From assembly GCF_030013595.1 (NCBI RefSeq), contig NZ_CP122768.1: DNA of 64,000 nucleotides. One strand, 5' to 3'. Made by a program: the position numbers and the translations under genes. Below are positions 1 through 64,000 of this stretch, one piece after another (positions within the stretch are counted from its first letter, which is position 1; each line of letters begins with the position of its first letter). The notes beneath the pieces were generated by a model. That model saw nothing but the letters and a program-made list of their open reading frames with translations. It was not told where the DNA came from and made no database searches. The DNA is from Escherichia coli. GTDB lineage: Bacteria > Pseudomonadota > Gammaproteobacteria > Enterobacterales > Enterobacteriaceae.

Positions 1-293
1 TTAACTGGGCTTTTCTCTATCTGCCGTTGGTGTTCATGCCCGAGGCAGATAGCCTCAAGCACACGCAGCAATTTTACTTAACTATTTTTCCGAAAAATTA
101 ATTATTACTAATGCATAGTTTATAAATCACACGATGATATTATAAATCTAGTGTAAGGGAACATTTAAGTTAAGAATCACATTTTACTAGCCAAAAACAT
201 AAAACAGATCTCTTAATAATAAGCAGCTTTTATATAAAAACCACGATGTGTTTTCATAATAATATGCAGTACCAGCTACTCAGCAATATGAGG

Positions 294-812
294 TTATTCA
301 GTCAAGCTTTTGCGCCCGTACGCACTTCTCAAACTTGCACATGTTTCTCTAATCCTAACAATTTGCATACAATCAGGTCTTAGAGGTCGGTTGTGAACAT
401 CACTATCATATGTCATGGCTTGGCGTAATTCCTTAAACAATTTTGCCTTATATTTTTCACCACCGGCCCTTTCAATTTCTTTAGCGATAGTAGTTAAACT
501 CTTAACCTCCCTACTCATTTTTGCTAACGCCAGTGTAGGTTCTTTATTATTATCTTCAGCCCAGAACTCTAAGGCAAAATCCTCAAGCAACTCCAGTTTT
601 TGTCTAAACTCACCGATCCATTCATTATGAGCATCTTTAATAGCATCTCCTCTACTTTTTGTGGTTTGGAGATAAGCAATATATGCCGTAATCCCCCATC
701 CAACTAAAACTAAAAACCAAGTTACATACTGATTTTCATCTTTAAACAAAGAAAAAAACTTACACCAAAAGTCTGCACTCCAAGTACAGACCTGGATACT
801 TGAATTAGCCAT
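294..812 (-). CDS. hypothetical single-pass membrane protein; third gene of AT-rich cargo operon
   Basis: 172-aa ORF; hydrophobic stretch VTWFLVLVGWGITAYIAYL near the N-terminus then a charged helical tail; start ATG overlaps the stop of the upstream gene (8-nt overlap); AT-rich. Confidence 0.55.
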   Translation of the reverse strand: MANSSIQVCTWSADFWCKFFSLFKDENQYVTWFLVLVGWGITAYIAYLQTTKSRGDAIKDAHNEWIGEFRQKLELLEDFALEFWAEDNNKEPTLALAKMSREVKSLTTIAKEIERAGGEKYKAKLFKELRQAMTYDSDVHNRPLRPDCMQIVRIRETCASLRSAYGRKSLTE

Positions 813-1119
813 GAGATACCTTTATAGCGTCCTCGATATATTCATTTATCTCGTCAATTAACTCAGGTTCTTCTTCTGAGATAAATTTAATCCCTTTAAC
901 CTTATCAGGACTCACGCCACGCCTAATCAATCCGCCAAAGCACTCCTCCAAGAAAGAAGAACCATACCCCTCCGTTCCATCAAGGTCTATTGTTAGATCT
1001 GGTGAATGTTTAAGCTCTCTTTCTACCCACTCACGAAACTCCTCACCAGAAGCGGGCCCCAATCTTTTAAAACGAGGTCCTGGGCAAGGATAACGACTGG
1101 CTACTTTTATAATTTTCAT
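805..1119 (-). CDS. small STAS-like (DUF4325-type) protein; second gene of cargo operon
   Basis: About 104 aa from the internal Met (MKIIKVAS...), with GAGGTGGA Shine-Dalgarno upstream and 1 nt after the upstream stop; motif LTIDLDGTEGYGSSFLEECFGGL resembles STAS/anti-sigma-antagonist folds; the ORF track gives a longer 805..1158 version. Confidence 0.6.
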   Translation of the reverse strand: MKIIKVASRYPCPGPRFKRLGPASGEEFREWVERELKHSPDLTIDLDGTEGYGSSFLEECFGGLIRRGVSPDKVKGIKFISEEEPELIDEINEYIEDAIKVSHG

Positions 1120-1120
1120 A

Positions 1121-2287
1121 CTACTCAGTTTCCACCTCACAAGGAATTGTCCATTCAATTATAGTACCATTAACAGAGCTTTTGTAATCTCTAAGCACTT
1201 CGTTAATAATGCCAGTTTTCCCTTTGTAAATATAGCGCCCTTTTGATGAAAAAATCCCCATAAAACCATCACCTATTGAATCGATTACCGATTTGATATC
1301 ATTCAAGCCTTTACCTCGGTTCAGCTCCCCAGTCCTCGTTTCCTGAAGTAACGTGGAAGCCTTTATATAAGTAGAATCCTTTACATTTGCTAATGGAACT
1401 CTAAGTTTTTTGAAGATGTTCATTAGCACACTTACACCTTGTGTTTTAGGCAATGTTGAAGGTATTCCCACTCCTTTATCACATATTACCACTGTAAGAT
1501 TTTTGTCATGTATGCCAGCAAAGGTCCACCACTTAGCTGTTTCGTCATCTTCCGTATGCATTAAATCATCAACATAAGCATGCTCGACAGAATTAGACAT
1601 GGCCTCAGTAAAGCCACGGTATAATTTTTTTGATGATTTTCTTTCTAACTCTTTTTTTATTTCCACCATCATTTCTTTTGCTAAAAGAGGCTCAGAACAA
1701 GAACCTGATGTATATTTCCAAAAAGTCACATCATCATAACTTTCAGTTTCTCTTTTAGGTTTCCTTAATAGATCATAGAAACCGACTTGATTCAAAATGC
1801 TTTCAATTTTCTTGTCTTTCGGATGTGAAAACCCTATGGCATTTACTCCAAATTCACTTTTCTTAATAAGCACATCAACTTCAGCGAGAAAAGATAACAT
1901 AGCAGCTGCACTTATATATTTAGTTGAAGAAAAATCTATATAAACACGATTATTCTTCAACACGCAATCGCGTAAATTATTTAAAAATTTATTCATGATT
2001 TCAAAATCACGATCGTTGTAATAATTAATAGATATCGGAGCAGAAAAAACCACCCTTTTATTACTTGTTGTCAACTTTTTCTTCGAGACTCGTAGCTTAC
2101 GAGTGCGTTTGTAATATTCCAGTTTTCTCTTCGCATTTTCTACTCCTTCCCAATCCGTGCTTTTCAGAGAATTAAATATCCCCCTCTTCAGTTTCGAAAC
2201 TTGCCCGCGATAGTTTAGTTTTTGAACTTTTCTTCTTTTTTGCAGATTCATAAATATTTTCACATTTGATAACATCGCAGATATCAT
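1121..2287 (-). CDS. GHKL/HATPase_c-type ATPase (anti-sigma-factor-kinase-like) with basic N-terminus and a STAS-like middle region; first gene of cargo operon
   Basis: 388-aa ORF; Bergerat-fold motifs read from translation: N-box-like EAMSNSVEHAY, G1-like VVICDKGVGIP, G2-like NRGKGLNDIK, then GT motif; middle region RVYIDFSSTKYISAAAMLSFLAEVDVL resembles STAS; AT-rich. Confidence 0.65.
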   Translation of the reverse strand: MISAMLSNVKIFMNLQKRRKVQKLNYRGQVSKLKRGIFNSLKSTDWEGVENAKRKLEYYKRTRKLRVSKKKLTTSNKRVVFSAPISINYYNDRDFEIMNKFLNNLRDCVLKNNRVYIDFSSTKYISAAAMLSFLAEVDVLIKKSEFGVNAIGFSHPKDKKIESILNQVGFYDLLRKPKRETESYDDVTFWKYTSGSCSEPLLAKEMMVEIKKELERKSSKKLYRGFTEAMSNSVEHAYVDDLMHTEDDETAKWWTFAGIHDKNLTVVICDKGVGIPSTLPKTQGVSVLMNIFKKLRVPLANVKDSTYIKASTLLQETRTGELNRGKGLNDIKSVIDSIGDGFMGIFSSKGRYIYKGKTGIINEVLRDYKSSVNGTIIEWTIPCEVETE

Positions 2288-2657
2288 ATTTCACATGAAA
2301 AATTTTTTGTAGCCCCTCCATCAAAGAAAATCGCTGCCTTTATCAAAAACATTTCGAAATTGTCAGCAACTTAACGTCCCCCCACCCCAACAGTAAAATT
2401 GATCCCACTAGCTCAAGTGAAAGTCACCCCGTAACATCCTGTTGATACCCAGCGCCTGCGCTTTCGCTCTTACAGCATAACAAGAACGATCGATCCCCCA
2501 TATGCTTTCTACCGTCAACGTGCCTACACACTGACCTGAGTGCCATGATTTCCCTCATGCATAACCTGTTCACCGAATATCTCTCGAAAACCATTCTGGT
2601 AAAACGCCAGTACGCGCTGCATAGCTTCGCTCCTCCGACACTCGCGACAGATTATGT

Positions 2658-2999
2658 TCAGACGCCTGTCATAGCGGCGTATTTCTCCGTCTGGTAATGA
2701 ATAAACCAGGTCCGGGTCGCTCTTTTTTTCACTGCTGCTTTCGACATCTTTTTGCGGGCCTTTATCCAGTCCTTACGTGCCTGTTCAGACGGAAATAACC
2801 CGTAGCCGGAGTTGTATAAATCGCCACTGGCAACCAGCTCTCTGGCAAGAACACTCATCAGATACCTTGTCGCACCTGTCTTAGCTTCCAGTTGTCGTAA
2901 CGTCTCGCGCCCACTCTGGTGCACGAGCTCAACAACCTTCCCCTTAATTTTTTCCCGCTCTTCTTGTGTAAATACTTTTGCCATAAGCGCCTCCGGCAA
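2658..2999 (-). CDS. phage hypothetical protein
   Basis: 113-aa ORF directly downstream of and co-directional with the replication-module genes; no recognisable motif. Confidence 0.45.
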   Translation of the reverse strand: MPEALMAKVFTQEEREKIKGKVVELVHQSGRETLRQLEAKTGATRYLMSVLARELVASGDLYNSGYGLFPSEQARKDWIKARKKMSKAAVKKRATRTWFIHYQTEKYAAMTGV

Positions 3000-3770
3000 T
3001 CACTTTTCCGATGCAACATGGCGGGAAGAATCAGTAATCTGTCGTACAATATCCCTGTGCTTGTTCAACTCACGCAGCGCGGCGCAGACACGCTCCCACT
3101 TCTGGGCATGACTTTTCGCCCGGCGCAGTTCGCGGTTTGCCATATGCAGCGATGGTAAAATCAGGCCATCAGCTCGTGTTTCAGTGAACGATGGCAGCGA
3201 CTGCACAATGTCCGCCACAGTTTCTGTTTTAATATCTTCCTGTGTTGCAGCTTCCTGTACTGGTAACGCAACACTTGCTGGCTGAGGAAAGGCTTTACCA
3301 TCAGTTTCCGCTACCAATGCAGCTTTCGGCTCTGCTGGTAAATTATCGCCCGGTATGCAGTAGCGAAATTTACCGTTCTGGTTTACGCGTGCCAGCCGCC
3401 CCGTTGCGGTTACTACCGCCAGCGTGGAAGCAACCTTGCGAGTGCTGACACCGAACTTACCCGCCAGTTCCTCACACGTTTTAGCTCCCTCCTGACCGAT
3501 AAACTCAATCATCATGTCAGCGGTAACTTTTCGTTCGACCTCCCTGGTTAGCACATCCTGTACTTCAGATTGTGCTGGCTGCTCTTCGGCTACCCCTGAT
3601 TCACCTTCGCCAGCCACACGCCAGGTGTATACGCTTTTATCAACGAAGCCAGCCTTTTTCAGTTCCCACAGCTCGTTCAGTACTTCTTCACGACTGATAT
3701 CAAGTCGCGCAGCCAGCTCTACCGACGTGGCTTTTCCCATCGCTTTCAGTGCGTCAAAAACGGTCTCCAT
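3000..3770 (-). CDS. phage DNA-binding protein, winged-helix-like (YdaW-position gene, appears full length)
   Basis: ORF 3000..3821; likely start at internal Met [30 protein letters not shown] (HTH-like); follows the ydaV-like gene. Confidence 0.5.
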
Positions 3771-3792
3771 TAAAATTTCCTCCCGGTAAAAA

Positions 3793-4539
3793 TTACTTCT
3801 CAATACCTGGCTGACCAACATTCGGGCGCCAGCTCTCCCAGTTAAAATTCACCCAGCGCCCGCCGTTCATGGTCATGCGGTCCATAATCCGCTCGCCGAG
3901 CAGCGTTTTCATGGCCTCATAGTTCAGGTTTGTCAGCATTCCCACGCTGCGCATCGACGCTGTCCGGCGATCAACAATCTGGTGCAGTACCACCTGCTCG
4001 TTTTTCGTCTCGCGCTGAATGCCAATTTCATCAAGAACCAGCAGATCCACTTCGCACAGTTCCCGCAAAAATTTTTCGCCTGATTGCCCGTCGTCATAGC
4101 TGGCGTGTAGAGCACTCATAACATCAGCCACGGTAACCACAATCACTGTCTGGCCATCTTTCAGCAGGCGATTCCCGATAGCCGCCGCTAAGTGGTTTTT
4201 CCCGGTACCAGGTTTTCCGCTGAATGCGAAATTTGTGCATCCGGTCATCAGTTCATCGGCGATGGATTTCGCCTGGCTCAGCGCGTATCGCTGGTCGTCA
4301 TTCTGCACCTGGTAATTCGCAAACGAGCACTTGCGGTGCAACGGCTGGATGCCGGAGCGATTCAGAATTTTTTCCACCCGCAACTGACGATTCTGGCGGT
4401 TGATCTCCTCGCAACGCTTCTGGCCTTCTGCAAGTTGCCACTCGCGCCACTCGTCCACTGTTCGGTATGGCGCGGTTACATGCTGCGGAGCCAGCTTACG
4501 GATGCGTTCAAGAACACCGCCTGTCGCAATATTTTTCAT
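3793..4539 (-). CDS. ydaV: Rac prophage DnaC/IstB-like replication ATPase (helicase loader)
   Basis: 248 aa; Walker [16 protein letters not shown] and DnaC-like layout; matches remembered YdaV length. Confidence 0.85.
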
Positions 4540-4545
4540 GCTTCG

Positions 4546-5430
4546 TTACCCCCTGAAGCCTGGTGGGATCGCACTGTCCGGAAACGAGACGGTGTTAACC
4601 TGTCGAAGCAACGTCTCAGGCCGAACGCCTTTCGGCGCGAACAAGCCCTGGTATTCATGGGCAATGCTGTGTCTAATCACCTGCTCAGGGGTAAAACCCT
4701 GCTGGCGGAATTTTTCCAGCTCCCGTATCGCCCCGTTAGCGCCCTGCTCCGTTCGAATCGGTTTTCGCAATGCCTGCCTGAATTGAACCCACTCATGCCA
4801 GAGTGTTTCCGGCAACCACTCAGGCAGAGCAACTGACAACGGGTCGAATTTTTTAGTCGCTCGTTTTTGGTGAGGGAGATTTAGAGGGAGATCAGTATTT
4901 ATATCTTCCTCTTCCTCTTCCTCTTCCTCTTCCTCTTCCTCTGGTAACGCTTTTTGATCCGTTTGTGTAACGCTGGCAGCGTTACCTTTTCGTTTCAGTT
5001 CACGTATTTTTGTTACTCGCTCGTTTGTAACCGCCCGTTTTTTTGAGCTTTTTCCGTTATGACGTTCAAAGTTAGGTAGCGAAAGCCCACCGTCATTTTC
5101 GACCAGCCATCCAACCTGAATTAGCGCATCAGCAAAACCAGCCATAAAAGTGATGCGATCTATTGCACTTTTTGTAACGCTGCGAGCGTTACACTCTACG
5201 TTACCGTCTATCATTTGTTGATCCGCCCATACCCAGAAGCGAATGACTTTCCCTAATGCGGCATCTGGATCAATATTCAGAATCTCAGCAAGCCTGAATA
5301 TTTCCGGCTTATCCGGCGTAATAACCTCGAGCTTTATCCAGTTTGAAGCCATATTGTTTTCACCTTGTAACGCTGTGAGCGTTACATTTAACTGATACCG
5401 AACAAAACAGTCCGGCACGATTAATTTCAA
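4546..5430 (-). CDS. ydaU: Rac prophage replication-initiation-like protein with internal poly-Glu tract
   Basis: 294-aa ORF in YdaU position; contains 12 consecutive Glu encoded by a hexanucleotide repeat. Confidence 0.8.
   Translation of the reverse strand: MKLIVPDCFVRYQLNVTLTALQGENNMASNWIKLEVITPDKPEIFRLAEILNIDPDAALGKVIRFWVWADQQMIDGNVECNARSVTKSAIDRITFMAGFADALIQVGWLVENDGGLSLPNFERHNGKSSKKRAVTNERVTKIRELKRKGNAASVTQTDQKALPEEEEEEEEEEEEDINTDLPLNLPHQKRATKKFDPLSVALPEWLPETLWHEWVQFRQALRKPIRTEQGANGAIRELEKFRQQGFTPEQVIRHSIAHEYQGLFAPKGVRPETLLRQVNTVSFPDSAIPPGFRG
4905..4940. repeat. perfect hexanucleotide tandem repeat (CTTCCT)x6 on + strand, encoding poly-Glu in ydaU-like gene
   Basis: Read directly: cttcct repeated six times. 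Confidence 0.9.
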
Positions 5431-5853
5431 TCAATGCACTACAACAGAATCGTCGGACGCTCCACCACCGCTGAAATGTGCTTTCCGGTAAACGGCCTGG
5501 ACTGCATCATCATGCGCATCAATTGCCGTACTCAACGCTTCCTGCGCCGCCAGTAATGCACGGCGTTCCAGGGTATCGAAGATGCAGAGTCGATGACGCA
5601 GCTCCCGCGGAAGGATTGCCAGAATTGCTGGGATCAGCTTCTGAATTTTTTCCCTTTGCGCTTCCGTTTCACCTTTTAACCAACGATGATAGATATTCTG
5701 CTGATTGTTCCAGTCCCTGCCTGGTACCAAGGGCAATTCGCCGTCCCCCTGGCGCAGATATTCTTCAGTAATTGCATTGGCTACCCATGCCTGCCCTTTT
5801 TCAGCGGCCAGGGCTAACAGCACTGATTCAATGTGCTCATGCCTGATTTTCAT
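5431..5853 (-). CDS. ydaT: Rac prophage protein YdaT-like
   Basis: 140-aa ORF in conserved position and of matching length to K-12 YdaT. Confidence 0.8.
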   Translation of the reverse strand: MKIRHEHIESVLLALAAEKGQAWVANAITEEYLRQGDGELPLVPGRDWNNQQNIYHRWLKGETEAQREKIQKLIPAILAILPRELRHRLCIFDTLERRALLAAQEALSTAIDAHDDAVQAVYRKAHFSGGGASDDSVVVH

Positions 5854-6139
5854 GAATCAACTCCTGTGCATTTTGTGTGTTAGCTTTACATCCAACAGGT
5901 AAACCATCGGTCGGATTCGGGTAGATATCAGGCCGAAGTTCATGAGGTGTAACCTCGAAATTCGTAGCCTCCGCGATACGCAATACCTTTTCGGGGCTTA
6001 ACTGACTACGGCCAGTAGCTACGAGGCTAATCATTGATTGCGAACAACCAGCGAGTGCAGCCAAACAAGACTGTCGTACACGATTTTTTTTCAAATATTC
6101 ATCTAATGTCATAAGGGTCACCTTAGTAATGCCTGTCAA
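5837..6139 (-). CDS. ydaS: Cro-like HTH regulator YdaS-like
   Basis: 100-aa ORF divergent from racR; HTH segment QSCLAALAGCSQSMISLVATG; start may be the internal Met (MTLDEYL). Confidence 0.8.
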   Translation of the reverse strand: MTGITKVTLMTLDEYLKKNRVRQSCLAALAGCSQSMISLVATGRSQLSPEKVLRIAEATNFEVTPHELRPDIYPNPTDGLPVGCKANTQNAQELIHENQA

Positions 6140-6216
6140 AATATTAACTATATTAATTTAAATGATCAATACCTATATCAGTTTGAGATTATGAGTTGTG
6201 TTCATAAGATGGTGGT

Positions 6217-6681
6217 ATGAGAAGAAAACGCGAAGAAATCGCATCGCCAGAAGCTACGCAGCGTCTGCGCGCAGTCTGGGATGCCAAAAAAAGAGAGCTC
6301 AAACTGACTCAGGAGCTTGCTGCTGAGCTAATGGGCTTTGAGACTCAATCCACAGTTAGCCACTATCTCAACGGAAAGGCTCCACTAAACACTGATGCAG
6401 CATTAAAATTCGCTGTATTACTAAGAGTTAAGCCTGAAGAGTTGAGGCCTGATTTAGCTGATCTGATGAATTACGTCCGTTCCTCAGGAACTTATGACGA
6501 AAGTTTCGAAGGAGAAGGTTGGCGGATGGTTAACAAGCAACAAGCTGATTTACTGGATCTTTTTGAAATCCTACCCGAATCAGAAAAAGCAAAACTAATC
6601 GAAAGGCTTAAAGGTCAGAATGAACTCTACAAAGAAGCGTTTGAAAAGATGCTGGCAGCTCAGAAACGCATGAAGAAATAG
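6217..6681 (+). CDS. racR: Rac prophage repressor (CI-like HTH)
   Basis: 154-aa ORF with HTH (TQELAAELMGFETQSTVSHYLNG), divergent from ydaS. Confidence 0.8.
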   Translation: MRRKREEIASPEATQRLRAVWDAKKRELKLTQELAAELMGFETQSTVSHYLNGKAPLNTDAALKFAVLLRVKPEELRPDLADLMNYVRSSGTYDESFEGEGWRMVNKQQADLLDLFEILPESEKAKLIERLKGQNELYKEAFEKMLAAQKRMKK

Positions 6682-6701
6682 CTCCCGTAACCTCGTAACT
6701 A

Positions 6702-6727
6702 AACCGCCATTTTTGGCGGTTTTTTTG
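6702..6727 (+). terminator. rho-independent terminator after racR
   Basis: Hairpin ccgcca-tttt-tggcgg followed by a T-run. Confidence 0.65.
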
Positions 6728-6916
6728 TCCCCTCTGCACCCTCACCTTTCTTTTTTATCAAAAAAAACACTAAAAATTTCATTACGATAGTACATTTTTA
6801 TCAATAAAATGCATATTTGTGTTGATCACTTATATGAATATAACTAATATTATTGCAGAAGCAGCACGGCGCTGTAGGTTTTAGTTCCGCCACCCGGCGT
6901 TAAAGGGAGAGATAAA

Positions 6917-7051
6917 ATGGTGCATTACGAAGTAGTTCAGTATTTGATGGATTGTTACGGCATCACTTACAGCCAGGCTGTACAGGCTCTACGCAGCAAC
7001 GACTGGGATCTCTGGCAGGCAGAAGCCTCTATCCGCAACAACAAGATGTGA
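6917..7051 (+). CDS. ydaG: Rac prophage small protein YdaG
   Basis: 44-aa ORF MVHYEVVQYLMDCYGITYSQAVQALRSNDWDLWQAEASIRNNKM, near-identical to remembered K-12 YdaG; GGGAGAG Shine-Dalgarno. Confidence 0.7.
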   Translation: MVHYEVVQYLMDCYGITYSQAVQALRSNDWDLWQAEASIRNNKM

Positions 7052-7062
7052 GGGTTTCCAAA

Positions 7063-7215
7063 ATGCAAAAAATCGACCTCGGCAACAACGAATCCCTAGT
7101 GTGTGGCGTGTTCCCCAACCAGGATGGAACGTTCACCGCCATGACTTATACCAAAAGCAAGACATTCAAAACTGAAACGGGCGCACGTCGCTGGCTTGCC
7201 AGAAATACTTGCTGA
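7063..7215 (+). CDS. ydaF: Rac prophage small protein YdaF
   Basis: 50-aa ORF MQKIDLGNNESLVCGVFPNQDGTFTAMTYTKSKTFKTE..., matches remembered YdaF. Confidence 0.7.
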   Translation: MQKIDLGNNESLVCGVFPNQDGTFTAMTYTKSKTFKTETGARRWLARNTC

Positions 7216-7462
7216 TCCATTATTTGGATTAATTCAATATTCTCGCTGTAGGGGTATAGCCGAGGCCACCAAAGCCCGGAGGTGGTGAAATAAAACCGGG
7301 CGCAACACGAAGGCGCATTTCCGATATCCATAAAGAGTCGGTTTTGTCTGTTAAATTTAAATGGTGGGAGTGCTCCTCCGGTTGTAAATAACGACATTGC
7401 TGTGTGTAGTCTTGGCGGCATCAGTTTTTTCTTGAAGTTCGGCTGATGTCCGCCCTTTTTAA

Positions 7463-7630
7463 AGTGAATTTTGTGATGCGGTGAATGCGGCTCAGCGCAC
7501 GCGGAACAGTTAAAAAAGTGATCGGTACTCTGTATTTGTTTTATGGAGTTGGTTTCCCTGTATTCCGGCGTTAATTGTTAACTGGTTAACGTCACCTGGA
7601 GGCACCAGGCACCGCATCACAAAATTCACT
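7463..7630. repeat. 21-bp perfect inverted repeat (AGTGAATTTTGTGATGCGGTG at 7463..7483, reverse complement at 7610..7630) flanking a 126-bp spacer in a non-coding gap
   Basis: Read directly from sequence. Confidence 0.85.
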
Positions 7631-7652
7631 TAGTAACCAAGAAGAGAATTAT

Positions 7653-7925
7653 ATGCAAGAGATAAGTTTTGAAATAACAGCAAAAGATGTACAGGTTAAG
7701 CCCGATTACAATCAAAAATTATGTATTGAAGTCAATGGCGTGAAGTTATCAGACCTGATTGATTCAGTTGAAGATAACGACGCTATTATTGAAATGGTTG
7801 GAGCCGAAGAAATAGCAGAATACTTTTCAACAGAGGGGCGTCTTCATGAGCTTCTGGAAAAATTTTCATATCAGGATATCGCTACATTTCTGGAAATTAA
7901 TGGTTATAAAGTTACCGAGGAATAA
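7653..7925 (+). CDS. hypothetical small strongly acidic protein (prophage early-region gene)
   Basis: 90-aa ORF; about 21 Asp/Glu versus about 8 basic residues by my count; not recognisable as kilR or sieB. Confidence 0.5.
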   Translation: MQEISFEITAKDVQVKPDYNQKLCIEVNGVKLSDLIDSVEDNDAIIEMVGAEEIAEYFSTEGRLHELLEKFSYQDIATFLEINGYKVTEE

Positions 7926-7943
7926 AGTAGCTCAGGTGGCGTT

Positions 7944-8153
7944 ATGGAACGTAATCATCTAACAGCTATCAGTGCCGCACAGAGTAAATTCGCCATCGCT
8001 GTATTTTTACAGGATGAAGAAATGTTTGAGCAGGCCATTATTCAGTTTGCAATTGCGACCGGGAGTAAAATAAATGAACACTTTGTTCGCTCTTGTCATG
8101 ACCGTTTTTCTGACATCAGGCGAAACTCAGGATGTTGTTACCGGAATTTATAA
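7944..8153 (+). CDS. hypothetical small protein (uncertain; overlaps next ORF in another frame)
   Basis: 69-aa ORF with AGGTGG Shine-Dalgarno 6 nt upstream; overlaps 8074..8310 by 80 nt. Confidence 0.3.
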   Translation: MERNHLTAISAAQSKFAIAVFLQDEEMFEQAIIQFAIATGSKINEHFVRSCHDRFSDIRRNSGCCYRNL

Positions 8154-8310
8154 CTCCGAATCTGAATGCAAGGCCGCAGCTATTGAGCAAAAAGTAGCTG
8201 GTGAATGTTTCCCTGTTGAGAAATTTATCCGGCCTGTAGATGAAGAAATTCCCGCAGGCCTCACAGGAGAAAATCATGAAAATAAAATGTGGTTACCACC
8301 TTTGCAATAA
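8074..8310 (+). CDS. hypothetical small protein with hydrophobic N-terminus (kilR-position gene, identity not confirmed)
   Basis: 78-aa ORF with GGGAG Shine-Dalgarno; N-terminal MNTLFALVMTVFLTSG is signal-peptide or TM-like. Confidence 0.4.
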   Translation: MNTLFALVMTVFLTSGETQDVVTGIYNSESECKAAAIEQKVAGECFPVEKFIRPVDEEIPAGLTGENHENKMWLPPLQ

Positions 8311-8440
8311 AGACGTTGAAGAAAGCAAAACCATTAAAAGACCACTTCATTTCATGCGTGGAGTTATCCCAACGACGGAAATGAAAAAATATTGTAGTGA
8401 AAATTGTGCCGAAAAAGACCAGATGGCACACGAACTTTAA
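8276..8440 (+). CDS. ydaE: Rac prophage small Cys-rich protein YdaE
   Basis: 54-aa ORF MKIKCGYHLCNKDVEESKTIKRPLHFMRGVIPTTEMKKYCSENCAEKDQMAHEL with AGGAGAAAA Shine-Dalgarno. Confidence 0.7.
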   Translation: MKIKCGYHLCNKDVEESKTIKRPLHFMRGVIPTTEMKKYCSENCAEKDQMAHEL

Positions 8441-8514
8441 TTAACTGACTATTCGAAACTGAATTTATGCCAGAAATGGCAGGGATTCGCTCAACCTTAA
8501 TTAAGGAGAAAAAC

Positions 8515-8790
8515 ATGATTACCAATTATGAAACCACTGTTGTAACTACCGATGACATTGTTCACGAGGTGAATCTGGAAGGAAAGCGCATTGGCTACGT
8601 AATTAAAACAGAAAATAAAGAAACCCCATTCACTGTGGTTGATATCGATGGTCCATCAGGCAACGTAAAAACACTTGATGAAGGTGTCACAAAAATGAGC
8701 CTGGTTCACATCGGAAAGAATCTGCCCGCAGAAAAAAAAGCCGGATTTCTGGCAACTCTGATCGCAATGAAATTAAACGGTGAAATCTGA
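8515..8790 (+). CDS. racC: Rac prophage protein RacC
   Basis: 91 aa from MITNYETTVV...; matches remembered RacC. Confidence 0.8.
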   Translation: MITNYETTVVTTDDIVHEVNLEGKRIGYVIKTENKETPFTVVDIDGPSGNVKTLDEGVTKMSLVHIGKNLPAEKKAGFLATLIAMKLNGEI

Positions 8791-8889
8791 AAAAAAGAAA
8801 GCCTGCACTGTGTGCAGGCCTGAGTGAAGAACCTGGGACATTTATTCATCACTCGCAGTAATTTTAATCTGAGTTGAGGTTAAAAAACA

Positions 8890-11541
8890 ATGAGCACAAA
8901 ACCACTCTTCCTTTTACGGAAAGCGAAAAAATCATCCGGTGAGCCTGACGTCGTCCTGTGGGCAAGCGACGATTTTGAATCAACCTGTGCCACTCTGGAC
9001 TACCTGATCGTTAAGTCAGGTAAAAAACTGAGCAACTATTTTAAAGCTATTGCAACTAATTTTCCTGTCGTTAATGACCTGCCCCCTGAAGGTGAGATCG
9101 ATTTTACCTGGAGTGAACGCTATCAACTCAGCAAAGACTCCATGACATGGGAACTAAAACCGGGAGCAGCGCCAGACGACGTTCACCACCAGGATAATGC
9201 TCAAGAAACCAACGAACTGGCGGGAGGCCAGGAAGAAAACGCGCAGGCAGACGCCCACGAGGATTGCCAGGATTGCGAAGTCTCTGTAGCCACTTTGCGG
9301 TTCACACAGCGTCTTCTGCACATTTTTACGTATGCAGCCGGGGATCGGAAATACCTGCATCATGCCACCCGTGAACAACGCAAACACATTACTGCTCTTG
9401 AGATGGATCAGGAAAACAGCTATGTCCAGAATCTGCTGTTGGCCATACGCAGCATGGCAGAACCGACAACTCTGGATAATGCCGCCCTGCTCCGCCTGAC
9501 TGATGCAATTAAGGCAGTGTTCTCTATCACGAAAAAACATCAGCCCTATGAATTTAAGAATTTCATTTCAGCCTGGCTGGATACCGAACACATTGATCGC
9601 GGTCTTCTGACAAAAGAATGGCGAAAAGGAAATCGTGTTTCACGCATCACGCGCACGGCTTCCGGCGCTAATGCTGGCGGCGGAAACCTCACCGATCGCG
9701 GCGAAGGTTTCGTTCACGATCTGACGTCACTGGCGCGCGACGTAGCCACTGGCGTACTGGCTCGTTCAATGGACGTGGACATTTATAACCTTCATCCGGC
9801 ACACGCTAAACGTGTCGAGGAAATTATCGCTGAAAATAAACCACCCTTTTCTGTTTTCCGCGACAAATTCATCACCATGCCTGGTGGGCTGGATTATTCC
9901 CGCGCCATCGTGGTTGCGTCCGTAAAAGAAGCACCAATTGGGATCGAGGTTATCCCCGCACACGTCACCGAATATCTTAACAAAGTACTGACTGAAACTG
10001 ATCATGCCAACCCTGATCCAGAAATCGTGGATATTGCCTGCGGTCGTTCCTCTGCCCCGATGCCGCAGCGTGTAACAGAAGAAGAAAAACAGGATGATGA
10101 AGAAAAACTGCAACCATCTTGCGCAATGGCAGATGAACAGGCAACGGCTGAAACAGTGGAACCGGATGCAACTGAACATCATCAGGACACGCAGTCGCTG
10201 GATGCTCAGTCACAGGTAAATTCTGTTGATGCGAAATATCAGAAACTGCGGGCAGAACTCCATGAAGCCCGGAAAAACATTCCGCCCAAAAATCCTGTCG
10301 ATGCAGACAAATTACTGGCTGCCTCTCGCGGAGAATTTGTTGAAGGGATTAGCGACCCGAATGATCCGAAATGGGTTAAGGGGATCCAGACCCGCGATTC
10401 TGTGTACCAGAACCAGCCAGAAACGGAAAAAACCAGCCCGGATGTGAAACAACCTGAGCCAGTAGTGCAACAGGAACCGGAAATAGTCTGCAATGCCTGC
10501 GGTCAGACTGGCGGGGATAACTGCCCTGACTGTGGTGCAGTGATGGGCGACGCAACATACCAGGAAACATTCGGTGAAGAGAATCAGGTTGAAGCTAAGG
10601 AAAAAGATCCGGAGGAAATGGAAGGCGCTGAACATCCGCACAATGAGAATGCTGGCAGCGATCCGCATCGCGATTGCAGTGATGAAACTGGCGAAGTCGC
10701 AGATCCCGTAATCGTAGAAGACATAGAGCCAGGTATTTATTACGGAATTTCGAATGAGAATTACCACGCGGGTCCCGGTGTCAGTAAGTCTCAGCTCGAT
10801 GACATTGCTGATACTCCGGCACTGTATTTGTGGCGTAAAAATGCCCCCGTGGACACTACAAAGACAAAAACGCTCGATTTAGGAACCGCTTTCCACTGCC
10901 GGGTACTTGAACCGGAAGAATTCAGTAACCGCTTTATCGTAGCACCTGAATTTAACCGCCGTACAAACGCCGGAAAAGAAGAAGAGAAAGCGTTTCTGAT
11001 GGAATGCGCAAGCACAGGAAAAACGGTTATCACTGCGGAAGAAGGCCGGAAAATTGAACTCATGTATCAAAGCGTTATGGCTTTGCCGCTGGGGCAATGG
11101 CTTGTTGAAAGCGCCGGACACGCTGAATCATCAATTTACTGGGAAGATCCGGAAACAGGAATTTTGTGTCGGTGCCGTCCGGACAAAATTATTCCTGAAT
11201 TTCACTGGATCATGGACGTGAAAACCACAGCGGATATTCAACGATTCAAAACGACTTATTACGACTACCGCTATCACGTTCAGGATGCATTCTACAGTGA
11301 CGGTTATGAAGCACAGTTTGGTGTGCAGCCAACTTTCGTTTTTCTGGTTGCCAGCACAACTGTTGAATGCGGACGTTATCCGGTTGAGATTTTCATGATG
11401 GGCGAAGAAGCAAAACTGGCAGGCCAGCAGGAATATCACCGCAATCTGCGGACCCTGGCTGACTGCCTAAATACCGATGAATGGCCAGCTATTAAGACGT
11501 TATCACTGCCCCGCTGGGCTAAGGAGTATGCAAATGACTAA
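8890..11541 (+). CDS. recE: exodeoxyribonuclease VIII (RecE), full length
   Basis: 883-aa ORF; N- and C-terminal regions match remembered K-12 RecE ([22 protein letters not shown]... and ...[13 protein letters not shown]); Cys cluster [16 protein letters not shown]. Confidence 0.9.
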
Positions 11542-12367
11542 GCAACCACCTATCGCAAAAGCCGATCTGCAAAAAACTCAGGGAAACCGTGCACCAGCAG
11601 CAGTTAACGATAAGGATGTGCTGTGCGTGATTAACAGCCCGGCAATGAAAGCGCAACTGGCAGCAGCTCTGCCACGTCACATGACAGCGGAACGCATGAT
11701 CCGCATTGCTACAACAGAAATCCGTAAAGTACCGGAACTAAGAAACTGTGACTCGACGAGTTTTATCGGTGCCATCGTACAGTGTTCACAGCTCGGACTT
11801 GAGCCAGGTAGCGCCCTCGGTCATGCATATCTGCTACCGTTCGGCAACGGAAAAGCAAAAAACGGTAAGAAGAACGTACAGCTGATCATCGGTTATCGCG
11901 GCATGATCGACCTTGCCCGTCGATCAGGTCAAATCATCAGTCTGTCAGCTCGTGTTGTCCGTGAATGTGATGAATTCAGCTATGAACTTGGTCTTGATGA
12001 AAAACTGGTTCATCGTCCCGGTGAAAACGAAGATGCCCCTATAACCCATGTCTATGCTGTTGCAAAACTGAAAGACGGAGGAGTGCAGTTTGAAGTCATG
12101 ACCCGCAAACAAGTAGAAAAAGTTCGCGACACACACAGCAAGGCGGCAAAAAACGCAGCGTCAAAAGGGGCGTCGTCCATCTGGGATGAACACTTTGAAG
12201 ACATGGCCAAAAAGACAGTGATACGAAAACTGTTCAAGTATCTGCCGGTATCTATTGAAATCCAGCGTGCAGTATCGATGGATGGAAAAGAGGTGGAAAC
12301 AATTAATCCAGACGACATATCGGTTATAGCCGGGGAATACAGTGTAATCGATAATCCAGAAGAATAA
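11534..12367 (+). CDS. recT: RecT single-strand annealing protein
   Basis: Start [23 protein letters not shown] overlapping recE stop by 8 nt; strong match to remembered RecT. Confidence 0.92.
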
Positions 12368-12411
12368 TCCAGCCTGGCGGTGTAATGCACCGCCAATGTG
12401 AGATAGTTTTT

Positions 12412-12618
12412 ATGACAAAAACTTTGAGATATGACGATGTTAAACCATGTCCGTTTTGTGGTTGTCCATCAGTAACGGTGAAAGACATTTCAGGATATTA
12501 CCGGGCAAAATGCAACGGATGCGAATCCCGAACTGGCTATGGTGGAAGTGAAAAAGAAGCGCTCGAAAGATGGAATAAACGAACCACTGAAAATATTAAT
12601 GGAGGCGTTCATGTATAA
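12412..12618 (+). CDS. ralR: restriction alleviation protein RalR (Lar)
   Basis: MTKTLRYDDVKPCPFCGCPSVTVK... matches remembered RalR. Confidence 0.85.
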   Translation: MTKTLRYDDVKPCPFCGCPSVTVKDISGYYRAKCNGCESRTGYGGSEKEALERWNKRTTENINGGVHV

Positions 12619-12799
12619 AATTACCGCTACAATTGAAAAGGAAGGTGGCACTCCTACTAACTGGACAAGATATTCAAAATCTAAACTAACGAAATCAGAA
12701 TGCGAAAAAATGCTCTCAGGTAAAAAAGAAGCAGGCGTTTCCAGAGAGCAGAAAGTAAAACTGATAAATTTTAATTGCGAGAAACTTCAGTCCTCGTGA
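12611..12799 (+). CDS. ydaC: Rac prophage small protein YdaC (RcbA)
   Basis: 62-aa ORF MYKITATIEKEGGTPTNW... with GGAGG Shine-Dalgarno; overlaps ralR stop. Confidence 0.7.
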   Translation: MYKITATIEKEGGTPTNWTRYSKSKLTKSECEKMLSGKKEAGVSREQKVKLINFNCEKLQSS

Positions 12800-12898
12800 A
12801 TTGCATTGTATTCAAATTAAAACTTCATAGCTGATTATTAATAATCAACATCAGGCGTCAATTTCAGTCTAACATTGGCGCCTGCCAGAGGTGATGCG

Positions 12899-13114
12899 AT
12901 GGCACAAGTAATCTTTAATGAAGAGTGGATGGTTGAATACGGCCTGATGCTTCGCACTGGTCTGGGGGCCAGACAAATTGAAGCATACCGCCAGAACTGT
13001 TGGGTGGAGGGCTTCCACTTCAAACGAGTATCTCCTTTAGGTAAGCCAGACAGCAAACGAGGGATTATCTGGTACAACTATCCAAAGATAAATCAGTTTA
13101 TCAAAGACTCATGA
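12899..13114 (+). CDS. xisR: Rac prophage excisionase
   Basis: [35 protein letters not shown]...; immediately upstream of the integrase. Confidence 0.8.
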
Positions 13115-13115
13115 T

Positions 13116-14351
13116 ATGTCTAAATTACCAACAGGTGTCGAGATTAGAGGTAGAAACATTCGCATCTGGTTCATGTTTCGAGGAAAACGATGTCGGGAAA
13201 CATTAAAAGGCTGGGAGATTACAAACAGTAATATTAAAAAGGCCGGAAATTTAAGAGCGCTGATAGTTCATGAAATAAACTCCGGTGAATTTGAGTATTT
13301 AAGACGTTTTCCCCAGTCCAGCACTGGGGCAAAAATGGTGACAACGAGAGTCATAAAAACGTTCGGGGAGCTTTGTGATATATGGACAAAAATTAAAGAG
13401 ACAGAGTTAACAACAAACACAATGAAGAAAACGAAATCACAATTAAAAACACTCAGAATAATAATTTGTGAAAGTACCCCGATATCATATATTCGTTATA
13501 GCGATATCTTAAACTACCGGAATGAACTGCTGCATGGAGAAACGCTTTACCTGGATAATCCAAGATCCAACAAAAAAGGAAGAACCGTGCGCACAGTTGA
13601 TAACTATATCGCCCTTCTCTGTTCGCTGTTACGTTTTGCGTATCAGTCGGGATTTATATCAACCAAACCATTTGAAGGAGTAAAAAAATTACAGCGAAAC
13701 AGAATAAAGCCTGACCCGTTATCTAAAACAGAATTCAATGCATTAATGGAAAGTGAAAAAGGACAGAGCCAAAACTTGTGGAAATTTGCCGTTTACTCCG
13801 GGCTTCGTCACGGGGAACTGGCAGCTCTTGCGTGGGAGGATGTGGATTTCGAGAAGGGAATTGTGAATGTCAGAAGAAACCTGACGATACTGGATATGTT
13901 CGGTCCCCCAAAAACAAATGCCGGGATCCGGACGGTAATATTACTGCAGCCTGCTCTTGAAGCACTGAAGGAGCAATACAAACTGACCGGGCATCATCGC
14001 AAAAGCGAAATCACCTTTTATCATCGGGAGTACGGCAGAACCGAAAAGCAAAAACTGCATTTTGTTTTCATGCCCAGGGTGTGTAACGGAAAACAGAAAC
14101 CTTATTACTCGGTAAGCAGTTTGGGGGCAAGGTGGAATGCAGCAGTAAAACGTGCTGGTATTCGCCGCCGTAATCCGTACCATACGCGGCATACATTTGC
14201 CTGCTGGCTGTTGACGGCAGGAGCGAACCCGGCATTTATAGCCAGCCAGATGGGGCATGAAACTGCGCAGATGGTGTATGAAATTTACGGTATGTGGATT
14301 GATGACATGAACGACGAACAGGTAGCCATGTTGAATGCGCGGCTATCGTAG
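13116..14351 (+). CDS. intR: Rac prophage tyrosine integrase
   Basis: 411-aa ORF with C-terminal catalytic region (..RHTFACWLL..HETAQMVYEIY..). Confidence 0.92.
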   Translation: MSKLPTGVEIRGRNIRIWFMFRGKRCRETLKGWEITNSNIKKAGNLRALIVHEINSGEFEYLRRFPQSSTGAKMVTTRVIKTFGELCDIWTKIKETELTTNTMKKTKSQLKTLRIIICESTPISYIRYSDILNYRNELLHGETLYLDNPRSNKKGRTVRTVDNYIALLCSLLRFAYQSGFISTKPFEGVKKLQRNRIKPDPLSKTEFNALMESEKGQSQNLWKFAVYSGLRHGELAALAWEDVDFEKGIVNVRRNLTILDMFGPPKTNAGIRTVILLQPALEALKEQYKLTGHHRKSEITFYHREYGRTEKQKLHFVFMPRVCNGKQKPYYSVSSLGARWNAAVKRAGIRRRNPYHTRHTFACWLLTAGANPAFIASQMGHETAQMVYEIYGMWIDDMNDEQVAMLNARLS

Positions 14352-14403
14352 TTGCAAAGTTTGCCCCCAATTTGCCCCATTGAGTACCAGAGAATCGAAA
14401 TAA

Positions 14404-15338
14404 TGCAAGAAAATCAAAAGAATACAAAGAAAGAACAATACAACCTGAACAAATTACAAAAACGTCTGCGTCGTAACGTGGGCGAAGCCATTGCTGACTT
14501 CAATATGATTGAAGAAGGCGATCGCATCATGGTTTGCCTCTCCGGGGGTAAAGACAGCTATACCATGCTGGAAATTCTGCGCAATTTGCAGCAAAGCGCG
14601 CCAATCAATTTTTCGCTGGTGGCTGTTAACCTCGATCAAAAGCAACCGGGCTTCCCGGAACACGTTCTGCCCGAGTATCTTGAAAAGCTGGGCGTTGAGT
14701 ACAAGATTGTTGAAGAGAACACTTACGGTATCGTGAAAGAGAAGATTCCGGAGGGCAAAACCACTTGCTCACTGTGTTCTCGTCTTCGTCGCGGTATCCT
14801 TTATCGTACCGCAACGGAACTGGGAGCGACGAAGATCGCGCTGGGTCACCATCGTGACGATATCCTGCAAACGTTGTTCTTAAATATGTTCTACGGCGGC
14901 AAGATGAAAGGTATGCCTCCGAAACTGATGAGCGATGATGGCAAACATATCGTGATTCGCCCTCTGGCCTACTGCCGCGAGAAAGATATTCAGCGCTTTG
15001 CCGATGCAAAAGCGTTCCCGATTATTCCGTGCAACCTGTGCGGTTCACAGCCTAACCTGCAACGTCAGGTGATTGCTGACATGTTGCGTGACTGGGATAA
15101 ACGTTATCCGGGGCGTATCGAGACGATGTTCAGCGCGATGCAGAATGTGGTGCCGTCGCATCTGTGCGATACCAACCTGTTCGATTTCAAAGGCATTACC
15201 CACGGTTCTGAAGTGGTTAACGGGGGTGATCTGGCGTTTGATCGCGAAGAGATCCCTCTACAACCGGCGGGTTGGCAGCCTGAAGAAGATGAAAATCAGT
15301 TGGATGAGTTACGACTGAATGTGGTTGAAGTGAAATAA
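14404..15338 (+). CDS. ttcA: tRNA 2-thiocytidine biosynthesis protein TtcA
   Basis: 311 aa from MQENQK..; PP-loop SGGKDS and CxxC motifs; the track ORF 14352.. is a TTG-start extension. Confidence 0.92.
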
Positions 15339-15466
15339 CCCGGATAGCGCCCGATGCGCAAGCTTATCGGGCTACTCTTATGGAGGCCGGAGAAGACGCG
15401 GCCAGCGTCGCATCCGGCAATCCCGAAGAAGATGTTGACTCTTGCACCCTGCGATTCAACATTTCA

Positions 15467-16840
15467 TTATTTTAATAACCGCACCCGGCACGTTTTTCCT
15501 TTAATCTTCCCGCCCTGTAACTGTTTCCATGCTTTATGAGCAACAGCCTGACGCACCGCGACATAGACATGCGCCGGATGCACGGCGATTTTGCCAATAT
15601 CTGCGCCATCAAGCCCGATATCTCCTGTCAGCGCACCTAATACATCACCCGGGCGCATTTTGGCTTTTTTCCCGCCATCGATACATAACGTTGCCATTTC
15701 GGCTTCCAGCGGCACAATGGAACTATTAACTGGCGGCGTTTGCCAGTTAAGTTTTATCTGCAACATGTCAGAAATGATATTGGCCCGCTGTGCTTCTTCC
15801 GGGGCACAGAAACTGATCGCCAGACCGCTATTTCCTGCACGCGCTGTACGACCGATGCGATGTACATGAACTTCAGGATCCCACGCCAGCTCAAAGTTCA
15901 CCACCAGCTCAAGCGATTTAATATCCAGACCTCGCGCAGCAACATCAGTCGCAACCAGTACACGGGCGCTACCGTTAGCAAAACGTACCAGGGTCTGATC
16001 GCGATCACGTTGCTCCAGATCGCCGTGTAACGACAATGCACTTTGCCCTACTTCATTCAGCGCGTCGCAGACAGCCTGGCAATCTTTTTTGGTATTGCAA
16101 AACACCACGCAAGAGGATGGCTGATGCAAACTTAATAACCTTTGCAACAACGGAATTTTGCCTTTGCTGGATGTCTCATAAAATTGTTGTTCAATAGGTG
16201 GCAGAGCATCTGTTGAGTCAATTTCAATCGCTAAAGGCTCGCGTTGCACTCGTCCGCTGATTGCGGCGATGGCTTCCGGCCAGGTTGCCGAAAACAGAAG
16301 CGTCTGTCGAGATGCAGGCGCAAAACGGATGACATCATCAATGGCATCGCTAAATCCCATATCCAGCATGCGATCGGCCTCATCCATCACCAGCGTATTC
16401 AACGCATCCAGTGATACCGTGCCTTTTTGCAGATGATCCAACAAACGGCCCGGCGTTGCCACGATAATATGCGGCGCATGTTGCAACGAATCACGCTGCA
16501 TACCGAACGGTTGACCACCGCACAACGTCAAAATTTTGGTATTTGGCAGAAAACGCGCCAGCCGACGCAATTCACCTGCCACCTGATCCGCCAGTTCACG
16601 CGTAGGACACAGCACTAAAGCCTGGGTTTGAAATAGCGACGCATCAATTTGCTGTAACAAGCCGAGGCCAAAAGCCGCCGTTTTGCCGCTGCCGGTTTTC
16701 GCCTGCACGCGAACATCTTTTCCGGCAAGGATCGCCGGAAGCGCGGCGGCCTGCACCGGCGTCATGGTTAAATAACCCAACTCATTAAGGTTCGTGAGTT
16801 GGGCAGGAGGCAAAACATTCAGGGTAGAAAAAGCGGTCAC
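15467..16840 (-). CDS. dbpA: ATP-dependent RNA helicase DbpA (DEAD-box)
   Basis: 457 aa; motifs AKTGSGKT, DEAD, SAT. Confidence 0.95.
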   Translation of the reverse strand: MTAFSTLNVLPPAQLTNLNELGYLTMTPVQAAALPAILAGKDVRVQAKTGSGKTAAFGLGLLQQIDASLFQTQALVLCPTRELADQVAGELRRLARFLPNTKILTLCGGQPFGMQRDSLQHAPHIIVATPGRLLDHLQKGTVSLDALNTLVMDEADRMLDMGFSDAIDDVIRFAPASRQTLLFSATWPEAIAAISGRVQREPLAIEIDSTDALPPIEQQFYETSSKGKIPLLQRLLSLHQPSSCVVFCNTKKDCQAVCDALNEVGQSALSLHGDLEQRDRDQTLVRFANGSARVLVATDVAARGLDIKSLELVVNFELAWDPEVHVHRIGRTARAGNSGLAISFCAPEEAQRANIISDMLQIKLNWQTPPVNSSIVPLEAEMATLCIDGGKKAKMRPGDVLGALTGDIGLDGADIGKIAVHPAHVYVAVRQAVAHKAWKQLQGGKIKGKTCRVRLLK

Positions 16841-17100
16841 AATCTATTCTCGTGGTCATCGACGCAAAGTTAGCAGGCGCGTATCCTCGCAGATCTACGC
16901 TCACGATGCGACAATTTAATCGGTTCTTCATCGGGGGGTGGGTCAGGCATGGGCTGCGGGCGAGGGATCGGATCGGGCACTGGAACAGGATCGCCAGGAA
17001 TCGGTTCAGGGACAGGAATTTGCAAATAAATAAGTGTCGTCATATTTCCCTCCGGTCATTGGGTGGACTCTTAAAGGGTAGACGCTGATAAATAACAGGC

Positions 17101-17222
17101 AAAAAAAAGCCGACTCATCAAAGTCGGCGTCGTACGAATCAATTGTGCTATGCAGTAATTCAAAAAAGGAAGTAAGACAATATGGAGCGCAACGCCCATC
17201 GCTTGACGTTGCATTCACCTGC
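17101..17222 (-). ncRNA. fnrS: FnrS small RNA
   Basis: Reverse complement begins GCAGGTGAATGCAACGTCAAGCGATGGGCG and ends in terminator hairpin GCCGACTTTGATGAGTCGGC plus U-run; matches remembered FnrS, located between zntB and dbpA. Confidence 0.8.
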
Positions 17223-17257
17223 AAGAGAGATATTGCCCTGAATGGGTAGAGAGTTTA

Positions 17258-17271
17258 TTGACTTCGCTCAA
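17258..17271 (-). promoter_or_regulatory. FNR-binding site of fnrS promoter (TTGAG-N4-GTCAA on minus strand)
   Basis: Dyad centred about 42 bp upstream of the inferred fnrS 5' end, class II FNR geometry. Confidence 0.6.
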
Positions 17272-17317
17272 ACTTTGCGGCGTTTTTGTATACAGACAGC
17301 CGGGAAAATTTCTTTTG

Positions 17318-18322
<1,005 letters not shown>

Positions 18323-18555
18323 TTATTTTGTAGTCTAGCCTTCTGGCCCTGTTACGCAACATCTCATCACCCCATTACCCTGAAATGATTAATAAAATTC
18401 TGTCTAAATTGAATACAAAAAGCAAAATGCTTTTCCATATACAAACCGTGTGAAGTGTTAAATAGCGTCTATCATTATCAGAATTATCTGATCATATGAT
18501 GTGGCTTTTTTGCGATCGGATAGCAACAAAAATTGATAAAAATAACGGGATCTCA

Positions 18556-19749
18556 ATGATTACGCACAACTTCAATACCCTGGACTTACTCACCAGTCCT
18601 GTCTGGATCGTTTCGCCCTTTGAGGAACAGTTAATTTATGCCAATAGCGCGGCGCGACTGTTGATGCAAGACCTCACGTTTAGTCAGCTACGAACCGGTC
18701 CCTATTCCGTCTCCTCACAAAAAGAACTGCCAAAATACCTCTCCGATCTGCAAAACCAACACGATATTATCGAAATCCTCACCGTTCAACGTAAAGAAGA
18801 GGAAACAGCATTAAGCTGTCGGCTTGTTTTGCGAGAGCTTACAGAAGCAGAACCGGTGATTATTTTCGAAGGTATCGAAGCACCGGCAACGCTGGGTTTA
18901 AAAGCCAGTCGCTCGGCAAATTATCAGCGCAAAAAACAAGGTTTTTATGCGCGCTTTTTTCTGACTAACTCTGCACCAATGTTGTTGATTGACCCCTCAC
19001 GAGATGGCCAAATCGTCGATGCTAACCTCGCCGCGCTCAATTTCTATGGCTATAACCATGAAACGATGTGCCAGAAACATACCTGGGAAATAAATATGCT
19101 CGGGCGACGCGTCATGCCTATCATGCATGAAATTTCGCATTTACCCGGTGGCCATAAGCCTTTGAATTTTGTTCATAAACTGGCGGATGGTTCGACTCGT
19201 CATGTGCAGACCTATGCCGGTCCGATTGAAATTTATGGCGACAAGCTCATGTTATGTATTGTGCATGATATTACTGAGCAAAAACGGCTGGAGGAGCAGC
19301 TGGAACATGCTGCCCACCATGACGCGATGACCGGATTACTGAATCGGCGACAGTTTTATCACATTACCGAGCCAGGCCAAATGCAGCACCTCGCCATCGC
19401 TCAGGATTACAGCTTATTGCTCATCGACACAGATCGTTTTAAACACATTAACGATCTCTATGGGCATTCTAAAGGTGATGAGGTGTTATGCACCCTCGCC
19501 CGCACTCTCGAAAGTTGCGCTCGCAAAGGCGATTTGGTGTTTCGTTGGGGAGGCGAAGAGTTTGTCTTATTGCTACCAAGAACCCCACTGGATACCGCGC
19601 TTTCGCTGGCTGAAACTATCCGCGTAAGCGTGGCAAAAGTGAGTATTTCGGGCTTACCACGCTTTACCGTCAGCATTGGTGTGGCGCATCACGAAGGAAA
19701 TGAAAGCATCGATGAACTGTTTAAACGCGTTGATGATGCTTTGTACTGA
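18556..19749 (+). pseudogene. dgcM: diguanylate cyclase DgcM (YdaM), 3' end interrupted by IS10; translation stops at the first IS10 codon, last 13 codons displaced
   Basis: GGDEF protein ending ...ELFKRVDDALY then TGA inside the IS10 terminus; the expected tail RAKNDGRNRVLAA is encoded in frame on the far side of the IS. Confidence 0.85.
19737..19745. repeat. IS10 target-site duplication, left copy (TGCTTTGTA)
   Basis: Identical 9-mer directly flanks both IS10 ends. Confidence 0.9.
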
Positions 19750-21074
19750 TGAATCCCCTAATGATTTTGGTAAAAATCATTAAGTTAAGGTGGATACACA
19801 TCTTGTCATATGATCAAATGGTTTCGCGAAAAATCAATAATCAGACAACAAGATGTGCGAACTCGATATTTTACACGACTCTCTTTACCAATTCTGCCCC
19901 GAATTACACTTAAAACGACTCAACAGCTTAACGTTGGCTTGCCACGCATTACTTGACTGTAAAACTCTCACTCTTACCGAACTTGGCCGTAACCTGCCAA
20001 CCAAAGCGAGAACAAAACATAACATCAAACGAATCGACCGATTGTTAGGTAATCGTCACCTCCACAAAGAGCGACTCGCTGTATACCGTTGGCATGCTAG
20101 CTTTATCTGTTCGGGCAATACGATGCCCATTGTACTTGTTGACTGGTCTGATATTCGTGAGCAAAAACGACTTATGGTATTGCGAGCTTCAGTCGCACTA
20201 CACGGTCGTTCTGTTACTCTTTATGAGAAAGCGTTCCCGCTTTCAGAGCAATGTTCAAAGAAAGCTCATGACCAATTTCTAGCCGACCTTGCGAGCATTC
20301 TACCGAGTAACACCACACCGCTCATTGTCAGTGATGCTGGCTTTAAAGTGCCATGGTATAAATCCGTTGAGAAGCTGGGTTGGTACTGGTTAAGTCGAGT
20401 AAGAGGAAAAGTACAATATGCAGACCTAGGAGCGGAAAACTGGAAACCTATCAGCAACTTACATGATATGTCATCTAGTCACTCAAAGACTTTAGGCTAT
20501 AAGAGGCTGACTAAAAGCAATCCAATCTCATGCCAAATTCTATTGTATAAATCTCGCTCTAAAGGCCGAAAAAATCAGCGCTCGACACGGACTCATTGTC
20601 ACCACCCGTCACCTAAAATCTACTCAGCGTCGGCAAAGGAGCCATGGGTTCTAGCAACTAACTTACCTGTTGAAATTCGAACACCCAAACAACTTGTTAA
20701 TATCTATTCGAAGCGAATGCAGATTGAAGAAACCTTCCGAGACTTGAAAAGTCCTGCCTACGGACTAGGCCTACGCCATAGCCGAACGAGCAGCTCAGAG
20801 CGTTTTGATATCATGCTGCTAATCGCCCTGATGCTTCAACTAACATGTTGGCTTGCGGGCGTTCATGCTCAGAAACAAGGTTGGGACAAGCACTTCCAGG
20901 CTAACACAGTCAGAAATCGAAACGTACTCTCAACAGTTCGCTTAGGCATGGAAGTTTTGCGGCATTCTGGCTACACAATAACAAGGGAAGACTTACTCGT
21001 GGCTGCAACCCTACTAGCTCAAAATTTATTCACACATGGTTACGCTTTGGGGAAATTATGAGGGGATCTCTCAG
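19746..21074 (+). mobile_element. IS10 insertion sequence, complete (1329 bp), outside end towards dgcM
   Basis: Begins CTGATGAATCCCCTAATGATTTTGGTAAAAATCATTAAG and ends ...GGGGAAATTATGAGGGGATCTCTCAG; length and ends match remembered IS10. Confidence 0.95.
19853..21061 (+). CDS. IS10 transposase
   Basis: 402-aa ORF MCELDILHDSLYQFCPELHLKRLNSL...HGYALGKL matching remembered IS10 transposase. Confidence 0.95.
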   Translation: MCELDILHDSLYQFCPELHLKRLNSLTLACHALLDCKTLTLTELGRNLPTKARTKHNIKRIDRLLGNRHLHKERLAVYRWHASFICSGNTMPIVLVDWSDIREQKRLMVLRASVALHGRSVTLYEKAFPLSEQCSKKAHDQFLADLASILPSNTTPLIVSDAGFKVPWYKSVEKLGWYWLSRVRGKVQYADLGAENWKPISNLHDMSSSHSKTLGYKRLTKSNPISCQILLYKSRSKGRKNQRSTRTHCHHPSPKIYSASAKEPWVLATNLPVEIRTPKQLVNIYSKRMQIEETFRDLKSPAYGLGLRHSRTSSSERFDIMLLIALMLQLTCWLAGVHAQKQGWDKHFQANTVRNRNVLSTVRLGMEVLRHSGYTITREDLLVAATLLAQNLFTHGYALGKL

Positions 21075-21083
21075 TGCTTTGTA
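21075..21083. repeat. IS10 target-site duplication, right copy (TGCTTTGTA)
   Basis: Identical to the 9-mer at 19737..19745. Confidence 0.9.
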
Positions 21084-21126
21084 TCGGGCGAAAAATGATG
21101 GACGCAACCGCGTGCTGGCGGCATAG
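21084..21126 (+). other. displaced 3' fragment of dgcM (codons for RAKNDGRNRVLAA plus stop)
   Basis: In-frame continuation of dgcM across the IS10 duplication. Confidence 0.8.
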
Positions 21127-21146
21127 GCCGCGGATGCGTCTCGAGA

Positions 21147-21710
21147 TCAACGACTGCGCTTAGCGTGGCGCTCCCAGTTTTCTTGCTTTGCCTGTGCCGT
21201 TTTACGTAGTGCGACGTAACACGCCCCGCTGCCGCCATGATGCGGTAGCGCGGTACAATATGCCTGGACATCATCAAATTCGGTCAACCAGCGCGCCACA
21301 TAGCTGCGGACAATATTGGCATGCGATTTATCTTCCCGCCCTTTACCATGAATAATCAGCACATTACGCAAACCATCCGCCAGGGCTTGTTGAATGAAAC
21401 TGAACACCATTTTGCGGCACTCTTCCACCGGCTGGCGCAAAAGATTCAGGCTCGCCTGTTGCGGATATTTACCACTGCGCAGCTTATCCAGCACCCCGTG
21501 TTGCAACCCTTCCCGCCGAAACTCCAGCGGCTGACTTAGCGGGATGATGTCGAGAAATCCGGTGGTGAGGAAATTATCAAGTTGCAGCGTGTCGATACGC
21601 TGCGGCGCACGTTGGTTACGCGTTGGATGCCAGTGGACATCTGTAGCACGTTTCAGCGGCTGGACATCTTCCATGGCGTCAAGAAACAGCGATTTGTCGT
21701 CAAGGTTCAT
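21147..21710 (-). CDS. smrA: Smr-domain DNA endonuclease SmrA (YdaL)
   Basis: 187-aa ORF in conserved position next to dgcM. Confidence 0.9.
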   Translation of the reverse strand: MNLDDKSLFLDAMEDVQPLKRATDVHWHPTRNQRAPQRIDTLQLDNFLTTGFLDIIPLSQPLEFRREGLQHGVLDKLRSGKYPQQASLNLLRQPVEECRKMVFSFIQQALADGLRNVLIIHGKGREDKSHANIVRSYVARWLTEFDDVQAYCTALPHHGGSGACYVALRKTAQAKQENWERHAKRSR

Positions 21711-21904
21711 GTAACCTCCTATGCACCTTCACACGTCGTGATTCAGACGGGTTAATTGTTCATACTTACTGCATCGTTCCCTTCACAGATTGAAACAATA
21801 CTCTACTTCATACCTGTGAGTATCTGCGCAGGCGGGGCATTTTATACTAGCCTGTTAGCAGTATCGAACAGTTTAGCCCGAGTTTAATTCAGCACAGGCT
21901 CCGA

Positions 21905-23419
21905 TCAGGATGATTTATTCATAGCAGGAACCAACAAAAATGCGATAAATAACAGACCACTGATTAGCAGAAAGGTATCCGAAAATGCCATAGTTTGCGC
22001 CTCCCTCAGCATCAATTGACTCAATAATTTGGTTGAAGCCAGTATTTCCGATGTCTGGTCACTTCCACTGCGATTAAAAAACAAAGCACTTCTGGAAATG
22101 AAGTCATTCACCGTATGGGGAACAGAAACCATTTTTTCACCCATTCTCGAAAAATGAAAATTAGTTCGATTATTGAGAATAGAGCCACACAGGGCAATAC
22201 CAATCGCGCCCCCAAGATTACGTGTTAAATTAAATACACCAGAGGCTAACTTCAGCCGTTCTTTTGGAATTCCCCCCAGCGTTAATGTTACGATGGGGGC
22301 CATCGCAAACTGCTGCGAAATCCCTCTAATTGCCTGTGGAAACAGTAACTCCTGCCATCCCCATTCGTGGGTTATAGGGGTAAAAAGATACATTGAAAAC
22401 ACAAATCCACCCAGCCCCGCCATCAACAGCCATCGCAGATTTATTTTTTTACTTAACCAGAAGTAAAAGGGAACAGAAAATAACTGGAAAATACCTGTTG
22501 TGCAAACGGCAAAACCTATCTCTTCGGCATTTAATCCGCGAACCTGCCCCAAAAACACAGGTATTAAATATACAGTAGAGAATATCCCAACCCCTCCAGA
22601 AAAAGAAAAAAAGCATCCCAGCGTGAAATTTTTATCCTTAAAAGCATGAAGATCCATTATCGGATTGGATATTGTAAGTGTACGCGCAGCAAATAAAATA
22701 AAACTCACCAATGCCAGAACTGATGTCAGCAAAATAGTATTATCATCCAGCCATCCCCAGCGCGCTCCTTCTTCAAGGGTATATTCCAGACATCCCAGTG
22801 TCATGGCCAACAGGATAATACTCGGATAATCAGCAACTTTCAGTAAAGAGAGATCAGGTTTATCAAAATTAACCAGAAAAGGAATACTCAAAACTAAATA
22901 TATGCCAGGTAATATATTGATATAAAATAGCCATCGCCAGTCGAGGTTATCAGTGATCCAGCCCCCCAGAGTTGGCCCTAGCGTCGGTGACAGTGAGGCC
23001 AGCGCACTGACTACCGCAGCAGCCACCCCCAACTCTTTACCCTGGTAATAAATAAACGCCGTCGTGAAAACTAAAGGGATCATGGATGCGCCAGCCGCTC
23101 CCTGTAAAGCACGAAACAAAATCATGATCTGAATATTCCATGCAAGTCCACACGCGATACTCATTAAAGTAAATATTCCCGCGGATAGAGTAAAAAGCCA
23201 ACGAGTGGAAAATACCCGTGACAGCCACCCAGAGAGCGGAATAACAATAATCTCAGCAATTAAATAGCTGGTCTGAAGCCAGGCCATTTCGTCTTTACCT
23301 GCGGACAGACCACCACCTATTTCATTTAGGGATGACGATACAATTTGAATATCAAGCTGAGCAATAAATAATCCCATACACATACTGGCGAAAGCAATAT
23401 GTTTACGCATAGACATCAT
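21905..23419 (-). CDS. MFS drug-efflux transporter, EmrB/QacA-like (14-TMS type)
   Basis: 504-aa highly hydrophobic ORF with typical MFS features; start overlaps the stop of the upstream fusion-protein gene. Confidence 0.8.
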   Translation of the reverse strand: MMSMRKHIAFASMCMGLFIAQLDIQIVSSSLNEIGGGLSAGKDEMAWLQTSYLIAEIIVIPLSGWLSRVFSTRWLFTLSAGIFTLMSIACGLAWNIQIMILFRALQGAAGASMIPLVFTTAFIYYQGKELGVAAAVVSALASLSPTLGPTLGGWITDNLDWRWLFYINILPGIYLVLSIPFLVNFDKPDLSLLKVADYPSIILLAMTLGCLEYTLEEGARWGWLDDNTILLTSVLALVSFILFAARTLTISNPIMDLHAFKDKNFTLGCFFSFSGGVGIFSTVYLIPVFLGQVRGLNAEEIGFAVCTTGIFQLFSVPFYFWLSKKINLRWLLMAGLGGFVFSMYLFTPITHEWGWQELLFPQAIRGISQQFAMAPIVTLTLGGIPKERLKLASGVFNLTRNLGGAIGIALCGSILNNRTNFHFSRMGEKMVSVPHTVNDFISRSALFFNRSGSDQTSEILASTKLLSQLMLREAQTMAFSDTFLLISGLLFIAFLLVPAMNKSS

Positions 23420-24447
23420 CTCTCATCAACACTGACGGTGACGGACAGTCCCGGGCGAAGAAGTTGCTTTAATTCCTTTGCGTCGTCAAATGCAATCCGT
23501 ACCGGGACTCGCTGAACAATTTTGGTGAAATTGCCAGTGGCATTTTCTATCGGAATCAAGCTGAAACTGGCTCCTGTCGCTGGGGAAAGGCTTTCAATGT
23601 GACCGTGAAACACTTCCCCTTTGAGAATATCAGCACGGATCTCAGCCTTCATTCCTGGCTTCATTCCCGCTATTTGGTTTTCTTTATAATTTGCATCAAC
23701 CCACAACTCACTGACTGGTACAAGTGAAACTAACGATGTGCCACCTTCCACCCAACTGCCTGTATGGGCGCTGCGGTTTGCGACAATGCCATCAATCGGC
23801 GCACGAACAAGGGTATATTCCAGATCCAGTAGTGCCTGAGTCAAAGCGGCCTGAACTTCTTCGATACTCGCACGTACGTTTTCTTCCTGAGCAGATAAAA
23901 CTGCCAGCCGTTGCTTCTCCACCAGGAAATCGTTCGCGGCTTTGCGCTCCTTTGCTGCGACCTGCTGGTAGTCAAACCTGGCATTATCAATAATTTGTTG
24001 CGATATTGCCGCTGATTGTGCGAGTTTTTCATAACGTTCAGTATCTCGCAGGCGCTTTTGCTCCTCATGTTTTACTGCCTGCCATGTTTCACTGGCACTT
24101 TGAATTATCGACTGCTGCATCGCAATAGTGGCTTGAATGCTTTCGAGATTGGCTTTGCTACTTTTTATTTTTGCCTCAAGCCTGGCGACATTTGCACGAT
24201 AATCCCGATCATCGAGACGCAGGATAATATCGCCTTTTTTTACGCTCTGATTATCGCGCACCTCTATAGCAGAAATATAACCAGAAACTTTACTTGCCAC
24301 CGTGGTGATATTACCACCAATGTAAGCATCATCCGTCGTCTGTATAAATCTTCCTGTGCTTACCCACCAGATAAAAAAGACAACGCCAGCTAAAATAATA
24401 CCGATCGCTACCACCCCAATAAGCTGTTTTTTAGAAATTATCATCAC
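23416..24447 (-). CDS. membrane fusion protein, EmrA/HlyD family
   Basis: 343-aa ORF with N-terminal TM anchor, coiled-coil region and C-terminal beta domain. Confidence 0.8.
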   Translation of the reverse strand: MMIISKKQLIGVVAIGIILAGVVFFIWWVSTGRFIQTTDDAYIGGNITTVASKVSGYISAIEVRDNQSVKKGDIILRLDDRDYRANVARLEAKIKSSKANLESIQATIAMQQSIIQSASETWQAVKHEEQKRLRDTERYEKLAQSAAISQQIIDNARFDYQQVAAKERKAANDFLVEKQRLAVLSAQEENVRASIEEVQAALTQALLDLEYTLVRAPIDGIVANRSAHTGSWVEGGTSLVSLVPVSELWVDANYKENQIAGMKPGMKAEIRADILKGEVFHGHIESLSPATGASFSLIPIENATGNFTKIVQRVPVRIAFDDAKELKQLLRPGLSVTVSVDER

Positions 24448-24540
24448 TCTTTACACCGTATATATCCGGAAACTTGCATTCGTCATATTTAAAATTTAAC
24501 ATGGCTTATTTGATGATTTCTGACAAAATACCTACTGTAA

Positions 24541-25356
24541 ATGACAATCACACTGCAACCCAAAGCATCACCAGGGCATCACATTATCGGACTGGATTCG
24601 GAACATCTGAATGGAGGTACAGTTCCCTGGCATAAACATCTCTATGCCCAGTTGCTTTACCCGGCTGAAGGAGTCGTTCGTGTATGGGCTGGAGAAAGCG
24701 TCTGGCTAGTGCATGCCAGCAGCGCGCTTTGGCTGCCCCCACAAATGCCGCATAAGTTTGTTGCGACAGGCAACGTACTTTTAAAAACCGTACTGGTTTC
24801 AGAAGCGGAAAGTGAAACGCTGGGAAAAGTTTGCTTCATGACGGGTATTTCACCCCTGTTAAGGGAATTACTAATTGCAATTAACCAACTTCCACCGTCG
24901 CAAAGTACCACAGATAAACAACAGTTACGTTTTTCAGCCCTCGAGACACTGATACTTCAGGAAATAAAAATGGGGGTGAAAATGTCACTTGAACTCCCTT
25001 GGCCAAATGATGAGCGGCTACAGCAGCTTTGTGAGAATTTGCTAAACAACCAAGGGTATCTGCCAACATTGGATAATCTAGCGGATAAAATTAACGTCAG
25101 TAGCCGTACACTCATGCGCTTATTTGTTAAAGAGACGGGATTAACATTTCGCCACTGGGTTCAGCAAATGCACGTTATTTCTGCAGTGACGCTTCTTGAT
25201 GATGGATATTCGTTGACCAAAATTGCCCATCGTCTGGGCTATGCCTCAGCTGAATCGTTCGGCAATATGTTTAAGCGTCGAACGGGCTACTCGCCCGGTA
25301 AATTTACTCGTCGATTAACGATGCATGATTATGCAATCACAAGACAAATGATTTAA
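24541..25356 (+). CDS. AraC-family transcriptional regulator (cupin-like N-terminus, HTH C-terminus)
   Basis: 271-aa ORF, divergent from the efflux genes; C-terminal AraC-type HTH region. Confidence 0.75.
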   Translation: MTITLQPKASPGHHIIGLDSEHLNGGTVPWHKHLYAQLLYPAEGVVRVWAGESVWLVHASSALWLPPQMPHKFVATGNVLLKTVLVSEAESETLGKVCFMTGISPLLRELLIAINQLPPSQSTTDKQQLRFSALETLILQEIKMGVKMSLELPWPNDERLQQLCENLLNNQGYLPTLDNLADKINVSSRTLMRLFVKETGLTFRHWVQQMHVISAVTLLDDGYSLTKIAHRLGYASAESFGNMFKRRTGYSPGKFTRRLTMHDYAITRQMI

Positions 25357-25426
25357 CTTATATTTTCGTGAAATCTGTCACTGAAGAAAATTGGCAACGG
25401 ATGGGTAAAACCGTTATAACACTGTC

Positions 25427-25522
25427 ACCGGTCACCAGGACCCCAGGCCGGATTTAAGACGAGGATGCACTGCTGTGTGTACTGTAGAGTCTGGCGGATG
25501 TAGACAGACTCTATTTTTTTAT
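25427..25522 (+). ncRNA. mcaS: McaS (IsrA) small RNA, probable
   Basis: 3' two-thirds matches remembered McaS including the terminator hairpin and U-run; the 5' end is approximate and looks different from my memory of K-12. Confidence 0.6.
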
Positions 25523-25528
25523 GCAGTT

Positions 25529-26437
25529 TTAACTTTGCAGATAGCCGCATTCTCGCCGAAATTGCGTGATTAATGACGCGGTCAGTGGTGTCTGGCGACT
25601 ATCACGTCGCTGAATCAAATAATAGGTCGCTTTCGGTAAAATTTCGCTAACCGGCAACATCACCAGCCCCTGTCCGTGCAAGGGATCGCAGCCCATTTCT
25701 TCAGGTAGTATGCTGAGAAAATCGCTTTTTGCCACCAGACTGATACAGGCTGAGAACGTCTCGCAGACTACACCGACCTGTGGCGTTTGCGCCTGATCGT
25801 CAAGCAATTCACTCAACTGTTTGTAGTAGCTGCCGTGTGGCGTCGGCATTGTCCAGCTGTAGTCCAGTAACTGTTTGATCGAACGGGCACCAATGGCGGG
25901 ATGTCCCGGGCGGCAAAAGATCGCGAATTGCTTTTCCAGTAATTTCTCAAAAGTAAATTCGTGGTCGTAGGGTCCCTGATAATAGGTATTGATGGTGAAA
26001 TCCAGTTCCCCCTGGCGCAATTCATTAATCATCGATACCAGTTGCCCTTCCATAATGCGTACTTTTACCTGCGGATGCTGCTGATGAAAACGAGATATGA
26101 CAGCTGGCATCAGACTGCGGGAAATACTGGCCCCCATGCCGATATTAATTTGCCCTGCCAGTTGCCCTTGTCGTTGGCGAATATCCTCTTGCGCTGCGCG
26201 CAGCTCTTCAAGAATAAGACTGGCGTGCTGATAAAAACTTTCGCCGGCATCAGTTAACGTCACGCCTTTACTACGGCGAAAAAAGAGTTGTGCCGCCAAC
26301 CCTTCTTCCAGCTCCTGAATAGATTTACTCAGTGCCGGTTGCGACATATTCAACATTCGGCTCGCTCCGCGAATGCTGCCCTGACGAGCCACTTCAACAA
26401 AAGCCCGAATTTGATGAATTTTTACCTGAAAAGCCAT
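25529..26437 (-). CDS. abgR: LysR-family regulator AbgR
   Basis: 302-aa ORF with N-terminal LysR HTH, divergent from abgA. Confidence 0.9.
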   Translation of the reverse strand: MAFQVKIHQIRAFVEVARQGSIRGASRMLNMSQPALSKSIQELEEGLAAQLFFRRSKGVTLTDAGESFYQHASLILEELRAAQEDIRQRQGQLAGQINIGMGASISRSLMPAVISRFHQQHPQVKVRIMEGQLVSMINELRQGELDFTINTYYQGPYDHEFTFEKLLEKQFAIFCRPGHPAIGARSIKQLLDYSWTMPTPHGSYYKQLSELLDDQAQTPQVGVVCETFSACISLVAKSDFLSILPEEMGCDPLHGQGLVMLPVSEILPKATYYLIQRRDSRQTPLTASLITQFRRECGYLQS

Positions 26438-26612
26438 GACGCCACCGATAACCGTTATTTATCAGACCAAAGAAACTGGCATCTACTTTAATGCAGATGA
26501 TTGTGTCAGGGTAATTTATGAACGGTTAAAACTGTGAAAAATCAGTTAGTGATAAGTAAAAACTATCGCTACGTGAACCGGGTCACACTTTTTACTGATG
26601 ACGGGAAAGGTT

Positions 26613-27923
26613 ATGGAGTCTTTGAATCAATTTATTAATTCGCTTGCCCCAAAATTATCGCACTGGCGACGTGATTTTCACCACTATGCAGAGTCTGGCT
26701 GGGTGGAATTCCGCACTGCCACCCTTGTTGCGGAAGAATTGCACCAGCTCGGTTATTCACTGGCGCTGGGCCGCGAAGTAGTTAATGAAAGTAGCCGGAT
26801 GGGATTACCTGATGAATTCACTCTACAACGCGAATTCGAGCGCGCTCGTCAACAGGGTGCGCTAGAACAATGGATTGCGGCTTTTGAAGGCGGTTTCACT
26901 GGTATCGTCGCCACCCTGGATACCGGTCGCCCCGGTCCGGTGATGGCTTTCCGTGTCGATATGGACGCGCTGGATCTCAGTGAAGAGCAGGATGTCAGCC
27001 ATCGCCCCTACCGCGACGGTTTTGCGTCATGTAACGCCGGAATGATGCATGCCTGTGGTCATGATGGACATACCACCATTGGGCTTGGGCTGGCGCATAC
27101 CCTTAAACAGTTCGAGTCCGGACTACATGGCGTCATCAAACTGATTTTTCAACCTGCAGAAGAAGGTACGCGTGGCGCGCGGGCGATGGTCGATGCAGGT
27201 GTAGTGGATGATGTTGATTATTTTACTGCCGTGCACATTGGCACTGGCGTACCTGCGGGCACCGTGGTGTGCGGCAGTGATAATTTTATGGCAACCACCA
27301 AATTTGACGCGCACTTCACCGGGACCGCCGCTCACGCAGGCGCAAAACCAGAAGACGGTCACAATGCCTTGTTGGCGGCAGCACAAGCAACTCTTGCACT
27401 GCATGCAATCGCCCCGCACAGCGAAGGCGCTTCCAGAGTAAACGTGGGCGTTATGCAGGCAGGAAGCGGTCGTAATGTTGTTCCCGCCTCAGCGTTGCTG
27501 AAAGTGGAAACACGCGGGGCCAGCGACGTCATTAATCAATATGTTTTTGACCGTGCACAACAAGCGATTCAGGGCGCAGCAACCATGTATGGTGTCGGCG
27601 TTGAAACTCGTCTGATGGGTGCAGCTACCGCCAGTTCTCCTTCGCCGCAATGGGTCGCATGGTTGCAAAGTCAGGCAGCTCAGGTCGCGGGGGTCAATCA
27701 GGCCATTGAACGTGTTGAAGCGCCTGCGGGTTCCGAAGATGCCACATTAATGATGGCCCGCGTGCAGCAACATCAAGGGCAAGCCTCCTATATGGTGTTT
27801 GGCACACAGCTGGCGGCAGGTCATCACAACGAAAAATTCGATTTTGACGAGCAGGTTCTCGCTATTGCCGTCGAAACGCTGGCGCGCACCGCGCTCAATT
27901 TTCCCTGGACGCGAGGTATCTGA
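26613..27923 (+). CDS. abgA: p-aminobenzoyl-glutamate hydrolase subunit A (M20 peptidase)
   Basis: 436 aa from MESLNQF..; M20 metal-binding motifs. Confidence 0.9.
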   Translation: MESLNQFINSLAPKLSHWRRDFHHYAESGWVEFRTATLVAEELHQLGYSLALGREVVNESSRMGLPDEFTLQREFERARQQGALEQWIAAFEGGFTGIVATLDTGRPGPVMAFRVDMDALDLSEEQDVSHRPYRDGFASCNAGMMHACGHDGHTTIGLGLAHTLKQFESGLHGVIKLIFQPAEEGTRGARAMVDAGVVDDVDYFTAVHIGTGVPAGTVVCGSDNFMATTKFDAHFTGTAAHAGAKPEDGHNALLAAAQATLALHAIAPHSEGASRVNVGVMQAGSGRNVVPASALLKVETRGASDVINQYVFDRAQQAIQGAATMYGVGVETRLMGAATASSPSPQWVAWLQSQAAQVAGVNQAIERVEAPAGSEDATLMMARVQQHQGQASYMVFGTQLAAGHHNEKFDFDEQVLAIAVETLARTALNFPWTRGI

Positions 27924-29368
27924 TGCAGGAAATCTATCGTTTTATCGACGATGCGATTGAAGCCGATCGCCAACGTTATACCGATATTGCCGATCAAATC
28001 TGGGATCATCCAGAAACACGTTTTGAAGAGTTCTGGTCAGCGGAGCATCTGGCTTCGGCGCTGGAGTCTGCAGGCTTCACCGTTACCCGCAACGTAGGCA
28101 ATATCCCAAATGCCTTTATTGCTTCGTTTGGTCAAGGCAAACCGGTTATCGCCCTGCTGGGGGAATATGACGCCCTGGCAGGTTTAAGTCAGCAAGCAGG
28201 TTGCGCGCAACCTACATCCGCGACGCCCGGTGAAAATGGTCACGGTTGCGGACACAATTTGCTGGGAACCGCCGCCTTTGCCGCAGCAATAGCCGTCAAG
28301 AAATGGCTGGAACAATATGGGCAAGGCGGCACGGTGCGCTTTTATGGTTGTCCTGGCGAAGAAGGCGGCTCGGGTAAAACGTTCATGGTCCGCGAGGGGG
28401 TATTTGATGATGTGGATGCGGCACTCACCTGGCACCCGGAAGCCTTTGCCGGTATGTTCAATACCCGCACGCTGGCAAACATTCAGGCATCATGGCGCTT
28501 TAAAGGGATCGCAGCACATGCCGCGAACTCCCCTCATTTGGGACGCAGCGCCCTTGATGCCGTAACGTTGATGACCACTGGCACCAACTTCCTCAACGAA
28601 CATATTATTGAAAAAGCGCGCGTACACTATGCCATCATAGATAGCGGCGGGATCTCGCCCAACGTGGTCCAGGCGCAGGCAGAAGTGCTTTATCTTATCC
28701 GCGCCCCCGAAATGACCGATGTGCAGCATATTTATGATCGGGTCGCCAAAATCGCCGAAGGTGCGGCATTGATGACCGAAACCACGGTTGAATGCCGCTT
28801 CGACAAAGCCTGTTCCAGTTATCTCCCGAATCGCACCTTAGAAAATGCCATGTACCAGGCCCTATCCCATTTTGGTACTCCGGAATGGAACTGCGAAGAA
28901 CTGGCTTTTGCGAAACAAATTCAGGCTACGCTCACCCCCAACGATCGGCAAAACAGTCTGAATAATATCGCTGCAACCGGTGGCGAAAACGGCAAGGCTT
29001 TTGCACTACGTCATCGTGAAACGGTACTGGCGAATGAAGTCGCTCCATATGCCGCCACCGATAACGTGCTTGCGGCATCGACTGATGTCGGCGACGTCAG
29101 TTGGAAACTGCCTGTTGCCCAGTGTTTCAGCCCCTGCTTTGCCGTCGGTACCCCGCTACATACGTGGCAACTGGTTAGCCAGGGGCGAACATCTATTGCT
29201 CATAAAGGAATGCTGCTGGCGGCGAAAACTATGGCAGCAACCACACTTAATCTCTTCATTGATTCAGGGCTATTGCAAGAATGCCAACAAGAGCATCAGC
29301 AAGTTACGGACACGCAACCGTATCACTGCCCTATCCCGAAAAACGTGACACCGTCACCTTTAAAATAA
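27923..29368 (+). CDS. abgB: p-aminobenzoyl-glutamate hydrolase subunit B (M20 peptidase)
   Basis: 481-aa ORF, translationally coupled to abgA. Confidence 0.9.
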   Translation: MQEIYRFIDDAIEADRQRYTDIADQIWDHPETRFEEFWSAEHLASALESAGFTVTRNVGNIPNAFIASFGQGKPVIALLGEYDALAGLSQQAGCAQPTSATPGENGHGCGHNLLGTAAFAAAIAVKKWLEQYGQGGTVRFYGCPGEEGGSGKTFMVREGVFDDVDAALTWHPEAFAGMFNTRTLANIQASWRFKGIAAHAANSPHLGRSALDAVTLMTTGTNFLNEHIIEKARVHYAIIDSGGISPNVVQAQAEVLYLIRAPEMTDVQHIYDRVAKIAEGAALMTETTVECRFDKACSSYLPNRTLENAMYQALSHFGTPEWNCEELAFAKQIQATLTPNDRQNSLNNIAATGGENGKAFALRHRETVLANEVAPYAATDNVLAASTDVGDVSWKLPVAQCFSPCFAVGTPLHTWQLVSQGRTSIAHKGMLLAAKTMAATTLNLFIDSGLLQECQQEHQQVTDTQPYHCPIPKNVTPSPLK

Positions 29369-29407
29369 CAACAACAACAACGCAAACACAACAAACGAGG
29401 AATGCCC

Positions 29408-30934
29408 ATGAGTATGTCATCCATACCGTCGTCCTCCCAATCCGGGAAGCTCTATGGCTGGGTCGAAAGAATTGGTAACAAGGTTCCCCATCCTTTTTTG
29501 CTCTTTATCTATTTGATTATCGTACTCATGGTGACGACGGCAATTTTGTCGGCCTTTGGCGTCAGTGCGAAAAACCCGACCGATGGTACGCCGGTGGTCG
29601 TGAAAAACCTGCTCAGTGTGGAAGGATTACACTGGTTTTTACCCAATGTTATTAAAAACTTTAGCGGTTTTGCTCCACTTGGTGCGATCCTGGCGCTGGT
29701 TTTAGGTGCCGGTCTGGCGGAGCGCGTCGGCTTACTGCCAGCGTTGATGGTTAAAATGGCATCGCATGTGAATGCCCGCTACGCCAGTTATATGGTGCTG
29801 TTTATTGCTTTTTTCAGCCACATTTCTTCCGATGCGGCGTTAGTGATCATGCCACCGATGGGTGCGCTAATTTTTCTGGCGGTGGGCAGGCATCCAGTTG
29901 CAGGTTTACTTGCCGCCATTGCAGGCGTAGGTTGCGGCTTTACGGCTAATTTACTGATTGTCACAACCGACGTGTTGCTGTCGGGGATCAGCACGGAAGC
30001 GGCGGCTGCGTTCAATCCGCAAATGCACGTCAGTGTAATTGATAACTGGTATTTTATGGCCAGCTCCGTAGTCGTACTGACGATTGTTGGCGGCCTGATA
30101 ACCGACAAAATCATCGAGCCACGGTTAGGTCAATGGCAGGGAAACAGCGATGAGAAACTGCAGACATTGACCGAAAGTCAGCGTTTTGGTTTACGCATAG
30201 CAGGTGTCGTATCGCTACTTTTTATTGCTGCGATTGCGCTGATGGTGATCCCGGAAAACGGGATATTGCGCGATCCAATTAATCACACCGTGATGCCATC
30301 ACCCTTTATTAAAGGTATCGTGCCACTGATCATTCTTTTTTTCTTTGTGGTCTCGCTGGCTTATGGCATCGCTACCCGCACAATTCGACATCAGGCGGAT
30401 TTACCGCATTTAATGATTGAACCGATGAAAGAGATGGCGGGATTTATCGTGATGGTTTTTCCCCTCGCCCAGTTTGTCGCCATGTTTAACTGGAGCAACA
30501 TGGGGAAATTCATCGCCGTGGGGCTGACCGATATACTGGAAAGTTCAGGGCTTAGCGGCATCCCGGCGTTTGTCGGTCTGGCGTTGCTTTCCTCTTTCTT
30601 ATGCATGTTTATCGCCAGCGGTTCCGCAATCTGGTCGATTCTGGCCCCCATTTTCGTACCGATGTTTATGCTACTTGGCTTTCACCCGGCATTTGCGCAA
30701 ATCCTCTTTCGTATTGCCGACTCATCCGTATTGCCTTTAGCGCCGGTATCTCCTTTTGTTCCACTGTTTCTTGGATTCCTGCAACGTTACAAACCAGACG
30801 CGAAACTGGGTACTTACTATTCGTTAGTTTTGCCCTATCCACTTATCTTTTTGGTGGTATGGCTGCTGATGTTGCTGGCGTGGTATCTTGTTGGTCTGCC
30901 GATAGGTCCGGGGATTTACCCACGTTTGTCTTAA
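29408..30934 (+). CDS. abgT: p-aminobenzoyl-glutamate transporter AbgT
   Basis: About 508-aa polytopic membrane protein; start chosen among three close Met codons. Confidence 0.9.
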
Positions 30935-30944
30935 GAGAGAACGG

Positions 30945-31460
30945 ATGCTGAGATTACTTGAAGAAAAAATTGCCACGCCACTGGGTCCACTTTGGGTGAT
31001 TTGCGATGAGCAATTTCGCCTGCGGGCGGTTGAATGGGAAGAGTACAGCGAACGCATGGTGCAGCTGCTGGACATCCATTACCGCAAAGAAGGCTATGAA
31101 CGCATTTCTGCCACCAACCCAGGTGGTTTAAGTGACAAGCTTCGTGAATATTTTGCCGGTAATCTTAGCATTATTGATACGCTTCCCACTGCCACGGGGG
31201 GGACGCCATTTCAGCGCGAAGTCTGGAAAACATTACGCACAATCCCCTGCGGGCAGGTAATGCATTACGGCCAACTGGCTGAACAATTGGGCCGCCCCGG
31301 TGCGGCGCGTGCCGTAGGTGCGGCAAATGGATCGAATCCCATCAGCATTGTTGTGCCTTGTCATCGGGTCATTGGCAGAAACGGTACCATGACCGGATAT
31401 GCAGGCGGAGTTCAGCGAAAAGAGTGGTTATTACGCCACGAAGGTTATCTTTTGCTGTAA
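30945..31460 (+). CDS. ogt: O6-alkylguanine-DNA methyltransferase Ogt
   Basis: 171 aa; active-site PCHRV motif. Confidence 0.92.
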
Positions 31461-31621
31461 ACATTAAACAATTTGTGCCAGCTTGTTCACACTTTTATGT
31501 AAAGTTACCCTTAACAACTTAAGGGTTTTCAAATAGATAGACATATATTTACATCTAATATCGGAATTCTCTGCTGTTAAGGTTTGCTTAGACTTACTTG
31601 CTCCCTAAAAAGATGTTAAAA

Positions 31622-31635
31622 TTGACAAATATCAA
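31622..31635 (+). promoter_or_regulatory. FNR-binding site in fnr promoter (TTGAC-N4-ATCAA)
   Basis: Near-consensus FNR dyad about 20 bp upstream of the fnr start codon. Confidence 0.7.
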
Positions 31636-31654
31636 TTACGGCTTGAGCAGACCT

Positions 31655-32407
31655 ATGATCCCGGAAAAGCGAATTATACGGCGCATTCAGTCTGGCGGTT
31701 GTGCTATCCATTGCCAGGATTGCAGCATCAGCCAGCTTTGCATCCCGTTCACACTCAACGAACATGAGCTTGATCAGCTTGATAATATCATTGAGCGGAA
31801 GAAGCCTATTCAGAAAGGCCAGACGCTGTTTAAGGCTGGTGATGAACTTAAATCGCTTTATGCCATCCGCTCCGGTACGATTAAAAGTTATACCATCACT
31901 GAGCAAGGCGACGAGCAAATCACTGGTTTCCATTTAGCAGGCGACCTGGTGGGATTTGACGCTATCGGCAGCGGCCATCACCCGAGCTTCGCGCAGGCGC
32001 TGGAAACCTCGATGGTATGTGAAATCCCGTTCGAAACGCTGGACGATTTGTCCGGTAAAATGCCGAATCTGCGTCAGCAGATGATGCGTCTGATGAGCGG
32101 TGAAATCAAAGGCGATCAGGACATGATCCTGCTGTTGTCGAAGAAAAATGCCGAGGAACGTCTGGCTGCATTCATCTACAACCTGTCCCGTCGTTTTGCC
32201 CAACGCGGCTTCTCCCCTCGTGAATTCCGCCTGACGATGACTCGTGGCGATATCGGTAACTATCTGGGCCTGACGGTAGAAACCATCAGCCGTCTGCTGG
32301 GTCGCTTCCAGAAAAGCGGTATGCTGGCAGTCAAAGGTAAATACATCACCATCGAAAATAACGATGCGCTGGCCCAGCTTGCTGGTCATACGCGTAACGT
32401 TGCCTGA
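31655..32407 (+). CDS. fnr: fumarate/nitrate reduction regulator FNR
   Basis: 250 aa from [29 protein letters not shown]... Confidence 0.95.
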
Positions 32408-32558
32408 TTTTTCCGCATAACTCACTATCCTTCTGTCATATCATTAAATTTTTCTGATTTATTGATCTGGCAGAAGGTTCATCACTGTTTCATTCACCAG
32501 ATATGGGTTAATCTTTTAATTACAAACTGCGTTGACAGTTGTTGTAAGGAGACCCTGT

Positions 32559-33509
32559 ATGGCTATGTATCAGAACATGCTCGTTGTTATCGATCCTAAC
32601 CAGGACGACCAACCAGCATTGCGGCGAGCTGTTTATTTACATCAACGGATTGGTGGCAAAATTAAAGCCTTTTTGCCGATCTATGACTTCTCATACGAAA
32701 TGACCACCCTGCTCTCTCCGGACGAACGTACCGCTATGCGTCAGGGCGTCATCAGCCAGCGTACAGCCTGGATCCACGAGCAGGCAAAATATTATCTCAA
32801 TGCTGGCGTTCCCATTGAAATTAAAGTGGTCTGGCATAACCGCCCTTTTGAAGCCATCATTCAGGAAGTGATCAGCGGCGGGCACGATTTGGTGCTAAAA
32901 ATGGCGCACCAACATGACCGTCTGGAAGCGGTGATTTTTACGCCAACGGACTGGCATCTGTTACGCAAATGCCCAAGCCCGGTGTGGATGGTGAAAGACC
33001 AGCCGTGGCCGGAAGGGGGTAAGGCGCTGGTGGCGGTGAATCTCGCCAGTGAAGAGCCGTACCATAATGCGCTCAATGAAAAACTGGTCAAAGAGACGAT
33101 CGAACTGGCGGAACAAGTCAACCATACCGAAGTTCATCTGGTTGGCGCTTATCCGGTAACGCCAATTAATATCGCGATTGAACTGCCGGAATTTGATCCG
33201 AGCGTTTATAACGATGCCATTCGTGGGCAACATTTGCTGGCAATGAAAGCCCTGCGGCAGAAATTCGGCATTAATGAAAACATGACGCACGTAGAAAAAG
33301 GTCTGCCAGAAGAGGTGATTCCTGATTTGGCGGAGCATTTACAGGCGGGGATTGTGGTTCTGGGCACGGTCGGACGCACCGGTATTTCAGCGGCATTCCT
33401 CGGCAACACGGCGGAACAGGTGATTGATCATCTTCGCTGCGACCTGCTGGTCATTAAACCTGACCAGTATCAGACACCCGTTGAACTGGATGACGAAGAA
33501 GACGATTAA
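32559..33509 (+). CDS. uspE: universal stress protein E (tandem Usp domains)
   Basis: 316 aa from [17 protein letters not shown]... Confidence 0.92.
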
Positions 33510-33530
33510 CGACTCTTCAATAACTGACAA

Positions 33531-33556
33531 GGCCCGAGTTATCGGGCCTATTTTTT
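33531..33556. terminator. bidirectional rho-independent terminator between convergent uspE and ynaJ
   Basis: Hairpin ggcccgag-tt-atcgggcc followed by a T-run. Confidence 0.6.
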
Positions 33557-33558
33557 AC

Positions 33559-33816
33559 TTACTGCTCTTCGCCGCCAAGAAAATAAATTCCCAACGGGAT
33601 TGCCAGCAACACAGTAAAGACCAGGCTATAAACAAAAATCATCGATGACTGAATCACATACATTGATGTCGTCCACTCAGACAGCGGAATATTGTACTGT
33701 TCGATAACGCCGCCGATGGTCGCGCGAGTCACAACCGACGCCGCAATAATGAAAACCGCCAACAAACCAAAGAGAAATTTCTTCCCTTTCGCTGACTTCA
33801 GTTTCGCCATAATCAT
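33559..33816 (-). CDS. ynaJ: small inner-membrane protein YnaJ
   Basis: 85-aa ORF with two hydrophobic segments. Confidence 0.85.
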   Translation of the reverse strand: MIMAKLKSAKGKKFLFGLLAVFIIAASVVTRATIGGVIEQYNIPLSEWTTSMYVIQSSMIFVYSLVFTVLLAIPLGIYFLGGEEQ

Positions 33817-34059
33817 GATGTAATCCTTGTGCAGACAAATTTCTTGTTACCTAAACGTAACAATACCATGACATTTTACCGTTGTCTGCTCTGAAAACCT
33901 CACCTCTTAGCTGGATTTACAATCAACGCATTGATTAGTTAGCTAATGTTGCTACTTCCTTCCCTGACTATTGATGATCTGAATGAATTGTCGCGGTAAA
34001 ATAGCCCCGCCAGGGGTTTCCGGCATGACGACAATTATCTGGAGGAGCCTGATAAAACA

Positions 34060-35091
34060 ATGATCGCTGAACTGTTTACAAATAATGCGCTTAATCTGGT
34101 CATTATTTTCGGTAGCTGCGCAGCATTGATTCTGATGAGCTTTTGGTTTCGCCGCGGAAATCGTAAAAGAAAAGGTTTTTTATTCCATGCGGTGCAATTT
34201 TTAATCTACACCATAATTATCAGTGCTGTTGGTAGCATCATTAATTATGTTATAGAAAACTATAAACTCAAATTTATCACCCCAGGCGTTATCGATTTTA
34301 TCTGTACGTCCCTGATTGCGGTTATTCTGACGATTAAGCTATTTCTGCTGATTAATCAGTTTGAAAAACAGCAGATTAAAAAAGGTCGCGATATCACCAG
34401 TGCGCGGATTATGTCGCGTATCATCAAAATCACCATTATTGTGGTGCTTGTTCTGCTTTATGGCGAACATTTCGGCATGAGCCTTTCTGGCTTGTTGACC
34501 TTTGGTGGTATTGGTGGTCTGGCTGTCGGTATGGCCGGTAAAGATATTCTGAGTAACTTCTTTTCCGGGATTATGCTCTATTTCGACCGTCCTTTTAGTA
34601 TTGGCGACTGGATCCGTTCACCGGACAGAAATATCGAAGGTACAGTAGCGGAAATTGGCTGGCGAATTACCAAGATTACGACTTTTGATAATCGTCCGTT
34701 GTACGTACCGAACTCGCTGTTTTCGTCAATCAGCGTAGAAAACCCAGGACGAATGACCAACCGGCGCATTACCACGACCATTGGTTTACGTTATGAGGAT
34801 GCGGCAAAAGTGGGCGTTATTGTCGAAGCCGTACGTGAGATGCTGAAAAACCACCCGGCCATTGACCAGCGACAAACCTTACTGGTTTATTTCAACCAGT
34901 TTGCTGACTCCTCATTGAATATTATGGTTTATTGCTTTACCAAAACCACGGTATGGGCTGAATGGCTTGCTGCACAGCAAGACGTTTATTTGAAGATTAT
35001 CGATATTGTACAGTCACACGGCGCGGACTTTGCCTTCCCCAGCCAGACGCTGTATATGGATAACATTACACCGCCGGACCAGGGTCGCTAA
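34060..35091 (+). CDS. ynaI: MscS-family mechanosensitive channel YnaI
   Basis: 343-aa ORF with N-terminal TM helices and MscS-like C-terminal region. Confidence 0.9.
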
Positions 35092-35141
35092 ATCAGACAT
35101 CACTGGCGTTATCCACAAGGGTAACGCCAGTTCCCATCACA

Positions 35142-36755
35142 TCAATGCTTCACAATATACATAGTCCGACTGTACGCCACATCTTCCGGGTTATTAATGG
35201 GATAACCTTTCAGCCACGGCTTGATTAATCGTCCATTGGTATATTGATAAATTGGTGCAATCGGTGCTTGCTCCATGAGGATTTTTTCTGCCGTATTGTA
35301 ATCGGCATTACGCGCTTTAACGGTATTTTCCGTTGATGCCTGGGCCAGTACTTTGTCGTATGCCGGATTGTTAAAGCGTGAAATATTCCCTGAATGCGTT
35401 GACGTTAACAACGTAAGGAAAGTGGAGGGTTCATTATAATCCCCTACCCATGAGGCGCGGATAACATCAAAATTGCCGGTGTTACGGCTATCGATATAGG
35501 TTTTCCATTCCTGATTCTGCAATTTAACATCTACGCCAAGGTTCTTTTTCCACATCGATGCTACAGCAATCGCAATTTTTTGATGGTTTTCTGAAGTGTT
35601 ATACAAAAGCGTCAGCTTCAGCGGTTTTTGCGGACCATAACCAGCTGCGCTCAACAAAGTTTTTGCCTGCGCATTCAGTTCTTCCTGACTCATTTGTTCA
35701 AACGGCGAAGGCTCCGGCGTAAAACCGGCAGTAACATCTGGTGTAAAATGCCACGCTGGCTTTTCCCCCGTCCCCAACACTTTTTCGGTCATCAGGCGGC
35801 GATCTATCGTCATACTTAATGCCAGGCGAACACGCTGATCGGCCGTCGGCCCTTTTTGCGTGTTAAACGCATAATAATAGGTCCCGAGCTGCGGCGGCGT
35901 ATAAACCTGCCCCGGAATATCCTTCAACAGCTTCTGATACATATTTTTCGGGAAGGATTCGGTGATATCAATATCCCCCGCGAGATAACGCTTAGTGGCT
36001 GCGGATTCCTGATTAATTGGCAGGAAGGTCACCTTTTGCAGTACCGTTTTGGCGTTATCCCAATAATGGGTATTCGGCACCACGACCAGTTTTTCATTGA
36101 CTATGCGCTCTTTAAGAACATAAGCGCCATTGCCGATCAGATTTCCGGGTTTCGTCCACTCTTTACTGCTTTCTACGTTGGCTTTTTGCACTGGGAAGAA
36201 GGCAAAGTTAGCGGTTAAATTCACAAACCACGGCAACGGTTTATCAAGCTGGATTTTCAAAGTATGGGCATCAACTGCGGTGACGCCAAGCTGGTCAGGC
36301 GTGGCTTTACCATCAATAATCGCCTGTGCGTTGTTAATTCCCGCCAGCGCGGCAAACCATGCAAATGGCGACAATGTTTTTGGGTCCACCAGACGTTGCC
36401 AGCTGTAGACAAAATCTTGCGCCGTTACCGGTGTGCCATCCGCCCATTTTGCGTTATCGCGCAGGGTAAAAGTCCAAATACGGTTGTCATTACTTTTCCA
36501 CTGAGTCGCAACGCCGGGGACAATCTCCCCTTTCTCGTTCTGATTCACCAGTCCTTCAAACAGATCGCGAATGACCTGAATCTCCGGCAGGCCCACGGCT
36601 TTAGCGGGATCCAGAGACGCTGGCTCATCTTTAATGTGGCGCACCAGCTCCTGCTTCTCTGCCAGTACTGTGCCGCTCGGAACTTCAGCAGCATACGAAA
36701 GAGAAATGCTGCTGACCAACAGCGCACAACACGTGACTGAAACAGAGTGCTTCAT
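35142..36755 (-). CDS. mppA: periplasmic murein tripeptide-binding protein MppA
   Basis: 537 aa from MKHSVSVTCCALLVSSISLSYA (signal peptide); OppA-like. Confidence 0.9.
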   Translation of the reverse strand: MKHSVSVTCCALLVSSISLSYAAEVPSGTVLAEKQELVRHIKDEPASLDPAKAVGLPEIQVIRDLFEGLVNQNEKGEIVPGVATQWKSNDNRIWTFTLRDNAKWADGTPVTAQDFVYSWQRLVDPKTLSPFAWFAALAGINNAQAIIDGKATPDQLGVTAVDAHTLKIQLDKPLPWFVNLTANFAFFPVQKANVESSKEWTKPGNLIGNGAYVLKERIVNEKLVVVPNTHYWDNAKTVLQKVTFLPINQESAATKRYLAGDIDITESFPKNMYQKLLKDIPGQVYTPPQLGTYYYAFNTQKGPTADQRVRLALSMTIDRRLMTEKVLGTGEKPAWHFTPDVTAGFTPEPSPFEQMSQEELNAQAKTLLSAAGYGPQKPLKLTLLYNTSENHQKIAIAVASMWKKNLGVDVKLQNQEWKTYIDSRNTGNFDVIRASWVGDYNEPSTFLTLLTSTHSGNISRFNNPAYDKVLAQASTENTVKARNADYNTAEKILMEQAPIAPIYQYTNGRLIKPWLKGYPINNPEDVAYSRTMYIVKH

Positions 36756-36812
36756 AAGTTTCCCTCTAACCGACATTAAAATTGATGCGTAATTATTTGT
36801 TTCGCCTTAAAG

Positions 36813-36842
36813 AAATGCAAACAACTTCCATCAAAAAAGTGA
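36813..36842. repeat. 30-bp element AAATGCAAACAACTTCCATCAAAAAAGTGA, copy 1 (upstream of mppA)
   Basis: Exact 30-nt identity with 39924..39953; contains dyad ATG-N11-CAT. Confidence 0.9.
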
Positions 36843-37091
36843 CAAAGGAAGCATCAAATGTTTTAAGTATCAATATATCAAATCAGATTTAGTGTAAATA
36901 ATAGTCTCCAAAATGCGGTAAAGCACATAGAACTCCGAACACTACGTTCGGGCTTCGCACGTTCAAACCCGTTTTCGGTATCATAATCAGCATCTGTCGC
37001 CATTGTACGAAGAATAAAAAATGACCAAAACGTTGAAAGGAACTGAGAATACGTTAAGAGAAGAATTAAATTAATGTATCAGCAAGTAGTG

Positions 37092-37991
37092 CTAAACAGC
37101 ACCTTTATACTTCAGCCTATCTATAAATAATGAGAATGCCGAGCCAGCATGTCGACGGTGTGGATAGTACAGGTGATAACCGGGTAAATCTGGTGTGAAT
37201 TTATCCAAAACACGTATCAGTTTTTTTTCTTTAATAGCCCGCTCAACCTGATCATAAGGTAGATACGCCAATCCATGCCCATCAATTGCAGCATCAATGA
37301 TCAGGTCTATCGTATTCAGTAAAAGCTGACCTTCCATGCGAACACGAACTTCACGTCCACCGCGTATTAATCTCCAGCGATTTGCTGTACCCGATGTGGG
37401 AAGATACAAATTAATTGCCTGATGATCTATTAATTGTGACACTGACGTTGGAGCACTTCGACGAGAAAAATAATCCGGTGAGCCAACAATAGCCATTGGT
37501 ATATCTGGCCCGATTCGAATGGCGATCATATCTTTATCCATCTCCCCACCCAGACGGACGCCTGCATCAAAACGTTCAGAAACGACATCGGTCAAACCAT
37601 AATCAATGGTAAGCTGGATATCAATTTCAGGATGCGATTTCAGGAATGTGCGCATAGCTGGTAACAATATCGTTTTTGCTGCATGTTCTACAGTAGTAAT
37701 ACGTATTGTCCCGGATGGGCGGTTCTGCAGATCGCTCAGGGATGTCAGGGCAGAATCTATGTCATGCAACATAGGGCCAAGAACAGACAAAAGATGCTCG
37801 CCCGCTTCAGTGGGTACAACGCTGCGCGTGGTTCGCGTCAGAAGCCGCAATCCCAATCGTTCTTCTATACGGCGCACTATCTGGCTTAAAGCTGACTGCG
37901 CCATGCTCAGGCGGGCTGCTGCGCGAGTGAAGCTACGCTCCTCTGCAACGACGACAAACGCCATCAGATCAGCGATTTCTTCACGCTTCAT
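37092..37991 (-). CDS. pgrR: LysR-family regulator PgrR (YcjZ)
   Basis: 299-aa ORF with LysR HTH in conserved position between mppA and ycjY. Confidence 0.85.
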   Translation of the reverse strand: MKREEIADLMAFVVVAEERSFTRAAARLSMAQSALSQIVRRIEERLGLRLLTRTTRSVVPTEAGEHLLSVLGPMLHDIDSALTSLSDLQNRPSGTIRITTVEHAAKTILLPAMRTFLKSHPEIDIQLTIDYGLTDVVSERFDAGVRLGGEMDKDMIAIRIGPDIPMAIVGSPDYFSRRSAPTSVSQLIDHQAINLYLPTSGTANRWRLIRGGREVRVRMEGQLLLNTIDLIIDAAIDGHGLAYLPYDQVERAIKEKKLIRVLDKFTPDLPGYHLYYPHRRHAGSAFSLFIDRLKYKGAV

Positions 37992-38128
37992 TCAGTATCT
38001 CCATACAATCTATTAATCATTTAAATGATAGGTCTAATCATAATTTAGGGTCTAATCAACTTAATGATCAATATCTATAGTGATATCACCAACCGTCAAA
38101 ACGAACCGACAACTCCATGAGGAACGGA

Positions 38129-39049
38129 ATGATGAATAATAAAGTCAGCTTCACTAACAGCAATAATCCAACCATCTCTTTGTCTGCAGTGATCTATTTC
38201 CCTCCAAAATTTGATGAAACCCGTCAGTATCCGGCAATTGTGGTATCTCACCCAGGTGGGGGCGTTAAAGAGCAAACGGCTGGAACCTATGCCGAAAAAC
38301 TGGCGGAAAAGGGATTTGTCACTATTGCTTATGACGCATCTTATCAAGGTGAAAGCGGCGGCGAGCCGCGTCAGTTAGAAAACCCATACATTCGTACTGA
38401 AGACGTCAGTGCCGTGATTGATTACCTGACAACGCTTTCTTATGTCGACAATACCCGAATTGGTGCGATGGGAATTTGTGCCGGTGCAGGATATACAGCC
38501 AATGCTGCAATTCAGGATCGCCGCATCAAGGCCATCGGTACTGTTAGTGCGGTCAATATTGGTTCGATGTTCCGTAATGGTTGGGAAAACAATGTGAAAT
38601 CTATTGATGCCCTACCATACGTTGACGCGGGTTCAAACGCCCGAACCAGCGATATTAGTAGCGGAGAATACGCCACTATGCCACTGGCACCAATGAAGGA
38701 GTCCGATGCGCCGAACGAAGAACTGCGTCAGGCCTGGGAGTATTACCACACCCCTCGCGCGCAGTATCCAACAGCACCGGGTTACGCTACTTTGCGCAGC
38801 CTTAACCAGATTATTACCTATGATGCTTACCATATGGCGGAAGTGTACCTGACTCAGCCGATACAGATTGTGGCGGGCAGCCAGGCAGGGAGCAAATGGA
38901 TGAGTGACGACCTGTACGATCGAGCATCAAGCCAGGATAAACGCTATCACATTGTTGAAGGCGCAAACCATATGGATCTTTATGACGGCAAAGTCTATGT
39001 GGCTGAAGCAATTTCAGTATTAGCTCCGTTCTTTGAGGAAACTCTGTAA
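38129..39049 (+). CDS. ycjY: alpha/beta hydrolase YcjY
   Basis: About 306 aa; dienelactone-hydrolase-like. Confidence 0.85.
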   Translation: MMNNKVSFTNSNNPTISLSAVIYFPPKFDETRQYPAIVVSHPGGGVKEQTAGTYAEKLAEKGFVTIAYDASYQGESGGEPRQLENPYIRTEDVSAVIDYLTTLSYVDNTRIGAMGICAGAGYTANAAIQDRRIKAIGTVSAVNIGSMFRNGWENNVKSIDALPYVDAGSNARTSDISSGEYATMPLAPMKESDAPNEELRQAWEYYHTPRAQYPTAPGYATLRSLNQIITYDAYHMAEVYLTQPIQIVAGSQAGSKWMSDDLYDRASSQDKRYHIVEGANHMDLYDGKVYVAEAISVLAPFFEETL

Positions 39050-39119
39050 TGAAACATATTCAAATCCGCAATAGTGATATGGCCTGGCATATTACTGCCA
39101 ATAATCTGGGAAAAGTTTC

Positions 39120-39758
39120 ATGAAAAATGTACTGATTCTTGGTGCTGGCGGTCAGATAGCCCGCCATGTGATTAATCAACTGGCAGATAAACAAACCATT
39201 AAACAAACTTTATTTGCCCGTCAGCCAGCAAAAATCCACAAACCCTATCCCACTAATAGCAAGATTATTATGGGGGATGTACTGAATCATGCAGCACTGA
39301 AGCAGGCCATGCAGGGACAGGATGTTGTGTATGCCAACCTTACGGGGGAAGATTTAGATATTCAGGCAAATTCAGTGATCGCTGCGATGAAAGCCGGTGA
39401 TGTTAAACGTCTGATCTTTGTTCTTTCCCTCGGTATTTATGATGAAGTTCCAGGAAAATTTGGCGAATGGAATAATGCAGTTATTGGTGAGCCCCTAAAA
39501 CCATTCCGCAGGGCTGCGGATGCAATTGAGGCTTCTGGACTGGAATATACAATTCTTCGCCCTGCCTGGCTGACTGATGAAGATATTATTGATTATGAGC
39601 TTACCTCACGCAATGAACCATTCAAAGGTACGATCGTATCACGTAAGAGTGTCGCTGCATTAATTACAGATATCATCGATAAACCTGAGAAACACATTGG
39701 TGAGAATATAGGCATCAATCAACCCGGGACTGATGGTGATAAGCCATTCTTCATGTAA
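39120..39758 (+). CDS. NAD(P)-binding Rossmann-fold protein (ymjC-position gene)
   Basis: 212-aa ORF with N-terminal GAGGQIA dinucleotide-binding motif. Confidence 0.7.
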   Translation: MKNVLILGAGGQIARHVINQLADKQTIKQTLFARQPAKIHKPYPTNSKIIMGDVLNHAALKQAMQGQDVVYANLTGEDLDIQANSVIAAMKAGDVKRLIFVLSLGIYDEVPGKFGEWNNAVIGEPLKPFRRAADAIEASGLEYTILRPAWLTDEDIIDYELTSRNEPFKGTIVSRKSVAALITDIIDKPEKHIGENIGINQPGTDGDKPFFM

Positions 39759-39923
39759 ATCAATTATATAGCTACCATCGTACTGTACTATGTGCAGTAC
39801 GATTTATTAAACTTATTAAGGTGAACTGATCAATTAGATGCGATTAACATGTGTAGAACCAGTAAGAATAAAATACGCCATGTATATAACATTACGACAA
39901 TTCTAATATCTGCACATCAATGA

Positions 39924-39953
39924 AAATGCAAACAACTTCCATCAAAAAAGTGA
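39924..39953. repeat. 30-bp element AAATGCAAACAACTTCCATCAAAAAAGTGA, copy 2 (upstream of mpaA)
   Basis: Exact 30-nt identity with 36813..36842. Confidence 0.9.
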
Positions 39954-40048
39954 TACAAGATCGATAACATAGCGTTGAAGAAAAGGATTTGATAATCCGC
40001 AAAATTTGCACAACACTGCCTGTAATACTTCCTGAACCAGAGACGATC

Positions 40049-40751
40049 ATGACCGTAACTCGCCCACGCGCCGAACGCGGCGCATTTCCGCCCGGAACAG
40101 AACATTACGGACGTTCATTATTGGGCGCGCCGTTAATCTGGTTTCCGGCCCCTGCAGCCAGTCACGAAAGTGGTTTGATTCTGGCTGGCACTCACGGTGA
40201 TGAAAACTCTTCGATCGTCACGCTCTCCTGTGCTCTGCGGACGTTGACACCTTCTTTGCGCCGTCATCATGTGGTGCTGTGTGTGAATCCTGACGGCTGC
40301 CAGTTGGGGTTAAGGGCCAATGCTAATGGTGTGGATTTAAACAGAAACTTTCCGGCGGCAAACTGGAAGGAAGGTGAAACCGTTTATCGCTGGAACAGCG
40401 CCGCTGAAGAACGTGATGTCGTATTGCTGACAGGTGACAAACCTGGCTCCGAACCTGAAACCCAGGCGCTGTGCCAGCTTATACACCGCATTCAACCCGC
40501 CTGGGTGGTCTCATTCCACGATCCGCTGGCCTGTATTGAAGATCCCAGACACAGCGAATTAGGTGAATGGCTGGCCCAGGCGTTTGAATTGCCTCTGGTA
40601 ACCAGCGTCGGTTATGAAACGCCTGGCTCTTTCGGCAGTTGGTGTGCGGATCTCAACCTGCATTGCATCACCGCAGAGTTTCCACCCATCTCCTCCGACG
40701 AAGCCAGCGAAAAATATCTCTTTGCGATGGCAAACTTGCTGCGCTGGCATC

Positions 40752-40777
<26 letters not shown>
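40049..40777 (+). CDS. mpaA: murein peptide amidase A
   Basis: 242 aa from MTVTRPRAERGAFPPG... Confidence 0.9.
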
Positions 40778-41727
<950 letters not shown>

Positions 41728-41835
41728 TGTTGTCGCGGTGGTCTGCGGATTAAGCGCAAATAGCGTTTGCTGTGTTATTGACAGTTAGCATAAACTAGGT
41801 GTGACGTTAACTATATGTAAACAGGAAAGATAATC

Positions 41836-42342
41836 ATGTCACAAACCGTTCATTTCCAGGGCAACCCGGTTACAGTCGCCAATTCCATCCCGCAGGCGGG
41901 TAGCAAAGCGCAGACTTTTACTCTCGTGGCAAAAGATCTGTCTGACGTCACCCTCGGTCAGTTTGCGGGTAAACGCAAAGTGCTGAACATTTTCCCGAGT
42001 ATTGATACCGGTGTTTGCGCCGCATCAGTACGTAAGTTTAACCAACTGGCAACCGAGATCGACAACACCGTTGTGCTGTGTATCTCTGCCGATCTGCCGT
42101 TCGCCCAGTCTCGTTTCTGCGGCGCAGAAGGTCTGAACAACGTTATCACCCTCTCCACTTTCCGTAACGCTGAATTTCTGCAAGCCTACGGTGTGGCAAT
42201 TGCTGATGGCCCACTGAAAGGTCTGGCAGCGCGTGCCGTTGTGGTTATTGATGAAAATGACAATGTGATTTTCAGCCAGCTGGTGGATGAAATCACCACC
42301 GAGCCGGATTACGAAGCAGCTCTGGCTGTACTGAAAGCATAA
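41836..42342 (+). CDS. tpx: thiol peroxidase Tpx
   Basis: 168 aa; peroxiredoxin motifs. Confidence 0.95.
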
Positions 42343-42385
42343 GTTAATATGCCTGATGGTGTTGCACCATCAGGCATATTCGCGC

Positions 42386-43927
42386 TTACTCTTCGTTCTT
42401 CTTCTGACTCAGACCGTATTCCCGCAACTTATTTGCAATCGCGGTATGCGAAACGCCCAGGCGTTTTGCCAGTTTGCGCGTGCTGGGATAATTGCGATAA
42501 AGCTGGGTTAATACCGAGCGTTCAAAACGGCTGGTGATTTCGTCCAGCGAACCTTCCATCGCATCTTCGCCCACGGCTACCGTTGCGGCGTCATAATCCG
42601 GTAACAAAATATCCTGTGGACGCAGCTCATAACCGTCCAGTTGTGTCAGTGCGCGATAAATAGCGTTCTTTAACTGCCGCACATTTCCCGGCCACGCATA
42701 ACGCGTAAGTACAGTATTCAGGTCAGCGGCCAGTTTCGGACGCGGCACGCCCTGCTCGTCGGCAAAGCGGGCGACGAACAGCTCGGTTAACGGCATGATG
42801 TCCTGCGGACAGTCACGTAGCGGCGGCAGATTGAGCGTCAACACGTTCAGACGATAATAGAGATCTTCACGGAACACGCCTTTTTGCACCAGTTCGACAA
42901 GATTCTTCTGCGTAGCGCAAATCACCCGCACATCGACATGCACCTCATGGTCTTCGCCAACCCGACGGAAAGTGCCATCATTAAGGAAACGCAGTAATTT
43001 CGCCTGCATCCGTGGTGACATCTCACCTATTTCATCCAGCAGTACCGAACCACCGTTCGCCTGCTCAAAGAACCCTTTCTTCCCTTCCGGGGCATGACCA
43101 AACAATTCACTCTCGACCGCATCTTCCGGGATAGAAGCACAGTTCAGCGCCAGATAGGGTTTGCCCGCGCGTGGGCTTGCCTGATGACAGGCATACGCAA
43201 AGAGATCTTTTCCGGTGCCGGTATCACCGGTTATCAGCAGCGGCGCGCTTAGCATCGCCAGTTTCTGCGCCTGTTCGACAACATGCTTCATTTTCGGGCT
43301 GACGGCGACAATTTGACTAAAGGCGCTGACGTCCTGGGCGGCGACATTTTGCAACTGACGGCCCATACGAATCGTTGATCGCAGCATCACCACCGCACCG
43401 GTCAGGACGTGTTGATCATTTTCATCCTGAAGATAAACAGGCGTAATCTCCATCAGGAAATTCTGTCCATTAATAACGACATGCTCGTTATGGGAATCCT
43501 GCGGTTCGCTTTCCAGCCAGCGTAAAAAATTAAAGCCGTTAATCAATTGTGCGGCGGTATGGTTGCGCAGGCGATCCAATTTTTGCCCAAAAAGCTGACA
43601 GCTCGCCGGGTTCGCCATATCCACTTTGCTTTTCATATCGACAGAGAGCACAGGTTCAGGCAACGCCTCCAGTAACGCGCTCAACGCCAGATGCTCACGT
43701 TCGGAAGGCATCCACGGGACAGTACGGACATCGGTAACACCTGCAATACGGCGTATTTCGGCCATCAGACTGCTGAAACTCTCAAACTCCAGTTCAGCAA
43801 AATTGAGGTAGATTCGCCCAATGGGGTCAATCTCAATACCGCGTAAATCAATGCCTCTTAGCACGAGTAGATCGAGTAATTCGCGGGTCAGACCGAGTCG
43901 GTCTTCACAAAAGACTTCCAGACGCAT
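42386..43927 (-). CDS. tyrR: aromatic amino-acid regulator TyrR (sigma-54-activator-family AAA+)
   Basis: 513 aa from MRLEVFCEDRLGLTRELLDLL...; GDTGTGK and GAFTGA-like motifs. Confidence 0.95.
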   Translation of the reverse strand: MRLEVFCEDRLGLTRELLDLLVLRGIDLRGIEIDPIGRIYLNFAELEFESFSSLMAEIRRIAGVTDVRTVPWMPSEREHLALSALLEALPEPVLSVDMKSKVDMANPASCQLFGQKLDRLRNHTAAQLINGFNFLRWLESEPQDSHNEHVVINGQNFLMEITPVYLQDENDQHVLTGAVVMLRSTIRMGRQLQNVAAQDVSAFSQIVAVSPKMKHVVEQAQKLAMLSAPLLITGDTGTGKDLFAYACHQASPRAGKPYLALNCASIPEDAVESELFGHAPEGKKGFFEQANGGSVLLDEIGEMSPRMQAKLLRFLNDGTFRRVGEDHEVHVDVRVICATQKNLVELVQKGVFREDLYYRLNVLTLNLPPLRDCPQDIMPLTELFVARFADEQGVPRPKLAADLNTVLTRYAWPGNVRQLKNAIYRALTQLDGYELRPQDILLPDYDAATVAVGEDAMEGSLDEITSRFERSVLTQLYRNYPSTRKLAKRLGVSHTAIANKLREYGLSQKKNEE

Positions 43928-43997
43928 GGGAACCTTCACCTGAAAAAAGAACAATTAATATGATGATATGACACTATTTGGATAGCAGGAAGGTTTC

Positions 43998-44015
43998 TGT
44001 CAACAATCATTGACA
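43998..44015. promoter_or_regulatory. TyrR box (TGTCAA-N6-TTGACA) upstream of tyrR
   Basis: Palindrome matching TyrR box consensus TGTAAA-N6-TTTACA about 70 bp upstream of the tyrR start. Confidence 0.55.
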
Positions 44016-44074
44016 CAAAGACGGAAAAACGGGCACTTCGGCGTAAAGATATCCGGTCAGCACCCGATATTGCA

Positions 44075-45136
44075 TTATTTTTCGCTGGGCGTTTTGCCTT
44101 TTTGCAGCGTCTCTTTCACCTGACCGATAAGCTGACGACGGAAATCCCCGAGGCGAGGTTTGTCATCGTCAATCCACGGCAGAGGGCGGCAAAGCTCCAT
44201 AGCTTTAATCCCCAGTCGTGCCGTCAGAAGTCCTGCACCAATCCCCTGAGCTGCCCGGGTAGACAAACGCGCAGCGAGATCTTGCGACATCCAGTCCATC
44301 CCCACTTCGCGCACCAGTTCGCTGGCTCCGGCGAAAGCGATATTCAGCAATACCAGCTTAAACAGGCGCAAACGGCTGTAATACCCCAGTTCAATGCCAT
44401 ACAGCGTGGCGATGCGATTAATCAAACGCAGATTGCGCCAGGCGATAAATGCCATATCCACCAGTGCCAGCGGGCTGACCGCAATCATCAATGTTGATTC
44501 CGCTGCCGAACGGCTGATTTCGCGCCGCGCCTGGGCATCTAAAACTGGCTGGACCAAATGCGCATACAAACTGACCACTTCACGGTCGTTTTGCGTTTCA
44601 TGGATTGAGGCATACCAGCGTTGCAGAGCCGGATGTGACTGATCGATACCCGCCTGCTGCGCCAGTTTTTCGCAGAATGCACGGCCTTTACCCGTGCCGT
44701 GACTGTGCAACAAATCGCGCGCTTCGTCGCGTTCATGGGCGCGCTGTCGCAAGCGCCATAAGCGCCGCCACTCTGTTACCACAGAACCTACGCCAGCGCC
44801 GATAATCAATGCCCCAGCGGCACATCCACCCAGCGCTACCCAATCCTGAGTTTGCCAGGCGTTCATTGTCCACTGCACGCCCTGCCCGACAACGCTTGCG
44901 CCAAACAGAGCCAACCCGCCCATCACCATTTTGCGCCACAGGCTGCGTTTCGGACGTAACGCTGCGTCGATCACCGCTTCAACTTGCCCCTCTTCTTCCT
45001 GCGCTTCGTCGAGCGTGGCCGGGGCAAAATTTTGCGCCTGATTTTCGTCAAAGGTCTGTTGCGCCCTGAATTTTGGATTCTGATCAACCTCCAGTGGACC
45101 GTCGAAATCAATACGTGGTTTTAACGGTTCGGTCAT
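44075..45136 (-). CDS. ycjF: inner-membrane protein YcjF
   Basis: 353-aa ORF, translationally coupled to ycjX. Confidence 0.9.
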
Positions 45137-46530
45137 CGCAATTTATCTCCTATTAAAAATTCCAGCGCAGCATCAAGACGAATATGCGGCAGCGGTTTGT
45201 CGACATCCATCACCTGCGGACGAAACGCCTCAAACTGGAAGCCTTGCTTATCCCAGAACGCCTGACCAGGTAAACGCGCGGGAACTTCGCCAGGATAAAC
45301 AGTGAGCGGTGCGCCATCGCTGAGTCGATTACCGCGCAGCGCCGGGATTTTCTCACCGTTAACATCAATAATGCCGCTGGTGGTCGCCTGAACTGACGCC
45401 AGCCCCAGGCAGTCCATGCTGATCCCTTCGAACGCCGCATTTTGCCAGGCATCCTGAATTAGTTGTTGCAGTAATGAAACCATATTAGCGTGCTGATCGA
45501 TGGTCACATGGTCCGCTTTAGTGGCAGCAAACAATAGCTTATCGATAACCGGCGAAAACAAACGCCGGAACAGGGTGCGCTGCCCGTAGTGAAAACTTTG
45601 CATCAGTTGCGTCAGCGCCAGACGCATATCATTAAATGCCTGTGGCCCACTGTTGAGAGGTTGCAGGCAGTCCACCAGCACAATCTGGCGGTCAAAGCGC
45701 AGAAAATGATTCTTATAGAACCCCTTCACCACCTTCTCGCAATAATAATTAAAGCGCTCGCGCAGCATTCCGGCATTGGTATGCTTATCGGCCTGCGCCA
45801 GTTTGGACTCACCCCAGGCATCGACATCCGGCCACGGGAAGAATTGCAGCGCGGGCGCACCTGCCATATCTCCTGGCAAGACAAAGCGCCCAGGCTGAAT
45901 AAAGTGCAGCCCCTGCTGTTTACAGTGGTGGAGATAATCGGTCCAGGCGGCGGCAATGTCTGCCAGCCGGTTTTCGTCGGCAGGCGCTAGCGGGTCCAGC
46001 CCTTCGCACATCATTCGCCATTTCGCCGACCATTCGCCGCGCTGACCATTAAGTAAGCCCGTCATCTGGCGCGACCAGCTTAAATAGTCCTGCGCCAGCA
46101 TCGGCAGGTCGAGCAACCATTCGCCGGGATAATCCACAATTTCCAGATACAGCGTGGAGGTGTCCTTGAAGTGGCGTAGCAGCGAATCGTTCGATTTAAA
46201 ACGTAGCGCCAGGCGGATTTCACTGACGCCGCGCGTTGGCGTTGGCCAGGCGGGAGGATCGCCATATAACTGCGCCAGCCCTTCATCATAGGTGAAGCGC
46301 GGAATGCCAAAGTCACGCTGGGGAATGCGTTTTACGCCCAGCAGACGCTCTTCACGCACCGCACTTAATAGCGGCAAACGTGCTCCGGCGTGAATATTGA
46401 GCAACTGATTGACCATCGCAGTAATAAACGCCGTTTTGCCGCTGCGGCTAAGTCCGGTTACGGCGAGGCGCAGATGTCTGTCGACACCCCGATTCACCAG
46501 CGCATTAAGTTCATTTTTAAGTCGCTTCAT
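45133..46530 (-). CDS. ycjX: P-loop NTPase YcjX
   Basis: 465 aa; Walker A GLSRSGKT. Confidence 0.9.
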
Positions 46531-46648
46531 TGCTGTCCTGTGCCAGAAAGCTGTAGAAAGGATTAGATACTGGAGATAATAATGTGGGTTAATTTTGATT
46601 TATCAAATGAATAAGCGGCGTTGTTTACACCGCTCAATAAGTAATTTG

Positions 46649-46963
46649 TTAACCTTTGACCATCGGCATTGCGATGTCTTTCAGGCCGCCGGCGTTCTCA
46701 ACGTGGGTATATCCCATCTCGCTAAGGATCTCTTTTGCCTGCCCTGACTGGCGTCCGGCATTGCAATACACTTTCACGGTGTCGTTTTTATCCGGAACGG
46801 CGGTGGCAATGCGCTCTTTTACTTCCTTCAGGGGAATATTGATGGCTCCCTGAACGTGCTCTTGCTGATACTGCTCTGGAACACGAACATCGATCCAATG
46901 TTCAGCGGCGAAAACGGGCAGTGAAAACAACAGTGTCAGAGCAAGTAAGCCTTTTTTAAACAT
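46649..46963 (-). CDS. pspE: periplasmic rhodanese PspE
   Basis: 104 aa with signal peptide and active-site Cys (VYCNAGRQS). Confidence 0.92.
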   Translation of the reverse strand: MFKKGLLALTLLFSLPVFAAEHWIDVRVPEQYQQEHVQGAINIPLKEVKERIATAVPDKNDTVKVYCNAGRQSGQAKEILSEMGYTHVENAGGLKDIAMPMVKG

Positions 46964-47037
46964 GTAAGCGTCCTTCTATGGATGATAATTGCCATCCATA
47001 ATACGCCTTAGCTTTAACAATTTTTGCGAAACTCCCC

Positions 47038-47259
47038 TCACCTTTTATAACGCTGCGCCAGTTTATTGGCAGCCCGACTTAACAGCGGTTCCAGCGCCAC
47101 AGCCAGCAACATTTTCAGCGGTCGGCGAGCAACTGATTTTATCGCCCAGCCCGCCACACCCGCCGGGCCATAGCGCAGTGCGGTAAGAAGTACCAGCTTG
47201 CCTGCTAATTTGAAACCAGGCTTCACCTTTTGCCCGGCCTGTTGCCAGCGAGTATTCAT
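47038..47259 (-). CDS. pspD: phage shock protein D
   Basis: 73 aa from [15 protein letters not shown]... Confidence 0.9.
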
Positions 47260-47267
47260 AACTTTCC

Positions 47268-47627
47268 TCACAGTTGACGGAAACGGCTACGTAACGTGAA
47301 AGTATCGGAAGTGACATAACGTTCCATCTCGCGTAAACGCGTTTCACTTGCCGCCAGTTCACGGTCGACTTCATCCAGCAATTCACTGCTGGAAGGTAGC
47401 TGCTCACCAAAGGCCATGTTGTCCGGCATTGGATCAAGCGCAAATGACAAAATGATGTAAGCAACCAGGGTAAACAGCGCCAGACCGAAGAAAATCGACA
47501 GCACCACCAGGATACGCACCAGTTTTACTGGTACATCAAAATAGTTGGCAATCCCGGCGCAGACGCCACGGACCATGCCCTGCTGTGGAATACGCCATAA
47601 TTTTTTATTGAGATTAATGCCCGCCAT
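47268..47627 (-). CDS. pspC: phage shock protein C
   Basis: 119-aa ORF with TM segment. Confidence 0.92.
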
Positions 47628-47851
47628 TAGCGATCCCTCCAGTTCGGATGTTCTGCATCAAGAATGGATTCCAGCGCCTGAATACGTTCGCGCATCCGTT
47701 TTGCTTCATCAGCCAGTTGCGCTAATCGCTGCTGCTCACTTTGCGACAATTCACTGCGACCAGAACGATTGCTGTAATGCAGCCATAACCAGATCGGTAA
47801 AACAAACAGCACAAAAATGGTTAACGGAATAGCCAGAAATAGCGCGCTCAT
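47627..47851 (-). CDS. pspB: phage shock protein B
   Basis: 74-aa ORF with N-terminal TM helix. Confidence 0.92.
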   Translation of the reverse strand: MSALFLAIPLTIFVLFVLPIWLWLHYSNRSGRSELSQSEQQRLAQLADEAKRMRERIQALESILDAEHPNWRDR

Positions 47852-47904
47852 AAGGACTCCTTAGACGATGAGCGGCGGCGCGTTCAGACGCCGCCTGGAT
47901 GTTA

Positions 47905-48645
<741 letters not shown>

Positions 48646-48739
48646 TTATCTTTTTGATTTATAAAGATCTGATTGAAGAATCAACAGCAACATGCCAGGA
48701 TGAGTTAGCGAATTACACTAACAAGTGGCGAATTTCATC

Positions 48740-49717
48740 ATGGCAGAATACAAAGATAATTTACTCGGTGAGGCGAACAGCTTTCTCGAAGTGCTGGAAC
48801 AGGTTTCGCATCTCGCACCGCTGGACAAACCGGTGCTCATCATCGGCGAGCGCGGCACAGGTAAAGAGCTGATTGCCAGCCGTCTGCATTATCTCTCCTC
48901 CCGTTGGCAGGGGCCGTTTATTTCCCTTAACTGCGCGGCGTTAAATGAAAATCTGCTGGATTCCGAACTGTTTGGTCACGAAGCGGGCGCGTTTACCGGT
49001 GCGCAAAAACGTCATCCAGGGAGATTTGAACGTGCCGACGGCGGTACGCTATTTCTTGATGAACTCGCTACGGCACCGATGATGGTGCAGGAGAAATTAT
49101 TGCGCGTGATTGAGTACGGTGAACTGGAGCGCGTTGGCGGCAGCCAGCCATTGCAGGTGAATGTGCGGTTGGTATGCGCGACGAATGCCGATCTCCCGGC
49201 GATGGTCAATGAAGGTACTTTTCGCGCTGACCTGCTCGACCGGCTGGCTTTCGATGTAGTGCAACTGCCGCCCCTGCGCGAGCGCGAAAGCGACATTATG
49301 CTGATGGCAGAACACTTTGCCATTCAGATGTGTCGGGAAATCAAGCTGCCTCTGTTCCCGGGGTTTACGGAGCGCGCCAGAGAAACATTGCTGAATTATC
49401 GCTGGCCGGGAAATATTCGTGAATTGAAAAACGTGGTGGAACGTTCAGTATATCGCCACGGCACCAGCGATTATCCGCTTGATGACATTATTATTGATCC
49501 CTTTAAACGGCGTCCGCCTGAAGACGCTATCGCCGTTTCAGAAACCACCTCGCTTCCAACACTGCCGCTGGATTTACGTGAGTTTCAGATGCAGCAGGAA
49601 AAAGAGTTGCTGCAACTCAGTTTGCAACAAGGGAAATATAACCAGAAGCGCGCAGCTGAATTGCTGGGGTTAACCTATCATCAGTTCCGCGCGTTGTTGA
49701 AAAAGCACCAGATTTAG
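48740..49717 (+). CDS. pspF: psp operon sigma-54 activator PspF
   Basis: 325 aa from MAEYKDNLLGEANSFLEVLEQV... Confidence 0.93.
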   Translation: MAEYKDNLLGEANSFLEVLEQVSHLAPLDKPVLIIGERGTGKELIASRLHYLSSRWQGPFISLNCAALNENLLDSELFGHEAGAFTGAQKRHPGRFERADGGTLFLDELATAPMMVQEKLLRVIEYGELERVGGSQPLQVNVRLVCATNADLPAMVNEGTFRADLLDRLAFDVVQLPPLRERESDIMLMAEHFAIQMCREIKLPLFPGFTERARETLLNYRWPGNIRELKNVVERSVYRHGTSDYPLDDIIIDPFKRRPPEDAIAVSETTSLPTLPLDLREFQMQQEKELLQLSLQQGKYNQKRAAELLGLTYHQFRALLKKHQI

Positions 49718-49738
49718 CGAAGTTGGGCAATACAACTT

Positions 49739-49820
49739 GCCGGATGCGGCGTGAATGCTTTGTCCGGCATACATAATCAATACGTCGTTTGCAGGCCTGA
49801 TAAGCGCAGCGCATCAGACA
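49739..49820. repeat. REP/BIME palindromic units between pspF and puuE
   Basis: GCCGGATGCGGCGTGAATGCTTTGTCCGGCATAC and GCAGGCCTGATAAGCGCAGCGCATCAGGC-type units. Confidence 0.6.
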
Positions 49821-49836
49821 TTATTGCGTTGGGCTA

Positions 49837-51102
49837 TTAATCGTTCAGCGCATCCTGCAATATTTTCATTGCCGCATCGAATTGCGCATCCGGGATGGTC
49901 AGCGGATACAGGAAGCGAATCACGTTGCCGTATGCGCCACAGGTCAGCAGAAGCAGCCCCTGCGCCAGCGCGCGTTGCTGGATTTTCTGTGCAATCGCCG
50001 CTGACGGCTCGCCCGTTTGCGGATCGTTAAACTCTGCCGCAATCATAGACCCCAGACCGCGTACCGCCGCGATGGCCGGAACGCTTTCTTTGGCATCAAT
50101 CAACGTGTTTGTCAGGCGCTGGCCCAGTTGATTCGCGCGTTCACAGAGTGATTCTTTGTCGATAATGTTGAGCACAGCGTGCGCGGCAGCCACCGCCAGC
50201 GGGTTCCCGGCGTAAGTACCACCCAACCCGCCCGGCGCGGGCGCGTCCATAATATTCGCGTTACCGACCACGCCCGAAAGCGGCATGCCTCCCGCGATGC
50301 TTTTCGCCATCGTCATTAAGTCCGGCTTATCGGCGTAGTGATCCATGGCAAACAGTTTACCGGTACGCGCAAAGCCGCTTTGCACTTCATCGGCAATCAT
50401 CACAATGCCGTGCTCGTCGCACAGGCGGCGAATGGCGGCAACCAGCTCTTTTGGTGCAACGTTGAAACCGCCTTCGCCCTGCACCGGTTCGAAAATAATC
50501 GCCGCCACCTGTTTCGCTTCAATGTCCGATTTAAACAAGCGTTCGATGGCGTCGAGGGAGTCCTGCGTTGAAACGCCATGTAAATCTGACGGATAAGGTA
50601 CGTGATACACCGAACCGGGGAACGGGCCGAAGCCGATTTTGTACGGCGCGACCTTTCCGGTCAGCGCCATGGTCATATATGTACGACCGTGGAAGCCGCC
50701 GCTAAACGCAATCACGCCAGGGCGTCCGGTATGGGCGCGGGCGATTTTCACCGCGTTCTCAACCGCTTCCGCACCGGTGGTGAAGAACGCAGTTTTAGCC
50801 TGCCCGCTCACCGGGGCAAGGGCGTTAATTTTCTCCGCCAGGGTGACGTAGCTTTCGTACGGCACAATCTGATACGCCGTGTGGGTAAACTGTTGCAATT
50901 GCTGCTCCACCGCCGCGACCAGATCAGGGTGGCGATGCCCGGTATTCAGCACCGCAATGCCTGCGGCGAAATCGATGTATTCGTTGCCCTCTACGTCCTT
51001 CAGCGTAGCGTTTTCTGCCGACTGGGCGAAGAAGTTACACATCACGCCAACCCCGCGTGGGGTAGCAGAAAGACGACGCTGATGGAATTCATTGTTGCTC
51101 AT
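49837..51102 (-). CDS. puuE: 4-aminobutyrate aminotransferase PuuE
   Basis: 421-aa class III aminotransferase. Confidence 0.93.
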   Translation of the reverse strand: MSNNEFHQRRLSATPRGVGVMCNFFAQSAENATLKDVEGNEYIDFAAGIAVLNTGHRHPDLVAAVEQQLQQFTHTAYQIVPYESYVTLAEKINALAPVSGQAKTAFFTTGAEAVENAVKIARAHTGRPGVIAFSGGFHGRTYMTMALTGKVAPYKIGFGPFPGSVYHVPYPSDLHGVSTQDSLDAIERLFKSDIEAKQVAAIIFEPVQGEGGFNVAPKELVAAIRRLCDEHGIVMIADEVQSGFARTGKLFAMDHYADKPDLMTMAKSIAGGMPLSGVVGNANIMDAPAPGGLGGTYAGNPLAVAAAHAVLNIIDKESLCERANQLGQRLTNTLIDAKESVPAIAAVRGLGSMIAAEFNDPQTGEPSAAIAQKIQQRALAQGLLLLTCGAYGNVIRFLYPLTIPDAQFDAAMKILQDALND

Positions 51103-51139
51103 GTTTCACACCTTTTGACTCTTCACTGTTAATCGGAAA

Positions 51140-52420
51140 TTAAACGCCCAGACGATCGCGCAGGCTGTAATAAGCCGCGCCCATCGCGGTAAATGGCACG
51201 CGCAGCGTGCGCCCGCTGGGGAACGGGTAATGCGGCAGATTGGCGAAGGCATCGAAACGTTCGGCGTCGCCGCGCAGCAGTTCGGCAATCAAACGCCCGG
51301 CAAGATGGGTACAGGTGACGCCGTGGCCGCTGTAACCCTGCATGTAATAGATGTTGGTATCAAGGCGACCGAACTGCGGCATGCGCGACAAGGTCAGCAG
51401 GAAGTTGCCCGTCCAGCGGTAATCAATTTTCACGCCCTTCAGCTGCGGGAAGGTTTTCAGCAGTTTCGGCACCACAAGGCGCTCAACGTCATCCGGGTCG
51501 CGCGCGCCGTAGACCACGCCGCCGCCGTACAGCAGGCGGTTATCGGCGGTAAGACGGTAGTAATCAAGCAGATAGTTACAGTCTTCAACGCAGTAGTTTT
51601 TCGGGATCAGCGAACGGGCTAAATCTTCCGACAGCCGCTCGGTGGTGATCACCTGCGTGCCGCACGGCATGCTGCGTTTCGCTAGTTCCGGCTCTACTTT
51701 ATCGCCCAGATACGCATTCCCGGCGACAATCACATACTTCGCCGTCACCTGACCATTGGCAGTCCGCACCACGGCTGGCGTGGTGTGCTGGATCTGCGTC
51801 ACGGCGGAAAGCTCATACACGCGCCCTCCGTTCAGGCGGATGGCATCGGCTTCACCAATGGCGAGGTTTAGCGGGTGAATATGCCCACCGCTGTGATCCA
51901 GCAGCGCACCAGTGTAGCGATCGCTGGCGACCTCGCGGCGAATAGCGTTGGCGTCCAGCAGCTCCAGCTGTTTATTGCCGTAGCGTTCCCAGTTCTCTTT
52001 CTGCTCTTCGAGTGTGGCGAGCTGTTTATCATTCATCGCCACAAACAGGCCGCCGGGGCGATAGTCGCAGTCAATCTGATAACGTTTGATACGTTCGCGG
52101 ATGATCTCGCCACCCTCGAACATCATGCTGCCGAGCATACGGGCGGTGTCCATGCCGTAGCTTTTTTCGATGACGTCGATGTCGCGGCTGTAGGAGTTCA
52201 CAAGCTGCCCGCCGTTGCGTCCGCTTGCGCCGAAGCCGATGCGTGAGGCTTCAAGAACCACCACGTCAAAGCCCGCTTCCGCCAGATGCAGCGCGGAGGA
52301 AAGCCCGGTATAGCCGCCGCCAACCACGCAAACATCGCAGGAAATCGACTCATTCAGTGTGTCGAATGGCGCGTATTTATTCGCACTGGCGGCGTAATAA
52401 CTGCTGGTATGTTCGGTCAT
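51140..52420 (-). CDS. puuB: gamma-glutamylputrescine oxidase PuuB
   Basis: 426 aa with N-terminal FAD-binding motif VCVVGGGYTG. Confidence 0.93.
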   Translation of the reverse strand: MTEHTSSYYAASANKYAPFDTLNESISCDVCVVGGGYTGLSSALHLAEAGFDVVVLEASRIGFGASGRNGGQLVNSYSRDIDVIEKSYGMDTARMLGSMMFEGGEIIRERIKRYQIDCDYRPGGLFVAMNDKQLATLEEQKENWERYGNKQLELLDANAIRREVASDRYTGALLDHSGGHIHPLNLAIGEADAIRLNGGRVYELSAVTQIQHTTPAVVRTANGQVTAKYVIVAGNAYLGDKVEPELAKRSMPCGTQVITTERLSEDLARSLIPKNYCVEDCNYLLDYYRLTADNRLLYGGGVVYGARDPDDVERLVVPKLLKTFPQLKGVKIDYRWTGNFLLTLSRMPQFGRLDTNIYYMQGYSGHGVTCTHLAGRLIAELLRGDAERFDAFANLPHYPFPSGRTLRVPFTAMGAAYYSLRDRLGV

Positions 52421-52421
52421 T

Positions 52422-53909
52422 TCAGGCCTCCAGGCTTATCCAGATAGTTTTCAGTTCAGTGAATTTTTCAAGGGCGTGCAGGGATTTGTCGCGACCGTTG
52501 CCGCTCTGCTTATAGCCGCCAAACGGCACGGTCATATCGCCGTCGTTGTAGTTATTGACAAAGACGGAACCGGCTTTCAGGCGACGGCTCATGCGGTGCG
52601 CGCGGGAGAGGTCGCGCGTCCATACCGCCGCGCCGAGGCCGTACTGGCTGTCGTTAGCAAGCTGAAGCGCCTGATCTTCTGATGTGAAACGCGTGACCAC
52701 CAACACCGGGCCGAAAATCTCTTCGCGGCTTAAGGACGCATTCGGGTCTACGTCTACAAAGATCGTCGGGCCGATGGCGGCAGCCAGCTCGGCGTTACGG
52801 CCATCCAGCAGCAGTTGCCCTTTGCTTTCGCCTTCCCGAATAAAGCTATGGACCGAGTCGGCGTGGGCGCAGTCGATTAAGGTGCCCATGGTGGTTGCGG
52901 GATCAAGTGGATGGCCCGGCTGCCAGTTTTGCGCCTGCTGTTTTAACAGGGCTAAGAATTCATCGGCGATGCTCTCTTCTAGCAACAAACGCGTTCCGGC
53001 GATGCACACCTGGCCCTGGTTGTAGAAAATGCCTGCGGCGGTGGCGCTTGCCGCCTGTTGCAAATCCGGGCAGTCGGCGAAAACGATGTTGGCGCTTTTG
53101 CCGCCCGCTTCCAGCCAGACGCGTTTCATGTTGCTGTCGCCTGCATCTTTCAGCAGCTGTTTCCCGGTACGGGTCGAACCGGTAAAGGCGATGGCGTCGA
53201 TATCGTTATGACGCGAAAGCGCCTGCCCCGCTTCATGACCAAAACCCGTCACCACGTTCAACACACCATCCGGCAAGCCTGCCTCTTTAGCCAGCCCGGC
53301 GAGACGAATCGCACTGAGCGGTGATTTTTCAGACGGTTTCAGAATCACGCTGTTTCCCGCCGCCAGCGCCGGGCCGAGTTTCCAGCAAGTCAGCAGCAGC
53401 GGGAAGTTCCACGGCACGATGGCGGCAATCACGCCGACCGGTTCACGCACGATCATCGCCAGCTCATGGCTACTGGTGGTCGCCACTTCGCCATACACTT
53501 TGTCGATCGCTTCGGCGTACCAGCGAATGGCGCGTGCCGCGCCGGGAATATCATCACGCAGGCTGTGACAAATCGGTTTGCCGGTGTCGAGCGTTTCCAG
53601 CAGCGCCAGTTCTTCAGCGTTAGCTTCCATTAAATCGGCGAGTTTATTCAGCACCGCTTTACGCTTAGCCGGAGAAGAGAGTGACCAGTCGCCACGTTCA
53701 AACACGCCGCGTGCTGCGCTCACCGCACGGTCAATATCGACGCTCTTGCCGCGGGCAATATTCGCCAGCGGTGCCTGGGTGACCGGATCAACGGTTTCAA
53801 AAGTTTCATTTTCCGCCGCAGCAGTATATTCACCGTTAATAAATAAGCGGGTTTCAATGGCGAGACTTAACGCTTTATCCTGCCAGTAAGCCAGATGATG
53901 AAAATTCAT
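52422..53909 (-). CDS. puuC: gamma-glutamyl-gamma-aminobutyraldehyde dehydrogenase PuuC
   Basis: 495 aa from MNFHHLAYWQDKA...; aldehyde dehydrogenase. Confidence 0.9.
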   Translation of the reverse strand: MNFHHLAYWQDKALSLAIETRLFINGEYTAAAENETFETVDPVTQAPLANIARGKSVDIDRAVSAARGVFERGDWSLSSPAKRKAVLNKLADLMEANAEELALLETLDTGKPICHSLRDDIPGAARAIRWYAEAIDKVYGEVATTSSHELAMIVREPVGVIAAIVPWNFPLLLTCWKLGPALAAGNSVILKPSEKSPLSAIRLAGLAKEAGLPDGVLNVVTGFGHEAGQALSRHNDIDAIAFTGSTRTGKQLLKDAGDSNMKRVWLEAGGKSANIVFADCPDLQQAASATAAGIFYNQGQVCIAGTRLLLEESIADEFLALLKQQAQNWQPGHPLDPATTMGTLIDCAHADSVHSFIREGESKGQLLLDGRNAELAAAIGPTIFVDVDPNASLSREEIFGPVLVVTRFTSEDQALQLANDSQYGLGAAVWTRDLSRAHRMSRRLKAGSVFVNNYNDGDMTVPFGGYKQSGNGRDKSLHALEKFTELKTIWISLEA

Positions 53910-54058
53910 TATGACTCCTGTTTCACGTCTATCAGATATATGCAGTTTGTGAACGTCAGGGCGCAGAGATCCCCGGGCCGTATGCCCGTTTATTTCTGGC
54001 GACATTCTTTATAGATTGCCGGGCGCATTGCGCTTACCCGGCTTACAGAACAAAAAGA

Positions 54059-54616
54059 TTAAAACGTGGTGGGCGTATGGGCGCTGATAATTCGGCAAAT
54101 ACCTGCCGACGTATTACTGAAACTGTGCGGGATGCCGGTATTAATGGCATAACTTTGCCCCGCGACGAGGTGGTAATCCTGACCATTAATCGTCAGAACA
54201 ATTTCACCTTCCAGTACAGTGCCTATTTCCTCACCCTGATGCTTAATTCTTTCCCCAGTGGTTGTGCCCGGCTGGTACGTTTCAAAGATCATCGCCAGCG
54301 TGCGATTCGGGTTACCGTTATGAACCAGCTTCATTGACACACCCTGACTGCCCATCTCAATTAAGTCGTCCTGATTAATGACGACCTGCGGCTCATCAGG
54401 TTTTTCCGGCTCGGAAAAGAATTCCGAGAGTGACAGACCATACACCTTCAGCAGCTTTTGCAGCGTACTGATGGCAGGGCTGACTTTATCTTGTTCTATC
54501 GTACTGATAGCACTGTGAGTCAGCCCGGAGAGTTCGGCGGCACGACGTTGTGAAAGCCCCTGCTGCTGGCGGATTTCCGACAAGCGTTTTCCTGGCGCCA
54601 GTCCCTCATCACTCAT
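54059..54616 (-). CDS. puuR: puu operon repressor PuuR (HTH plus cupin)
   Basis: 185-aa ORF. Confidence 0.92.
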   Translation of the reverse strand: MSDEGLAPGKRLSEIRQQQGLSQRRAAELSGLTHSAISTIEQDKVSPAISTLQKLLKVYGLSLSEFFSEPEKPDEPQVVINQDDLIEMGSQGVSMKLVHNGNPNRTLAMIFETYQPGTTTGERIKHQGEEIGTVLEGEIVLTINGQDYHLVAGQSYAINTGIPHSFSNTSAGICRIISAHTPTTF

Positions 54617-54642
54617 ATTTGCATTTCCTTAAACTGTAGTGG

Positions 54643-55407
54643 TCAGAGTCGCTGTTTTTCAGCGATATGGTGCTGACAAGCGGTGATAAAGCCCTCGAAC
54701 AATATACGCGAAAGCGCGTACTCGCTACTGTTCCATTCCGGGTGCCACTGTACGCCCAGCGCAAAAGGATGATTGATGACGCTAACCGCCTCAACTAAGC
54801 CATCCGGCGAGCGAGCTTCAACACGCAACCGTGGGCTAACGACCTTCGCCCCTTGTCCATGCAGAGAGTTTACCCAAAAGTTGCTACATTCAGGTAACAA
54901 CGCAGACAGTAATCCCCCCTCTTCAACCAGAACTTCATGCGACGGCGCATATTGCTGCTCCACCGGCAGTTCGGGATCTTCCCGATGTTCCAGCAATTCA
55001 GGCTGTTCGCACAGTTTGCGATGCAACGAACCACCGGTTGCCACCACCAGTTCCTGTAAACCCCGGCAGATGGCGAAAATGGGGATGCGCCTTTCGAGTG
55101 CGGCATTAATTAACGCCATGCTCAGAAGATCACGCCCGGGATCGGCGTCAGGCTCATCGCCGTTTTCACCATATAGGTGCGGCTGCACATTGCTGGGACT
55201 ACCAGGAAGATAAATACCATCGAGTTTCGGCAAAAGTTGTTCAAGTAATGACGGTTCCGCCAGCGCATGTGGCAGCGCAATTGGCAAGCCGCCTGCGTGG
55301 ATGATGGCATTCAGGTACTTTTCTTGCAGAGTCTGGGTCGCATGACCCTTAAGCCTGTTCCTGCACATTACGACACCGATAACCGGATTGTTCATTATAT
55401 TTTCCAT
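54643..55407 (-). CDS. puuD: gamma-glutamyl-GABA hydrolase PuuD
   Basis: 254 aa from MENIMNNPVIGVVMC... Confidence 0.9.
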   Translation of the reverse strand: MENIMNNPVIGVVMCRNRLKGHATQTLQEKYLNAIIHAGGLPIALPHALAEPSLLEQLLPKLDGIYLPGSPSNVQPHLYGENGDEPDADPGRDLLSMALINAALERRIPIFAICRGLQELVVATGGSLHRKLCEQPELLEHREDPELPVEQQYAPSHEVLVEEGGLLSALLPECSNFWVNSLHGQGAKVVSPRLRVEARSPDGLVEAVSVINHPFALGVQWHPEWNSSEYALSRILFEGFITACQHHIAEKQRL

Positions 55408-55618
55408 GCTCAATCTCACAAAGTGGACTAAATTATCGCCATTACTGCGCTTTAAATGATCTTTATGTTCAATATTTTTTCAATCTAGCAGTGGGTTTTC
55501 ATTTTTGCAAACTCAATTTAACATTTGACAAACATTTAGTTTGCATACAGATTCGAATAGTGGTCATTATATTTTACGCTTTGATAACGAGCGGAAAACA
55601 AACCAAAGGCGAAGAATC

Positions 55619-57037
55619 ATGGAAACCAATATCGTTGAAGTAGAGAACTTTGTTCAGCAGTCAGAAGAGAGGCGGGGTAGCGCCTTTACGCAGGAAGTGA
55701 AACGCTACCTGGAGCGCTACCCGAATACACAATATGTTGATGTTTTACTTACCGATTTGAATGGTTGCTTCCGTGGAAAACGTATTCCTGTTTCAAGCCT
55801 TAAGAAGCTCGAGAAAGGGTGTTATTTCCCGGCCTCGGTATTTGCAATGGATATTCTGGGTAATGTAGTAGAAGAAGCGGGCCTGGGTCAGGAAATGGGC
55901 GAGCCGGATCGTACCTGTGTTCCTGTTCTCGGTTCCTTAACCCCTTCTGCCGTCGATCCAGAGTTTATAGGTCAGATGCTCCTGACCATGGTCGATGAAG
56001 ATGGCGCTCCCTTTGACGTTGAGCCGCGGAACGTTCTTAACCGCCTGTGGCAGCAGCTGCGCCAGCGCGGATTGTTCCCGGTCGTAGCGGTAGAGCTGGA
56101 GTTCTATTTACTGGATCGCCAGCGCGACGCTGAAGGGTATCTGCAACCGCCCTGCGCGCCCGGCACCGATGACCGCAATACACAAAGCCAGGTTTACTCC
56201 GTTGATAATCTCAACCACTTCGCCGACGTGCTCAATGATATTGATGAACTGGCGCAGTTACAGCTGATTCCGGCAGATGGCGCGGTCGCTGAGGCCTCGC
56301 CAGGTCAGTTTGAAATCAATCTTTACCATACCGATAACGTGCTGGAAGCTTGCGATGATGCGCTGGCACTAAAACGCCTGGTGCGTCTGATGGCAGAAAA
56401 GCATAAGATGCACGCCACTTTTATGGCGAAGCCGTATGAAGAGCACGCGGGCAGCGGGATGCATATCCATATCAGTATGCAAAATAACCGTGGCGAGAAC
56501 GTGCTTTCTGACGCGGAAGGCGAAGATTCGCCGCTGCTGAAAAAGATGCTTGCCGGGATGATTGACCTGATGCCGTCATCAATGGCGTTGCTGGCACCAA
56601 ACGTGAACTCGTATCGCCGCTTCCAGCCAGGTATGTATGTACCGACGCAGGCGTCGTGGGGCCATAACAACCGCACCGTCGCCCTGCGTATTCCGTGCGG
56701 CGATCGCCATAATCACCGCGTGGAATATCGCGTGGCGGGTGCCGATGCCAACCCGTATCTGGTGATGGCGGCGATTTTTGCCGGTATTTTGCATGGCCTT
56801 GATAACGAACTGCCATTACAGGAAGAAGTCGAAGGTAACGGGCTGGAACAGGAAGGCTTACCCTTCCCGATTCGTCAGAGCGATGCCCTGGGTGAGTTTA
56901 TCGAGAATGATCACCTGCGCCGCTATTTAGGCGAACGGTTTTGCCATGTCTATCACGCCTGTAAAAATGATGAGCTGTTGCAGTTTGAGCGCCTCATCAC
57001 AGAAACAGAAATTGAGTGGATGTTGAAAAACGCGTAA
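55619..57037 (+). CDS. puuA: glutamate-putrescine ligase PuuA (glutamine synthetase family)
   Basis: 472 aa from METNIVEVENFVQQ... Confidence 0.9.
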   Translation: METNIVEVENFVQQSEERRGSAFTQEVKRYLERYPNTQYVDVLLTDLNGCFRGKRIPVSSLKKLEKGCYFPASVFAMDILGNVVEEAGLGQEMGEPDRTCVPVLGSLTPSAVDPEFIGQMLLTMVDEDGAPFDVEPRNVLNRLWQQLRQRGLFPVVAVELEFYLLDRQRDAEGYLQPPCAPGTDDRNTQSQVYSVDNLNHFADVLNDIDELAQLQLIPADGAVAEASPGQFEINLYHTDNVLEACDDALALKRLVRLMAEKHKMHATFMAKPYEEHAGSGMHIHISMQNNRGENVLSDAEGEDSPLLKKMLAGMIDLMPSSMALLAPNVNSYRRFQPGMYVPTQASWGHNNRTVALRIPCGDRHNHRVEYRVAGADANPYLVMAAIFAGILHGLDNELPLQEEVEGNGLEQEGLPFPIRQSDALGEFIENDHLRRYLGERFCHVYHACKNDELLQFERLITETEIEWMLKNA

Positions 57038-57339
57038 TACCCCTTGCGGGGTTGTTTCATCGGCCTGAGCGGAGCCAGGCCTGACATTTGCTGGTAATCC
57101 AGACATTTTCCGGATGTCGCGTTATGGAGCGCAGGCGGCAACGGGCTTCCGTTAACGATTAAGACTGTGACGAGGAAATGAGATGATGCCGATGATTAAA
57201 TCCCCGCATGGCGAGGGAGGCTGCGTATGCGCCCCTCCTGCTACTGACTGGACTCCGCCCCCTTTGCTTCCCTTGCTAAACAGGTTTGATTTCAGGTCGA
57301 CACGACCGCAAACCTTATTACGCAGGGGAGGCAGCAATT

Positions 57340-58725
57340 ATGGCTATTAATTCACCACTAACTATTGCTGCGCAATCTGGCAAAACCCGTCTGCGAAAAT
57401 CACTGAAATTGTGGCAGGTGGTGATGATGGGTCTGGCCTATCTCACGCCGATGACCGTATTTGATACTTTTGGTATTGTCTCCGGCATTAGCGACGGTCA
57501 CGTTCCGGCGTCCTATTTGCTGGCGCTGGCGGGCGTGCTGTTTACCGCTATCAGCTACGGCAAACTGGTTCGCCAGTTTCCGGAAGCCGGTTCGGCCTAT
57601 ACCTACGCGCAAAAGTCGATTAACCCGCACGTCGGATTTATGGTCGGCTGGTCATCACTGCTGGATTATCTCTTTTTGCCAATGATCAACGTTTTATTGG
57701 CGAAAATCTATCTCTCCGCCCTCTTCCCGGAAGTGCCGCCGTGGGTGTGGGTGGTAACCTTCGTCGCCATTCTAACCGCCGCGAATCTGAAGAGCGTCAA
57801 CCTGGTTGCTAACTTCAATACCCTGTTTGTACTGGTGCAAATCTCCATCATGGTGGTATTTATCTTCCTGGTGGTTCAGGGACTGCATAAAGGAGAAGGC
57901 GTTGGCACCGTCTGGTCACTTCAGCCGTTTATCAGCGAGAACGCGCACCTGATCCCGATTATTACCGGGGCGACGATTGTCTGTTTCTCCTTCCTCGGTT
58001 TCGATGCGGTGACCACGCTTTCGGAAGAGACGCCGGACGCCGCACGCGTGATCCCGAAAGCCATCTTCCTGACGGCGGTATACGGCGGCGTTATCTTTAT
58101 CGCTGCGTCGTTCTTTATGCAGCTGTTCTTTCCCGATATCAGCCGCTTTAAAGACCCGGACGCCGCACTGCCTGAAATTGCGCTATACGTCGGCGGCAAG
58201 CTCTTCCAGTCGATTTTCCTCTGTACCACGTTTGTGAACACGTTAGCGTCTGGCCTGGCGTCGCACGCCAGCGTGTCGCGTCTGCTGTATGTGATGGGGC
58301 GTGACAATGTGTTTCCGGAGCGCGTGTTTGTCTATGTGCACCCGAAATGGCGGACTCCGGCACTGAACGTCATTATGGTCGGGATTGTCGCGTTGTCAGC
58401 ACTGTTCTTTGATTTAGTCACCGCGACAGCATTGATTAACTTCGGTGCTCTGGTGGCGTTTACCTTCGTTAACCTGTCGGTGTTTAATCATTTCTGGCGG
58501 CGTAAAGGAATGAATAAAAGCTGGAAGGATCACTTCCACTATTTGCTGATGCCGCTGGTTGGCGCGCTGACGGTGGGTGTGCTGTGGGTTAACCTCGAGT
58601 CAACGTCACTGACACTCGGTCTGGTATGGGCTTCGTTAGGCGGCGCATATTTGTGGTATCTGATCCGCCGCTATCGCAAAGTGCCGTTGTATGATGGTGA
58701 CAGAACGCCGGTGAGCGAAACGTAA
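57340..58725 (+). CDS. puuP: putrescine importer PuuP (APC family)
   Basis: 461 aa from [16 protein letters not shown]... Confidence 0.9.
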
Positions 58726-58858
58726 TAGTCGGATGCGCGGCGCATTATCCTGCCTGAGGGTAATGCACCGCGCCATTAACTATAAAAAGATGTATGACCC
58801 GGATCACGAGTGCTATCATCCGCCCTTATGCTTAGCGCATTAACCCCAGGGGCAAATA

Positions 58859-59104
58859 ATGAACCACGATATCCCGCTAAAATATTTTGATATTGCCGAT
58901 GAGTACGCGACCGAATGCGCAGAGCCTGTCGCAGACGCTGAACGCACACCGCTGGCCCACTACTTCCAGTTACTGCTCACCCGTTTGATGAACAATGAAG
59001 AGATCAGCGAAGAAGCCCAACATGAAATGGCTGCTGAAGCGGGGATTAATCCCGTACGCATTGATGCGATCGCAGAGTTTTTGAATCAATGGGGTAATGA
59101 GTAA
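58859..59104 (+). CDS. ymjA: small protein YmjA
   Basis: 81-aa ORF in conserved position between puuP and sapA. Confidence 0.85.
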
Positions 59105-59137
59105 TTATTTCATTGCAGACGCTCGGTCAGTATCGTT

Positions 59138-59168
59138 GCCCGGATAAAGCGTTCACGCCGCATCCGGC
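59138..59168. repeat. REP palindromic unit downstream of ymjA
   Basis: GCCCGGATAAAGCGTTCACGCCGCATCCGGC. Confidence 0.6.
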
Positions 59169-59416
59169 TAAAAATGACACGCACTGCAGCGTGCTTTAAT
59201 GGGGTTCTCACGATCGTACCGCTCTGCTCCTCGCTAAGTTGTTCTGTGAGTTATAGTTATAGAGAAATCACGGGTACGAATGTTGAACAGATGGCGACGT
59301 CACCTGTTCAACGACCAACCACACGGCCCTCATTACGACCCCTGAACACAAACGGTAATGGCAAATGTCATTAAATATTAGTAAGATAGCCTCTTTACAT
59401 AAAATCCATTAATATT

Positions 59417-61060
59417 ATGCGCCAGGTATTATCGTCTCTTTTGGTGATTGCTGGACTTGTGAGTGGTCAGGCAATCGCCGCGCCTGAATCCCCCCCGCAT
59501 GCTGATATCCGCGACAGCGGTTTTGTCTATTGCGTCAGCGGGCAAGTCAACACCTTTAACCCATCCAAAGCGAGCAGTGGGTTAATTGTCGATACCCTTG
59601 CCGCCCAGTTTTATGATCGACTGCTGGATGTCGATCCCTATACCTATCGCCTGATGCCGGAACTTGCCGAAAGCTGGGAAGTTCTCGATAACGGCGCGAC
59701 CTATCGCTTCCACCTGCGTCGCGATGTTCCGTTTCAAAAAACCGACTGGTTTACTCCCACTCGTAAAATGAATGCCGACGATGTGGTGTTTACCTTCCAG
59801 CGAATTTTTGACCGCAACAACCCGTGGCATAACGTCAACGGCAGCAACTTCCCCTACTTCGACAGCCTGCAATTTGCCGATAACGTGAAAAGCGTCCGCA
59901 AACTGGATAATCATACGGTTGAGTTCCGACTCGCCCAGCCGGATGCTTCTTTTTTGTGGCACCTGGCGACCCATTATGCATCGGTCATGTCGGCAGAATA
60001 TGCCGGGAAGTTAGAGAAAGAAGATCGTCAGGAACAACTCGACCGTCAGCCGGTCGGCACTGGACCGTATCAGTTGTCGGAATACCGCGCCGGGCAATTT
60101 ATTCGCCTACAACGTCATGATGACTTCTGGCGCGGCAAACCGTTAATGCCGCAGGTGGTGGTGGATTTAGGCTCCGGCGGTACCGGACGTCTGTCGAAAC
60201 TCCTGACCGGAGAGTGCGACGTTCTGGCCTGGCCTGCTGCCAGTCAGCTATCCATTTTGCGTGACGACCCACGCTTGCGTTTAACGCTGCGTCCTGGGAT
60301 GAACGTCGCCTATCTGGCATTTAACACCGCCAAACCGCCACTAAATAATCCCGCTGTCCGCCATGCGCTGGCACTGGCGATTAATAACCAGCGCCTGATG
60401 CAATCCATCTATTATGGTACGGCTGAAACGGCGGCCTCTATTTTACCGCGCGCCTCGTGGGCCTATGACAACGAGGCTAAAATTACTGAATACAATCCGG
60501 CGAAATCGCGCGAACAGTTGAAGGCGTTGGGGCTGGAAAACTTAACGCTGAAACTGTGGGTGCCAACACGTTCGCAGGCGTGGAACCCCAGTCCACTGAA
60601 AACCGCCGAACTGATTCAGGCGGATATGGCGCAGGTTGGCGTAAAAGTGGTGATTGTGCCGGTAGAAGGTCGCTTTCAGGAGGCGCGGTTGATGGATATG
60701 AGCCATGATCTGACGTTATCCGGTTGGGCGACTGACAGTAACGACCCGGACAGTTTCTTCCGTCCGTTACTGAGCTGCGCGGCAATTCATTCGCAGACCA
60801 ACCTCGCCCACTGGTGCGATCCGAAATTCGACAGCGTGTTGCGTAAGGCGCTCTCCTCGCAGCAGCTGGCGGCGCGTATTGAAGCCTATGACGAAGCGCA
60901 GAGTATTCTGGCGCAGGAATTACCCATTCTGCCGCTGGCGTCGTCATTGCGCTTGCAGGCCTATCGGTACGATATCAAAGGTCTGGTACTTAGTCCGTTT
61001 GGTAACGCCTCCTTTGCTGGGGTGTATCGCGAGAAACAGGATGAGGTGAAAAAACCATGA
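59417..61060 (+). CDS. sapA: periplasmic binding protein SapA of the Sap ABC transporter
   Basis: 547-aa ORF with signal peptide. Confidence 0.93.
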
Positions 61061-62022
61061 TTATCTTCACCTTACGCCGCATTTTGTTATTGATTGTCAC
61101 CTTGTTCCTGCTGACCTTTGTTGGCTTCAGCTTGAGCTATTTCACCCCACATGCGCCGTTACAAGGCGCGTCACTGTGGAATGCCTGGGTGTTCTGGTTT
61201 AATGGCCTGATCCACTGGGATTTTGGTGTTTCCAGCATTAACGGTCAACCGATTGCCGAACAGTTAAAAGAGGTCTTCCCGGCGACGATGGAACTGTGCA
61301 TCCTCGCCTTCGGTTTTGCGCTGATTGTTGGCATCCCCGTGGGGATGATTGCCGGGATTACGCGCCATAAGTGGCAGGATAACTTGATCAACGCCATCGC
61401 CTTACTGGGCTTTTCAATCCCGGTGTTCTGGCTGGCGCTTCTGTTGACGCTGTTTTGTTCACTCACGCTAGGTTGGTTGCCCGTTTCAGGACGTTTCGAT
61501 CTGCTCTACGAAGTGAAACCGATTACCGGTTTTGCGTTGATTGATGCCTGGCTTTCGGACTCACCATGGCGGGATGAAATGGTCATGAGCGCAATCCGCC
61601 ATATGATATTGCCCGTGATCACCCTGTCGGTTGCGCCAACAACTGAAGTGATCCGACTGATGCGTATTAGCACTATCGAAGTGTATGACCAGAACTATGT
61701 TAAAGCAGCGGCGACCCGCGGTTTGTCGCGCTTTACTATTTTGCGTCGCCACGTTCTGCATAACGCGTTACCTCCGGTTATTCCTCGCCTGGGCTTACAG
61801 TTTTCTACCATGCTGACGCTGGCGATGATCACCGAAATGGTTTTTAGCTGGCCGGGTTTAGGGCGCTGGTTAATTAACGCTATCCGCCAGCAGGATTACG
61901 CAGCCATTTCCGCCGGAGTGATGGTGTGTGGCTCACTGGTCATTATTGTTAACGTGATTTCTGATATTTTGGGTGCCATGGCTAACCCTCTGAAACATAA
62001 GGAATGGTATGCCTTACGATAG
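61057..62022 (+). CDS. sapB: ABC permease SapB
   Basis: 321-aa ORF, overlaps sapA stop. Confidence 0.93.
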
Positions 62023-62899
62023 CGTATACAGCGAAAAGCGCCCGCCGGGCACGCTGCGTACCGCCTGGCGCAAATTTTATAGTGACGCCTCTGCGATGGT
62101 CGGCCTGTACGGCTGCGCGGGGCTGGCTGTACTGTGTATTTTTGGCGGCTGGTTTGCGCCTTACGGCATCGATCAGCAATTTCTCGGTTATCAATTATTG
62201 CCACCGTCATGGTCGCGCTATGGCGAAGTTTCTTTCTTCCTTGGGACTGACGACCTCGGACGCGATGTTTTAAGCCGTTTACTGAGCGGAGCTGCGCCAA
62301 CCGTAGGCGGCGCATTTGTGGTGACGCTTGCCGCGACGATCTGTGGCCTGGTACTGGGCACCTTCGCCGGGGCGACCCACGGCCTACGCTCAGCGGTGCT
62401 TAACCATATTCTGGATACCTTACTGGCGATCCCTTCGCTGCTGCTGGCAATTATCGTTGTAGCGTTTGCCGGACCGAGTTTGTCTCACGCCATGTTTGCT
62501 GTCTGGCTGGCATTGCTGCCGCGTATGGTACGTTCGATTTACAGCATGGTGCATGACGAACTGGAAAAAGAGTACGTTATCGCCGCCCGTCTGGATGGCG
62601 CATCAACGCTGAATATTCTCTGGTTTGCTGTGATGCCTAACATCACCGCCGGGCTGGTCACCGAGATCACCCGCGCACTGTCGATGGCAATTCTCGATAT
62701 CGCCGCGCTGGGCTTTCTCGATCTCGGCGCACAACTCCCCTCGCCTGAATGGGGAGCGATGCTCGGTGATGCGCTGGAACTGATTTATGTCGCCCCGTGG
62801 ACTGTCATGCTGCCAGGTGCGGCAATTATGATTAGCGTGCTGTTGGTTAACCTCCTTGGCGACGGTGTCCGTCGTGCAATTATTGCGGGGGTGGAATAA
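62009..62899 (+). CDS. sapC: ABC permease SapC
   Basis: 296-aa ORF. Confidence 0.93.
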
Positions 62900-63891
62900 T
62901 GCCATTACTCGATATTCGTAACCTGACCATTGAATTTAAAACCGGTGATGAGTGGGTTAAAGCCGTCGACCGCGTAAGTATGACCTTAACCGAAGGTGAA
63001 ATCCGCGGTCTTGTTGGCGAATCCGGTTCCGGCAAGAGTTTGATTGCGAAAGCGATTTGTGGGGTGAATAAAGATAACTGGCGTGTTACTGCTGACCGTA
63101 TGCGTTTTGATGATATCGATTTGCTGCGTCTCTCCGCACGCGAACGGCGCAAGCTGGTTGGTCACAACGTGTCGATGATTTTCCAGGAACCGCAGTCGTG
63201 TCTTGACCCTTCAGAACGTGTGGGTCGCCAGTTGATGCAAAACATCCCAGCCTGGACCTATAAAGGCCGTTGGTGGCAGCGTTTTGGCTGGCGCAAACGC
63301 CGTGCCATTGAACTACTGCACCGTGTGGGGATTAAAGATCACAAAGATGCGATGCGCAGTTTTCCCTATGAGTTGACCGAAGGTGAATGTCAGAAAGTGA
63401 TGATAGCCATTGCACTGGCGAATCAACCGCGTCTGCTGATTGCTGACGAACCGACAAACTCAATGGAGCCAACAACCCAGGCGCAAATCTTTCGCCTCCT
63501 GACGCGTCTCAACCAAAACAGCAATACCACTATTTTGCTTATCAGCCATGACTTACAAATGCTTAGCCAATGGGCGGATAAAATTAACGTGCTTTACTGC
63601 GGTCAAACGGTGGAAACCGCGCCAAGTAAGGAGTTGGTGACAATGCCACATCATCCTTATACCCAGGCGCTGATCCGCGCGATACCAGACTTCGGCAGCG
63701 CGATGCCGCATAAAAGTCGCCTCAATACGCTGCCCGGCGCTATCCCACTGCTGGAACAGTTACCGATTGGGTGTCGTCTGGGGCCGCGTTGCCCGTATGC
63801 ACAACGAGAATGCATTGTGACGCCACGTTTGACGGGGGCGAAAAATCATCTCTATGCCTGTCATTTCCCGCTGAACATGGAGAAAGAGTGA
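62899..63891 (+). CDS. sapD: ABC ATPase SapD
   Basis: 330 aa; Walker A GESGSGKS. Confidence 0.93.
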
Positions 63892-63892
63892 G

Positions 63893-64000
63893 ATGATCGA
63901 AACGCTGCTTGAAGTGCGTAATTTAAGTAAAACGTTCCGCTACCGGACCGGCTGGTTTCGTCGTCAGACCGTAGAAGCGGTAAAACCCTTGAGCTTTACG
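63893..64000 (+). CDS. sapF: ABC ATPase SapF, 5' partial (runs off window end)
   Basis: MIETLLEVRNLSKTFRYRTGWFRRQTVEAVKPLSF starts 2 nt after sapD stop. Confidence 0.85.
   Translation, partial: MIETLLEVRNLSKTFRYRTGWFRRQTVEAVKPLSFT

Follow-up and report, generated by a model that had tools for sequence, protein, structure and literature searches.

A STAS-GHKL kinase, a DUF4325 STAS protein and a single-pass membrane protein form a candidate phage-defence operon carried by Escherichia coli prophages

What do three tightly packed genes do in a Rac-like prophage of Escherichia coli, and is the membrane protein that they encode the executing component? The genes, termed here K, S, and M, lie in a window of 64,000 nucleotides, which is the whole stretch of DNA analysed (Table 1). 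The sequence-only reading had described them as an AT-rich operon for a GHKL kinase-like protein, a STAS-like protein, and a single-pass membrane protein. It had proposed the logic of a partner-switching module joined to a membrane protein, and could match the trio to no named anti-phage system.

Table 1. Positions of the K-S-M cassette and its features in the window
Feature	Position	Strand	Description
K (gene 1)	1121..2287	-	ORF of 388 aa from ATG at 2287
K N-terminal extension, residues 13-77	2057..2251	-	predicted basic helical hairpin
K STAS domain, residues ~78-190	1718..2056	-	
K GHKL (Bergerat-fold) kinase domain, residues ~200-384	1136..1690	-	N-box, G1, G2, and GT motifs
S (gene 2)	805..1119	-	ORF of 104 aa
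S Ser54-Ser55 codons (tct tct), GSSF motif	955..960	-	candidate phospho-acceptor dyad, start of STAS helix alpha-2
M (gene 3)	294..812	-	ORF of 172 aa
M transmembrane helix, residues 30-52	657..725	-	Kyte-Doolittle 1.73 over residues 30-48
M four-helix-bundle domain, residues 53-165, predicted cytoplasmic	318..656	-	AF2 pLDDT 88.5
AT-rich intergenic region upstream of K	2288..2523	-	between frameshifted DUF977 gene and cassette; promoter presumed

The layout of three co-directional minus-strand genes, separated by a 1-nt gap and an 8-nt overlap, was borne out at both junctions. The TAG of K (1123-1121) is followed by one base and then by the ATG of S (1119-1117), as read from the sequence, and the ATG of M (812-810) overlaps the TAA of S (807-805) within the 8 nt ATGGCTAA. 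The start of K is ambiguous, with one ATG at 2287 (388 aa) and another at 2251 (376 aa). The latter is probably the true start, being favoured by the RefSeq annotation and by most homologues. Because homologues across phyla keep the same order and tight spacing, K, S, and M are considered to be real genes.

The AT-richness first judged by eye is confirmed by measurement, the G+C content being 0.31-0.43 over positions 1..2400 versus 0.50-0.57 over 2400..4800. Gene order also confirms the position assigned to the cassette, after the replication module and at the slot of rzpR/trkG in K-12 Rac. Upstream lie ydaU/ydaV-like replication genes, followed by DUF1627 and DUF977 genes, the latter a frameshifted pseudogene; in K-12 Rac, the same slot holds ydaW-rzpR/rzoR-trkG. 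The cassette is oriented with the early-right lytic operon of the prophage. A consensus promoter scan of positions 1..3000 did not rise above the shuffled expectation and gave no minus-strand site within 2288..2523, and a terminator consensus scan of the same 1..3000 region found none. The E. coli carriers of the cassette are pig ETEC, mouse, and poultry isolates. In this species, K-S-M is a rare prophage cargo operon.

K is composed of three parts. Its C-terminal domain harbors the Bergerat-fold motifs attributed to it earlier: an N-box (E228/N232/H236), a G1 box (D270-x-G272-x-G274), a G2 box (R324-G325-K-G327), and G374-T375. E228, N232, H236, D270, G272, G325, and G327 are invariant in all 86 homologues, R324 is kept in 83/86, and G374 and T375 are each kept in 84/86. 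With its N, G1, G2, and G3 boxes thus maintained across 86 sequences, the kinase looks active. Against Pfam, K yields weak matches only (HATPase_c_2, 0.014; HATPase_c, 0.041). The profile of the K family, however, matches RsbW and SpoIIAB in the PDB, and these serine-kinase anti-sigma factors are also the closest structural neighbours of K. Single-sequence phmmer against the PDB returned nothing; it took family profiles to reach RsbW, SpoIIAB, and VapS.

The middle region of K, likewise proposed to be a STAS domain, aligns with VapK together with the GHKL domain. Its position equivalent to the STAS phospho-acceptor is presumably Ala127, by manual register against SpoIIAA. This column is variable, with A in 26, P in 26, T in 14, and S in 10 of the 86 homologues. 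The N-terminal part is a strongly basic extension that the structure model folds into two helices (2-43 and 46-64, pLDDT 86-96). Residues 13-78 comprise 23 K/R versus 4 D/E and, across the family, the extension has a median length of 60 aa with 32% K/R and 6% D/E. It is specific to the K family: VapK possesses no such extension and aligns only from K residue 79 on. A Pfam scan of the K N-terminus gave no HTH match.

S consists of a single domain. The DUF4325/STAS fold suspected in gene 2 was recovered by Pfam (PF14213, E 9.1e-12, residues 24-84 of the 104-aa protein), and its homologues are likewise annotated PF14213. The protein is acidic, with a pI of 5.0. The serine of the GSSF motif, previously pointed out as a candidate phospho-acceptor, gained weight from comparison with proven phospho-sites: Ser54 aligns with S48 of VapS and with S54 of CapS, which lies in a DSSF motif. 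Ser55 is invariant in 64/64 homologues. Position 54 is Ser in 58/64, the others having P (three), A (two), or T (one), so that neither Ser nor Thr is found in 5/64. S is predicted to be the kinase substrate and an antitoxin-like partner. A CapS-like repressor role was rejected, as S possesses no DNA-binding domain.

M matches its first description, with one hydrophobic transmembrane helix followed by a helical tail, which AF2 models as a bundle. The transmembrane segment is part of a long helix (residues 26-85), with further helices at 92-115, 123-134, and 148-164. The positive-inside rule indicates an N-out/C-in topology: the mean K+R count is 3.86 on the C-side versus 0.73 on the N-side, with the excess on the C-side seen in 51/56 members. 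The bundle would thus be cytoplasmic and open to regulation from the cytoplasm. A periplasmic sensor, also considered for M, was rejected on the same rule. The extracytoplasmic N-terminus is variable, ranging from 0 to 120 aa across the family. M shows little conservation (mean column identity, 15%) and is the fastest-evolving member of the trio.

None of the 56 M members matched a family in a Pfam scan, PIN included, and no signature of a pore, an enzyme, or a toxin is recognisable in M. Foldseek against the PDB found generic four-helix bundles only (E>0.2). Against AFDB50, it returned only uncharacterised relatives of M itself, under automatic names such as DUF4760 or HAMP. M founds a family that has no annotation and comprises about 2,950 clusters at the 50% identity level. 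It has 2,949 representatives (50% identity clusters) at E<=1e-3, all stand-alone proteins of 138-281 aa, which range from Proteobacteria to Planctomycetes. M is the predicted effector of the operon; its toxicity is a guess, and a role as anchor or sensor is equally possible.

The three genes travel together. Whether the trio co-occurs elsewhere had been set beforehand as a test that could refute the earlier reading, and K-S-M was found as a unit in 56/68 genome loci from many phyla. An S homologue lies directly downstream of K in 65/68 loci. M homologues, found in the loci by iterative HMM (E<1e-5), directly follow S in 55-56/68 loci and occur nowhere else within those loci. The remaining loci have a small unrecognised TM ORF, or are truncated or degenerate. 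A PIN gene occupies the third position in 0/68 loci. Starting instead from M, three arbitrary representatives were each preceded by a K-sized and an S-sized gene, and DUF4325 was recorded for the S-sized gene in two of the three, one of them weakly. No fourth gene is conserved: clustering of 1,300 flanking ORFs revealed no non-M family in more than 4/68 loci. A sigma factor or PP2C phosphatase is absent from the operon, and none is conserved in the flanks of the 68 loci. K-S-M is a strictly co-inherited unit.

The contexts of this unit are typical of defence cargo. It is present in the isolated temperate Marinobacter phage AS1, beside the Cro/CI (repressor/immunity) region, and in the variable region of P4-like satellites. 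The satellite context, in Klebsiella/Raoultella, was recognised by Pfam calls only (integrase, AlpA, AntA, and D5_N primase), one variant of the locus also having a putAbiC call. PADLOC gave 0 matches for seven variable-region neighbour proteins from three of these loci. In a Vibrio island, PD-Lambda-2 or IetA lies about 5 kb away, and in three loci the trio is directly downstream of a type I R-M system. Copies also reside on integrative elements adjoining toxin-antitoxin genes (HipA, ParDE), or form a solitary insertion among ordinary housekeeping genes, at several loci. In a Vibrio tandem copy, S and M are intact and K is reduced to its GHKL half. Retention of S and M is expected if they are the core pair, and this copy thus hints at a toxin-antitoxin core.

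The closest characterised relative is VapKSC. In this system, the ssDNA-activated kinase VapK phosphorylates the STAS antitoxin VapS, which releases the PIN toxin VapC (Chambers et al., EMBO J 2026, PMC13373217). In both VapKSC and CapKS, the kinase phosphorylates the aligned serine (S48 of VapS, S54 of CapS) and the partner is released; furthermore, the VapKSC/CapKS operon protects against phage Bas42 (PMC13373217). With hhalign, K matches VapK at 96.6% (E 6e-10) over 269 columns that span both of its domains, STAS and GHKL. VapS, like S, is a STAS protein of the DUF4325 family (Pfam E 2.7e-17), and the two are similar in length at about 100-116 aa. By sequence, their relationship is weak (hhalign E 3e-4), and the S family profile finds VapS (9z7o_A) as its top PDB match at a likewise weak E of 0.037. 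On these comparisons, K and S are homologues of VapK and VapS. The two systems also share the order of kinase, STAS protein, and third gene, and both occur sporadically and close to other defence genes.

They also differ. The third gene encodes a single-pass membrane four-helix bundle in place of a PIN nuclease, and K carries its basic helical extension of ~60 aa, absent in VapK. Finally, VapK and CapK stack ssDNA against an aromatic residue of the STAS-GHKL groove (F54 and W68, respectively), which is not conserved in the K family, where the aligned position 124 is K in 21, R in 9, F in 7, E in 7, T in 6, Y in 5, and L in 5 of 86 sequences, with other residues in the rest. The VapKSC trigger is therefore not simply transferable to K. 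No membrane-protein version of VapKSC is mentioned in PMC13373217. The earlier statement that the trio matches no named system thus holds for the membrane-protein version only; it does not hold for K and S, given their VapK/VapS and CapK homologues.

The relationship to CapKS, the "controller of adjacent pathways" described in PMC13373217 as well, is less complete. The STAS-GHKL core of K aligns with CapK (hhalign 95%, E 3e-8), and the S-S-F of S has its counterpart in the CapS motif DSSF, the site of phospho-Ser54. S and CapS, however, show no significant similarity (hhalign E 0.14 over 29 columns). Where K has the basic hairpin, CapK carries an HTH at its N-terminus, and CapS combines a STAS domain with a C-terminal wHTH repressor domain that S does not possess. 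Moreover, CapKS lies upstream of an immune operon under its control, whereas only M is conserved downstream of K-S. A literature search on the RefSeq accessions and on anti-phage, anti-sigma, and transmembrane links found no report of the trio. The proposed check against catalogued defence systems gave no hit either: a PADLOC-DB v2.0.0 scan of K, S, and M returned chance-level matches only (E 0.03), and an NCBIfam scan of the three returned nothing above chance.

Our leading reading, held with modest confidence, is that K-S-M is a self-contained toxin/effector module of the VapKSC type, gated by phosphorylation and borne as cargo by the prophage, and that its most likely role is abortive-infection phage defence. 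The events, in the order that we infer, would be as follows. In the resting cell, acidic S would bind the cytoplasmic four-helix bundle of M and keep it inactive, as an antitoxin does. A cue derived from the phage or from damage would switch on the STAS-GHKL serine kinase K, which would then phosphorylate S on the Ser54/Ser55 dyad. Phospho-S would release M. Free M would oligomerise in the inner membrane and compromise it by depolarisation or leak, and phage production would stop. Several observations weigh against this reading: the weak sequence similarity of S to VapS, the single transmembrane helix of M and its lack of a toxin-like signature, the poor conservation of the ssDNA-stacking position, the 5/64 homologues of S with neither Ser nor Thr at position 54, the housekeeping neighbours at several loci, and the orientation of the cassette with the lytic operon. 

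Membrane effectors of abortive infection include lambda RexAB and the TM effectors of CBASS or Pycsar. As in these systems, the trio is borne by prophages or islands, and its presumed executioner is a small protein of the inner membrane; the place of the trio next to the repressor region of phage AS1 resembles that of rexAB in lambda. The searches related it to none of them by sequence or fold, however, and the gating proposed here, by phosphorylation of a STAS partner, differs from gating by a nucleotide signal or by a complex of protein and DNA.

Other roles for the same proteins were weighed. M might be an input or anchor, sensing envelope perturbation (phage DNA entry, holin) and controlling K, while phospho-S, or S released from K, would have its target elsewhere, in an unlinked host or phage component. 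A transmembrane helix joined to a four-helix bundle does resemble sensor modules known from chemoreceptors and histidine kinases (QseE and MCP 4HB in Foldseek). M also evolves fastest of the three, as is common for sensors, and its extracytoplasmic N-terminus is variable. The bundle is predicted to be cytoplasmic, however, not periplasmic, and the matches to known structures are of a generic kind (E>0.2). Such a module would also have no output of its own, with no other effector gene conserved nearby; the third gene of the homologous VapKSC is a toxin, and the decayed Vibrio copy retains S and M, not K and M. This role is unlikely. We give a similarly low probability to a stress-responsive toxin-antitoxin or addiction module that would stabilise its carrier elements or answer DNA damage, with no meaningful part in phage defence. 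Its architecture would be that of a kinase-controlled TA system, in line with the neighbouring HipA and ParDE genes on integrative elements and with the S-M pair kept in Vibrio, and the VapKSC authors remark that stress response and immunity blur into each other (PMC13373217). Against it stand the repeated placement in known defence hotspots, by R-M, PD-Lambda-2, and IetA, the residence of the trio within the immunity region of phage AS1, and the protection that its closest characterised relative affords against a phage.

Two further readings appear more remote. M could be a superinfection-exclusion protein blocking DNA entry or another envelope step, with K and S only tuning it. Sie proteins are often small inner-membrane proteins, as is M (T4 Imm, P22 SieA, HK97 gp15), and the trio is prophage-encoded and found in the lysogeny/immunity region of phage AS1. 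To our knowledge, however, known Sie proteins act alone, and a conserved kinase with its phospho-acceptor partner would be left unexplained. M is also mostly cytoplasmic, and the trio occurs in satellites and as solitary chromosomal insertions as well, making exclusion quite improbable. Least probable of all is a classical SpoIIAB/SpoIIAA-type switch, with K as anti-sigma factor or anti-regulator and S as its antagonist, controlling host or prophage transcription. K is nearest to SpoIIAB and RsbW by structure and sequence, with a GHKL serine-kinase fold and intact ATP-binding boxes, and the STAS domains are RsbV/SpoIIAA-like, with a Ser at the start of helix alpha-2. In contrast to SpoIIAB-SpoIIAA and RsbW-RsbV, K combines its kinase with a STAS domain of its own and with a basic extension, and the third protein is a membrane protein, for which such switches have no counterpart. 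The trio contains no sigma factor, PP2C phosphatase, or DNA-binding domain, nor is one conserved in its neighbourhood, S has no CapS-like wHTH, and the distribution is sporadic and mobile rather than that of a core developmental or stress regulon. Of the partner-switching logic first proposed, the homology to a serine kinase and its STAS partner thus stands; the classical reversible switch, with no conserved sigma factor or PP2C phosphatase, does not.

For the VapKSC-type module favoured above, a broader proposal is put forward more tentatively. K-S-M may be a widespread, undescribed abortive-infection system in which the kinase/STAS switch gates a new family of executioners, M, in response to a cue other than ssDNA, perhaps perceived through the basic hairpin of K. 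The non-conserved ssDNA-contact residue and the additional basic domain make the family a test case for the diversification of trigger specificity within one sensor family. The trio also provides, within E. coli, a compact candidate system of three genes that can be cloned directly and for which the point mutants to make are obvious. If the proposal is true, M, a large protein family devoid of any annotation, would be given a role, and the GHKL-kinase/STAS switch of CapKS and VapKSC would be a general, exchangeable control module that gates a membrane effector, a nuclease, or a repressor.

The cassette at 294..2287 consists of three minus-strand ORFs, K, S and M, found where the sequence-only reading had placed them (see table). 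Read from the sequence, the TAG of K (1123-1121) is separated by a single base from the ATG of S (1119-1117), and the ATG of M (812-810) lies within the end of S, whose TAA occupies 807-805, which bears out the 1-nt gap and the 8-nt overlap reported earlier. The AT-richness noticed by eye is also real: G+C is 0.31-0.43 in the cassette, whereas the replication genes on its right have 0.50-0.57. The start of K is uncertain, as two in-frame ATGs occur, at 2287 and 2251, both devoid of a strong Shine-Dalgarno sequence. The methionine encoded at 2251 is the start in RefSeq and in nearly all homologues, yielding a 376-residue protein, and this is the start we favour; residue numbers below refer to the 388-residue ORF.

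Genes of the cassette (window coordinates) and predicted domains of K (residue numbers)
Feature	Position	Strand	Place in K	Basis
gene 1 (K), 388 aa	1121..2287	-		ORF
gene 2 (S), 104 aa	805..1119	-		ORF
gene 3 (M), 172 aa	294..812	-		ORF
K helical hairpin	helices 2-43, 46-64		N-terminal	predicted
K STAS domain	about 78-190		middle	predicted
K serine-kinase-type GHKL domain	about 200-384		C-terminal	predicted

The predicted layout of K rests on its conserved boxes, on profile matches to RsbW (6e-4) and SpoIIAB (3e-3) in the PDB, and on an AlphaFold2 model (pLDDT 92, pTM 0.88); Pfam returns marginal matches to HATPase_c_2 and HATPase_c. The family was first found in Gammaproteobacteria (88 clusters). 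Across 86 aligned sequences, E228, N232, H236, D270, G272, G325 and G327 are invariant, and R324 (83/86), G374 and T375 (84/86 each) nearly so; together they form the N, G1, G2 and G3 boxes of the Bergerat fold. The hairpin is strongly basic (23 K/R vs 4 D/E in E. coli; family median 60 residues, 32% K/R), and the whole protein has a pI of 9.6. In K's own STAS domain, Ala127 presumably occupies the canonical phospho-acceptor position, by manual register against SpoIIAA. This column varies in the same alignment (Ala 26, Pro 26, Thr 14, Ser 10), and on that register the fused STAS of E. coli K looks regulatory rather than a substrate.

S belongs to the Pfam DUF4325 "STAS-like domain" family (E 9e-12) and is acidic (pI 5.0). 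R16, G25, F28, S55 and E59 are invariant among 64 homologues, residue 54 is a serine in 58 of them, and the G-S54-S55-F motif lies at the site of the phosphorylated serine of STAS proteins. Against PHROGs, the match of S is confined to the C-terminal end of phrog_5816 (96 positions, 344-439 of 441), which means that a DUF4325 domain exists in some phages joined to an N-terminal region of ~340 residues, in what may be a kinase-STAS fusion.

M matches nothing in Pfam, NCBIfam or PADLOC, and Pfam likewise recognises none of 56 family members. Its AlphaFold2 model (pLDDT 88.5) is all-helical: a long helix (26-85) holding the hydrophobic segment 30-52 packs with three further helices as a four-helix bundle. 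The N-terminus is predicted to lie outside and the bundle in the cytoplasm by the positive-inside rule, because 51 of 56 members have more positive charge on the C-terminal side (over 15 residues, the family averages 3.86 K+R following the hydrophobic helix vs 0.73 preceding it). The earlier structural reading of the three proteins, with GHKL boxes, a DUF4325 STAS and a single hydrophobic helix, is correct. Structure searches with M return generic four-helix bundles only (PDB, E>0.2), besides its own uncharacterised relatives. The family is weakly conserved (15% mean column identity), and its alignment shows no group of polar residues reminiscent of a catalytic site; conservation is highest at two adjacent aromatics, F83-W84 in E. 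coli and Y-W across the family, and at a turn reading T-G-x-x-F-E. When a profile was run against 1.84 billion representatives, 2,949 proteins matched at E<=1e-3, of which 1,330 reached E<=1e-10; every one is small (138-281 residues) and stand-alone.

The K, S and M genes are one inherited unit. Scanning the K alignment against one genome per species yielded 68 loci spanning Alpha-, Beta- and Gammaproteobacteria, Desulfobacterota, Campylobacterota, Verrucomicrobiota, Planctomycetota and Poribacteria. In 65 of them, K is directly followed by an S homologue, the remaining three being cut by contig ends or degenerate, and nearly all loci show a small ORF after S, at a spacing of -74 to +47 nt. 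Iterating an HMM from the E. coli M recovers 55 of these ORFs, with no other hit in the loci at E<1e-5. With the final HMMs, the trio, whose failure to recur elsewhere would have refuted the earlier reading, is complete in 56 loci; nine are K-S, where the small ORF is unrecognised or the contig or S gene truncated, and three have K alone, at a contig end or decayed. Conversely, three arbitrary M representatives each directly follow a gene of ~310-400 codons and one of 120-145 codons, for which DUF4325 is recorded in two of the three, once weakly. Among 1,300 clustered flanking ORFs, no family occurs in more than 4 of the 68 loci (the commonest are recombinases), and hence neither a fourth component nor a sigma factor or phosphatase is conserved.

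Seven of the unrecognised third ORFs were examined, and all have TM segments. The M HMM fails to recognise the third ORF after K and S in loci L047, L058, L064, L065, L066, L067 and L069, from Acinetobacter, Moraxellaceae, Phenylobacterium and Campylobacterota. In the six other than L066, this ORF is 130-208 residues long with one or two TM segments, and that of L064 clusters with ORFs of two other loci. These ORFs may represent a second effector family or a very divergent M.

Two kinase-STAS systems offer the closest comparison (Chambers et al., EMBO J 2026, PMC13373217). CapK is an HTH-STAS-GHKL kinase that, activated by ssDNA, phosphorylates Ser54 of the STAS-wHTH repressor CapS. VapKSC is composed of VapK (STAS-GHKL), the STAS antitoxin VapS, phosphorylated on Ser48, and the PIN toxin VapC, and gives E. 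coli about 100-fold protection against phage Bas42 (PMC13373217). A PIN group "transcriptionally coupled to DUF4325" had appeared in a 2017 survey. Using sequences from the supplementary files of PMC13373217, the K profile matches both domains of VapK (96.6%, E 6e-10, 269 columns) and the STAS-GHKL core of CapK (95%, E 3e-8). VapS is itself a DUF4325 protein (2.7e-17) and the top PDB match of the S profile (9z7o_A, E 0.037; E 3e-4 by hhalign); S54 aligns with VapS S48, and the S-S-F motif with the CapS DSSF containing Ser54. These alignments indicate that K and S share ancestry with VapK and VapS, which makes it most likely, by analogy, that the cassette works as VapKSC does.

There are also differences. 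The third gene encodes a PIN nuclease in VapKSC, whereas here it encodes a membrane four-helix-bundle protein; without that defining PIN toxin, the cassette does not belong to VapKSC. VapK is devoid of the basic helical N-terminal extension of K, where CapK has its HTH. The ssDNA-stacking aromatic of CapK (W68) and VapK (F54) corresponds to K position 124, which is variable (Lys 21, Arg 9, Phe 7, Glu 7, Thr 6, Tyr 5, Leu 5), so that the trigger may differ. CapS carries a C-terminal wHTH, whereas S is without any DNA-binding domain, and a CapS-like repressor role is therefore excluded. A membrane-protein version is not mentioned in PMC13373217, and a literature search found no further paper joining GHKL, STAS and phage.

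The trio resides in diverse settings. In E. coli, it occupies the cargo slot of a Rac-like prophage; in Marinobacter phage AS1, an isolated temperate phage, it corresponds to AS1_41/40/39, adjoining the Cro/CI region in the same direction as the gene beside cro; in Morganella, it lies at a prophage edge. The Klebsiella/Raoultella trio is found in a P4-like satellite (integrase, AlpA, AntA, D5_N primase), within a variable region that holds putAbiC in other variants. In Vibrio fluvialis, the trio belongs to an integrative island; ~5 kb away, some strains have PD-Lambda-2 (E 1e-178 and 1e-154) and others IetA (E 2e-72). In three Idiomarina-group loci (L038, L044, L049), it directly follows a complete type I R-M system (HsdM, HsdS, HsdR), echoing capK-capS, reported at a similar placement in about 20% of cases. 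It is found near an integrase and ParDE in Paraburkholderia and as a bare three-gene insertion amid housekeeping genes in Aeromonas and Serratia. This distribution fits a mobile conflict module, short of proof of defence.

The cassette DNA is identical to that of a lambdoid, Rac-like prophage found in E. coli strains that include pig ETEC, and is present in 23 of 5,426 complete E. coli genomes, always as a single chromosomal copy at least 99% identical. The Rac slot named in the earlier reading is the right one: K-12 Rac carries ydaW, rzpR/rzoR and trkG at the matching position after ydaV. To the right lie a DUF977 (ydaW-like) gene (2524-2999, minus strand), called frameshifted by RefSeq and whose ORF 2658..2999 ends prematurely, a DUF1627 gene and replication genes, among which a ydaU-like (DUF1376-type) protein (4546-5430, minus strand) displays an unbroken run of 13 glutamates. 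To the left lie hokD, immediately adjacent, nin-region genes, an ADP-ribosyltransferase/SubB toxin pair (a scabin-related enzyme adjoining a subtilase AB5 B-subunit gene), lysis genes and terminase. A gene assigned by annotation to the anti-CBASS Acb1 family is also found in this prophage, parts of which (1125-2561 and 8195-9413 of locus L001) lie to the left of where the window begins.

The most economical model, by analogy, is that of an M restrained by S and freed when K phosphorylates S. By homology, S would keep M's cytoplasmic bundle inactive until some cue activated K, which would phosphorylate S at the Ser54/55 dyad; released M would then damage the inner membrane, aborting the infection. 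We infer each step, from kinase activity on S, S-M binding and M toxicity to the trigger and phage protection. If S and M form a toxin-antitoxin-like core, copies with an intact S and M and half a K are expected. Such a copy directly follows a complete K-S-M in Vibrio fluvialis (locus L075, 11102-12455; also L076, L077 and L078): its first gene encodes 193 residues covering the GHKL half of K only (HMM 171-360), and its S and M are intact. This copy, a duplicate in decay or else a natural variant reduced to the kinase domain, lends the core circumstantial support.

In the main rival, M is an anchor or sensor instead of the executioner. The trio might also be a pure addiction or stress module, or serve superinfection exclusion, while a classical sigma-factor switch is the least supported reading. 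The cassette is a clean, testable candidate defence system. The K-S-M concept was foreshadowed by the modularity argument of PMC13373217, and M is predicted to represent a large, wholly unannotated effector family.

Follow-up and report, generated by a model that had tools for sequence, protein, structure and literature searches.

An apparent 370-bp gap in a Rac-like prophage of Escherichia coli: a probable composite junction of decayed phage genes and a short cassette leader

Accessory transcription units, the morons of Hendrix and colleagues, are reportedly found inserted between the genes of lambdoid prophages. Prophages also possess anti-phage hotspots, of which those of P2 (between gpA and portal) and P4 are the closest described cases, and cloned hotspot systems of P2 and P4 have been shown to work from their native promoters (Rousset et al. 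2022, PMC9122126). With regard to the kind of cargo considered below, the kinase/STAS modules CapK-CapS and VapKSC were recently described (Chambers et al., EMBO J 2026, PMC13373217). With regard to the prophage itself, the standard of comparison is the Rac prophage of E. coli, with its early genes in the order ydaS-ydaT-ydaU-ydaV-ydaW.

The locus examined here lies in a 64,000-nt stretch of E. coli DNA, which I will call the window. Its features are collected in Table 1, and I will refer to aligned loci from other records by number, beginning with L001, the record of ETEC1748, which is 100% identical to the window over 2200-3000. According to ORF calls, all of the genes around the region of interest lie on the minus strand, and the early operon has a Rac-like order (racR-like repressor, cro-like gene, ydaT, ydaU-like gene, ydaV, DUF1627, DUF977), the same as that of the Rac prophage. 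The window departs from the early region of E. coli Rac in what comes afterwards: its DUF977 gene is frameshifted and is followed by the remnant of an HTH gene and then by a cargo of three genes. The phage backbone picks up again at hok/sok, the locus that bounds the cargo site on its far side. The sokW regions of Stx phages share 93.6% identity with window 1-91, and hokD lies just past the window edge in the identical ETEC1748 record.

Two observations concern the replication genes. L001 carries, at 7597-8965, a lambda-P-like replication gene and a DnaT-like gene in place of the window's ydaV and ydaU-like genes (window 3793-4539); the replication module is thus mosaic among otherwise identical relatives, beside an identical cargo junction. 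The ydaU-like replication protein of the window contains an unbroken stretch of 13 glutamates (EEEEEEEEEEEEE).

Table 1. Coordinates of the features discussed, in order of position in the window.
Feature	Position	Strand	Basis or remark
sok antitoxin RNA, cut by window start	1-64	-	Rfam RF01794, E 5.6e-07
Third cargo gene: 172-aa hypothetical protein with hydrophobic segment	294-812	-	ORF and translation
Second cargo gene: 104-aa STAS-like protein (DUF4325)	805-1119	-	Pfam DUF4325, E 7e-12; RefSeq STAS-like domain-containing
First cargo gene: 376-aa GHKL-type ATP-binding protein (WP_223718946.1)	1121-2251	-	Start ATG 2251
Cassette-borne leader, 30% GC	2252-2343	-	Aligns with upstream DNA of cassette in L008, L011, L013, L014
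Antisense sigma-70-like site TTCACA-17-TATCAT	2259-2287	+	10/12 positions, 13.3 bits, 0.04 expected per strand
Candidate -10 hexamer TATGAT	2283-2288	-	Best sense-strand PWM site in gap
Candidate -35 box TACAAA, inside conserved GGnCTACAA box	2306-2311	-	Box kept 17-18 nt upstream of -10 hexamer
Decayed 93-aa phage HTH gene (phrog_323-like)	2344-2546	-	ATG 2546-2544; homology strong in 2411-2546, weak in 2344-2410
lygF/DUF977 (YdaW-like), frameshifted pseudogene	2524-2984	-	RefSeq annotation of identical DNA; alignment to intact homologues
DUF977 ORF as it stands, truncated	2658-2999	-	Stop codon 2658-2660
Homopolymer A7 (coding strand), cause of -1 frameshift in lygF	2723-2729	-	
DUF1627	3000-3821	-	Early operon
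ydaV (IstB-like)	3793-4539	-	Early operon
ydaU-like gene	4546-5430	-	Early operon
ydaT	5431-5853	-	Early operon
cro-like gene	5837-6139	-	Early operon, first in transcription order
Repressor	6217-6681		Divergent from early operon

Between the DUF977 ORF and the first cargo gene, an earlier note had pointed to a gap of 370 bp (2288-2657), described as non-coding and ORF-free, and had argued from its size that it serves as the control region of an autonomous inserted cassette with a promoter of its own. The spacing is unusual, in that the remaining genes of the operon abut or overlap. The reading I favor, with a probability of roughly 0.7, is that the gap is a composite hotspot junction in a Rac-like prophage, put together from the frameshifted tail of lygF, a decayed HTH gene and a leader of about 90 bp that belongs to the cargo and contains a promoter.

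The coordinates of the gap are correct for mechanically called ORFs, running from ATG 2287 to the DUF977 stop codon, but both borders are artefacts. No ORF of at least 60 aa lies between 2288 and 2657, and to that extent the gap is free of ORFs, but minus-strand ORFs of 32-56 aa do exist (2408-2518, 2424-2594 and 2524-2622). The 56-aa ORF at 2424-2594 was considered as a real small gene and rejected, since it arises from reading the lygF tail and the remnant of the HTH gene in the wrong frame. Nor is the region non-coding in origin: the 3' end of lygF occupies 2524-2657 and the HTH-gene remnant 2411-2533.

lygF is the name given to the DUF977 gene in phage records, and its last 134 bp fall inside the gap, out of frame. 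They seem non-coding because of a -1 slip in the run of A's within the gene. The run consists of seven A's in the window and in L001, eight in L016, L017 and L027, and nine in L015. The three loci with eight are viral contigs containing near-identical prophages, and in these lygF is intact, with a product of 153 aa. When one A is restored to the window's sequence, a 153-aa product results that matches Pfam DUF977 (PF06163) over 1-133/134 (E 6e-28), as against 1-88 only for the truncated ORF as it stands. RefSeq describes the identical DNA as "DUF977 family protein, frameshifted", and does likewise in strain EcPNK006. By these comparisons lygF would be a pseudogene here, unless the length of the A-run is a sequencing error. 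The variation from A7 to A8 to A9 could flip lygF between intact and frameshifted forms, whether it represents slippage or homopolymer sequencing error.

The next component of the gap is what is left of a small phage gene. Its intact product, a 93-aa protein (WP_240766184.1 / WP_001509842.1), matches phrog_323, a transcriptional regulator, with an E-value of 2.8e-25, and gives weak matches to Pfam HTH models. In the window, the start codon of the remnant overlaps the lygF tail. Residues 5-46 are found by tblastn at 2533-2411 (60% identity, E 3e-13), and the C-terminal HTH (residues about 48-86) is barely recognizable. One extra nucleotide follows codon 4, 30 nt are deleted near 2415, stop codons interrupt the frame and the 3' end is gone. 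A weak colinear match extends over 2415-2344, where the score of 31, compared to 23.2 +- 3.7 for shuffled sequences, is marginal (17 of 500 shuffles reach it).

The region 2252-2579 was compared by blastn with 5426 complete E. coli genomes. The entire region is found in only the 23 genomes that bear the cassette, and parts of it in many others. DNA 86% identical to window 2432-2578 occurs in 12 genomes; in the two inspected, it comprises the end of an intact DUF977 gene and the unannotated DNA beyond, followed by ParA-family cargo. Another match, to the first half of the 93-aa gene, covers window 2417-2561 at about 77% identity, with up to 445 records falling in the 60-80% band; in the two of these inspected, the 93-aa gene lies directly after DUF1627 and is annotated as "DNA-binding protein" or "hypothetical protein". 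Amongst the numbered loci, the remnant shows about 77% identity by blastn to the intact gene in L006/L007 and 86% to the copy in L004/L005. The 93-aa gene is intact in other Rac-like prophages that lack this cargo, and the remnant is syntenic with it (after DUF1627/DUF977). Normally the HTH gene follows or replaces lygF.

It is highly improbable, in light of these remnants, that the whole 370 bp constitutes a dedicated promoter/operator region of the inserted cassette. An unusually long gap without a long ORF in a tightly packed operon did invite that idea, and the cassette is indeed foreign and mobile. However, relatives that lack the cassette have phage genes homologous to 2411-2657, which refutes the idea for about two-thirds of the gap, and the GC content of this portion is phage-like (48-49%). 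In other settings the cassette carries only about 80-100 bp of upstream DNA. Furthermore, the gap yielded neither repeats or operators nor any RNA family or stable fold: a search for operators as repeats or inverted repeats gave only short, chance-level matches, Rfam at a permissive threshold over window 1-3100 returned sok as its sole match and none in the gap, and the RNA fold of the gap is no more stable than those of shuffles (z = -1.0). The earlier note had itself said that it would be refuted if the gap were conserved phage sequence in Rac relatives lacking the cassette, and at least 240 of the 370 bp prove to be phage sequence conserved also in relatives without it. Because most of the gap is phage gene debris, the argument from its size fails. 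The gap is an ordinary prophage-hotspot junction and not a 370-bp control region; the intergenic space that is biologically meaningful is 2252-2523 (272 bp), about 92 bp of which are free of gene debris.

Of the whole gap, that debris-free portion, the leader, alone moves together with the cargo genes. Homology to cassette-free relatives stops at about 2344, and homology to cassettes in other contexts starts at about 2328-2355; the recombination junction would lie at about 2344. GC content is 48% in 2344-2523, 30% in the leader and 37% in the cassette genes, with phage genes at 49-51%. The upstream DNA shared across contexts amounts to only about 80-100 bp before the ATG and contains a conserved "CTACAAAA ... 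GAAATATGATA". A copy of the cassette with 89% identity, found at a Rac-like site, has the same junction with the HTH-gene remnant.

The other border of the gap depends on where the ATPase begins. Its longest ORF, 1121-2287, starts at ATG 2287, and the start in RefSeq is ATG 2251. Homologues with 82-89% identity (from Cronobacter, Leclercia and a metagenomic contig) are all 376 aa in length and align with full coverage, and the in-frame ATGs at 2287 and 2275 are present only in this lineage. Because the homologues all have 376 aa and the upstream ATGs are lineage-restricted, the true start is, on this alignment, ATG 2251, so that 2252-2287 belongs to the gap. The second cargo gene also has a longest ORF (805-1158) that differs from the RefSeq call (805-1119).

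The resemblance of the cargo proteins to known families is limited. The match of the ATPase to HATPase_c_2 is weak, falling under the Pfam cut-off. In the AlphaFold model of the protein (pLDDT 75.6), the N-terminal alpha/beta domain is well predicted, and the best structural matches of the C-terminal domain are to SpoIIAB and GyrB ATPase domains, with weak E-values (0.012 or worse) and a probability of up to 0.99. The STAS protein, at 104 aa, has neither a second domain nor a wHTH. The third product found no match in Pfam and none to PIN. PADLOC and NCBIfam models gave no matches to the cargo proteins, PDB sequences searched with the ATPase (itself and as a profile) and with the STAS protein gave no meaningful match to solved structures, and searches of the literature by protein accession and by DUF4325 turned up nothing on this cassette.

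The cargo may nonetheless be compared to VapKSC and CapK-CapS (PMC13373217). As in those modules, there is a three-gene operon in which the first product is predicted to have a GHKL SpoIIAB-like fold behind an N-terminal alpha/beta domain and the second is a STAS-like protein of about 100 aa. Unlike VapKSC, the third gene encodes a 172-aa hydrophobic protein and no VapC PIN nuclease, and unlike CapS, the STAS protein lacks a wHTH, for which reason a CapS-type repressor/operator is not expected in the gap. I do not class the cargo as a member of VapKSC or CapK-CapS; its architecture recalls them, with a membrane protein in the place of the PIN toxin. By analogy, the three-gene cassette is a candidate for an uncharacterized defense module.

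The cassette occurs in 23 of the 5426 complete E. coli genomes, in copies that are all about 100% identical and always at this junction, and a search of plasmids gave no matches to it. Contexts outside this junction were taken from other genera and from viral contigs. In one of them the cassette comes after the phage integrase at the prophage end (L008-L012, L018, L020 and L023, including Cronobacter and Leclercia prophages), and in two of the aligned loci, L008 and L011, an apparent 3' end of a tRNA gene can be made out by eye after the cassette. In another, it occupies the P2-like gpA/portal hotspot (L014, L019, L021, L022, L024, L026 and L028-L030), and the third setting is the Rac-like site between lygF and hok. 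The genes upstream are unrelated between contexts (lygF remnant, integrase or P2 gpA-side ORFs), the upstream neighbor is co-directional with the cassette in every context examined, and the third cargo gene keeps its place as third in all of them. The view that the cargo is an autonomous inserted cassette is borne out by the recurrence of this gene trio, its order unchanged, in three kinds of site, and by the presence of other cargo at this site in relatives. To judge from its distribution, the three-gene cargo is an autonomous cassette that moves horizontally.

Two of the P2-like contexts (L014 4777-5007 and L026 3765-3977) have a small ORF of 70-76 aa, beginning "MNSHD.KRI", immediately upstream of the cassette and overlapping the promoter region. 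It is common to two phages whose ATPases are only 58-77% identical to that of the window.

What occupies the interval between lygF and hok differs from one genome to another. In L002 (1546-3977) it is a methyltransferase with sce7726 and beta-family proteins, in L003 (394-3787) the annotated anti-phage pair IteA/IteS, and in L004 (2077-3123) a ParA-family protein; in L006/L007 (2410-3354), DUF4406 and small ORFs lie after the 93-aa gene and before hok. The interval between lygF/DUF977 (or the 93-aa gene) and hok thus appears to behave as a cargo hotspot of Rac-like prophages. In having different cargo in different genomes, IteA/IteS included, the site resembles the anti-phage hotspots of P2 and P4 (PMC9122126), and relatives of the cassette sit in the P2-like gpA/portal hotspot itself. 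It differs from them in belonging to a Rac-like lambdoid prophage, where it extends from lygF/DUF977 to hok/sok, and in the window its cargo matches no PADLOC model.

The likeness to a moron is also partial. Conserved phage genes flank a foreign, AT-rich block that relatives lack, and the cassette has a short upstream region of its own bearing a promoter-like element, recognized by its conservation. Unlike a moron, however, the cassette has no detected terminator flanking it, and most of the DNA that appears intergenic is phage gene debris from outside the cassette. The feature may be described as a moron-type cargo junction in a prophage hotspot, with the foreign composition, the absence from relatives and the promoter-like element, but with no terminator found.

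Whether the leader contains a promoter cannot be read from the strength of its match to consensus. The earlier note saw no convincing sigma-70 promoter by eye, and the best sense-strand site is in fact weak: TACAAA(2311-2306)-17-TATGAT(2288-2283) agrees with the sigma-70 consensus at 8 of 12 positions and scores 7.8 bits, and about 2.1 such sites would be expected per strand in shuffled sequences, so that no match above chance is found on score alone. Promoter prediction, which the note had proposed, gave a divided answer, a consensus scan of window 1-3100 listing no minus-strand site in the gap and a PWM placing its best sense site at 2283-2311. The first in-frame ATG (2287-2285), which the earlier note had used as the start, lies within the candidate -10 hexamer.

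The case for a promoter comes from the position of the hexamer in other copies of the cassette. Of 16 distinct upstream sequences, chosen by an ATPase identity of at least 43% and homologous to one another, 12 have a TATNAT with its end 29-37 nt upstream of the ATG; given the homology, these 12 are not independent events. The remaining 9-nt bins of the 160 nt upstream contain 0-1 TATNAT each, and in 5000 shuffles the number of sequences, out of 16, with TATNAT at that position averaged 0.4 and never exceeded 5. The hexamer is not at that position in L020, L023, L026 and L028. In the 11 non-duplicate sequences that bear the hexamer, the box 18 nt upstream of it reads CTACAA, CTATTC, CTATCC or TTGCAC/G, the last (TTGCAC/TTGCAG) in L029 and L030, which are among the most distant members, and beyond the box, farther 5', are A/T tracts where an UP element would sit. 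The position of the hexamer is kept while the flanking sequence diverges beyond alignment. From this pattern I infer that the conserved element is likely to act as a promoter of the cassette on the sense strand. Its transcripts would start near 2276, leaving a leader of about 25 nt before ATG 2251. More distant relatives of the ATPase (30-35% identity) were considered as evidence on the promoter and rejected, since their N-terminal extension is missing and their upstream arrangements are unrelated.

The claim of a separate promoter and control region therefore survives in part: a leader with a position-conserved, -10-like hexamer makes a promoter likely, but there is no operator-like repeat, and the gap is mostly phage debris. 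The earlier note was probably right in its conclusion, an autonomous cassette with its own promoter, and wrong in its argument from gap size.

The cassette might, alternatively, have no promoter of its own and be expressed solely by read-through from upstream, the hexamer being a feature of the leader or of translation, or simply inherited sequence. I consider this unlikely, though the co-directional neighbor found in every context examined is consistent with it, as are the chance-level score of the sense sigma-70 match and the lack of a terminator between lygF and the cassette. Indeed, no intrinsic terminators were found anywhere in window 1-3100, neither before nor after the cassette. (A hairpin after the third gene can be seen by eye in one L014 relative, and it has no counterpart in this lineage.) Because no terminator intervenes, read-through from the early operon after induction is likely, and the cassette is, by this prediction, not transcriptionally insulated from the phage operon. 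Read-through as the only source of expression, however, fits poorly with a hexamer that keeps its position amid diverged flanks and that has a conserved box at the -35 spacing and A/T tracts farther upstream. It also fits poorly with the unrelated genes upstream. In temperate phages such unrelated genes are not expected to be equally transcribed in lysogens.

The near-palindromic hexamer raises another alternative, that it serves mainly the plus-strand site (Table 1), with which the sense -10 shares it, and that this promoter fires away from the cassette into the gap, antisense to the lygF remnant. As a sigma-70 match the plus-strand site is the best in the region, there are moderate antisense matches in L008, L011, L013 and L019, and a second plus-strand site (TTAACG-17-TAAAAT, 2371-2399, 12.4 bits) likewise opposes all of the genes. 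Neither of the plus-strand sites, though, is conserved in more distant relatives. The antisense arrangement scores poorly (2-7 bits), and lower than the sense one, in L021, L022, L024, L029 and L030; the antisense -35 coincides with the ribosome-binding stretch of the cassette and is not conserved as a -35; and the conserved box and the A/T tracts are placed as one would expect of a promoter facing the sense direction. Moreover, spurious promoter-like sites abound in AT-rich foreign DNA in E. coli. That the hexamer serves mainly an antisense promoter is thus quite unlikely, although such a promoter could coexist with one on the sense strand. Because the antisense match decays in distant lineages that keep the sense arrangement, and because its -35 lies in the ribosome-binding stretch, the antisense site is ranked as probably secondary or fortuitous.

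The two orientations might conceivably be combined. GGnCTAYnn-18-TATnAT could be a dedicated, regulated promoter, perhaps bidirectional by virtue of its palindromic -10, that travels with a widespread, phage-borne, VapKSC-like kinase/STAS/membrane-effector cassette and keeps it expressed in the lysogen whatever the site, its antisense arm damping read-through from the early operon. This is a long shot.

Under the composite junction that I favor, the gap would be read, in the direction of transcription, as follows. From 2657 to 2524 would come the lygF/DUF977 tail, out of frame through the 1-nt slip in the A-run only, overlapped from 2546 and continued to about 2344 by the decayed small phage HTH gene. 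The AT-rich leader of about 90 bp, from about 2343 to 2252, would have arrived with the cargo, bringing an unusual -35 (GGnCTACAA), a 17/18-nt spacer and a TATGAT -10. In a lysogen, with the early operon repressed, the cassette-borne promoter would express the three cargo genes, and after induction read-through from the early operon would add to their expression, there being no terminator between.

For annotation, this means that labeling the gap a 370-bp regulatory region would be a mistake. A clone of the cargo that is to include the native promoter should require only about 100 bp ahead of ATG 2251, which is also the start to use rather than 2287. More generally, apparent intergenic space at prophage hotspots can consist of decayed flanking genes, and these can mark a recombination junction, here at about 2344. 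The comparison also identifies the interval between lygF and hok in Rac-like prophages as a probable site of cargo exchange. The cargo itself is the more interesting object, a kinase/STAS/membrane-protein cassette that sits in several classic phage defense hotspots.

Follow-up and report, generated by a model that had tools for sequence, protein, structure and literature searches.

A hypermutable in-frame hexanucleotide repeat encoding a poly-glutamate run in the predicted linker of a Rac-like prophage replication initiator

The window, by which we mean the whole 64-kb stretch of DNA that was analysed, contains RalA, FnrS and McaS, and the presence of these three identifies it as the Rac locus of an E. 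coli-like chromosome. Within it, a perfect hexanucleotide repeat lies inside a replication-initiator gene that sits between ydaT and ydaV in a single operon, with a DUF1627 gene coming after ydaV. The genes, the predicted parts of the initiator protein and the short DNA elements considered in this work are located as follows.

3793-4539, minus strand: ydaV, a DnaC-like helicase loader, directly downstream of the initiator gene in the same operon
4546-5352, minus strand: replication-initiator gene, 268 aa, PHROG 2509 ('replication initiation protein')
4612-4857, minus strand: C-terminal three-helix domain, residues 166-247, predicted with pLDDT >90, of the YdaU C-terminal type and DnaT-C-terminal-like
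4858-5067, minus strand: predicted disordered linker, residues 96-165 (AlphaFold2 pLDDT <50)
4904-4942, minus strand: hexanucleotide microsatellite, (TCTTCC)6.5 on the + strand, (GAGGAA)6 in the sense of the gene
4944-4950, unstranded: half-site GCGTTAC, two bases from the repeat
4967-4985, unstranded: palindrome 3, GTAACGC-TGGCA-GCGTTAC, 25 nt from the repeat, encoding NAASVT in the linker
5068-5322, minus strand: N-terminal folded domain, residues 11-95 (AlphaFold2), winged-helix-like and presumed origin-binding
5174-5192, unstranded: palindrome 2, GTAACGC-TGCGA-GCGTTAC, encoding a low-confidence loop of the N-terminal domain (residues 52-57)
5367-5385, unstranded: palindrome 1, GTAACGC-TGTGA-GCGTTAC, directly upstream of the initiator gene's ribosome-binding site (AAGGTGA)
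5431-5853, minus strand: ydaT, a CII-like regulator, directly upstream of the initiator gene in the same operon

The initiator gene begins at the ATG of MASNWIKLEV, the same start that is used in the RefSeq annotation of homologues; a program-made list of open reading frames places the start further upstream, at a TTG at position 5430. The gene product matches PHROG 2509 from end to end (E 6e-88), and PHROG 678 ('replication initiation O-like') covers residues 77-242, running from the last part of the N-terminal domain through the linker into the C-terminal domain and so leaving out most of the N-terminal domain. No Pfam family was found above threshold for the 268-aa protein. A reading of the letters that preceded this work (hereafter the sequence-only reading) had called the gene ydaU-like, and that label holds in part: the position between ydaT and ydaV, the fact that some database records call this type of gene ydaU, and the C-terminal approximately 120 aa all agree with it, but the N-terminal domain is not DUF1376. 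In K-12 this place is taken by the ydaUVW operon, the function of which was still given as undetermined in a 2023 paper (PMC11014345). A literature search on ydaU, ydaV and oriJ yielded no description of the initiator protein, its repeat or the position of an origin, and a paper on the 'Eru' replication module deals with other modules.

On the + strand, the repeat and its surroundings read TATA-(TCTTCC)6-TCT-GGTAACGC, with the tract at 4904-4942. Tandem Repeats Finder reports the tract with a period of 6, 6.5 copies, 100% matches and a score of 78, and no other array in the 64 kb comes near it in strength. The 36-mer of the tract occurs only once in the window, and none of 100 dinucleotide-preserving shuffles of the window reproduced it, even with 3 mismatches allowed. 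With that score and none of the 100 shuffles matching, the tract is a perfect head-to-tail array of a short unit well beyond chance, i.e., a microsatellite. When read on the minus strand, the sequence is CCA (GAG GAA)x6 GAT, which translates to Pro-Glu12-Asp, and the 12 Glu codons occupy 4906-4941 (protein residues 138-149). The earlier description of (CTTCCT)x6 at 4905-4940, encoding 12 consecutive Glu in a minus-strand ORF, is therefore exact in the sequence and in translation; the Glu codons lie one base off that register, which is immaterial. The G+C content of the tract is 50%. A role of the tract in forming H-DNA (triplex) was ruled out, since (GAGGAA)n is not a mirror repeat when its symmetry is checked by hand.

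To describe the protein around the Glu run, we used an AlphaFold2 model with an alignment of 31 homologues, and disorder here means a low-confidence segment of that model. The N-terminal domain is confidently predicted in the order helix-helix-helix-helix-strand-strand, and it is also found in phages of Xanthomonas, Vibrio and Ralstonia. A Foldseek search of the model against the PDB gave nothing significant (best E 0.7), the weak matches all being winged-helix proteins. The predicted linker contains, in order, a basic stretch KSSKKRAVTNERVTKIRELKRKG, the palindrome-encoded NAASVT, then QKALP, Glu12 and DINTDLPLNLP. As modelled, the Glu tract lies inside a 70-residue low-confidence segment between two folded domains, and this predicted placement fits the acidic linker that had been proposed from the letters alone. 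All 31 aligned homologues (down to 52% identity) carry Q-K-x-L-P followed by 4-12 acidic residues, the hosts of homologues being E. coli, Shigella, Salmonella, Citrobacter, Klebsiella, Enterobacter, Yersinia, Serratia, Cronobacter and Buttiauxella. The acidic run of Serratia is DEDEEEEED, with GAT codons, and the Xanthomonas and Ralstonia phages show at this position no repeat but a run of mixed charge (REEKRRED and similar). The acidic run is closely followed by the junction to different C-terminal modules and, in one variant, to an insertion of 114 aa; an IMG/VR profile search with the family alignment retrieved close relatives only. Judging from the aligned sequences, an acidic run after KALP is conserved in the family with its length loosely constrained, and the Glu run would serve as a flexible acidic linker between the two domains.

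The copy number of the repeat differs widely among related prophages. A 451-nt query was compared with 5,426 complete E. coli genomes, and the region was matched in 1,408 of them (about a quarter), 680 of these covering at least 80%. The spans of the matches differ from that of the query by multiples of 6 nt, and in an evenly spaced sample of the ranked genome matches most spans correspond to 3 units. Four examples were fetched and aligned, and every gap fell inside the repeat, leaving 4.5 units in one, 2.5 in another and 3.5 in the other two, one of which has a C-to-T interruption, versus 6.5 in the window. A larger set of 126 loci was made up of the window, 5 E. coli loci and at least 120 IMG/VR loci found by scanning with the invariant right flank. 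This set is sampled unevenly and is partly clonal, and the copy numbers among the 126 loci listed are to be read with that in mind:

2 units: 14 loci
3 units (6 Glu), the commonest: 88 loci
4 units: 16 loci
5 units: 2 loci
6 units: 3 loci
7 units: 1 locus
8 units: 2 loci

A T-to-A change is present at the end of the repeat in a subset of loci, and units were counted allowing for this change. Among the 126 loci listed, alleles differ by whole units and at the repeat itself, with no partial-unit differences; of the 32 point-interrupted alleles, 31 have 3 units and one (L089) has 5. A unit of 6 nt is divisible by three, so a change of length preserves the reading frame, and in every allele seen the tract never breaks it, as the sequence-only reading had anticipated. 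The same reading had put the tract forward as a candidate for length variation, and the range of 2-8 units bears this out, an identical copy number in all homologues being excluded. With a 6-nt unit inside the coding region, the tract does not have the form of a phase-variable contingency locus that is switched on and off by frameshift.

We then asked on what backgrounds these lengths occur. The 113 loci with complete 768-nt flanks fall into 72 flank haplotypes, and four haplotypes identical over all 768 nt each carry more than one copy number. The window's own flank haplotype is one of these four, with 4 units in two other loci (L001 and L016) and 6 in the window. On a neighbour-joining tree of the 113 flank sequences, Fitch parsimony requires at least 26 length changes, a count that ignores recombination, so that recombination of alleles could mimic some of the apparently recurrent changes. 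Thirty pairs of loci have at most one flank substitution and yet unequal copy numbers. Over approximately 3.7 kb of flank, L114 (5 units) and L130 (6 units) differ by one gap and by no substitution, and L108 (8 units) shows no difference from L114 (5 units) over 1.7 kb of flank. In one lineage the copy numbers are 3, 5, 6, 6, 6, 7, 8 and 8, and several pairs are almost identical over 1.7-3.7 kb of flank. Short alleles look stable in clonal sets, seven-member haplotype groups and several strain series all having 3 units. Length changes recur on identical or near-identical backgrounds, at a rate well above that of point substitution. Additionally, the alternating GAG-GAA codon pattern recurs across genera, which is expected if the tract turns over by duplication of units and not by point mutation.

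Long alleles were compared with the integrity of the gene that carries them. Among the loci listed, intact genes in the first IMG/VR sample have 2-4 units and the window has 6. Complete genomes add intact 5-unit alleles in DEC5E and OkiPb01713, as well as an 8-unit allele in 2013C-4974, where the gene is annotated as frameshifted. Intact E. coli-type genes encode 4-10 Glu, most commonly 6, compared to 12 in the window. The variant with the 114-aa insertion (an insertion variant for which no Pfam match was found) has up to 10 Glu, and a divergent Klebsiella-phage-type homologue (50.7% identity, tblastn) is intact with 9, 11 and 13 Glu. A pattern of at least 6 units was found in only 1 contig in 241 million metagenome records. 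An IMG/VR scan for at least 5 units returned 11 loci, of which all 7 with at least 6 units belong to a decaying lineage; the frameshifts of that lineage arise at a neighbouring homopolymer and a G-run, not in the repeat. Alleles of at least 6 units are rare, and all of them are in frameshifted genes except that of the window and one metagenomic Klebsiella-phage-type gene. Because most of these alleles sit in frameshifted genes, long tracts may not be neutral. The 90% cluster of the window protein has members of 262, 264 and 266 aa, each on 5-184 contigs, and the exact 268-aa protein is absent from a collection of 15 billion proteins. Given that long alleles are rare and that the exact protein is absent from that collection, the allele in the window stands out for its length and is probably recent. 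Most likely, the 12-Glu allele is a recent two-unit gain on a haplotype that carries 8 Glu elsewhere.

The reading that we favour, with a probability of about 80%, is that the tract is a slippage-prone in-frame coding microsatellite located in the predicted disordered acidic linker of a two-domain prophage initiator. During replication, the (GAGGAA)n and (TTCCTC)n strands would misalign by whole 6-nt units, and this misalignment would add or remove Glu-Glu pairs with the frame unshifted. The linker of approximately 70 residues would join the winged-helix-like, presumed origin-binding N-terminal domain to the DnaT-like C-terminal domain, and the latter would presumably recruit the helicase via the adjacent DnaC-like YdaV; we infer both domain functions, i.e., origin binding and helicase recruitment. 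Changes of length within the observed range would be tolerated and near-neutral.

A rather unlikely alternative is that the tract acts mainly as DNA, as the purine-rich flank of an intragenic origin whose geometry or opening is set by the length of the tract, the Glu residues being a by-product. The case for it begins with the palindromes. The pattern GTAACGC-N5-GCGTTAC occurs 3 times in the 64-kb window, every time in or at the initiator gene, with 0 occurrences expected by chance. Eight homologues (52-100% protein identity) have the three palindromes in the same places, with the arms fixed and the spacers free, and in all 8 a GTTACC half-site adjoins the acidic tract. In the window, this half-site and the start of the repeat are read as GCG TTA CCA GAG GAA (Ala-Leu-Pro-Glu-Glu). 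Among 85 distinct gene sequences, the entropy at third codon positions is 0.13 for the arms compared with 0.50 elsewhere (p = 4e-5), and 0.55 for the spacers, i.e., the arms are protected at synonymous sites while the spacers vary. The half-site/repeat stretch GATCAAAAAGCGTTACCAGAGGAAGAGGAA shows essentially no variation at any position among the same 85 sequences, synonymous sites included, and the first two repeat units together with the preceding GATCAAAAAGCGTTACCA are likewise invariant even at synonymous sites. As GATCAAAAAGCGTTACCAGAGGAAGAGGAA is invariant at synonymous sites, the first repeat units could also be constrained at the level of DNA.

More distant relatives add to this case. 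In the L126 family, palindrome 3 is read in another frame and encodes VTLAAL instead of NAASVT. The Xanthomonas phage Olaya keeps the GTAACGC arms at +148, and the Ralstonia phage Raharianne (N-domain 41% identity) has GTAGACG-N5-CGTCTAC at +153 and +369, i.e., different arms at the same positions. The order of sites, purine tract and C-terminal domain is also identical in lambda, on the sense strand of O. The conservation of the arms, the change of frame and the Raharianne arms mark the palindromes as DNA-level sites that travel and change with the N-terminal domain. On these sequence comparisons, they are likeliest to be the initiator's own binding sites, serving as a putative origin and/or an autoregulatory operator. 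YdaT was set aside as a candidate for binding the palindromes, its operator reportedly being a different inverted repeat, TTGATT-N6-AATCAA, which is unlike them.

Nevertheless, several observations stand against the tract itself having this role. At 50% G+C, it is not an easily melted A+T-rich element, and as it is no mirror repeat it would not form a perfect triplex. Intact genes have anywhere from 2 to 6 units although each 6-bp step turns the helix by approximately 200 degrees, which argues against a role in strict spacing. The GAT codons of Serratia indicate that acidity is conserved there and not a pure purine strand, and the phages of Xanthomonas and Ralstonia, with their mixed charged stretch, have no repeat at all. 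We would regard the repeat itself acting as DNA as possible but less likely.

The microsatellite could also be an adaptive 'tuning knob', which we judge very unlikely. Selection would then favour the switching of length, and the length or charge of the linker would adjust the activity of the initiator and thereby the replication or induction of the prophage; one way would be for the acidic run to bind the adjacent basic segment in competition with DNA. The high mutability on identical backgrounds is in keeping with such a role, as are the strongly basic stretch that adjoins the tract, the acidic run in every aligned family member and the perfect repeat being kept across genera. However, the distribution of copy numbers is sharply peaked at 3 units and short alleles are stable in clonal sets, a combination that fits a mutation-selection balance near an adequate length better than it fits switching. 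Moreover, the most variable lineage is a decaying pseudogene, in which no selection at the protein level is possible.

Finally, the reading in which the repeat is stable and the copy-number differences are assembly or sequencing artefacts is already effectively refuted: assemblers can collapse repeats and draft assemblies are the source of many of the loci, but the tract, at 15-51 nt, is shorter than a sequencing read, the differences appear not only in IMG/VR and metagenome contigs but also in closed genomes that independent laboratories produced, and the steps are by whole units only, with the same alleles (e.g., those of 262, 264 and 266 aa) recurring in many records.

With the in-frame coding microsatellite as the preferred reading, what is documented here is a repeat that evolves fast without breaking the frame, in a prophage replication module that is very common. 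Rac-like prophages might be tracked at fine scale by its copy number; searching the literature for the six rotations of the hexamer on one strand turned up nothing relevant on the locus as a typing marker. For annotation, proteins of 260-268 aa, or of 374-380 aa in the case of the insertion variant, are best treated as alleles of one gene. We would like to note that the palindromes, and the intragenic origin that this widespread initiator family likely has, are worth more than the repeat itself, since conserved palindromes embedded in the coding sequence of the family allow a concrete prediction of where replication starts and of what the N-terminal domain targets. A bolder proposal, and an unlikely one, is that the repeat is a working part of an undescribed type of intragenic phage origin, in which the palindromes read by the N-terminal domain lie in loop- and linker-coding segments of the gene and change together with that domain among phages of Enterobacterales, Xanthomonas and Ralstonia, and slippage of the purine tract alters origin firing or autoinhibition of the initiator. 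If this were true, a slippage-tuned origin would give prophages a heritable and reversible setting of replication strength.

Of the known systems, YdaU of the K-12 Rac prophage shares the operon slot between ydaT and ydaV. A local alignment with the window protein is 61% identical over 179 aa, from the linker onward, and the last approximately 120 aa are much more similar. In contrast, YdaU has a DUF1376 N-terminal domain (Pfam PF07120, E 2.7e-26) and lacks a poly-Glu run; the window protein gave no match to DUF1376, and its N-terminal domain is unrelated to that of YdaU. The C-terminal domain also leads to the C-terminal ssDNA-binding domain of DnaT: the family profile matches 6AEP (E 9e-5), 2RU8 and 9ZBT at E values of 9e-5 to 1e-3, and two relatives (P0119 and P0120) pass the threshold of Pfam PF17948 (DnaT C-terminal). 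The window protein alone falls below the PF17948 threshold, and its match to the NCBIfam DnaT model (E 0.0042) is far below the cut-off. Unlike DnaT, the window protein adds an origin-binding-like N-terminal domain and an acidic linker.

Lambda O resembles the window protein as a two-domain initiator with dyad-symmetric DNA repeats inside its own gene and a point of module exchange just after this region. In lambda gene O, a purine-rich, A+T-rich stretch coding for the linker comes after the iterons on the sense strand, and the order in the window is alike; as in genes of the lambda O type, repeated dyad sites lie in the window's gene and are conserved as DNA. The two differ in that the window has three 7-5-7 palindromes approximately 200 bp apart plus half-sites, whereas lambda has four tandem iterons, and in that the purine tract of the window is a microsatellite of 50% G+C, whereas the lambda stretch is A+T-rich. 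The partner of the window protein is a DnaC-like loader and that of lambda O is lambda P, and Pfam did not match the window protein to the N-terminal family of lambda O.

The in-frame coding microsatellites used in bacterial VNTR/MLVA typing, which change length through slipped-strand mispairing, share with the window repeat its perfect short units, its whole-unit changes on identical backgrounds, its preserved frame and the greater variability of longer pure tracts. They differ from it in setting, as the window repeat lies in a prophage replication gene and not in a surface or contingency gene. The repeat is real, and it is an ordinary hypermutable in-frame microsatellite, a known kind of element.

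Matches to Rfam place four RNA genes in the window:
12617-12795, minus strand, RalA (the antitoxin RNA of Rac)
17105-17222, minus strand, FnrS
19791-19860, minus strand, RNA-OUT (IS10)
25427-25522, plus strand, McaS

By these matches the window lies at the Rac locus, on an E. coli-like chromosome. It yielded no tRNA genes. The best match to window positions 2500-8500 (6 kb) among complete E. coli genomes reaches 97.6% (ETEC1732, from a pig), and the exact 268-aa initiator was not found in a collection of 15 billion proteins, so the window derives from a prophage variant that is unrepresented in those sets.

The alleles of at least six units that were found at the Glu-coding repeat all lie in disrupted genes, except for that of the window and one in a metagenomic Klebsiella-phage-type gene. 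Disrupted genes were seen at L007, L108-L114, L130 and L217 (E. coli 2013C-4974), with corresponding window positions 4872-4892 and 5038-5044. Their disruptions are 10-nt or 1-nt deletions at a 12-nt direct repeat and a G-run just downstream of the tract, combined with changes in the length of an A7 homopolymer (A7, A8, A10). Long Glu runs may favour inactivation of the gene, or decay of the gene may permit the repeat to expand.

A common variant of the initiator carries a 114-aa insertion in the linker, directly after the residues DINTDL and just downstream of the Glu run (locus L004, 1656-2030, as well as L021 and L078; proteins P0011-P0058, 374-380 aa). A Pfam search with the insertion returned no match. 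The annotation of L004 treats the gene as a split pseudogene. A feature underlying a short match to the initiator region in one E. coli genome is annotated as PD-(D/E)XK nuclease-like; this feature may or may not be the insertion.

Two GATC (Dam methylation) sites flank the repeat, one on each side (4890-4893 and 4956-4959), and the one within GAT CAA AAA falls in a stretch that does not vary, even at synonymous sites. Three 7-5-7 palindromes, against a chance expectation of 0, are confined to the initiator gene and its edge, and a half-site accompanies them:
4967-4985, GTAACGC-N5-GCGTTAC
5174-5192, GTAACGC-N5-GCGTTAC
5367-5385, GTAACGC-N5-GCGTTAC
4944-4950, half-site

Extra GTAAC/GTTAC copies occur at 5012-5016 and 5027-5031. 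A consensus scan also called 4967-4985, with the T-rich run after it, terminator-like on the plus strand, antisense to the gene; the likeliest cause of this call is the palindrome itself.

The positions of the palindromes in the gene are kept across genera, and their synonymous sites are protected. Distant homologues of the N-domain, the presumed origin-binding domain, have palindromes at matching places in the gene, namely in Ralstonia phage Raharianne (L225; gene +153 and +369, GTAGACG-N5-CGTCTAC), Xanthomonas phage Olaya (L221; +148) and a Vibrio phage (L223; +357, TGTCACA-N7-TGTGACA). Because the arms differ in the Ralstonia and Vibrio phage homologues, the palindrome site covaries with the protein. 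No perfect palindrome with 7-nt arms was found in phage epsilon15. The three palindromes are probably binding sites of the initiator, i.e., a putative intragenic origin, an arrangement that would resemble lambda O, whose gene likewise contains the origin.

What the first reader, a model, noticed from the sequence alone, without database searches (positions are those of the whole stretch)
7216..7652. Non-coding gap with a 21-bp perfect inverted repeat where K-12 Rac carries sieB
Between ydaF and the next convincing gene there are 437 bp without a credible ORF. The gap contains a perfect 21-bp inverted repeat (7463..7483 and 7610..7630) around a 126-bp spacer, plus a GTTAAC-tgG-TTAAC motif. In K-12 Rac this position holds sieB as I recall, which would not fit in this gap. 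The repeat could be a deletion scar, a recombination site, or a long-range RNA structure in the early-left transcript (attenuator or sRNA).
Basis: partly seen in the sequence, partly recalled or inferred. Interest (0 to 1): 0.4.

Follow-up and report, generated by a model that had tools for sequence, protein, structure and literature searches.

The report
RNase III-cut RNA leader after KilS
The "empty" gap holds a small regulatory RNA gene, and the 22-base inverted repeat is the closing stem of a conserved folded RNA domain that RNase III most likely cuts, just ahead of the next prophage gene; it is mostly known biology that annotation misses.

Summary
The repeat is real: perfect 22-nt arms at 7462-7483 and 7610-7631, 126 nt apart. 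The longest repeat in 500 shuffles of the gap was 12 nt.

The gap is not empty. It is the Rac early-left leader and matches the K-12 sieB-kilR spacer at 87.6% identity. K-12 also carries sieB between ydaF and this region; the window has no sieB.

- **7364-7460 (+):** a homologue of the K-12 sRNA KilS, ending in a DicF-type terminator.
- **7462-7631 (+):** a folded RNA domain closed by the repeat (helix P1). It also has hairpins P2, P4 and P5 and a pseudoknot (7507-7513 with 7578-7584).

Covariation supports the fold, and the G·U pattern fits only the + strand. Rfam scores it as a sub-threshold relative of STnc100 (34.6 bits, threshold 47).

In the Qin homologue (the dicF-dicB spacer), two published RNA ends lie opposite each other in P1, within 1 nt of RNase III geometry: the RNase III-dependent 72-nt DicF end and a Term-seq 3' end 25 nt before dicB. 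So the repeat is most likely an RNase III processing helix.

No flipped orientation occurs in 5,426 E. coli genomes, and the repeat lies about 220 nt from the sieB junction, so it is neither an invertible segment nor a deletion scar.

Interest is moderate. The link to STnc100/PasD and the pseudoknot appear undescribed.

The parts
7216..7240 (.). Junction where K-12 Rac carries sieB (plus about 50 nt of its 5' region) on the opposite strand. The window has 25 unique bases here.
   Evidence: Alignment with K-12 Rac: homology resumes at 7241, and the sieB start aligns at about 7236. sieB is absent from the window by tblastn.
7241..7363 (+). Conserved untranslated leader upstream of the sRNA, homologous to the K-12 sieB-kilS spacer. 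It contains an extended -10-like TGtTAAATT at 7349-7357, placed correctly for a start at 7364.
   Evidence: 87.6% identity to K-12 over 7241-7657 and alignment A1. The promoter reading comes from the sequence. PMC8175672 reports that KilS can be transcribed from its own promoter.
7364..7460 (+). KilS-like sRNA, homologue of K-12 b4833. Its 3' part (7401-7455) is a DicF-type terminator hairpin with a U-run. Its body carries an 18-nt block identical to RprA.
   Evidence: K-12 kilS ends map to 7364 and 7460. Rfam DicF 41.1 bits, E=7e-7, threshold 48. Alignment with RprA, KilS and DicF.
7462..7483 (+). 5' arm of helix P1 (left arm of the inverted repeat). The predicted RNase III cut is after about 7474.
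   Evidence: The cut position is transferred from the 72-nt DicF end in Qin.
7487..7502 (+). P2 hairpin (GCGGC...GC.CGC), preceded by the invariant junction GAAU.
   Evidence: Minimum-energy fold. Three P2 pairs switch GC to CG between the window type and canonical STnc100.
7507..7513 (+). 5' strand of the pseudoknot (CAGUUAA).
   Evidence: Found as inverted repeat I6. RNAalifold selects this pairing. 6 of 7 pairs show changes on both sides. At least 12 different complementary sequence pairs occur across the family.
7514..7566 (+). Variable region (P3), differing in length and sequence between copies. It contains a spurious 29-codon ORF (7485-7574).
   Evidence: Alignments A3 and A5. Element lengths range from 150 to 178 nt and do not differ in steps of three.
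7567..7593 (+). Its loop (7578-7584, UUAACUG) is the 3' strand of the pseudoknot.
   Evidence: (3 pairs with compensatory change; invariant G·U pairs).
7595..7609 (+). P5 hairpin CCUGG-AGGCA-CCAGG, preceded by the invariant UCA.
   Evidence: The middle pair is U-A here, G-C in canonical STnc100 and G·U in P7.
7610..7631 (+). 3' arm of helix P1 (right arm of the inverted repeat). The predicted RNase III cut is after about 7621, leaving a leader of about 31 nt.
   Evidence: The position is transferred from the Term-seq 3' end at NC_000913.3 1649584, 25 nt before dicB.
7653..7925 (+). First ORF after the element: 90 aa, function unknown (phrog_7311). A weak Shine-Dalgarno sequence lies at about 7640-7647. 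It occupies the position that kilR or dicB holds in K-12.
7944..8153 (+). Lambda-Kil-like ORF, not annotated in RefSeq. This is the probable cell-division inhibitor of this operon.
   Evidence: Pfam PF06301, 32.1 bits against a cut-off of 27.6; PHROG 'Kil protein' families. It is absent from the RefSeq feature table.

Best explanation
The inverted repeat is the two strands of a 22-bp RNA helix (P1). The helix forms in the + strand read-through transcript of the Rac early-left operon.

Transcripts that stop at the DicF-type terminator give the KilS-like sRNA (7364-7460). Transcripts that read through continue into a structured domain of about 170 nt (7462-7631). That domain has the P1 closing helix, hairpins P2, P4 and P5, a variable insert, and a pseudoknot between 7507-7513 and the P4 loop. 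It ends about 21 nt before the start codon of the next gene.

RNase III cuts both strands of P1, at about 7474/7475 and 7621/7622. This has three consequences:
1. The upstream sRNA gets an alternative, longer 3' end.
2. A core RNA of about 147 nt is excised.
3. The downstream mRNA (90-aa ORF, Kil-like gene, ydaE, racC, recE) gets a new 5' end with a short unstructured leader.

**Shown here:** the helix, the fold, its strand, its conservation and its position.

**Shown by others in the Qin homologue:** an RNase III-dependent 72-nt DicF, and a processed 3' end 25 nt before dicB.

**Inferred:** that the same cuts occur in this prophage, and that they alter the stability or translation of the downstream message. 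The direction of that effect is unknown.
For: **The repeat is real.** Perfect 22-nt arms against a maximum of 12 nt in shuffles.

**The + strand folds well.** -71.5 kcal/mol, z = -7.05, closed by the 22-bp stem.

**Covariation in 33 window-type copies.**
- 97.1% of cells are paired.
- 12 pairs show changes on both sides, against 2.4 in shuffles (0 of 500 reach it) and 1-4 in slid controls.
- 8 of those 12 pairs are in P1.

**Strand.** On the + strand there are 147 G·U cells and 7 A·C cells. The minus strand is only 87% paired.

**Shared fold with canonical STnc100.** P1, P2 and P5 covary between the two types, and a pseudoknot is supported by 6 of 7 covarying pairs and at least 12 distinct sequence pairs.

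**Homology.** The element matches the K-12 kilS-kilR and dicF-dicB spacers.

**Cleavage in Qin.**
- The 72-nt DicF is made by RNase III from full-length dicBF RNA (PMC5069750, PMC9438474). Annotated DicF starts at 1649382, so this end falls at 1649453, inside the P1 5' arm (1649441-1649462).
- Term-seq finds a 3' end at 1649584 with about 1,035 reads. It is not Rho-dependent and has an intrinsic-terminator score of 1.2 (PMC7815308). It lies inside the P1 3' arm (1649573-1649594).
- A 2-nt-overhang cut opposite 1649453 predicts 1649583, which is 1 nt away.
- Coverage at 1649470 is 26 reads in an rnc mutant and 0 in wild type (PMC5371410). This is weak support.

**Portable leader.** The element always sits 26-46 nt before a start codon of varied genes: dicB, kilR, terB and others.
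Against: - No experiment exists for this strain or for Rac.
- The 72-nt end is placed by arithmetic from reported lengths. I could not read Faubladier 1990.
- The 2023 preprint on dicBF processing mentions only an RNase III site upstream of dicF.
- The rnc coverage evidence rests on very few reads, in a noisy list.
- In P7 and a Klebsiella phage, P1 is only 9-10 bp, too short for RNase III. Cleavage therefore cannot be the ancestral or only role of the domain.
- Conserved unpaired bases and the pseudoknot point to a function that processing alone does not explain.
- The sequence sample is mostly E. coli prophages and was partly collected with a pattern that fixes most of P5.
Confidence: 0.7

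Rival explanations
1. The domain is mainly a sensor or regulatory leader, like a riboswitch or a protein-binding element, that sets translation of the gene just downstream. The 22-bp helix is then only its closing stem, and cleavage is incidental.
For: - The fold is complex and has a covarying pseudoknot.
- Unpaired bases are invariant across both types: GAAU, UCA and the AGGCA loop.
- The distance to start codons is short and fixed, and the downstream genes are mostly toxic (dicB, kilR).
- The sequences UCACC before P5 and GCACC after it could each pair with GGUG, which would allow a switch.
Against: - No ligand or protein partner is known.
- The ribosome-binding site is not sequestered in the predicted fold.
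- Canonical relatives are free-standing Hfq-bound sRNAs, not leaders.
- This reading is compatible with RNase III cutting rather than exclusive of it.
Confidence: 0.2
2. It is a free-standing trans-acting sRNA gene of the STnc100/PasD kind, with its own promoter and end, that happens to lie in this gap.
For: - Rfam STnc100 matches at 34.6 bits here and 34-44 bits in homologues.
- The helices are shared with the canonical type.
- Canonical members are abundant Hfq-bound sRNAs.
- A defined 3' end exists in Qin.
Against: - The score is below Rfam's threshold of 47.
- No terminator follows the 3' arm; a start codon follows instead, at 21 nt.
- The 5' arm starts 2 nt after the KilS terminator, leaving no room for a promoter.
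- The Qin 3' end scores as neither intrinsic nor Rho-dependent.
Confidence: 0.07
3. It is a DNA-level element: an invertible segment, a recombination or deletion scar left by loss of sieB, or a small transposable repeat with terminal inverted repeats.
For: - The arms are perfect and flank a short segment.
- sieB is missing relative to K-12.
- The element is multi-copy in E. coli genomes, with a median of 2-3 places.
- Different genes flank it on both sides, which suggests it serves as a homology patch for module exchange.
Against: - A construct with the spacer flipped finds no match covering 80% or more in 5,426 genomes.
- The sieB junction is 220 nt away, and K-12 has both sieB and the element.
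- The arms change by compensatory and G·U substitutions, which suits RNA and not a protein-recognised DNA end.
- Internal hairpins and a pseudoknot covary.
- No target-site duplication flanks the arms.
- All copies sit in the same kind of phage context.
Confidence: 0.03
4. The region encodes a small protein: the 'DicB' pseudogene fragment called by RefSeq at 7562-7627, the 29-codon ORF at 7485-7574, or the 91-codon minus-strand ORF.
For: RefSeq marks 7562-7627 as an incomplete DicB. The ORFs exist.
Against: - The fragment lies inside P4/P5/P1 of the RNA and is not part of K-12 DicB, whose start is downstream of the element.
- Substitutions follow base pairing, and length changes are not in threes.
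- The 91-aa ORF has no Pfam match.
Confidence: 0.02

Closest known systems
dicF-dicB spacer of the Qin prophage dicBF operon (E. coli K-12), source of the RNase III-dependent 72-nt DicF
   Same: It is a direct sequence homologue. It has the same order of terminator, long helix, structured core and start codon, and almost identical arms. Published RNA ends fall opposite each other in the helix.
   Different: - The upstream sRNA body is DicF there and KilS/RprA-like here.
- The downstream gene is dicB there and an unknown 90-aa ORF here.
- The Qin helix has three G·U pairs; the window's helix is perfect.
- I found no paper that draws this helix or names the core.
kilS-kilR region of K-12 Rac (sRNA KilS, b4833; Bar et al. 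2021, PMC8175672)
   Same: It is the orthologous locus: 87.6% identity over 7241-7657, with the same sRNA, the same terminator and the same element.
   Different: - K-12 has sieB inserted between ydaF and this region.
- K-12 has kilR as the next gene.
- The K-12 right arm has one bulge and two G·U pairs, so at DNA level the repeat is imperfect there.
Rfam RF02076 STnc100, with PasD (EPEC) and EcOnc27 (O157), prophage sRNAs of the late region
   Same: It shares the closing helix ending GGUG/CACC, the GAAU junction, P2, P4, the P5 hairpin with its AGGCA loop, and the pseudoknot.
   Different: - Canonical members have an 8-9 bp closing helix and their own terminator.
- They lie near stx, Q, esterase and lysis genes.
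- They are free-standing Hfq-bound sRNAs.
- The window type scores below the family threshold, has no terminator, is embedded in an mRNA leader, and has a helix extended to 22 bp.
RNase III sites in phage lambda leftward transcripts (N leader, cIII, sib)
   Same: This is a long duplex in a PL-type transcript, close to a start codon, cut by host RNase III. The comparison with lambda rests on my own background knowledge.
   Different: There is no sequence similarity. The lambda sites are simple hairpins, not the closing stem of a pseudoknotted multi-helix domain.
Correia elements of Neisseria (repeats with inverted ends, transcribed and cut by RNase III)
   Same: Inverted ends of about 20-26 nt pair in mRNA and are RNase III substrates. 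This comparison rests on my own background knowledge.
   Different: Correia elements are mobile DNA repeats with conserved ends and target duplications. Here the arms covary, the interior is a conserved RNA fold, and the copies stay in one phage context.

Membership tests
Rfam RF02076 STnc100 | Score at or above the curated gathering threshold (47 bits) | tested here: not met
   34.6 bits at 7457-7656 (E=3.6e-5). Homologues score 34.4-43.8 bits. Nothing is reported at the gathering threshold over the whole window.
Rfam RF02076 STnc100 | Shared secondary structure: closing helix, 5' hairpin, penultimate hairpin, and 5-bp hairpin with AGGCA loop | tested here: met
   The model's closing helix aligns to the repeat. 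P1, P2 and P5 covary between the types: 95.5% paired against 77% in shuffles, covariation score 0.482 against 0.179.
Rfam RF02076 STnc100 | Free-standing sRNA with its own Rho-independent terminator | tested here: not met
   No terminator-like site lies after 7631. A start codon lies at 7653. Canonical copies carry GCCCCUCUCCGGAGGGGCUUU after the helix.
Rfam RF02076 STnc100 | Late-region context (near stx, Q, esterase or lysis genes) | tested here: not met
   The window copy is in the early-left operon, between ydaF and recE. The canonical context comes from the literature.
KilS sRNA (b4833) / DicF family RF00039, for 7364-7460 | Orthology to K-12 kilS: sequence, ends and synteny | tested here: met
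   The K-12 kilS ends map to 7364 and 7460. The sequence is near-identical and sits in the same place relative to ydaF and the element.
KilS sRNA (b4833) / DicF family RF00039, for 7364-7460 | DicF gathering threshold (48 bits) and DicF 5' body | tested here: not met
   41.1 bits. Only the terminator half resembles DicF; the body matches RprA over 18 nt instead.
RNase III processing site | About two turns (20 bp or more) of uninterrupted double-stranded RNA | tested here: met
   22 consecutive Watson-Crick pairs. The helix is kept in 94.9% of cells across 33 copies.
RNase III processing site | Staggered cuts on both strands that depend on RNase III | not testable with these tools
   Only the Qin homologue has data: the 72-nt DicF end and the Term-seq end at 1649584. 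These lie within 1 nt of a 2-nt-overhang geometry. There are no data for this strain.
Invertible DNA segment (inverton) | Both orientations of the segment occur among genomes | tested here: not met
   The flipped-spacer query found 0 places covering 80% or more in 5,426 genomes, and the native orientation in 4,623.
Intrinsic terminator / attenuator | GC-rich hairpin followed directly by a U-run | tested here: not met
   The scan finds none at 7462-7652. The 3' arm is followed by AGUAACCAAG. The true terminator of the gap is the KilS hairpin at about 7414-7460.
Processive antiterminator RNA (HK022 put) | Sequence or structure similarity to put sites | tested here: inconclusive
   No STnc100-like match occurs in the HK022 immunity region. 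I know of no put model in Rfam, so only homology to this element was tested, not function.

The most novel reading that the evidence does not exclude
The core between the arms is a member of a widespread phage RNA class with a defined three-dimensional fold: a five-way junction plus a covarying pseudoknot, shared with STnc100, PasD and EcOnc27. Its conserved unpaired bases would bind a protein or small ligand.

In the early-left version, RNase III would release it from the mRNA as a stable RNA of about 147 nt. That RNA would either act in trans or gate expression of cell-division toxins (DicB, KilR, Kil).

One RNA fold would then link two separate intergenic features that a recent study found predictive of severe O157 disease: the region downstream of stx2 and the region upstream of kilR.
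Probability: 0.25. Interest if true: 0.65.

Novelty: new variant of a known kind. Interest (0 to 1): 0.4.

Why it matters
**Annotation.** A region present in about 85% of complete E. coli genomes, usually in several copies, is left blank or mislabelled as a DicB pseudogene. It falls just under the Rfam threshold for STnc100.

**Mechanism.** The helix gives a concrete structural basis for an RNase III product of the dicBF operon reported in 1990. It also explains an unexplained Term-seq 3' end before dicB. It predicts the same processing ahead of kilR and other prophage toxin genes, whose expression affects cell division, phage resistance and recovery from oxidative stress.

**RNA biology.** The covarying pseudoknot shows that STnc100, PasD, EcOnc27 and these leaders share a real tertiary fold. 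That is unusual for base-pairing sRNAs and can be tested directly.

None of this changes the basic picture of the Rac prophage.

Tried and rejected
1. **Invertible segment.** A flipped-spacer query against 5,426 genomes gave no full-length match. Rejected.
2. **Scar of sieB loss.** The junction is 220 nt away, and K-12 has both features. Rejected.
3. **The Rho-dependent terminator that silences kilR.** That terminator (trac) lies inside racR (PMC4150792), not here.
4. **The known RNase III site that makes the 190-nt DicF.** It lies upstream of dicF, so it is a different site.
5. **Relation to HK022 put antiterminator RNAs.** No similarity was found in the HK022 immunity region. Only homology was tested.
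6. **Protein-coding readings.** There are no family matches for the gap ORFs, and the variation pattern is that of RNA.
7. **Global RNase III maps.**
   - The supplements of PMC6212723 are not held.
   - PMC5371410 lists low-count peaks at 1649470 and 1418510. I use these only as weak support.
8. **Faubladier and Bouché 1994** (PMC205167) and the 1990 paper could not be read.
9. **Own covariance model.** I did not build one. The Rfam hits, the MAFFT alignments and a scripted pseudoknot test were enough for the question asked.

Full report
**1. The observation**

The window around the finding reads, on the + strand:
- a racR-like repressor gene (6217-6681)
- ydaG (6917-7051)
- ydaF (7063-7215)
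- a 437-bp gap
- a 90-aa ORF (7653-7925)
- small genes, then recE from 8890

The window is 100% identical to E. coli ETEC1732 (NZ_CP122823.1), whose RefSeq annotation agrees.

The inverted repeat is real and slightly longer than reported. The arms are 7462-7483 and 7610-7631, 22 nt, perfectly complementary, with 126 nt between them. In 500 shuffles of the gap, the longest perfect inverted repeat was 6-12 nt.

The GTTAAC-TGG-TTAAC motif is at 7577-7590. No credible protein gene lies in the gap:
- The 91-codon minus-strand ORF has no family match.
- The 'DicB' pseudogene fragment that RefSeq places at 7562-7627 lies inside the RNA structure described below.

**2. What the gap corresponds to in K-12**

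In K-12 Rac the order is ydaF, sieB (opposite strand), a spacer of about 440 bp, then kilR. That spacer is homologous to window 7241-7657 at 87.6% identity.

K-12 has sieB immediately after ydaF, and the window lacks it. tblastn finds neither sieB nor a K-12-type kilR anywhere in the 64 kb.

The repeat has nothing to do with that difference, for three reasons:
- The sieB junction is at 7216-7240, about 220 nt away.
- K-12 carries the same repeat-bounded region as well as sieB.
- The sieB-less arrangement is common: 342 genomes match at least 80% of 7150-7720.

In the current K-12 annotation, the spacer carries an sRNA gene, kilS (b4833), found by RIL-seq and Northern blot (PMC8175672). Its ends map to window 7364 and 7460.

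**3. The sRNA in the gap**

Window 7401-7455 matches the Rfam DicF model at 41.1 bits (E = 7e-7, threshold 48). The match comes from the terminator hairpin and U-run. The body of the RNA is not DicF-like. It shares an 18-nt block, ATTGCTGTGTGTAGTCTT, with the core-genome sRNA RprA.

An extended -10-like sequence, TGtTAAATT, lies at 7349-7357. That is the right distance for a start at 7364, and it is identical in K-12.

The first half of the 'empty' gap is therefore a KilS-type sRNA gene.

**4. The repeat closes a structured RNA domain on the + strand**

The 5' arm begins 2 nt after the KilS 3' end. The + strand RNA 7457-7640 folds to -71.5 kcal/mol (z = -7.05). The fold is a multi-branch structure closed by the 22-bp helix. 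The minus strand folds less well.

Rfam aligns 7457-7656 to STnc100 (RF02076) at 34.6 bits, and the family's closing helix falls on the repeat. The K-12 Rac, Qin, Rac-SA53, P7 and Klebsiella phage homologues score 34-44 bits. All are below the threshold of 47, so standard annotation misses them.

**5. The family has two types**

A scan of viral contigs for the P5 motif, plus BLAST against phages, gave two types.

- **Canonical type.** This is STnc100, related to PasD and EcOnc27 in the literature. It has an 8-9 bp closing helix and its own terminator, and it lies in late regions.
- **Window type.** In 31 of 33 distinct copies it directly follows a DicF/KilS-type terminator. It ends 26-46 nt before the start codon of varied genes: DicB variants, KilR, a 152-aa ORF, a YdaE-like protein, TerB in P7, and the 90-aa ORF here.

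**6. Covariation**

On 33 distinct window-type copies:
- 97.1% of cells are paired.
- 12 pairs show changes on both sides, against 2.4 in shuffles (0 of 500 reach it) and 1-4 when partners are slid.
- 8 of those 12 pairs are in the repeat helix.

Examples include C-G to U-A, U-A to C-G and A-U to G-C. In P7 and the Klebsiella phage, different inner pairs keep a 9-10 bp helix.

One-sided changes are almost all G·U on the + strand: 147 G·U cells against 7 A·C. On the minus strand only 87% of cells pair. The structure is therefore RNA, on the strand of the operon.

A caution applies. Most copies are related E. coli prophage sequences, and the collection pattern fixed most of P5, so counts of cells overstate the number of independent events.

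**7. A pseudoknot**

When both types are aligned together, RNAalifold pairs the segment after P2 with the loop of P4. In the window this is CAGUUAA (7507-7513) with UUAACUG (7578-7584). The repeat finder had already listed this pair as I6.

- Six of the seven pairs change on both sides across the family.
- A scripted test found at least 12 different complementary sequence pairs, for example CCAGCCA/UGGCUGG, AUCAGCA/UGCUGAU and CCAGUC/GACUGG.
- 87.5% of 48 distinct sequences have at least 6 Watson-Crick pairs, against 7.6% with shuffled loops.

P1, P2 and P5 also covary between the two types, so the window element is a structural relative of STnc100.

I found no paper that links the dicF-dicB or kilS-kilR spacer to STnc100, or that describes the pseudoknot.

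**8. What the helix does**

The evidence comes from published data for Qin.

[quoted passage not shown] This is besides the 53-nt terminated form (PMC5069750 and PMC9438474, citing Faubladier 1990). Annotated DicF is 1649382-1649434, so the 72-nt end is at 1649453. Even if the 53-nt form includes the U-run, the end is at most about 1649458. Both positions lie inside the 5' arm of the Qin helix (1649441-1649462).
- **Cut in the 3' arm.** Term-seq in K-12 found a 3' end at 1649584, 25 nt before dicB, in two growth conditions (about 1,035 and 753 reads). Its Rho score is 0.95 ('No'), and its intrinsic-terminator score is 1.2, below the cut-off of 3 (PMC7815308). That position lies inside the 3' arm (1649573-1649594).
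- **Geometry.** A cut after 1649453 with a 2-nt 3' overhang predicts 1649583 on the other strand. The observed end is 1 nt away.
- **Dataset check.** The same Term-seq table captures the classic RNase III sites in the pnp and rnc leaders, with similarly low terminator scores.
- **Weak support.** An rnc-mutant coverage study lists 1649470 (26 reads against 0) and 1418510 (41 against 0), but at very low counts.

I conclude that the helix forms in vivo in Qin and is cut across both strands. Placing these two published ends opposite each other in one helix is my own synthesis.

**9. Transfer to the window**

The arms here are perfect and align base for base with Qin. The predicted events are:
- cuts after about 7474 and about 7621
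- a longer KilS-like species
- an excised core of about 147 nt
- a downstream mRNA starting at about 7622, with a 31-nt A/U-rich leader before the ATG at 7653

Whether cutting raises or lowers expression cannot be told from sequence. The intact helix ends 14-21 nt from start codons in different copies, at the edge of the ribosome footprint. Cleavage also creates a 5'-monophosphate end.

P1 is only 9-10 bp in P7 and the Klebsiella phage, and 8-9 bp in canonical STnc100. The 22-bp extension, and with it RNase III cutting, therefore looks like a specialisation of the DicF-linked lineage. The function of the conserved core remains open.

**10. Rivals**

- **Invertible segment.** A flipped-spacer construct finds no full-length match in 5,426 genomes.
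- **Mobile repeat or recombination site.** The arms covary, the interior is a conserved RNA fold, there is no target duplication, and all copies sit in one phage context. The element may still act passively as a homology patch for module exchange, given the varied flanks.
- **Attenuator.** No U-run follows the helix.
- **The Rho-dependent terminator that silences kilR.** It lies within racR.
- **put-like antiterminator.** There is no homology in HK022.
- **Free-standing sRNA.** There is no room for a promoter and no terminator.
- **Sensor-type leader.** This remains possible and is compatible with the main explanation.

**11. Verdict**

The sieB-related and DNA-level options are wrong, and the sRNA in the gap was missed.

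The feature is a variant of known things: KilS, the DicF terminator, RNase III processing of dicBF, and the STnc100 family. It has two apparently undescribed aspects, namely the family link and the pseudoknot.

Interest is moderate, at 0.4.

Noticed in passing
window 7944-8153 (+): This ORF has a lambda Kil domain (PF06301, 32.1 bits against a cut-off of 27.6; PHROG 'Kil protein for bacterial septation inhibition'). It is not in the RefSeq feature table of this genome, and it overlaps the start of the annotated DUF1482 gene (8074-8310). It is probably the operon's real division inhibitor, since K-12-type kilR is absent.
   Followed up: partly
window 7397-7414 (within the KilS-like sRNA 7364-7460): The sRNA body shares an 18-nt identical block (ATTGCTGTGTGTAGTCTT, plus similar flanks) with the core-genome sRNA RprA, just upstream of the terminator in both. 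K-12 KilS has the same block with one change. A prophage sRNA may copy part of RprA's pairing region. The KilS paper I read does not mention this.
   Followed up: partly
window 7562-7627 (+): RefSeq annotates 'cell division inhibition protein DicB, incomplete' here. The stretch lies within hairpins P4 and P5 and the 3' arm of the RNA element, upstream of where real dicB genes start. It is probably a protein-homology artefact caused by over-long DicB entries that include the conserved leader.
   Followed up: partly
window 7241-7363; K-12 NC_000913.3 about 1418503-1418620: The stretch upstream of the KilS-like sRNA is also conserved with K-12 and partly with Qin. An rnc-mutant coverage study lists a peak at 1418510, 8 nt upstream of the KilS 5' end. 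In Qin, an RNase III cut 137 nt upstream of DicF makes a 190-nt species. A second processing helix may lie here.
   Followed up: no
loci L012, L084, L031 and others (canonical STnc100 copies from viral contigs): In canonical copies, hairpin P2 (CCCCCUGUGCGGAGGGGC) is nearly the same sequence as the element's own terminator (GCCCCUCUCCGGAGGGGC) about 25 nt after the closing helix. The two could exchange strands, which would be a possible terminator/antiterminator arrangement.
   Followed up: no
L080 10847-11146; L063 4996-7898: Canonical-type elements occur in tandem: two copies 176 nt apart in L080 and three copies within 2.9 kb in L063. The L080 copies carry divergent closing helices (GUUGUAGUG/CACUACAAC).
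   Followed up: no
L125 (phage P7) 2501-2616: A window-type element sits in the C1-controlled ban operon of P7, after two tRNA genes and about 38 nt before terB. Phage D6 has a similar hit. The element is therefore not restricted to lambdoid early-left operons or to DicF-type terminators.
   Followed up: partly
window 12617-12795 (-), 17105-17222 (-), 19791-19860 (-), 25427-25522 (+): Rfam finds RalA (218 bits), FnrS, an IS10 RNA-OUT and McaS at gathering threshold. The window is therefore the Rac prophage at its usual chromosomal site, in reverse orientation to K-12, with an IS10 copy nearby.
   Followed up: no
literature: PMC12711010: A machine-learning study of O157:H7 outcome found two intergenic predictors of severe disease: variants in STnc100 downstream of stx2, and variants at -25 to -8 upstream of kilR. 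The second region abuts the 3' arm of the element described here. The study did not connect the two.
   Followed up: no

What the first reader, a model, noticed from the sequence alone, without database searches (positions are those of the whole stretch)
7944..8310. Two overlapping small ORFs in different frames upstream of ydaE
ORF 7944..8153 (69 aa, AGGTGG Shine-Dalgarno) and ORF 8074..8310 (78 aa, GGGAG Shine-Dalgarno, hydrophobic N-terminus) overlap by 80 nt in different frames, and the second also overlaps the ydaE start. Both having good ribosome-binding sites is unusual. Either the genes are genuinely overlapped, or the first is a frameshifted remnant. The second sits where kilR lies in K-12 Rac, but I cannot confirm identity.
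Basis: partly seen in the sequence, partly recalled or inferred. Interest (0 to 1): 0.35.

Follow-up and report, generated by a model that had tools for sequence, protein, structure and literature searches.

The report
Overlapping kil and ydfD prophage genes
The two overlapping small ORFs are both real, already-named prophage genes: a lambda-type Kil cell-division inhibitor, followed by a YdfD-family lysis protein whose start lies inside the end of kil. The finding is largely ordinary, apart from Kil taking the place that DicB normally holds upstream of ydfD.

Summary
ORF1 (7944..8153, 69 aa) and ORF2 (8074..8310, 78 aa) overlap by 80 nt in different frames, each with its own Shine-Dalgarno. 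ORF2 also overlaps ydaE by 35 nt.

Neither ORF is KilR. ORF1 is a lambda-type Kil (Pfam Lambda_Kil, above threshold). The newest RefSeq annotation names it kil. ORF2 is a DUF1482/YdfD protein, 51% identical over all 63 residues to the characterised K-12 Qin lysis protein YdfD.

The kil/ydfD overlap (71-86 nt, same relative frame) recurs in Escherichia, Citrobacter, Klebsiella and Enterobacter prophages.

- **Kil core:** residues 1-43, the helix-turn-helix, show coding selection in the kil frame.
- **Kil tail:** residues 44-69, inside the overlap, change at the rate of ydfD's silent sites. Synonymous recoding of ydfD leaves that frame open as long as observed in 22-69% of trials. The tail is therefore a passive read-through, not dual coding.
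- **ydfD/ydaE overlap:** this comes from a lineage-specific loss of the ydfD stop codon (ACA where relatives have TAA).

Across 80 viral contigs, ydfD follows DicB in 55 and Kil in 19. This suggests a recurring pairing of a division inhibitor with a lysis gene. Interest is modest.

The parts
7934..7939 (+). Shine-Dalgarno (AGGTGG) of kil, 4 nt before the ATG
   Evidence: read directly from the sequence
7944..8153 (+). kil: long-tailed lambda-type Kil, 69 aa (WP_000440741.1 in RefSeq)
   Evidence: Pfam Lambda_Kil E 8e-8, 32.1 bits against a cut-off of 27.6, aa 10-32. PHROG 3924 'Kil protein for bacterial septation inhibition'. Annotated as kil in NZ_CM135183.1. Homologues of 65-71 aa at 55-80% identity.
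7944..8072 (+). Kil core, aa 1-43: predicted helix-turn-helix. This is the only part of kil under its own coding selection.
   Evidence: Diversity by kil codon position 0.17/0.09/0.45 and amino-acid identity 84%. AlphaFold2 helices 3-22 and 25-39, pLDDT 86-90. Aligns with the lambda Kil helix-turn-helix core.
8061..8065 (+). Shine-Dalgarno (GGGAG) of the ydfD-like gene, inside kil codons 40-41, 8 nt before the ATG
   Evidence: read directly from the sequence. An AAGG/GGAG element lies at the same place in all relatives, and no conserved RNA structure surrounds it.
8074..8153 (+). 80-nt kil/ydfD overlap: Kil tail (aa 44-69) read in frame -1 of ydfD codons 1-27
   Evidence: Substitution pattern follows the ydfD frame (0.18/0.16/0.45). 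Kil first positions vary at 0.45 against 0.17 in the core, p = 5e-5. Tail identity is 45%. Recoding test. Low-confidence structure.
8074..8310 (+). ydfD-like gene (DUF1482 family, 78 aa, WP_001093898.1)
   Evidence: Pfam DUF1482 E 1e-20. 51% identity over all 63 aa of K-12 YdfD, E 2e-23. PHROG 1092. Conserved Cys32 and Cys45. AlphaFold2 compact beta-beta-alpha-beta fold over aa 5-47, pLDDT 85-93.
8263..8310 (+). C-terminal extension of the ydfD-like protein (15 aa plus stop). Codon 8263-8265 is ACA where Citrobacter-type relatives have the stop TAA.
   Evidence: DNA comparison with L015, L013 and L022. Other family members end at ...IPAG(L/Y/A) after 55-64 aa. The extension is predicted disordered, pLDDT below 50.
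8276..8440 (+). ydaE (54 aa, zinc-binding YdaE family). Its first 35 nt overlap the ydfD extension.
   Evidence: NCBIfam YdaE_coli E 2e-25. 74% identical to K-12 YdaE. RefSeq annotation.

Best explanation
The region holds two functional genes of the early-left operon of a Rac/Qin-type lambdoid prophage.

**The two genes.** The first, kil, encodes a lambda-type Kil peptide. Its 43-residue helix-turn-helix core is the active part and, by homology, blocks FtsZ-ring assembly. The second encodes a YdfD-family protein. In K-12, YdfD causes lysis of dividing cells by inhibiting IspG.

**How the overlap works.** The ydfD-like gene is translated from its own Shine-Dalgarno and ATG, which lie inside the last part of kil. 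Ribosomes translating kil do not meet a stop near that ATG, so they run on in the -1 frame of ydfD until the first stop that ydfD's codons happen to provide, 26 codons later here. The Kil tail is therefore an unconstrained read-through appendage. The region is not coded for two selected proteins.

**The second overlap.** The overlap of ydfD with ydaE has a different origin. In this E. coli lineage the usual ydfD stop is replaced by a sense codon, which adds 15 disordered residues.

**Inferred function.** Kil plays the part that DicB plays in Qin. It arrests division and so holds back YdfD-dependent lysis when the operon is derepressed.

**Shown and inferred.** Shown here: gene identities, conservation of the arrangement, and the selection pattern. 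Inferred: co-transcription, FtsZ inhibition, lysis activity, and the brake relationship.
For: **Identity.**

**Conservation of the pair.** The same pair, in the same relative frame (+1) with 71-86 nt overlap, occurs in Klebsiella, Enterobacter, Citrobacter and metagenomic prophages at 55-80% protein identity.

**Selection pattern.**
- Kil core diversity by codon position is 0.17/0.09/0.45.
- The overlap follows the ydfD frame at 0.18/0.16/0.45.
- Kil first-position diversity rises from 0.17 in the core to 0.45 in the tail (p = 5e-5).
- Amino-acid identity is 84% for the core, 45% for the tail and 73% for the ydfD N-terminus.

**Tail length needs no selection.** Synonymous recoding of ydfD keeps the kil frame open at least as long as observed in 22-69% of trials.

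**Structure and experiment.** AlphaFold2 gives a confident helix-turn-helix and a low-confidence tail. In lambda Kil the helix-turn-helix core spans residues 4-38, and the C-terminal 11 residues can be deleted with activity reduced but not lost (PMC11762379).

**Overlap is a family habit.** Lambda kil overlaps gam by 46 nt and cIII by 32 nt. ST64T kil overlaps both of its neighbours.

**Pairing with a division inhibitor.** In 80 viral contigs with a ydfD-like gene, the gene immediately upstream is DicB in 55 and Kil in 19. In K-12, dicB and ydfD overlap by 4 nt. YdfD lysis is prevented by DicB or SulA (PMC8835842).

**Stop loss.**

**Transcription.** No terminator-like site on the + strand between 6900 and 8950.
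Against: - No expression data exist for either gene in this strain.
- Most RefSeq annotations of the identical DNA leave kil unannotated, and NCBIfam has no model that hits either protein.
- A weak constraint on the tail cannot be excluded. Silent-site diversity of ydfD is somewhat lower inside the overlap (0.45) than after it (0.56, one-sided p = 0.10).
- The kil-equivalent frame is open for 23-28 codons in kil-associated ydfD genes but only 13-19 in DicB-associated ones.
- The codon for Gly16 is never GGT, which would create a stop, in the kil-associated set.
- The 16 sequences used are phylogenetically related, so the p-values are rough.
- The C-terminal extension may inactivate the YdfD-like protein. 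In K-12, removing or changing the last residue already abolishes toxicity. If so, the brake/lysis relationship would be moot in this particular prophage.
Confidence: 0.8

Rival explanations
1. True dual coding. The Kil tail (aa 44-69) is a functional domain, and the 80-nt overlap is maintained by selection on both reading frames.
For: The long overlap and the 65-71 aa length are conserved across four genera. The kil frame stays open longer in kil-associated ydfD genes (23-28 codons) than in DicB-associated ones (13-19). Stop-creating GGT is absent at Gly16. ydfD silent sites are about 19% less diverse inside the overlap (p = 0.10). AlphaFold2 draws a helix at 45-62, though at pLDDT around 60.
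Against: - Kil first codon positions in the tail vary as fast as silent sites (0.45), and tail identity is only 45%.
- Radical changes such as Arg to Cys follow silent changes in ydfD.
- The observed open length is expected from ydfD's protein sequence alone in 22-69% of recodings.
- Locus L040, which has DicB and no kil upstream, still has the frame open for 37 codons.
- L107 and L106 have Kil-type peptides that stop at the ydfD start.
- The lambda Kil C-terminus is dispensable.
Confidence: 0.12
2. ORF1 is a decaying, frameshifted remnant of a short kil gene and is no longer functional. Only the ydfD-like gene matters.
For: Most RefSeq annotations skip it. Its tail is unconstrained. Short-Kil relatives with a normal junction differ by a 2-nt change in the spacer before the ydfD ATG.
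Against: The core shows a strong coding signature (second-position diversity 0.09 against third-position 0.45) over sequences as low as 55% identical. The start codon, Shine-Dalgarno and length are all conserved. In L013 it is ydfD, not kil, that carries a nonsense codon. A C-terminal appendage on lambda Kil's dispensable end would not be expected to kill function.
Confidence: 0.05
3. The overlap is regulatory. Translation of kil through the ydfD start site sets the Kil:YdfD ratio, by occlusion or by coupling, so that division is blocked before the lysis protein accumulates.
For: The ydfD ribosome-binding site lies inside kil in every long-type locus. The pairing of ydfD with a division inhibitor is very frequent. 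In K-12 the inhibitor prevents YdfD lysis.
Against: No conserved RNA structure sequesters the ydfD start (consensus energy -2.2 kcal/mol). Other members of the same pairing use 1-nt, 4-nt or 13-nt overlaps or a 2-nt gap, so a long overlap is not required for the pairing. Nothing here measures translation.
Confidence: 0.25
4. ORF2 is the Rac KilR equivalent.
For: It occupies the same position, immediately upstream of ydaE, as kilR in K-12 Rac.
Against: BLASTP finds no alignment to KilR even at E up to 100. ORF2 is a full-length DUF1482/YdfD match.
Confidence: 0.01

Closest known systems
dicB-ydfD pair of the Qin cryptic prophage of E. coli K-12 (part of the dicF-dicB-ydfD-ydfE operon)
   Same: A small division-inhibitor gene sits immediately upstream of, and overlaps, a DUF1482/YdfD lysis gene in the early-left operon, followed by a RecE-type exonuclease gene. 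The window even keeps the Qin-type dicF and dicB-leader DNA upstream.
   Different: The inhibitor here is Kil (helix-turn-helix peptide; FtsZ/ZipA in lambda), which is unrelated to DicB (acts through MinC). The overlap is 80 nt in the other relative frame, not 4 nt (ATGA). The YdfD homologue is 78 aa rather than 63 aa because its stop is lost.
kil of bacteriophage lambda (47 aa) and of P22-like phages (37 aa)
   Same: Same Pfam family and same predicted helix-turn-helix core. Same operon position next to the recombination genes. Lambda kil also overlaps its downstream neighbour gam by 46 nt.
   Different: Only 35-48% identity, confined to the core. This version has an extra conserved AIATGxK segment and a 26-residue tail. 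It lacks the C-terminal RSK/RSSK motif reported for nearly all lambda Kil homologues. The downstream partner is ydfD, not gam. Only 3 clusters at 50% identity out of 1.84 billion representatives match the full long form.
kilR-ydaE of the Rac prophage of E. coli K-12
   Same: Same slot in the same operon: between ydaF/ydaG and ydaE-racC-recE-recT. YdaE is 74% identical. KilR is also an FtsZ-directed division inhibitor.
   Different: KilR shares no detectable sequence with either ORF. Rac has one gene in this slot, whereas this prophage has three (orf90, kil, ydfD-like). Only 16 of 5426 complete E. coli genomes carry this module.

Membership tests
Lambda Kil (Pfam PF06301) | Sequence match to the family profile above the curated threshold | tested here: met
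   32.1 bits against a cut-off of 27.6, E 8e-8, aa 10-32. PHROG 3924, E 3e-6.
Lambda Kil (Pfam PF06301) | Helix-turn-helix core with a two-residue turn (G-D in lambda) | tested here: met
   AlphaFold2 helices 3-22 and 25-39 at pLDDT 86-90, with the turn at Q23-D24 (G-D or G-N in relatives). Lambda core as described in PMC11762379.
Lambda Kil (Pfam PF06301) | C-terminal RSK/RSSK motif, reported in nearly all lambda Kil homologues | tested here: not met
   There is no RSK or RSSK. The nearest are G-S-K at aa 40-42 and R-S-C at 49-51. This is a reported regularity, not a formal family criterion.
Lambda Kil (Pfam PF06301) | Encoded in the early-left operon beside the recombination genes | tested here: met
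   Lies between the repressor region and ydaE-racC-recE-recT. Compare lambda cIII-kil-gam-bet-exo.
Lambda Kil (Pfam PF06301) | ZipA-dependent disruption of FtsZ rings, with filamentation on expression | not testable with these tools
   Needs induction and microscopy. Known for lambda and HK629 Kil only.
YdfD / DUF1482 (Pfam PF07358) | Full-length sequence match to the family and to the characterised K-12 YdfD | tested here: met
   73.6 bits against a cut-off of 25. 32 of 63 residues identical with no gaps, E 2e-23. K-12 YdfD itself scores 91 bits on DUF1482.
YdfD / DUF1482 (Pfam PF07358) | Two conserved cysteines | tested here: met
   C32 and C45 are invariant in the alignment. Lu et al. describe two conserved cysteines.
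YdfD / DUF1482 (Pfam PF07358) | About 63 residues ending ...IPAG(L), with an intact C-terminal residue needed for lysis in K-12 | tested here: not met
   The window protein is 78 aa. ACA replaces the stop found in relatives. The K-12 deltaC1 and L63A mutants lose toxicity. Membership by sequence stands, but activity of this allele is uncertain.
YdfD / DUF1482 (Pfam PF07358) | Gene lies directly downstream of a cell-division inhibitor gene | tested here: met
   Kil here. DicB in 55 and Kil in 19 of 80 viral-contig loci.
YdfD / DUF1482 (Pfam PF07358) | Binds IspG and lyses dividing cells | not testable with these tools
   Shown experimentally only for K-12 YdfD (PMC8835842).
KilR (Rac prophage) | Sequence similarity to K-12 KilR | tested here: not met
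   No BLASTP alignment at E up to 100 for either ORF.
Dual-coding (overprinted) gene pair under selection in both frames | Reduced change at the silent sites of one frame because they are constrained by the other | tested here: inconclusive
   ydfD third-position diversity is 0.45 in the overlap against 0.56 outside it, p = 0.10. Kil tail first positions vary like silent sites. The recoding test shows no need for selection. The sample is small (16 sequences, 21-22 sites per class).

The most novel reading that the evidence does not exclude
ydfD-type lysis genes have recruited two unrelated division inhibitors, DicB and Kil, into the same immediately upstream, overlapping position. There may also be a third, unnamed 66-aa partner, seen in L083, L098, L104 and L109. 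On this reading, division inhibitor plus YdfD is a selected two-gene module in which the inhibitor acts as the brake on division-dependent lysis. In the Kil version, the long read-through across the ydfD start tunes the ratio of the two proteins.
Probability: 0.3. Interest if true: 0.5.

Novelty: new member of a known kind. Interest (0 to 1): 0.28.

Why it matters
**Annotation.** Identical DNA is annotated with kil in two complete genomes and without it in fourteen others. The DUF1482 label hides the link to the characterised lysis protein YdfD.

**Biology.**
- This Rac-like prophage fills the kilR slot with a different division inhibitor plus a lysis-gene homologue.
- It sits behind a DicF-like small RNA, so the operon stacks several anti-division functions.
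- ydfD almost always follows a division inhibitor, and the inhibitor can be DicB or Kil. This supports the published idea that YdfD action is tied to cell division, and it offers a second natural pair in which to test that idea.

**Method.** The analysis is a worked example that a long, conserved overlap with two good ribosome-binding sites need not mean dual coding.

Tried and rejected
- **KilR identity for either ORF.** Rejected.
- **Signal peptide or membrane anchor as the reading of ORF2's hydrophobic N-terminus.** AlphaFold2 instead puts residues 5-12 and 18-26 in a beta-hairpin of a compact, confident fold. This is a prediction only.
- **Foldseek of the ORF2 model against the PDB.** Nothing significant; best E 0.74.
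- **RNA structure hiding the ydfD start.** None conserved.
- **Internal promoter or terminator between the genes.** The scans gave fewer promoter-like hits than shuffled sequence and no + strand terminator in 6900-8950.
- **Close relatives among 50,697 deposited phage genomes.** For ORF1 there are only weak core matches to P22-like Kil (E 2-4). ORF2 matches at 40-57% identity, in genes annotated ydfD next to dicB.
- **NCBIfam.** No model for either ORF.
- **Literature.** No paper holds 'DUF1482', and no relevant paper holds both ydfD and Kil.
- **Scan of one genome per species (genome contigs).** Confirmed only one locus, in Citrobacter braakii, because confirmation used the first sequence only.
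- **Selection for keeping the kil frame open.** Tested by recoding and not needed.
- **Programmed frameshift making a Kil-YdfD fusion.** Considered but not pursued. The ydfD frame has a stop (TAA, 8071-8073) directly before its ATG, and no slippery motif was evident by eye.

Full report
**1. Observation**

- ORF1: ATG 7944 to TAA 8153, 69 aa. AGGTGG lies at 7934-7939.
- ORF2: ATG 8074 to TAA 8310, 78 aa. GGGAG lies at 8061-8065.
- ORF2 is in frame +1 relative to ORF1, and the overlap is 80 nt.
- ydaE begins at 8276, so ORF2 also overlaps ydaE by 35 nt.

The window is identical over 7600-8900 to E. coli ETEC1734 (NZ_CP122801.1). Its surroundings are those of a Rac/Qin-type lambdoid prophage. 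In order they are: ydaT and a cro-like gene on the minus strand; then on the plus strand a repressor-like HTH gene, ydaF, orf90 (7653..7925), the two ORFs, ydaE, a racC-like gene, recE and recT.

**2. Identity of ORF1**

- It matches Pfam Lambda_Kil above the curated threshold (32.1 against 27.6 bits, aa 10-32).
- It matches three PHROG families named 'Kil protein for bacterial septation inhibition'.
- NCBI's pipeline calls the same 210-nt ORF 'kil: host cell division inhibitory peptide Kil' (WP_000440741.1) in two of the sixteen complete genomes that carry the identical DNA. One of them is shown in detail. The other fourteen leave the interval empty.
- Aligned with lambda Kil (47 aa) and ST64T Kil (37 aa), it shares the core Q-(S/T)-K-F-x-I-A...D...M...A.
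- AlphaFold2 on an alignment of 17 homologues gives two helices, 3-22 and 25-39, at pLDDT 86-90. This is the helix-turn-helix that Naha et al. found essential in lambda Kil (core residues 4-38, PMC11762379). The region after residue 44 is of low confidence.
- It has no similarity to K-12 KilR.

**3. Identity of ORF2**

- It is a full-length DUF1482 protein (73.6 bits; PHROG 1092).
- tblastn against deposited phages found its relatives annotated as 'YdfD family protein', next to 'cell division inhibition protein DicB'.
- Direct comparison with K-12 Qin YdfD gives 32 of 63 identities without gaps, E 2e-23. K-12 YdfD itself is a DUF1482 protein.
- YdfD is experimentally characterised. Its expression lyses E. 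coli, and the lysis is prevented by co-expressing DicB or SulA. It binds IspG. Even single-residue changes at either end reduce toxicity (PMC8835842).
- The two cysteines that paper notes are invariant here, as C32 and C45.
- AlphaFold2 predicts a compact beta-beta-alpha-beta fold for residues 5-47 (pLDDT 85-93) and disorder from residue 52. The PDB holds no significant match.
- ORF2 has no similarity to KilR.

**4. The overlap is conserved**

Protein searches found 18 clusters of long Kil proteins (65-71 aa, 55-80% identity) from Escherichia, Klebsiella, Enterobacter and metagenomes.

A ydfD-like gene starts inside the end of kil, in the same relative frame, in every locus I fetched. These are three Klebsiella oxytoca assemblies, two Enterobacter assemblies, Citrobacter braakii, and 17 IMG/VR contigs. 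The overlap is 71, 80, 83 or 86 nt.

In one metagenomic contig (L013) the ydfD-like gene carries a nonsense codon at position 17 while kil stays intact.

The module is rare in E. coli. It is present in 16 of 5426 complete genomes, mostly swine ETEC, and all 16 are 99.7-100% identical over the two genes. For the other roughly 1800 genomes that match the window, homology begins at query position 679, which is window 8278, the start of ydaE. The kil-ydfD block is therefore a mosaic insert in the slot where K-12 Rac has kilR.

**5. Is the overlap dual coding?**

I aligned 16 distinct DNA sequences from the kil start to the ydfD end and measured diversity by codon position.

| Region | Frame | Diversity at positions 1/2/3 |
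|---|---|---|
| kil core, upstream of the overlap | kil | 0.17 / 0.09 / 0.45 |
| overlap | ydfD | 0.18 / 0.16 / 0.45 |
| ydfD after the overlap | ydfD | 0.26 / 0.19 / 0.56 |

- The core pattern is the signature of a translated, selected gene.
- Inside the overlap the signature switches entirely to the ydfD frame. The first positions of the Kil tail codons therefore vary at 0.45, against 0.17 in the core (Mann-Whitney p = 5e-5). The 'silent' third positions of the tail are the most conserved, because they are ydfD second positions.
- Amino-acid identity is 84% for the Kil core, 45% for the tail and 73% for the ydfD N-terminus.
- ydfD silent sites are slightly less diverse inside the overlap than after it (0.45 against 0.56, one-sided p = 0.10). 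A weak constraint cannot be excluded.

I then asked whether the frame needs selection to stay open. I recoded each ydfD with synonymous codons drawn from the window's own codon usage. The kil frame stays open at least as long as observed in 22-69% of trials.

Only one or two codon pairs in ydfD's first 27 codons can make a stop in that frame, and kil ends at the next such opportunity.

Locus L040 is a natural control. DicB, not Kil, precedes a ydfD of the kil-associated clade, yet the frame is still open for 37 codons.

Two points lean the other way. DicB-associated ydfD genes close that frame after 13-19 codons. The stop-creating GGT at Gly16 is common there but absent from the kil-associated set. 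With so few independent changes this is not significant.

My reading is that the Kil tail is a passive read-through. This fits the finding that lambda Kil tolerates loss of its C-terminal 11 residues.

**6. How the long overlap may have arisen**

Two loci have Kil-type peptides that end at the ydfD start with ordinary coupling junctions.
- L107 has TGATG, a 1-nt overlap. Its peptide hits Pfam Lambda_Kil at E 1.5e-9.
- L106 has TTGA, a 4-nt overlap with a TTG start. Its peptide is divergent.

The spacer between the conserved A-T-G codons of kil and the ydfD ATG is 8 nt in L107, 10 nt in the window, and 13 nt in the Klebsiella and Enterobacter types. The long form therefore differs from the short form by a change of frame in this spacer, which removes the local stop. 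Which state is ancestral cannot be told from these data.

Overlap with neighbours is usual for kil:
- lambda kil overlaps cIII by 32 nt and gam by 46 nt;
- ST64T kil overlaps its neighbours by 8 and 16 nt.

**7. The second overlap (ydfD with ydaE)**

Family members end at ...IPAG(L/Y/A) after 55-64 residues.

In the Citrobacter-type relatives, the stop TAA is followed at once by GGAG and the ydaE ATG. In the window the codon at that place is ACA (8263-8265). Translation therefore continues through the ydaE ribosome-binding site and start to TAA at 8308-8310, adding 15 residues that are predicted to be disordered.

K-12 YdfD loses toxicity when its last residue is removed or changed. This allele may therefore be attenuated. 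That is inference only.

**8. The wider pattern**

Eighty IMG/VR loci with a ydfD-like gene were fetched. Many are near-identical E. coli prophages. HMM classification of the gene ending at the ydfD start gave the following:

| Upstream gene | Loci | Junction |
|---|---|---|
| DicB | 55 | 4-nt or 13-nt overlap, or a 2-nt gap |
| Kil | 19 | 71-113 nt in 18 loci, 1 nt in one |
| neither | 6 | see below |

Counting distinct sequences gives roughly 25 DicB-type and 13 Kil-type. Of the six in the last row:
- one (L106) is the divergent Kil-like peptide;
- four share an unnamed 66-aa ORF with no Pfam match;
- one has an HNH-like insertion.

So ydfD nearly always sits directly behind a small division-inhibitor gene, and the inhibitor can belong to unrelated families. 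With the K-12 result that DicB or SulA prevents YdfD lysis, this makes it likely that Kil serves here as the brake on YdfD-type lysis. That step is inferred.

I found no paper that mentions DUF1482, and none that links Kil with YdfD.

**9. Expression context**

- No terminator-like site lies on the plus strand between 6900 and 8950, and no convincing internal promoter was found. Co-transcription from the early-left promoter is therefore likely, though not shown.
- There is no conserved RNA structure around the ydfD start.

**10. Verdict**

- Both ORFs are members of known families, and the newest RefSeq annotation already names them.
- The overlap is genuine and conserved, but it is a one-sided overlap rather than dual coding.
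- The modestly new points are the long-tailed Kil subfamily and the replacement of DicB by Kil upstream of ydfD. Only 3 clusters at 50% identity among 1.84 billion representatives match the long form over its full length.

Noticed in passing
window 7401..7455 (+): A DicF-like small RNA. It gives a full-length match to Rfam RF00039 at 41.1 bits, E 1e-6, below the gathering score of 48. Against K-12 dicF, the terminator half is conserved and the 5' half diverges. The operon would thus carry an anti-ftsZ RNA as well as Kil.
   Followed up: partly
window 7457..7656 (+), including 7562..7627: Nearly identical to the K-12 Qin leader between dicF and dicB. Similarity ends just before the dicB ATG. 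Rfam STnc100 matches at 34.6 bits, below its threshold. PGAP annotates 7562..7627 as a partial dicB pseudogene. It looks as if dicB was replaced here by orf90 plus kil.
   Followed up: partly
window 7653..7925 (+): A 90-aa ORF directly upstream of kil. It matches PHROG 7311 (unknown function, E 9e-18) and has only a sub-threshold Pfam hit (DUF5983_N). Function unknown.
   Followed up: no
L083, L098, L104, L109 (about 1300..1503 in each locus): In these viral contigs the ydfD-like gene is preceded, with a 1-4 nt overlap, by a conserved 66-aa ORF (MK.NH.IPN.GRAV.MRNQRTG.AW.VSFDYRE..YWHEPQGNLRNIRRPY...LVPAGTH) that has no Pfam match. It could be a third kind of partner for ydfD.
   Followed up: partly
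L013 about 285..335: A metagenome-assembled relative has a TAA nonsense codon at ydfD codon 17 while the overlapping kil frame stays open. It could be a real pseudogene or an assembly error.
   Followed up: no
L040 1310..1700: A mosaic in which a DicB-type gene precedes a ydfD of the kil-associated clade (76% identical to the window's), followed by ydaE. This shows recombination right at the ydfD start.
   Followed up: partly
window 8515..8790 (+): A racC-like gene (91 aa) matches NCBIfam PRK09790 over its full length (E 5e-59), but the family has no known function.
   Followed up: no
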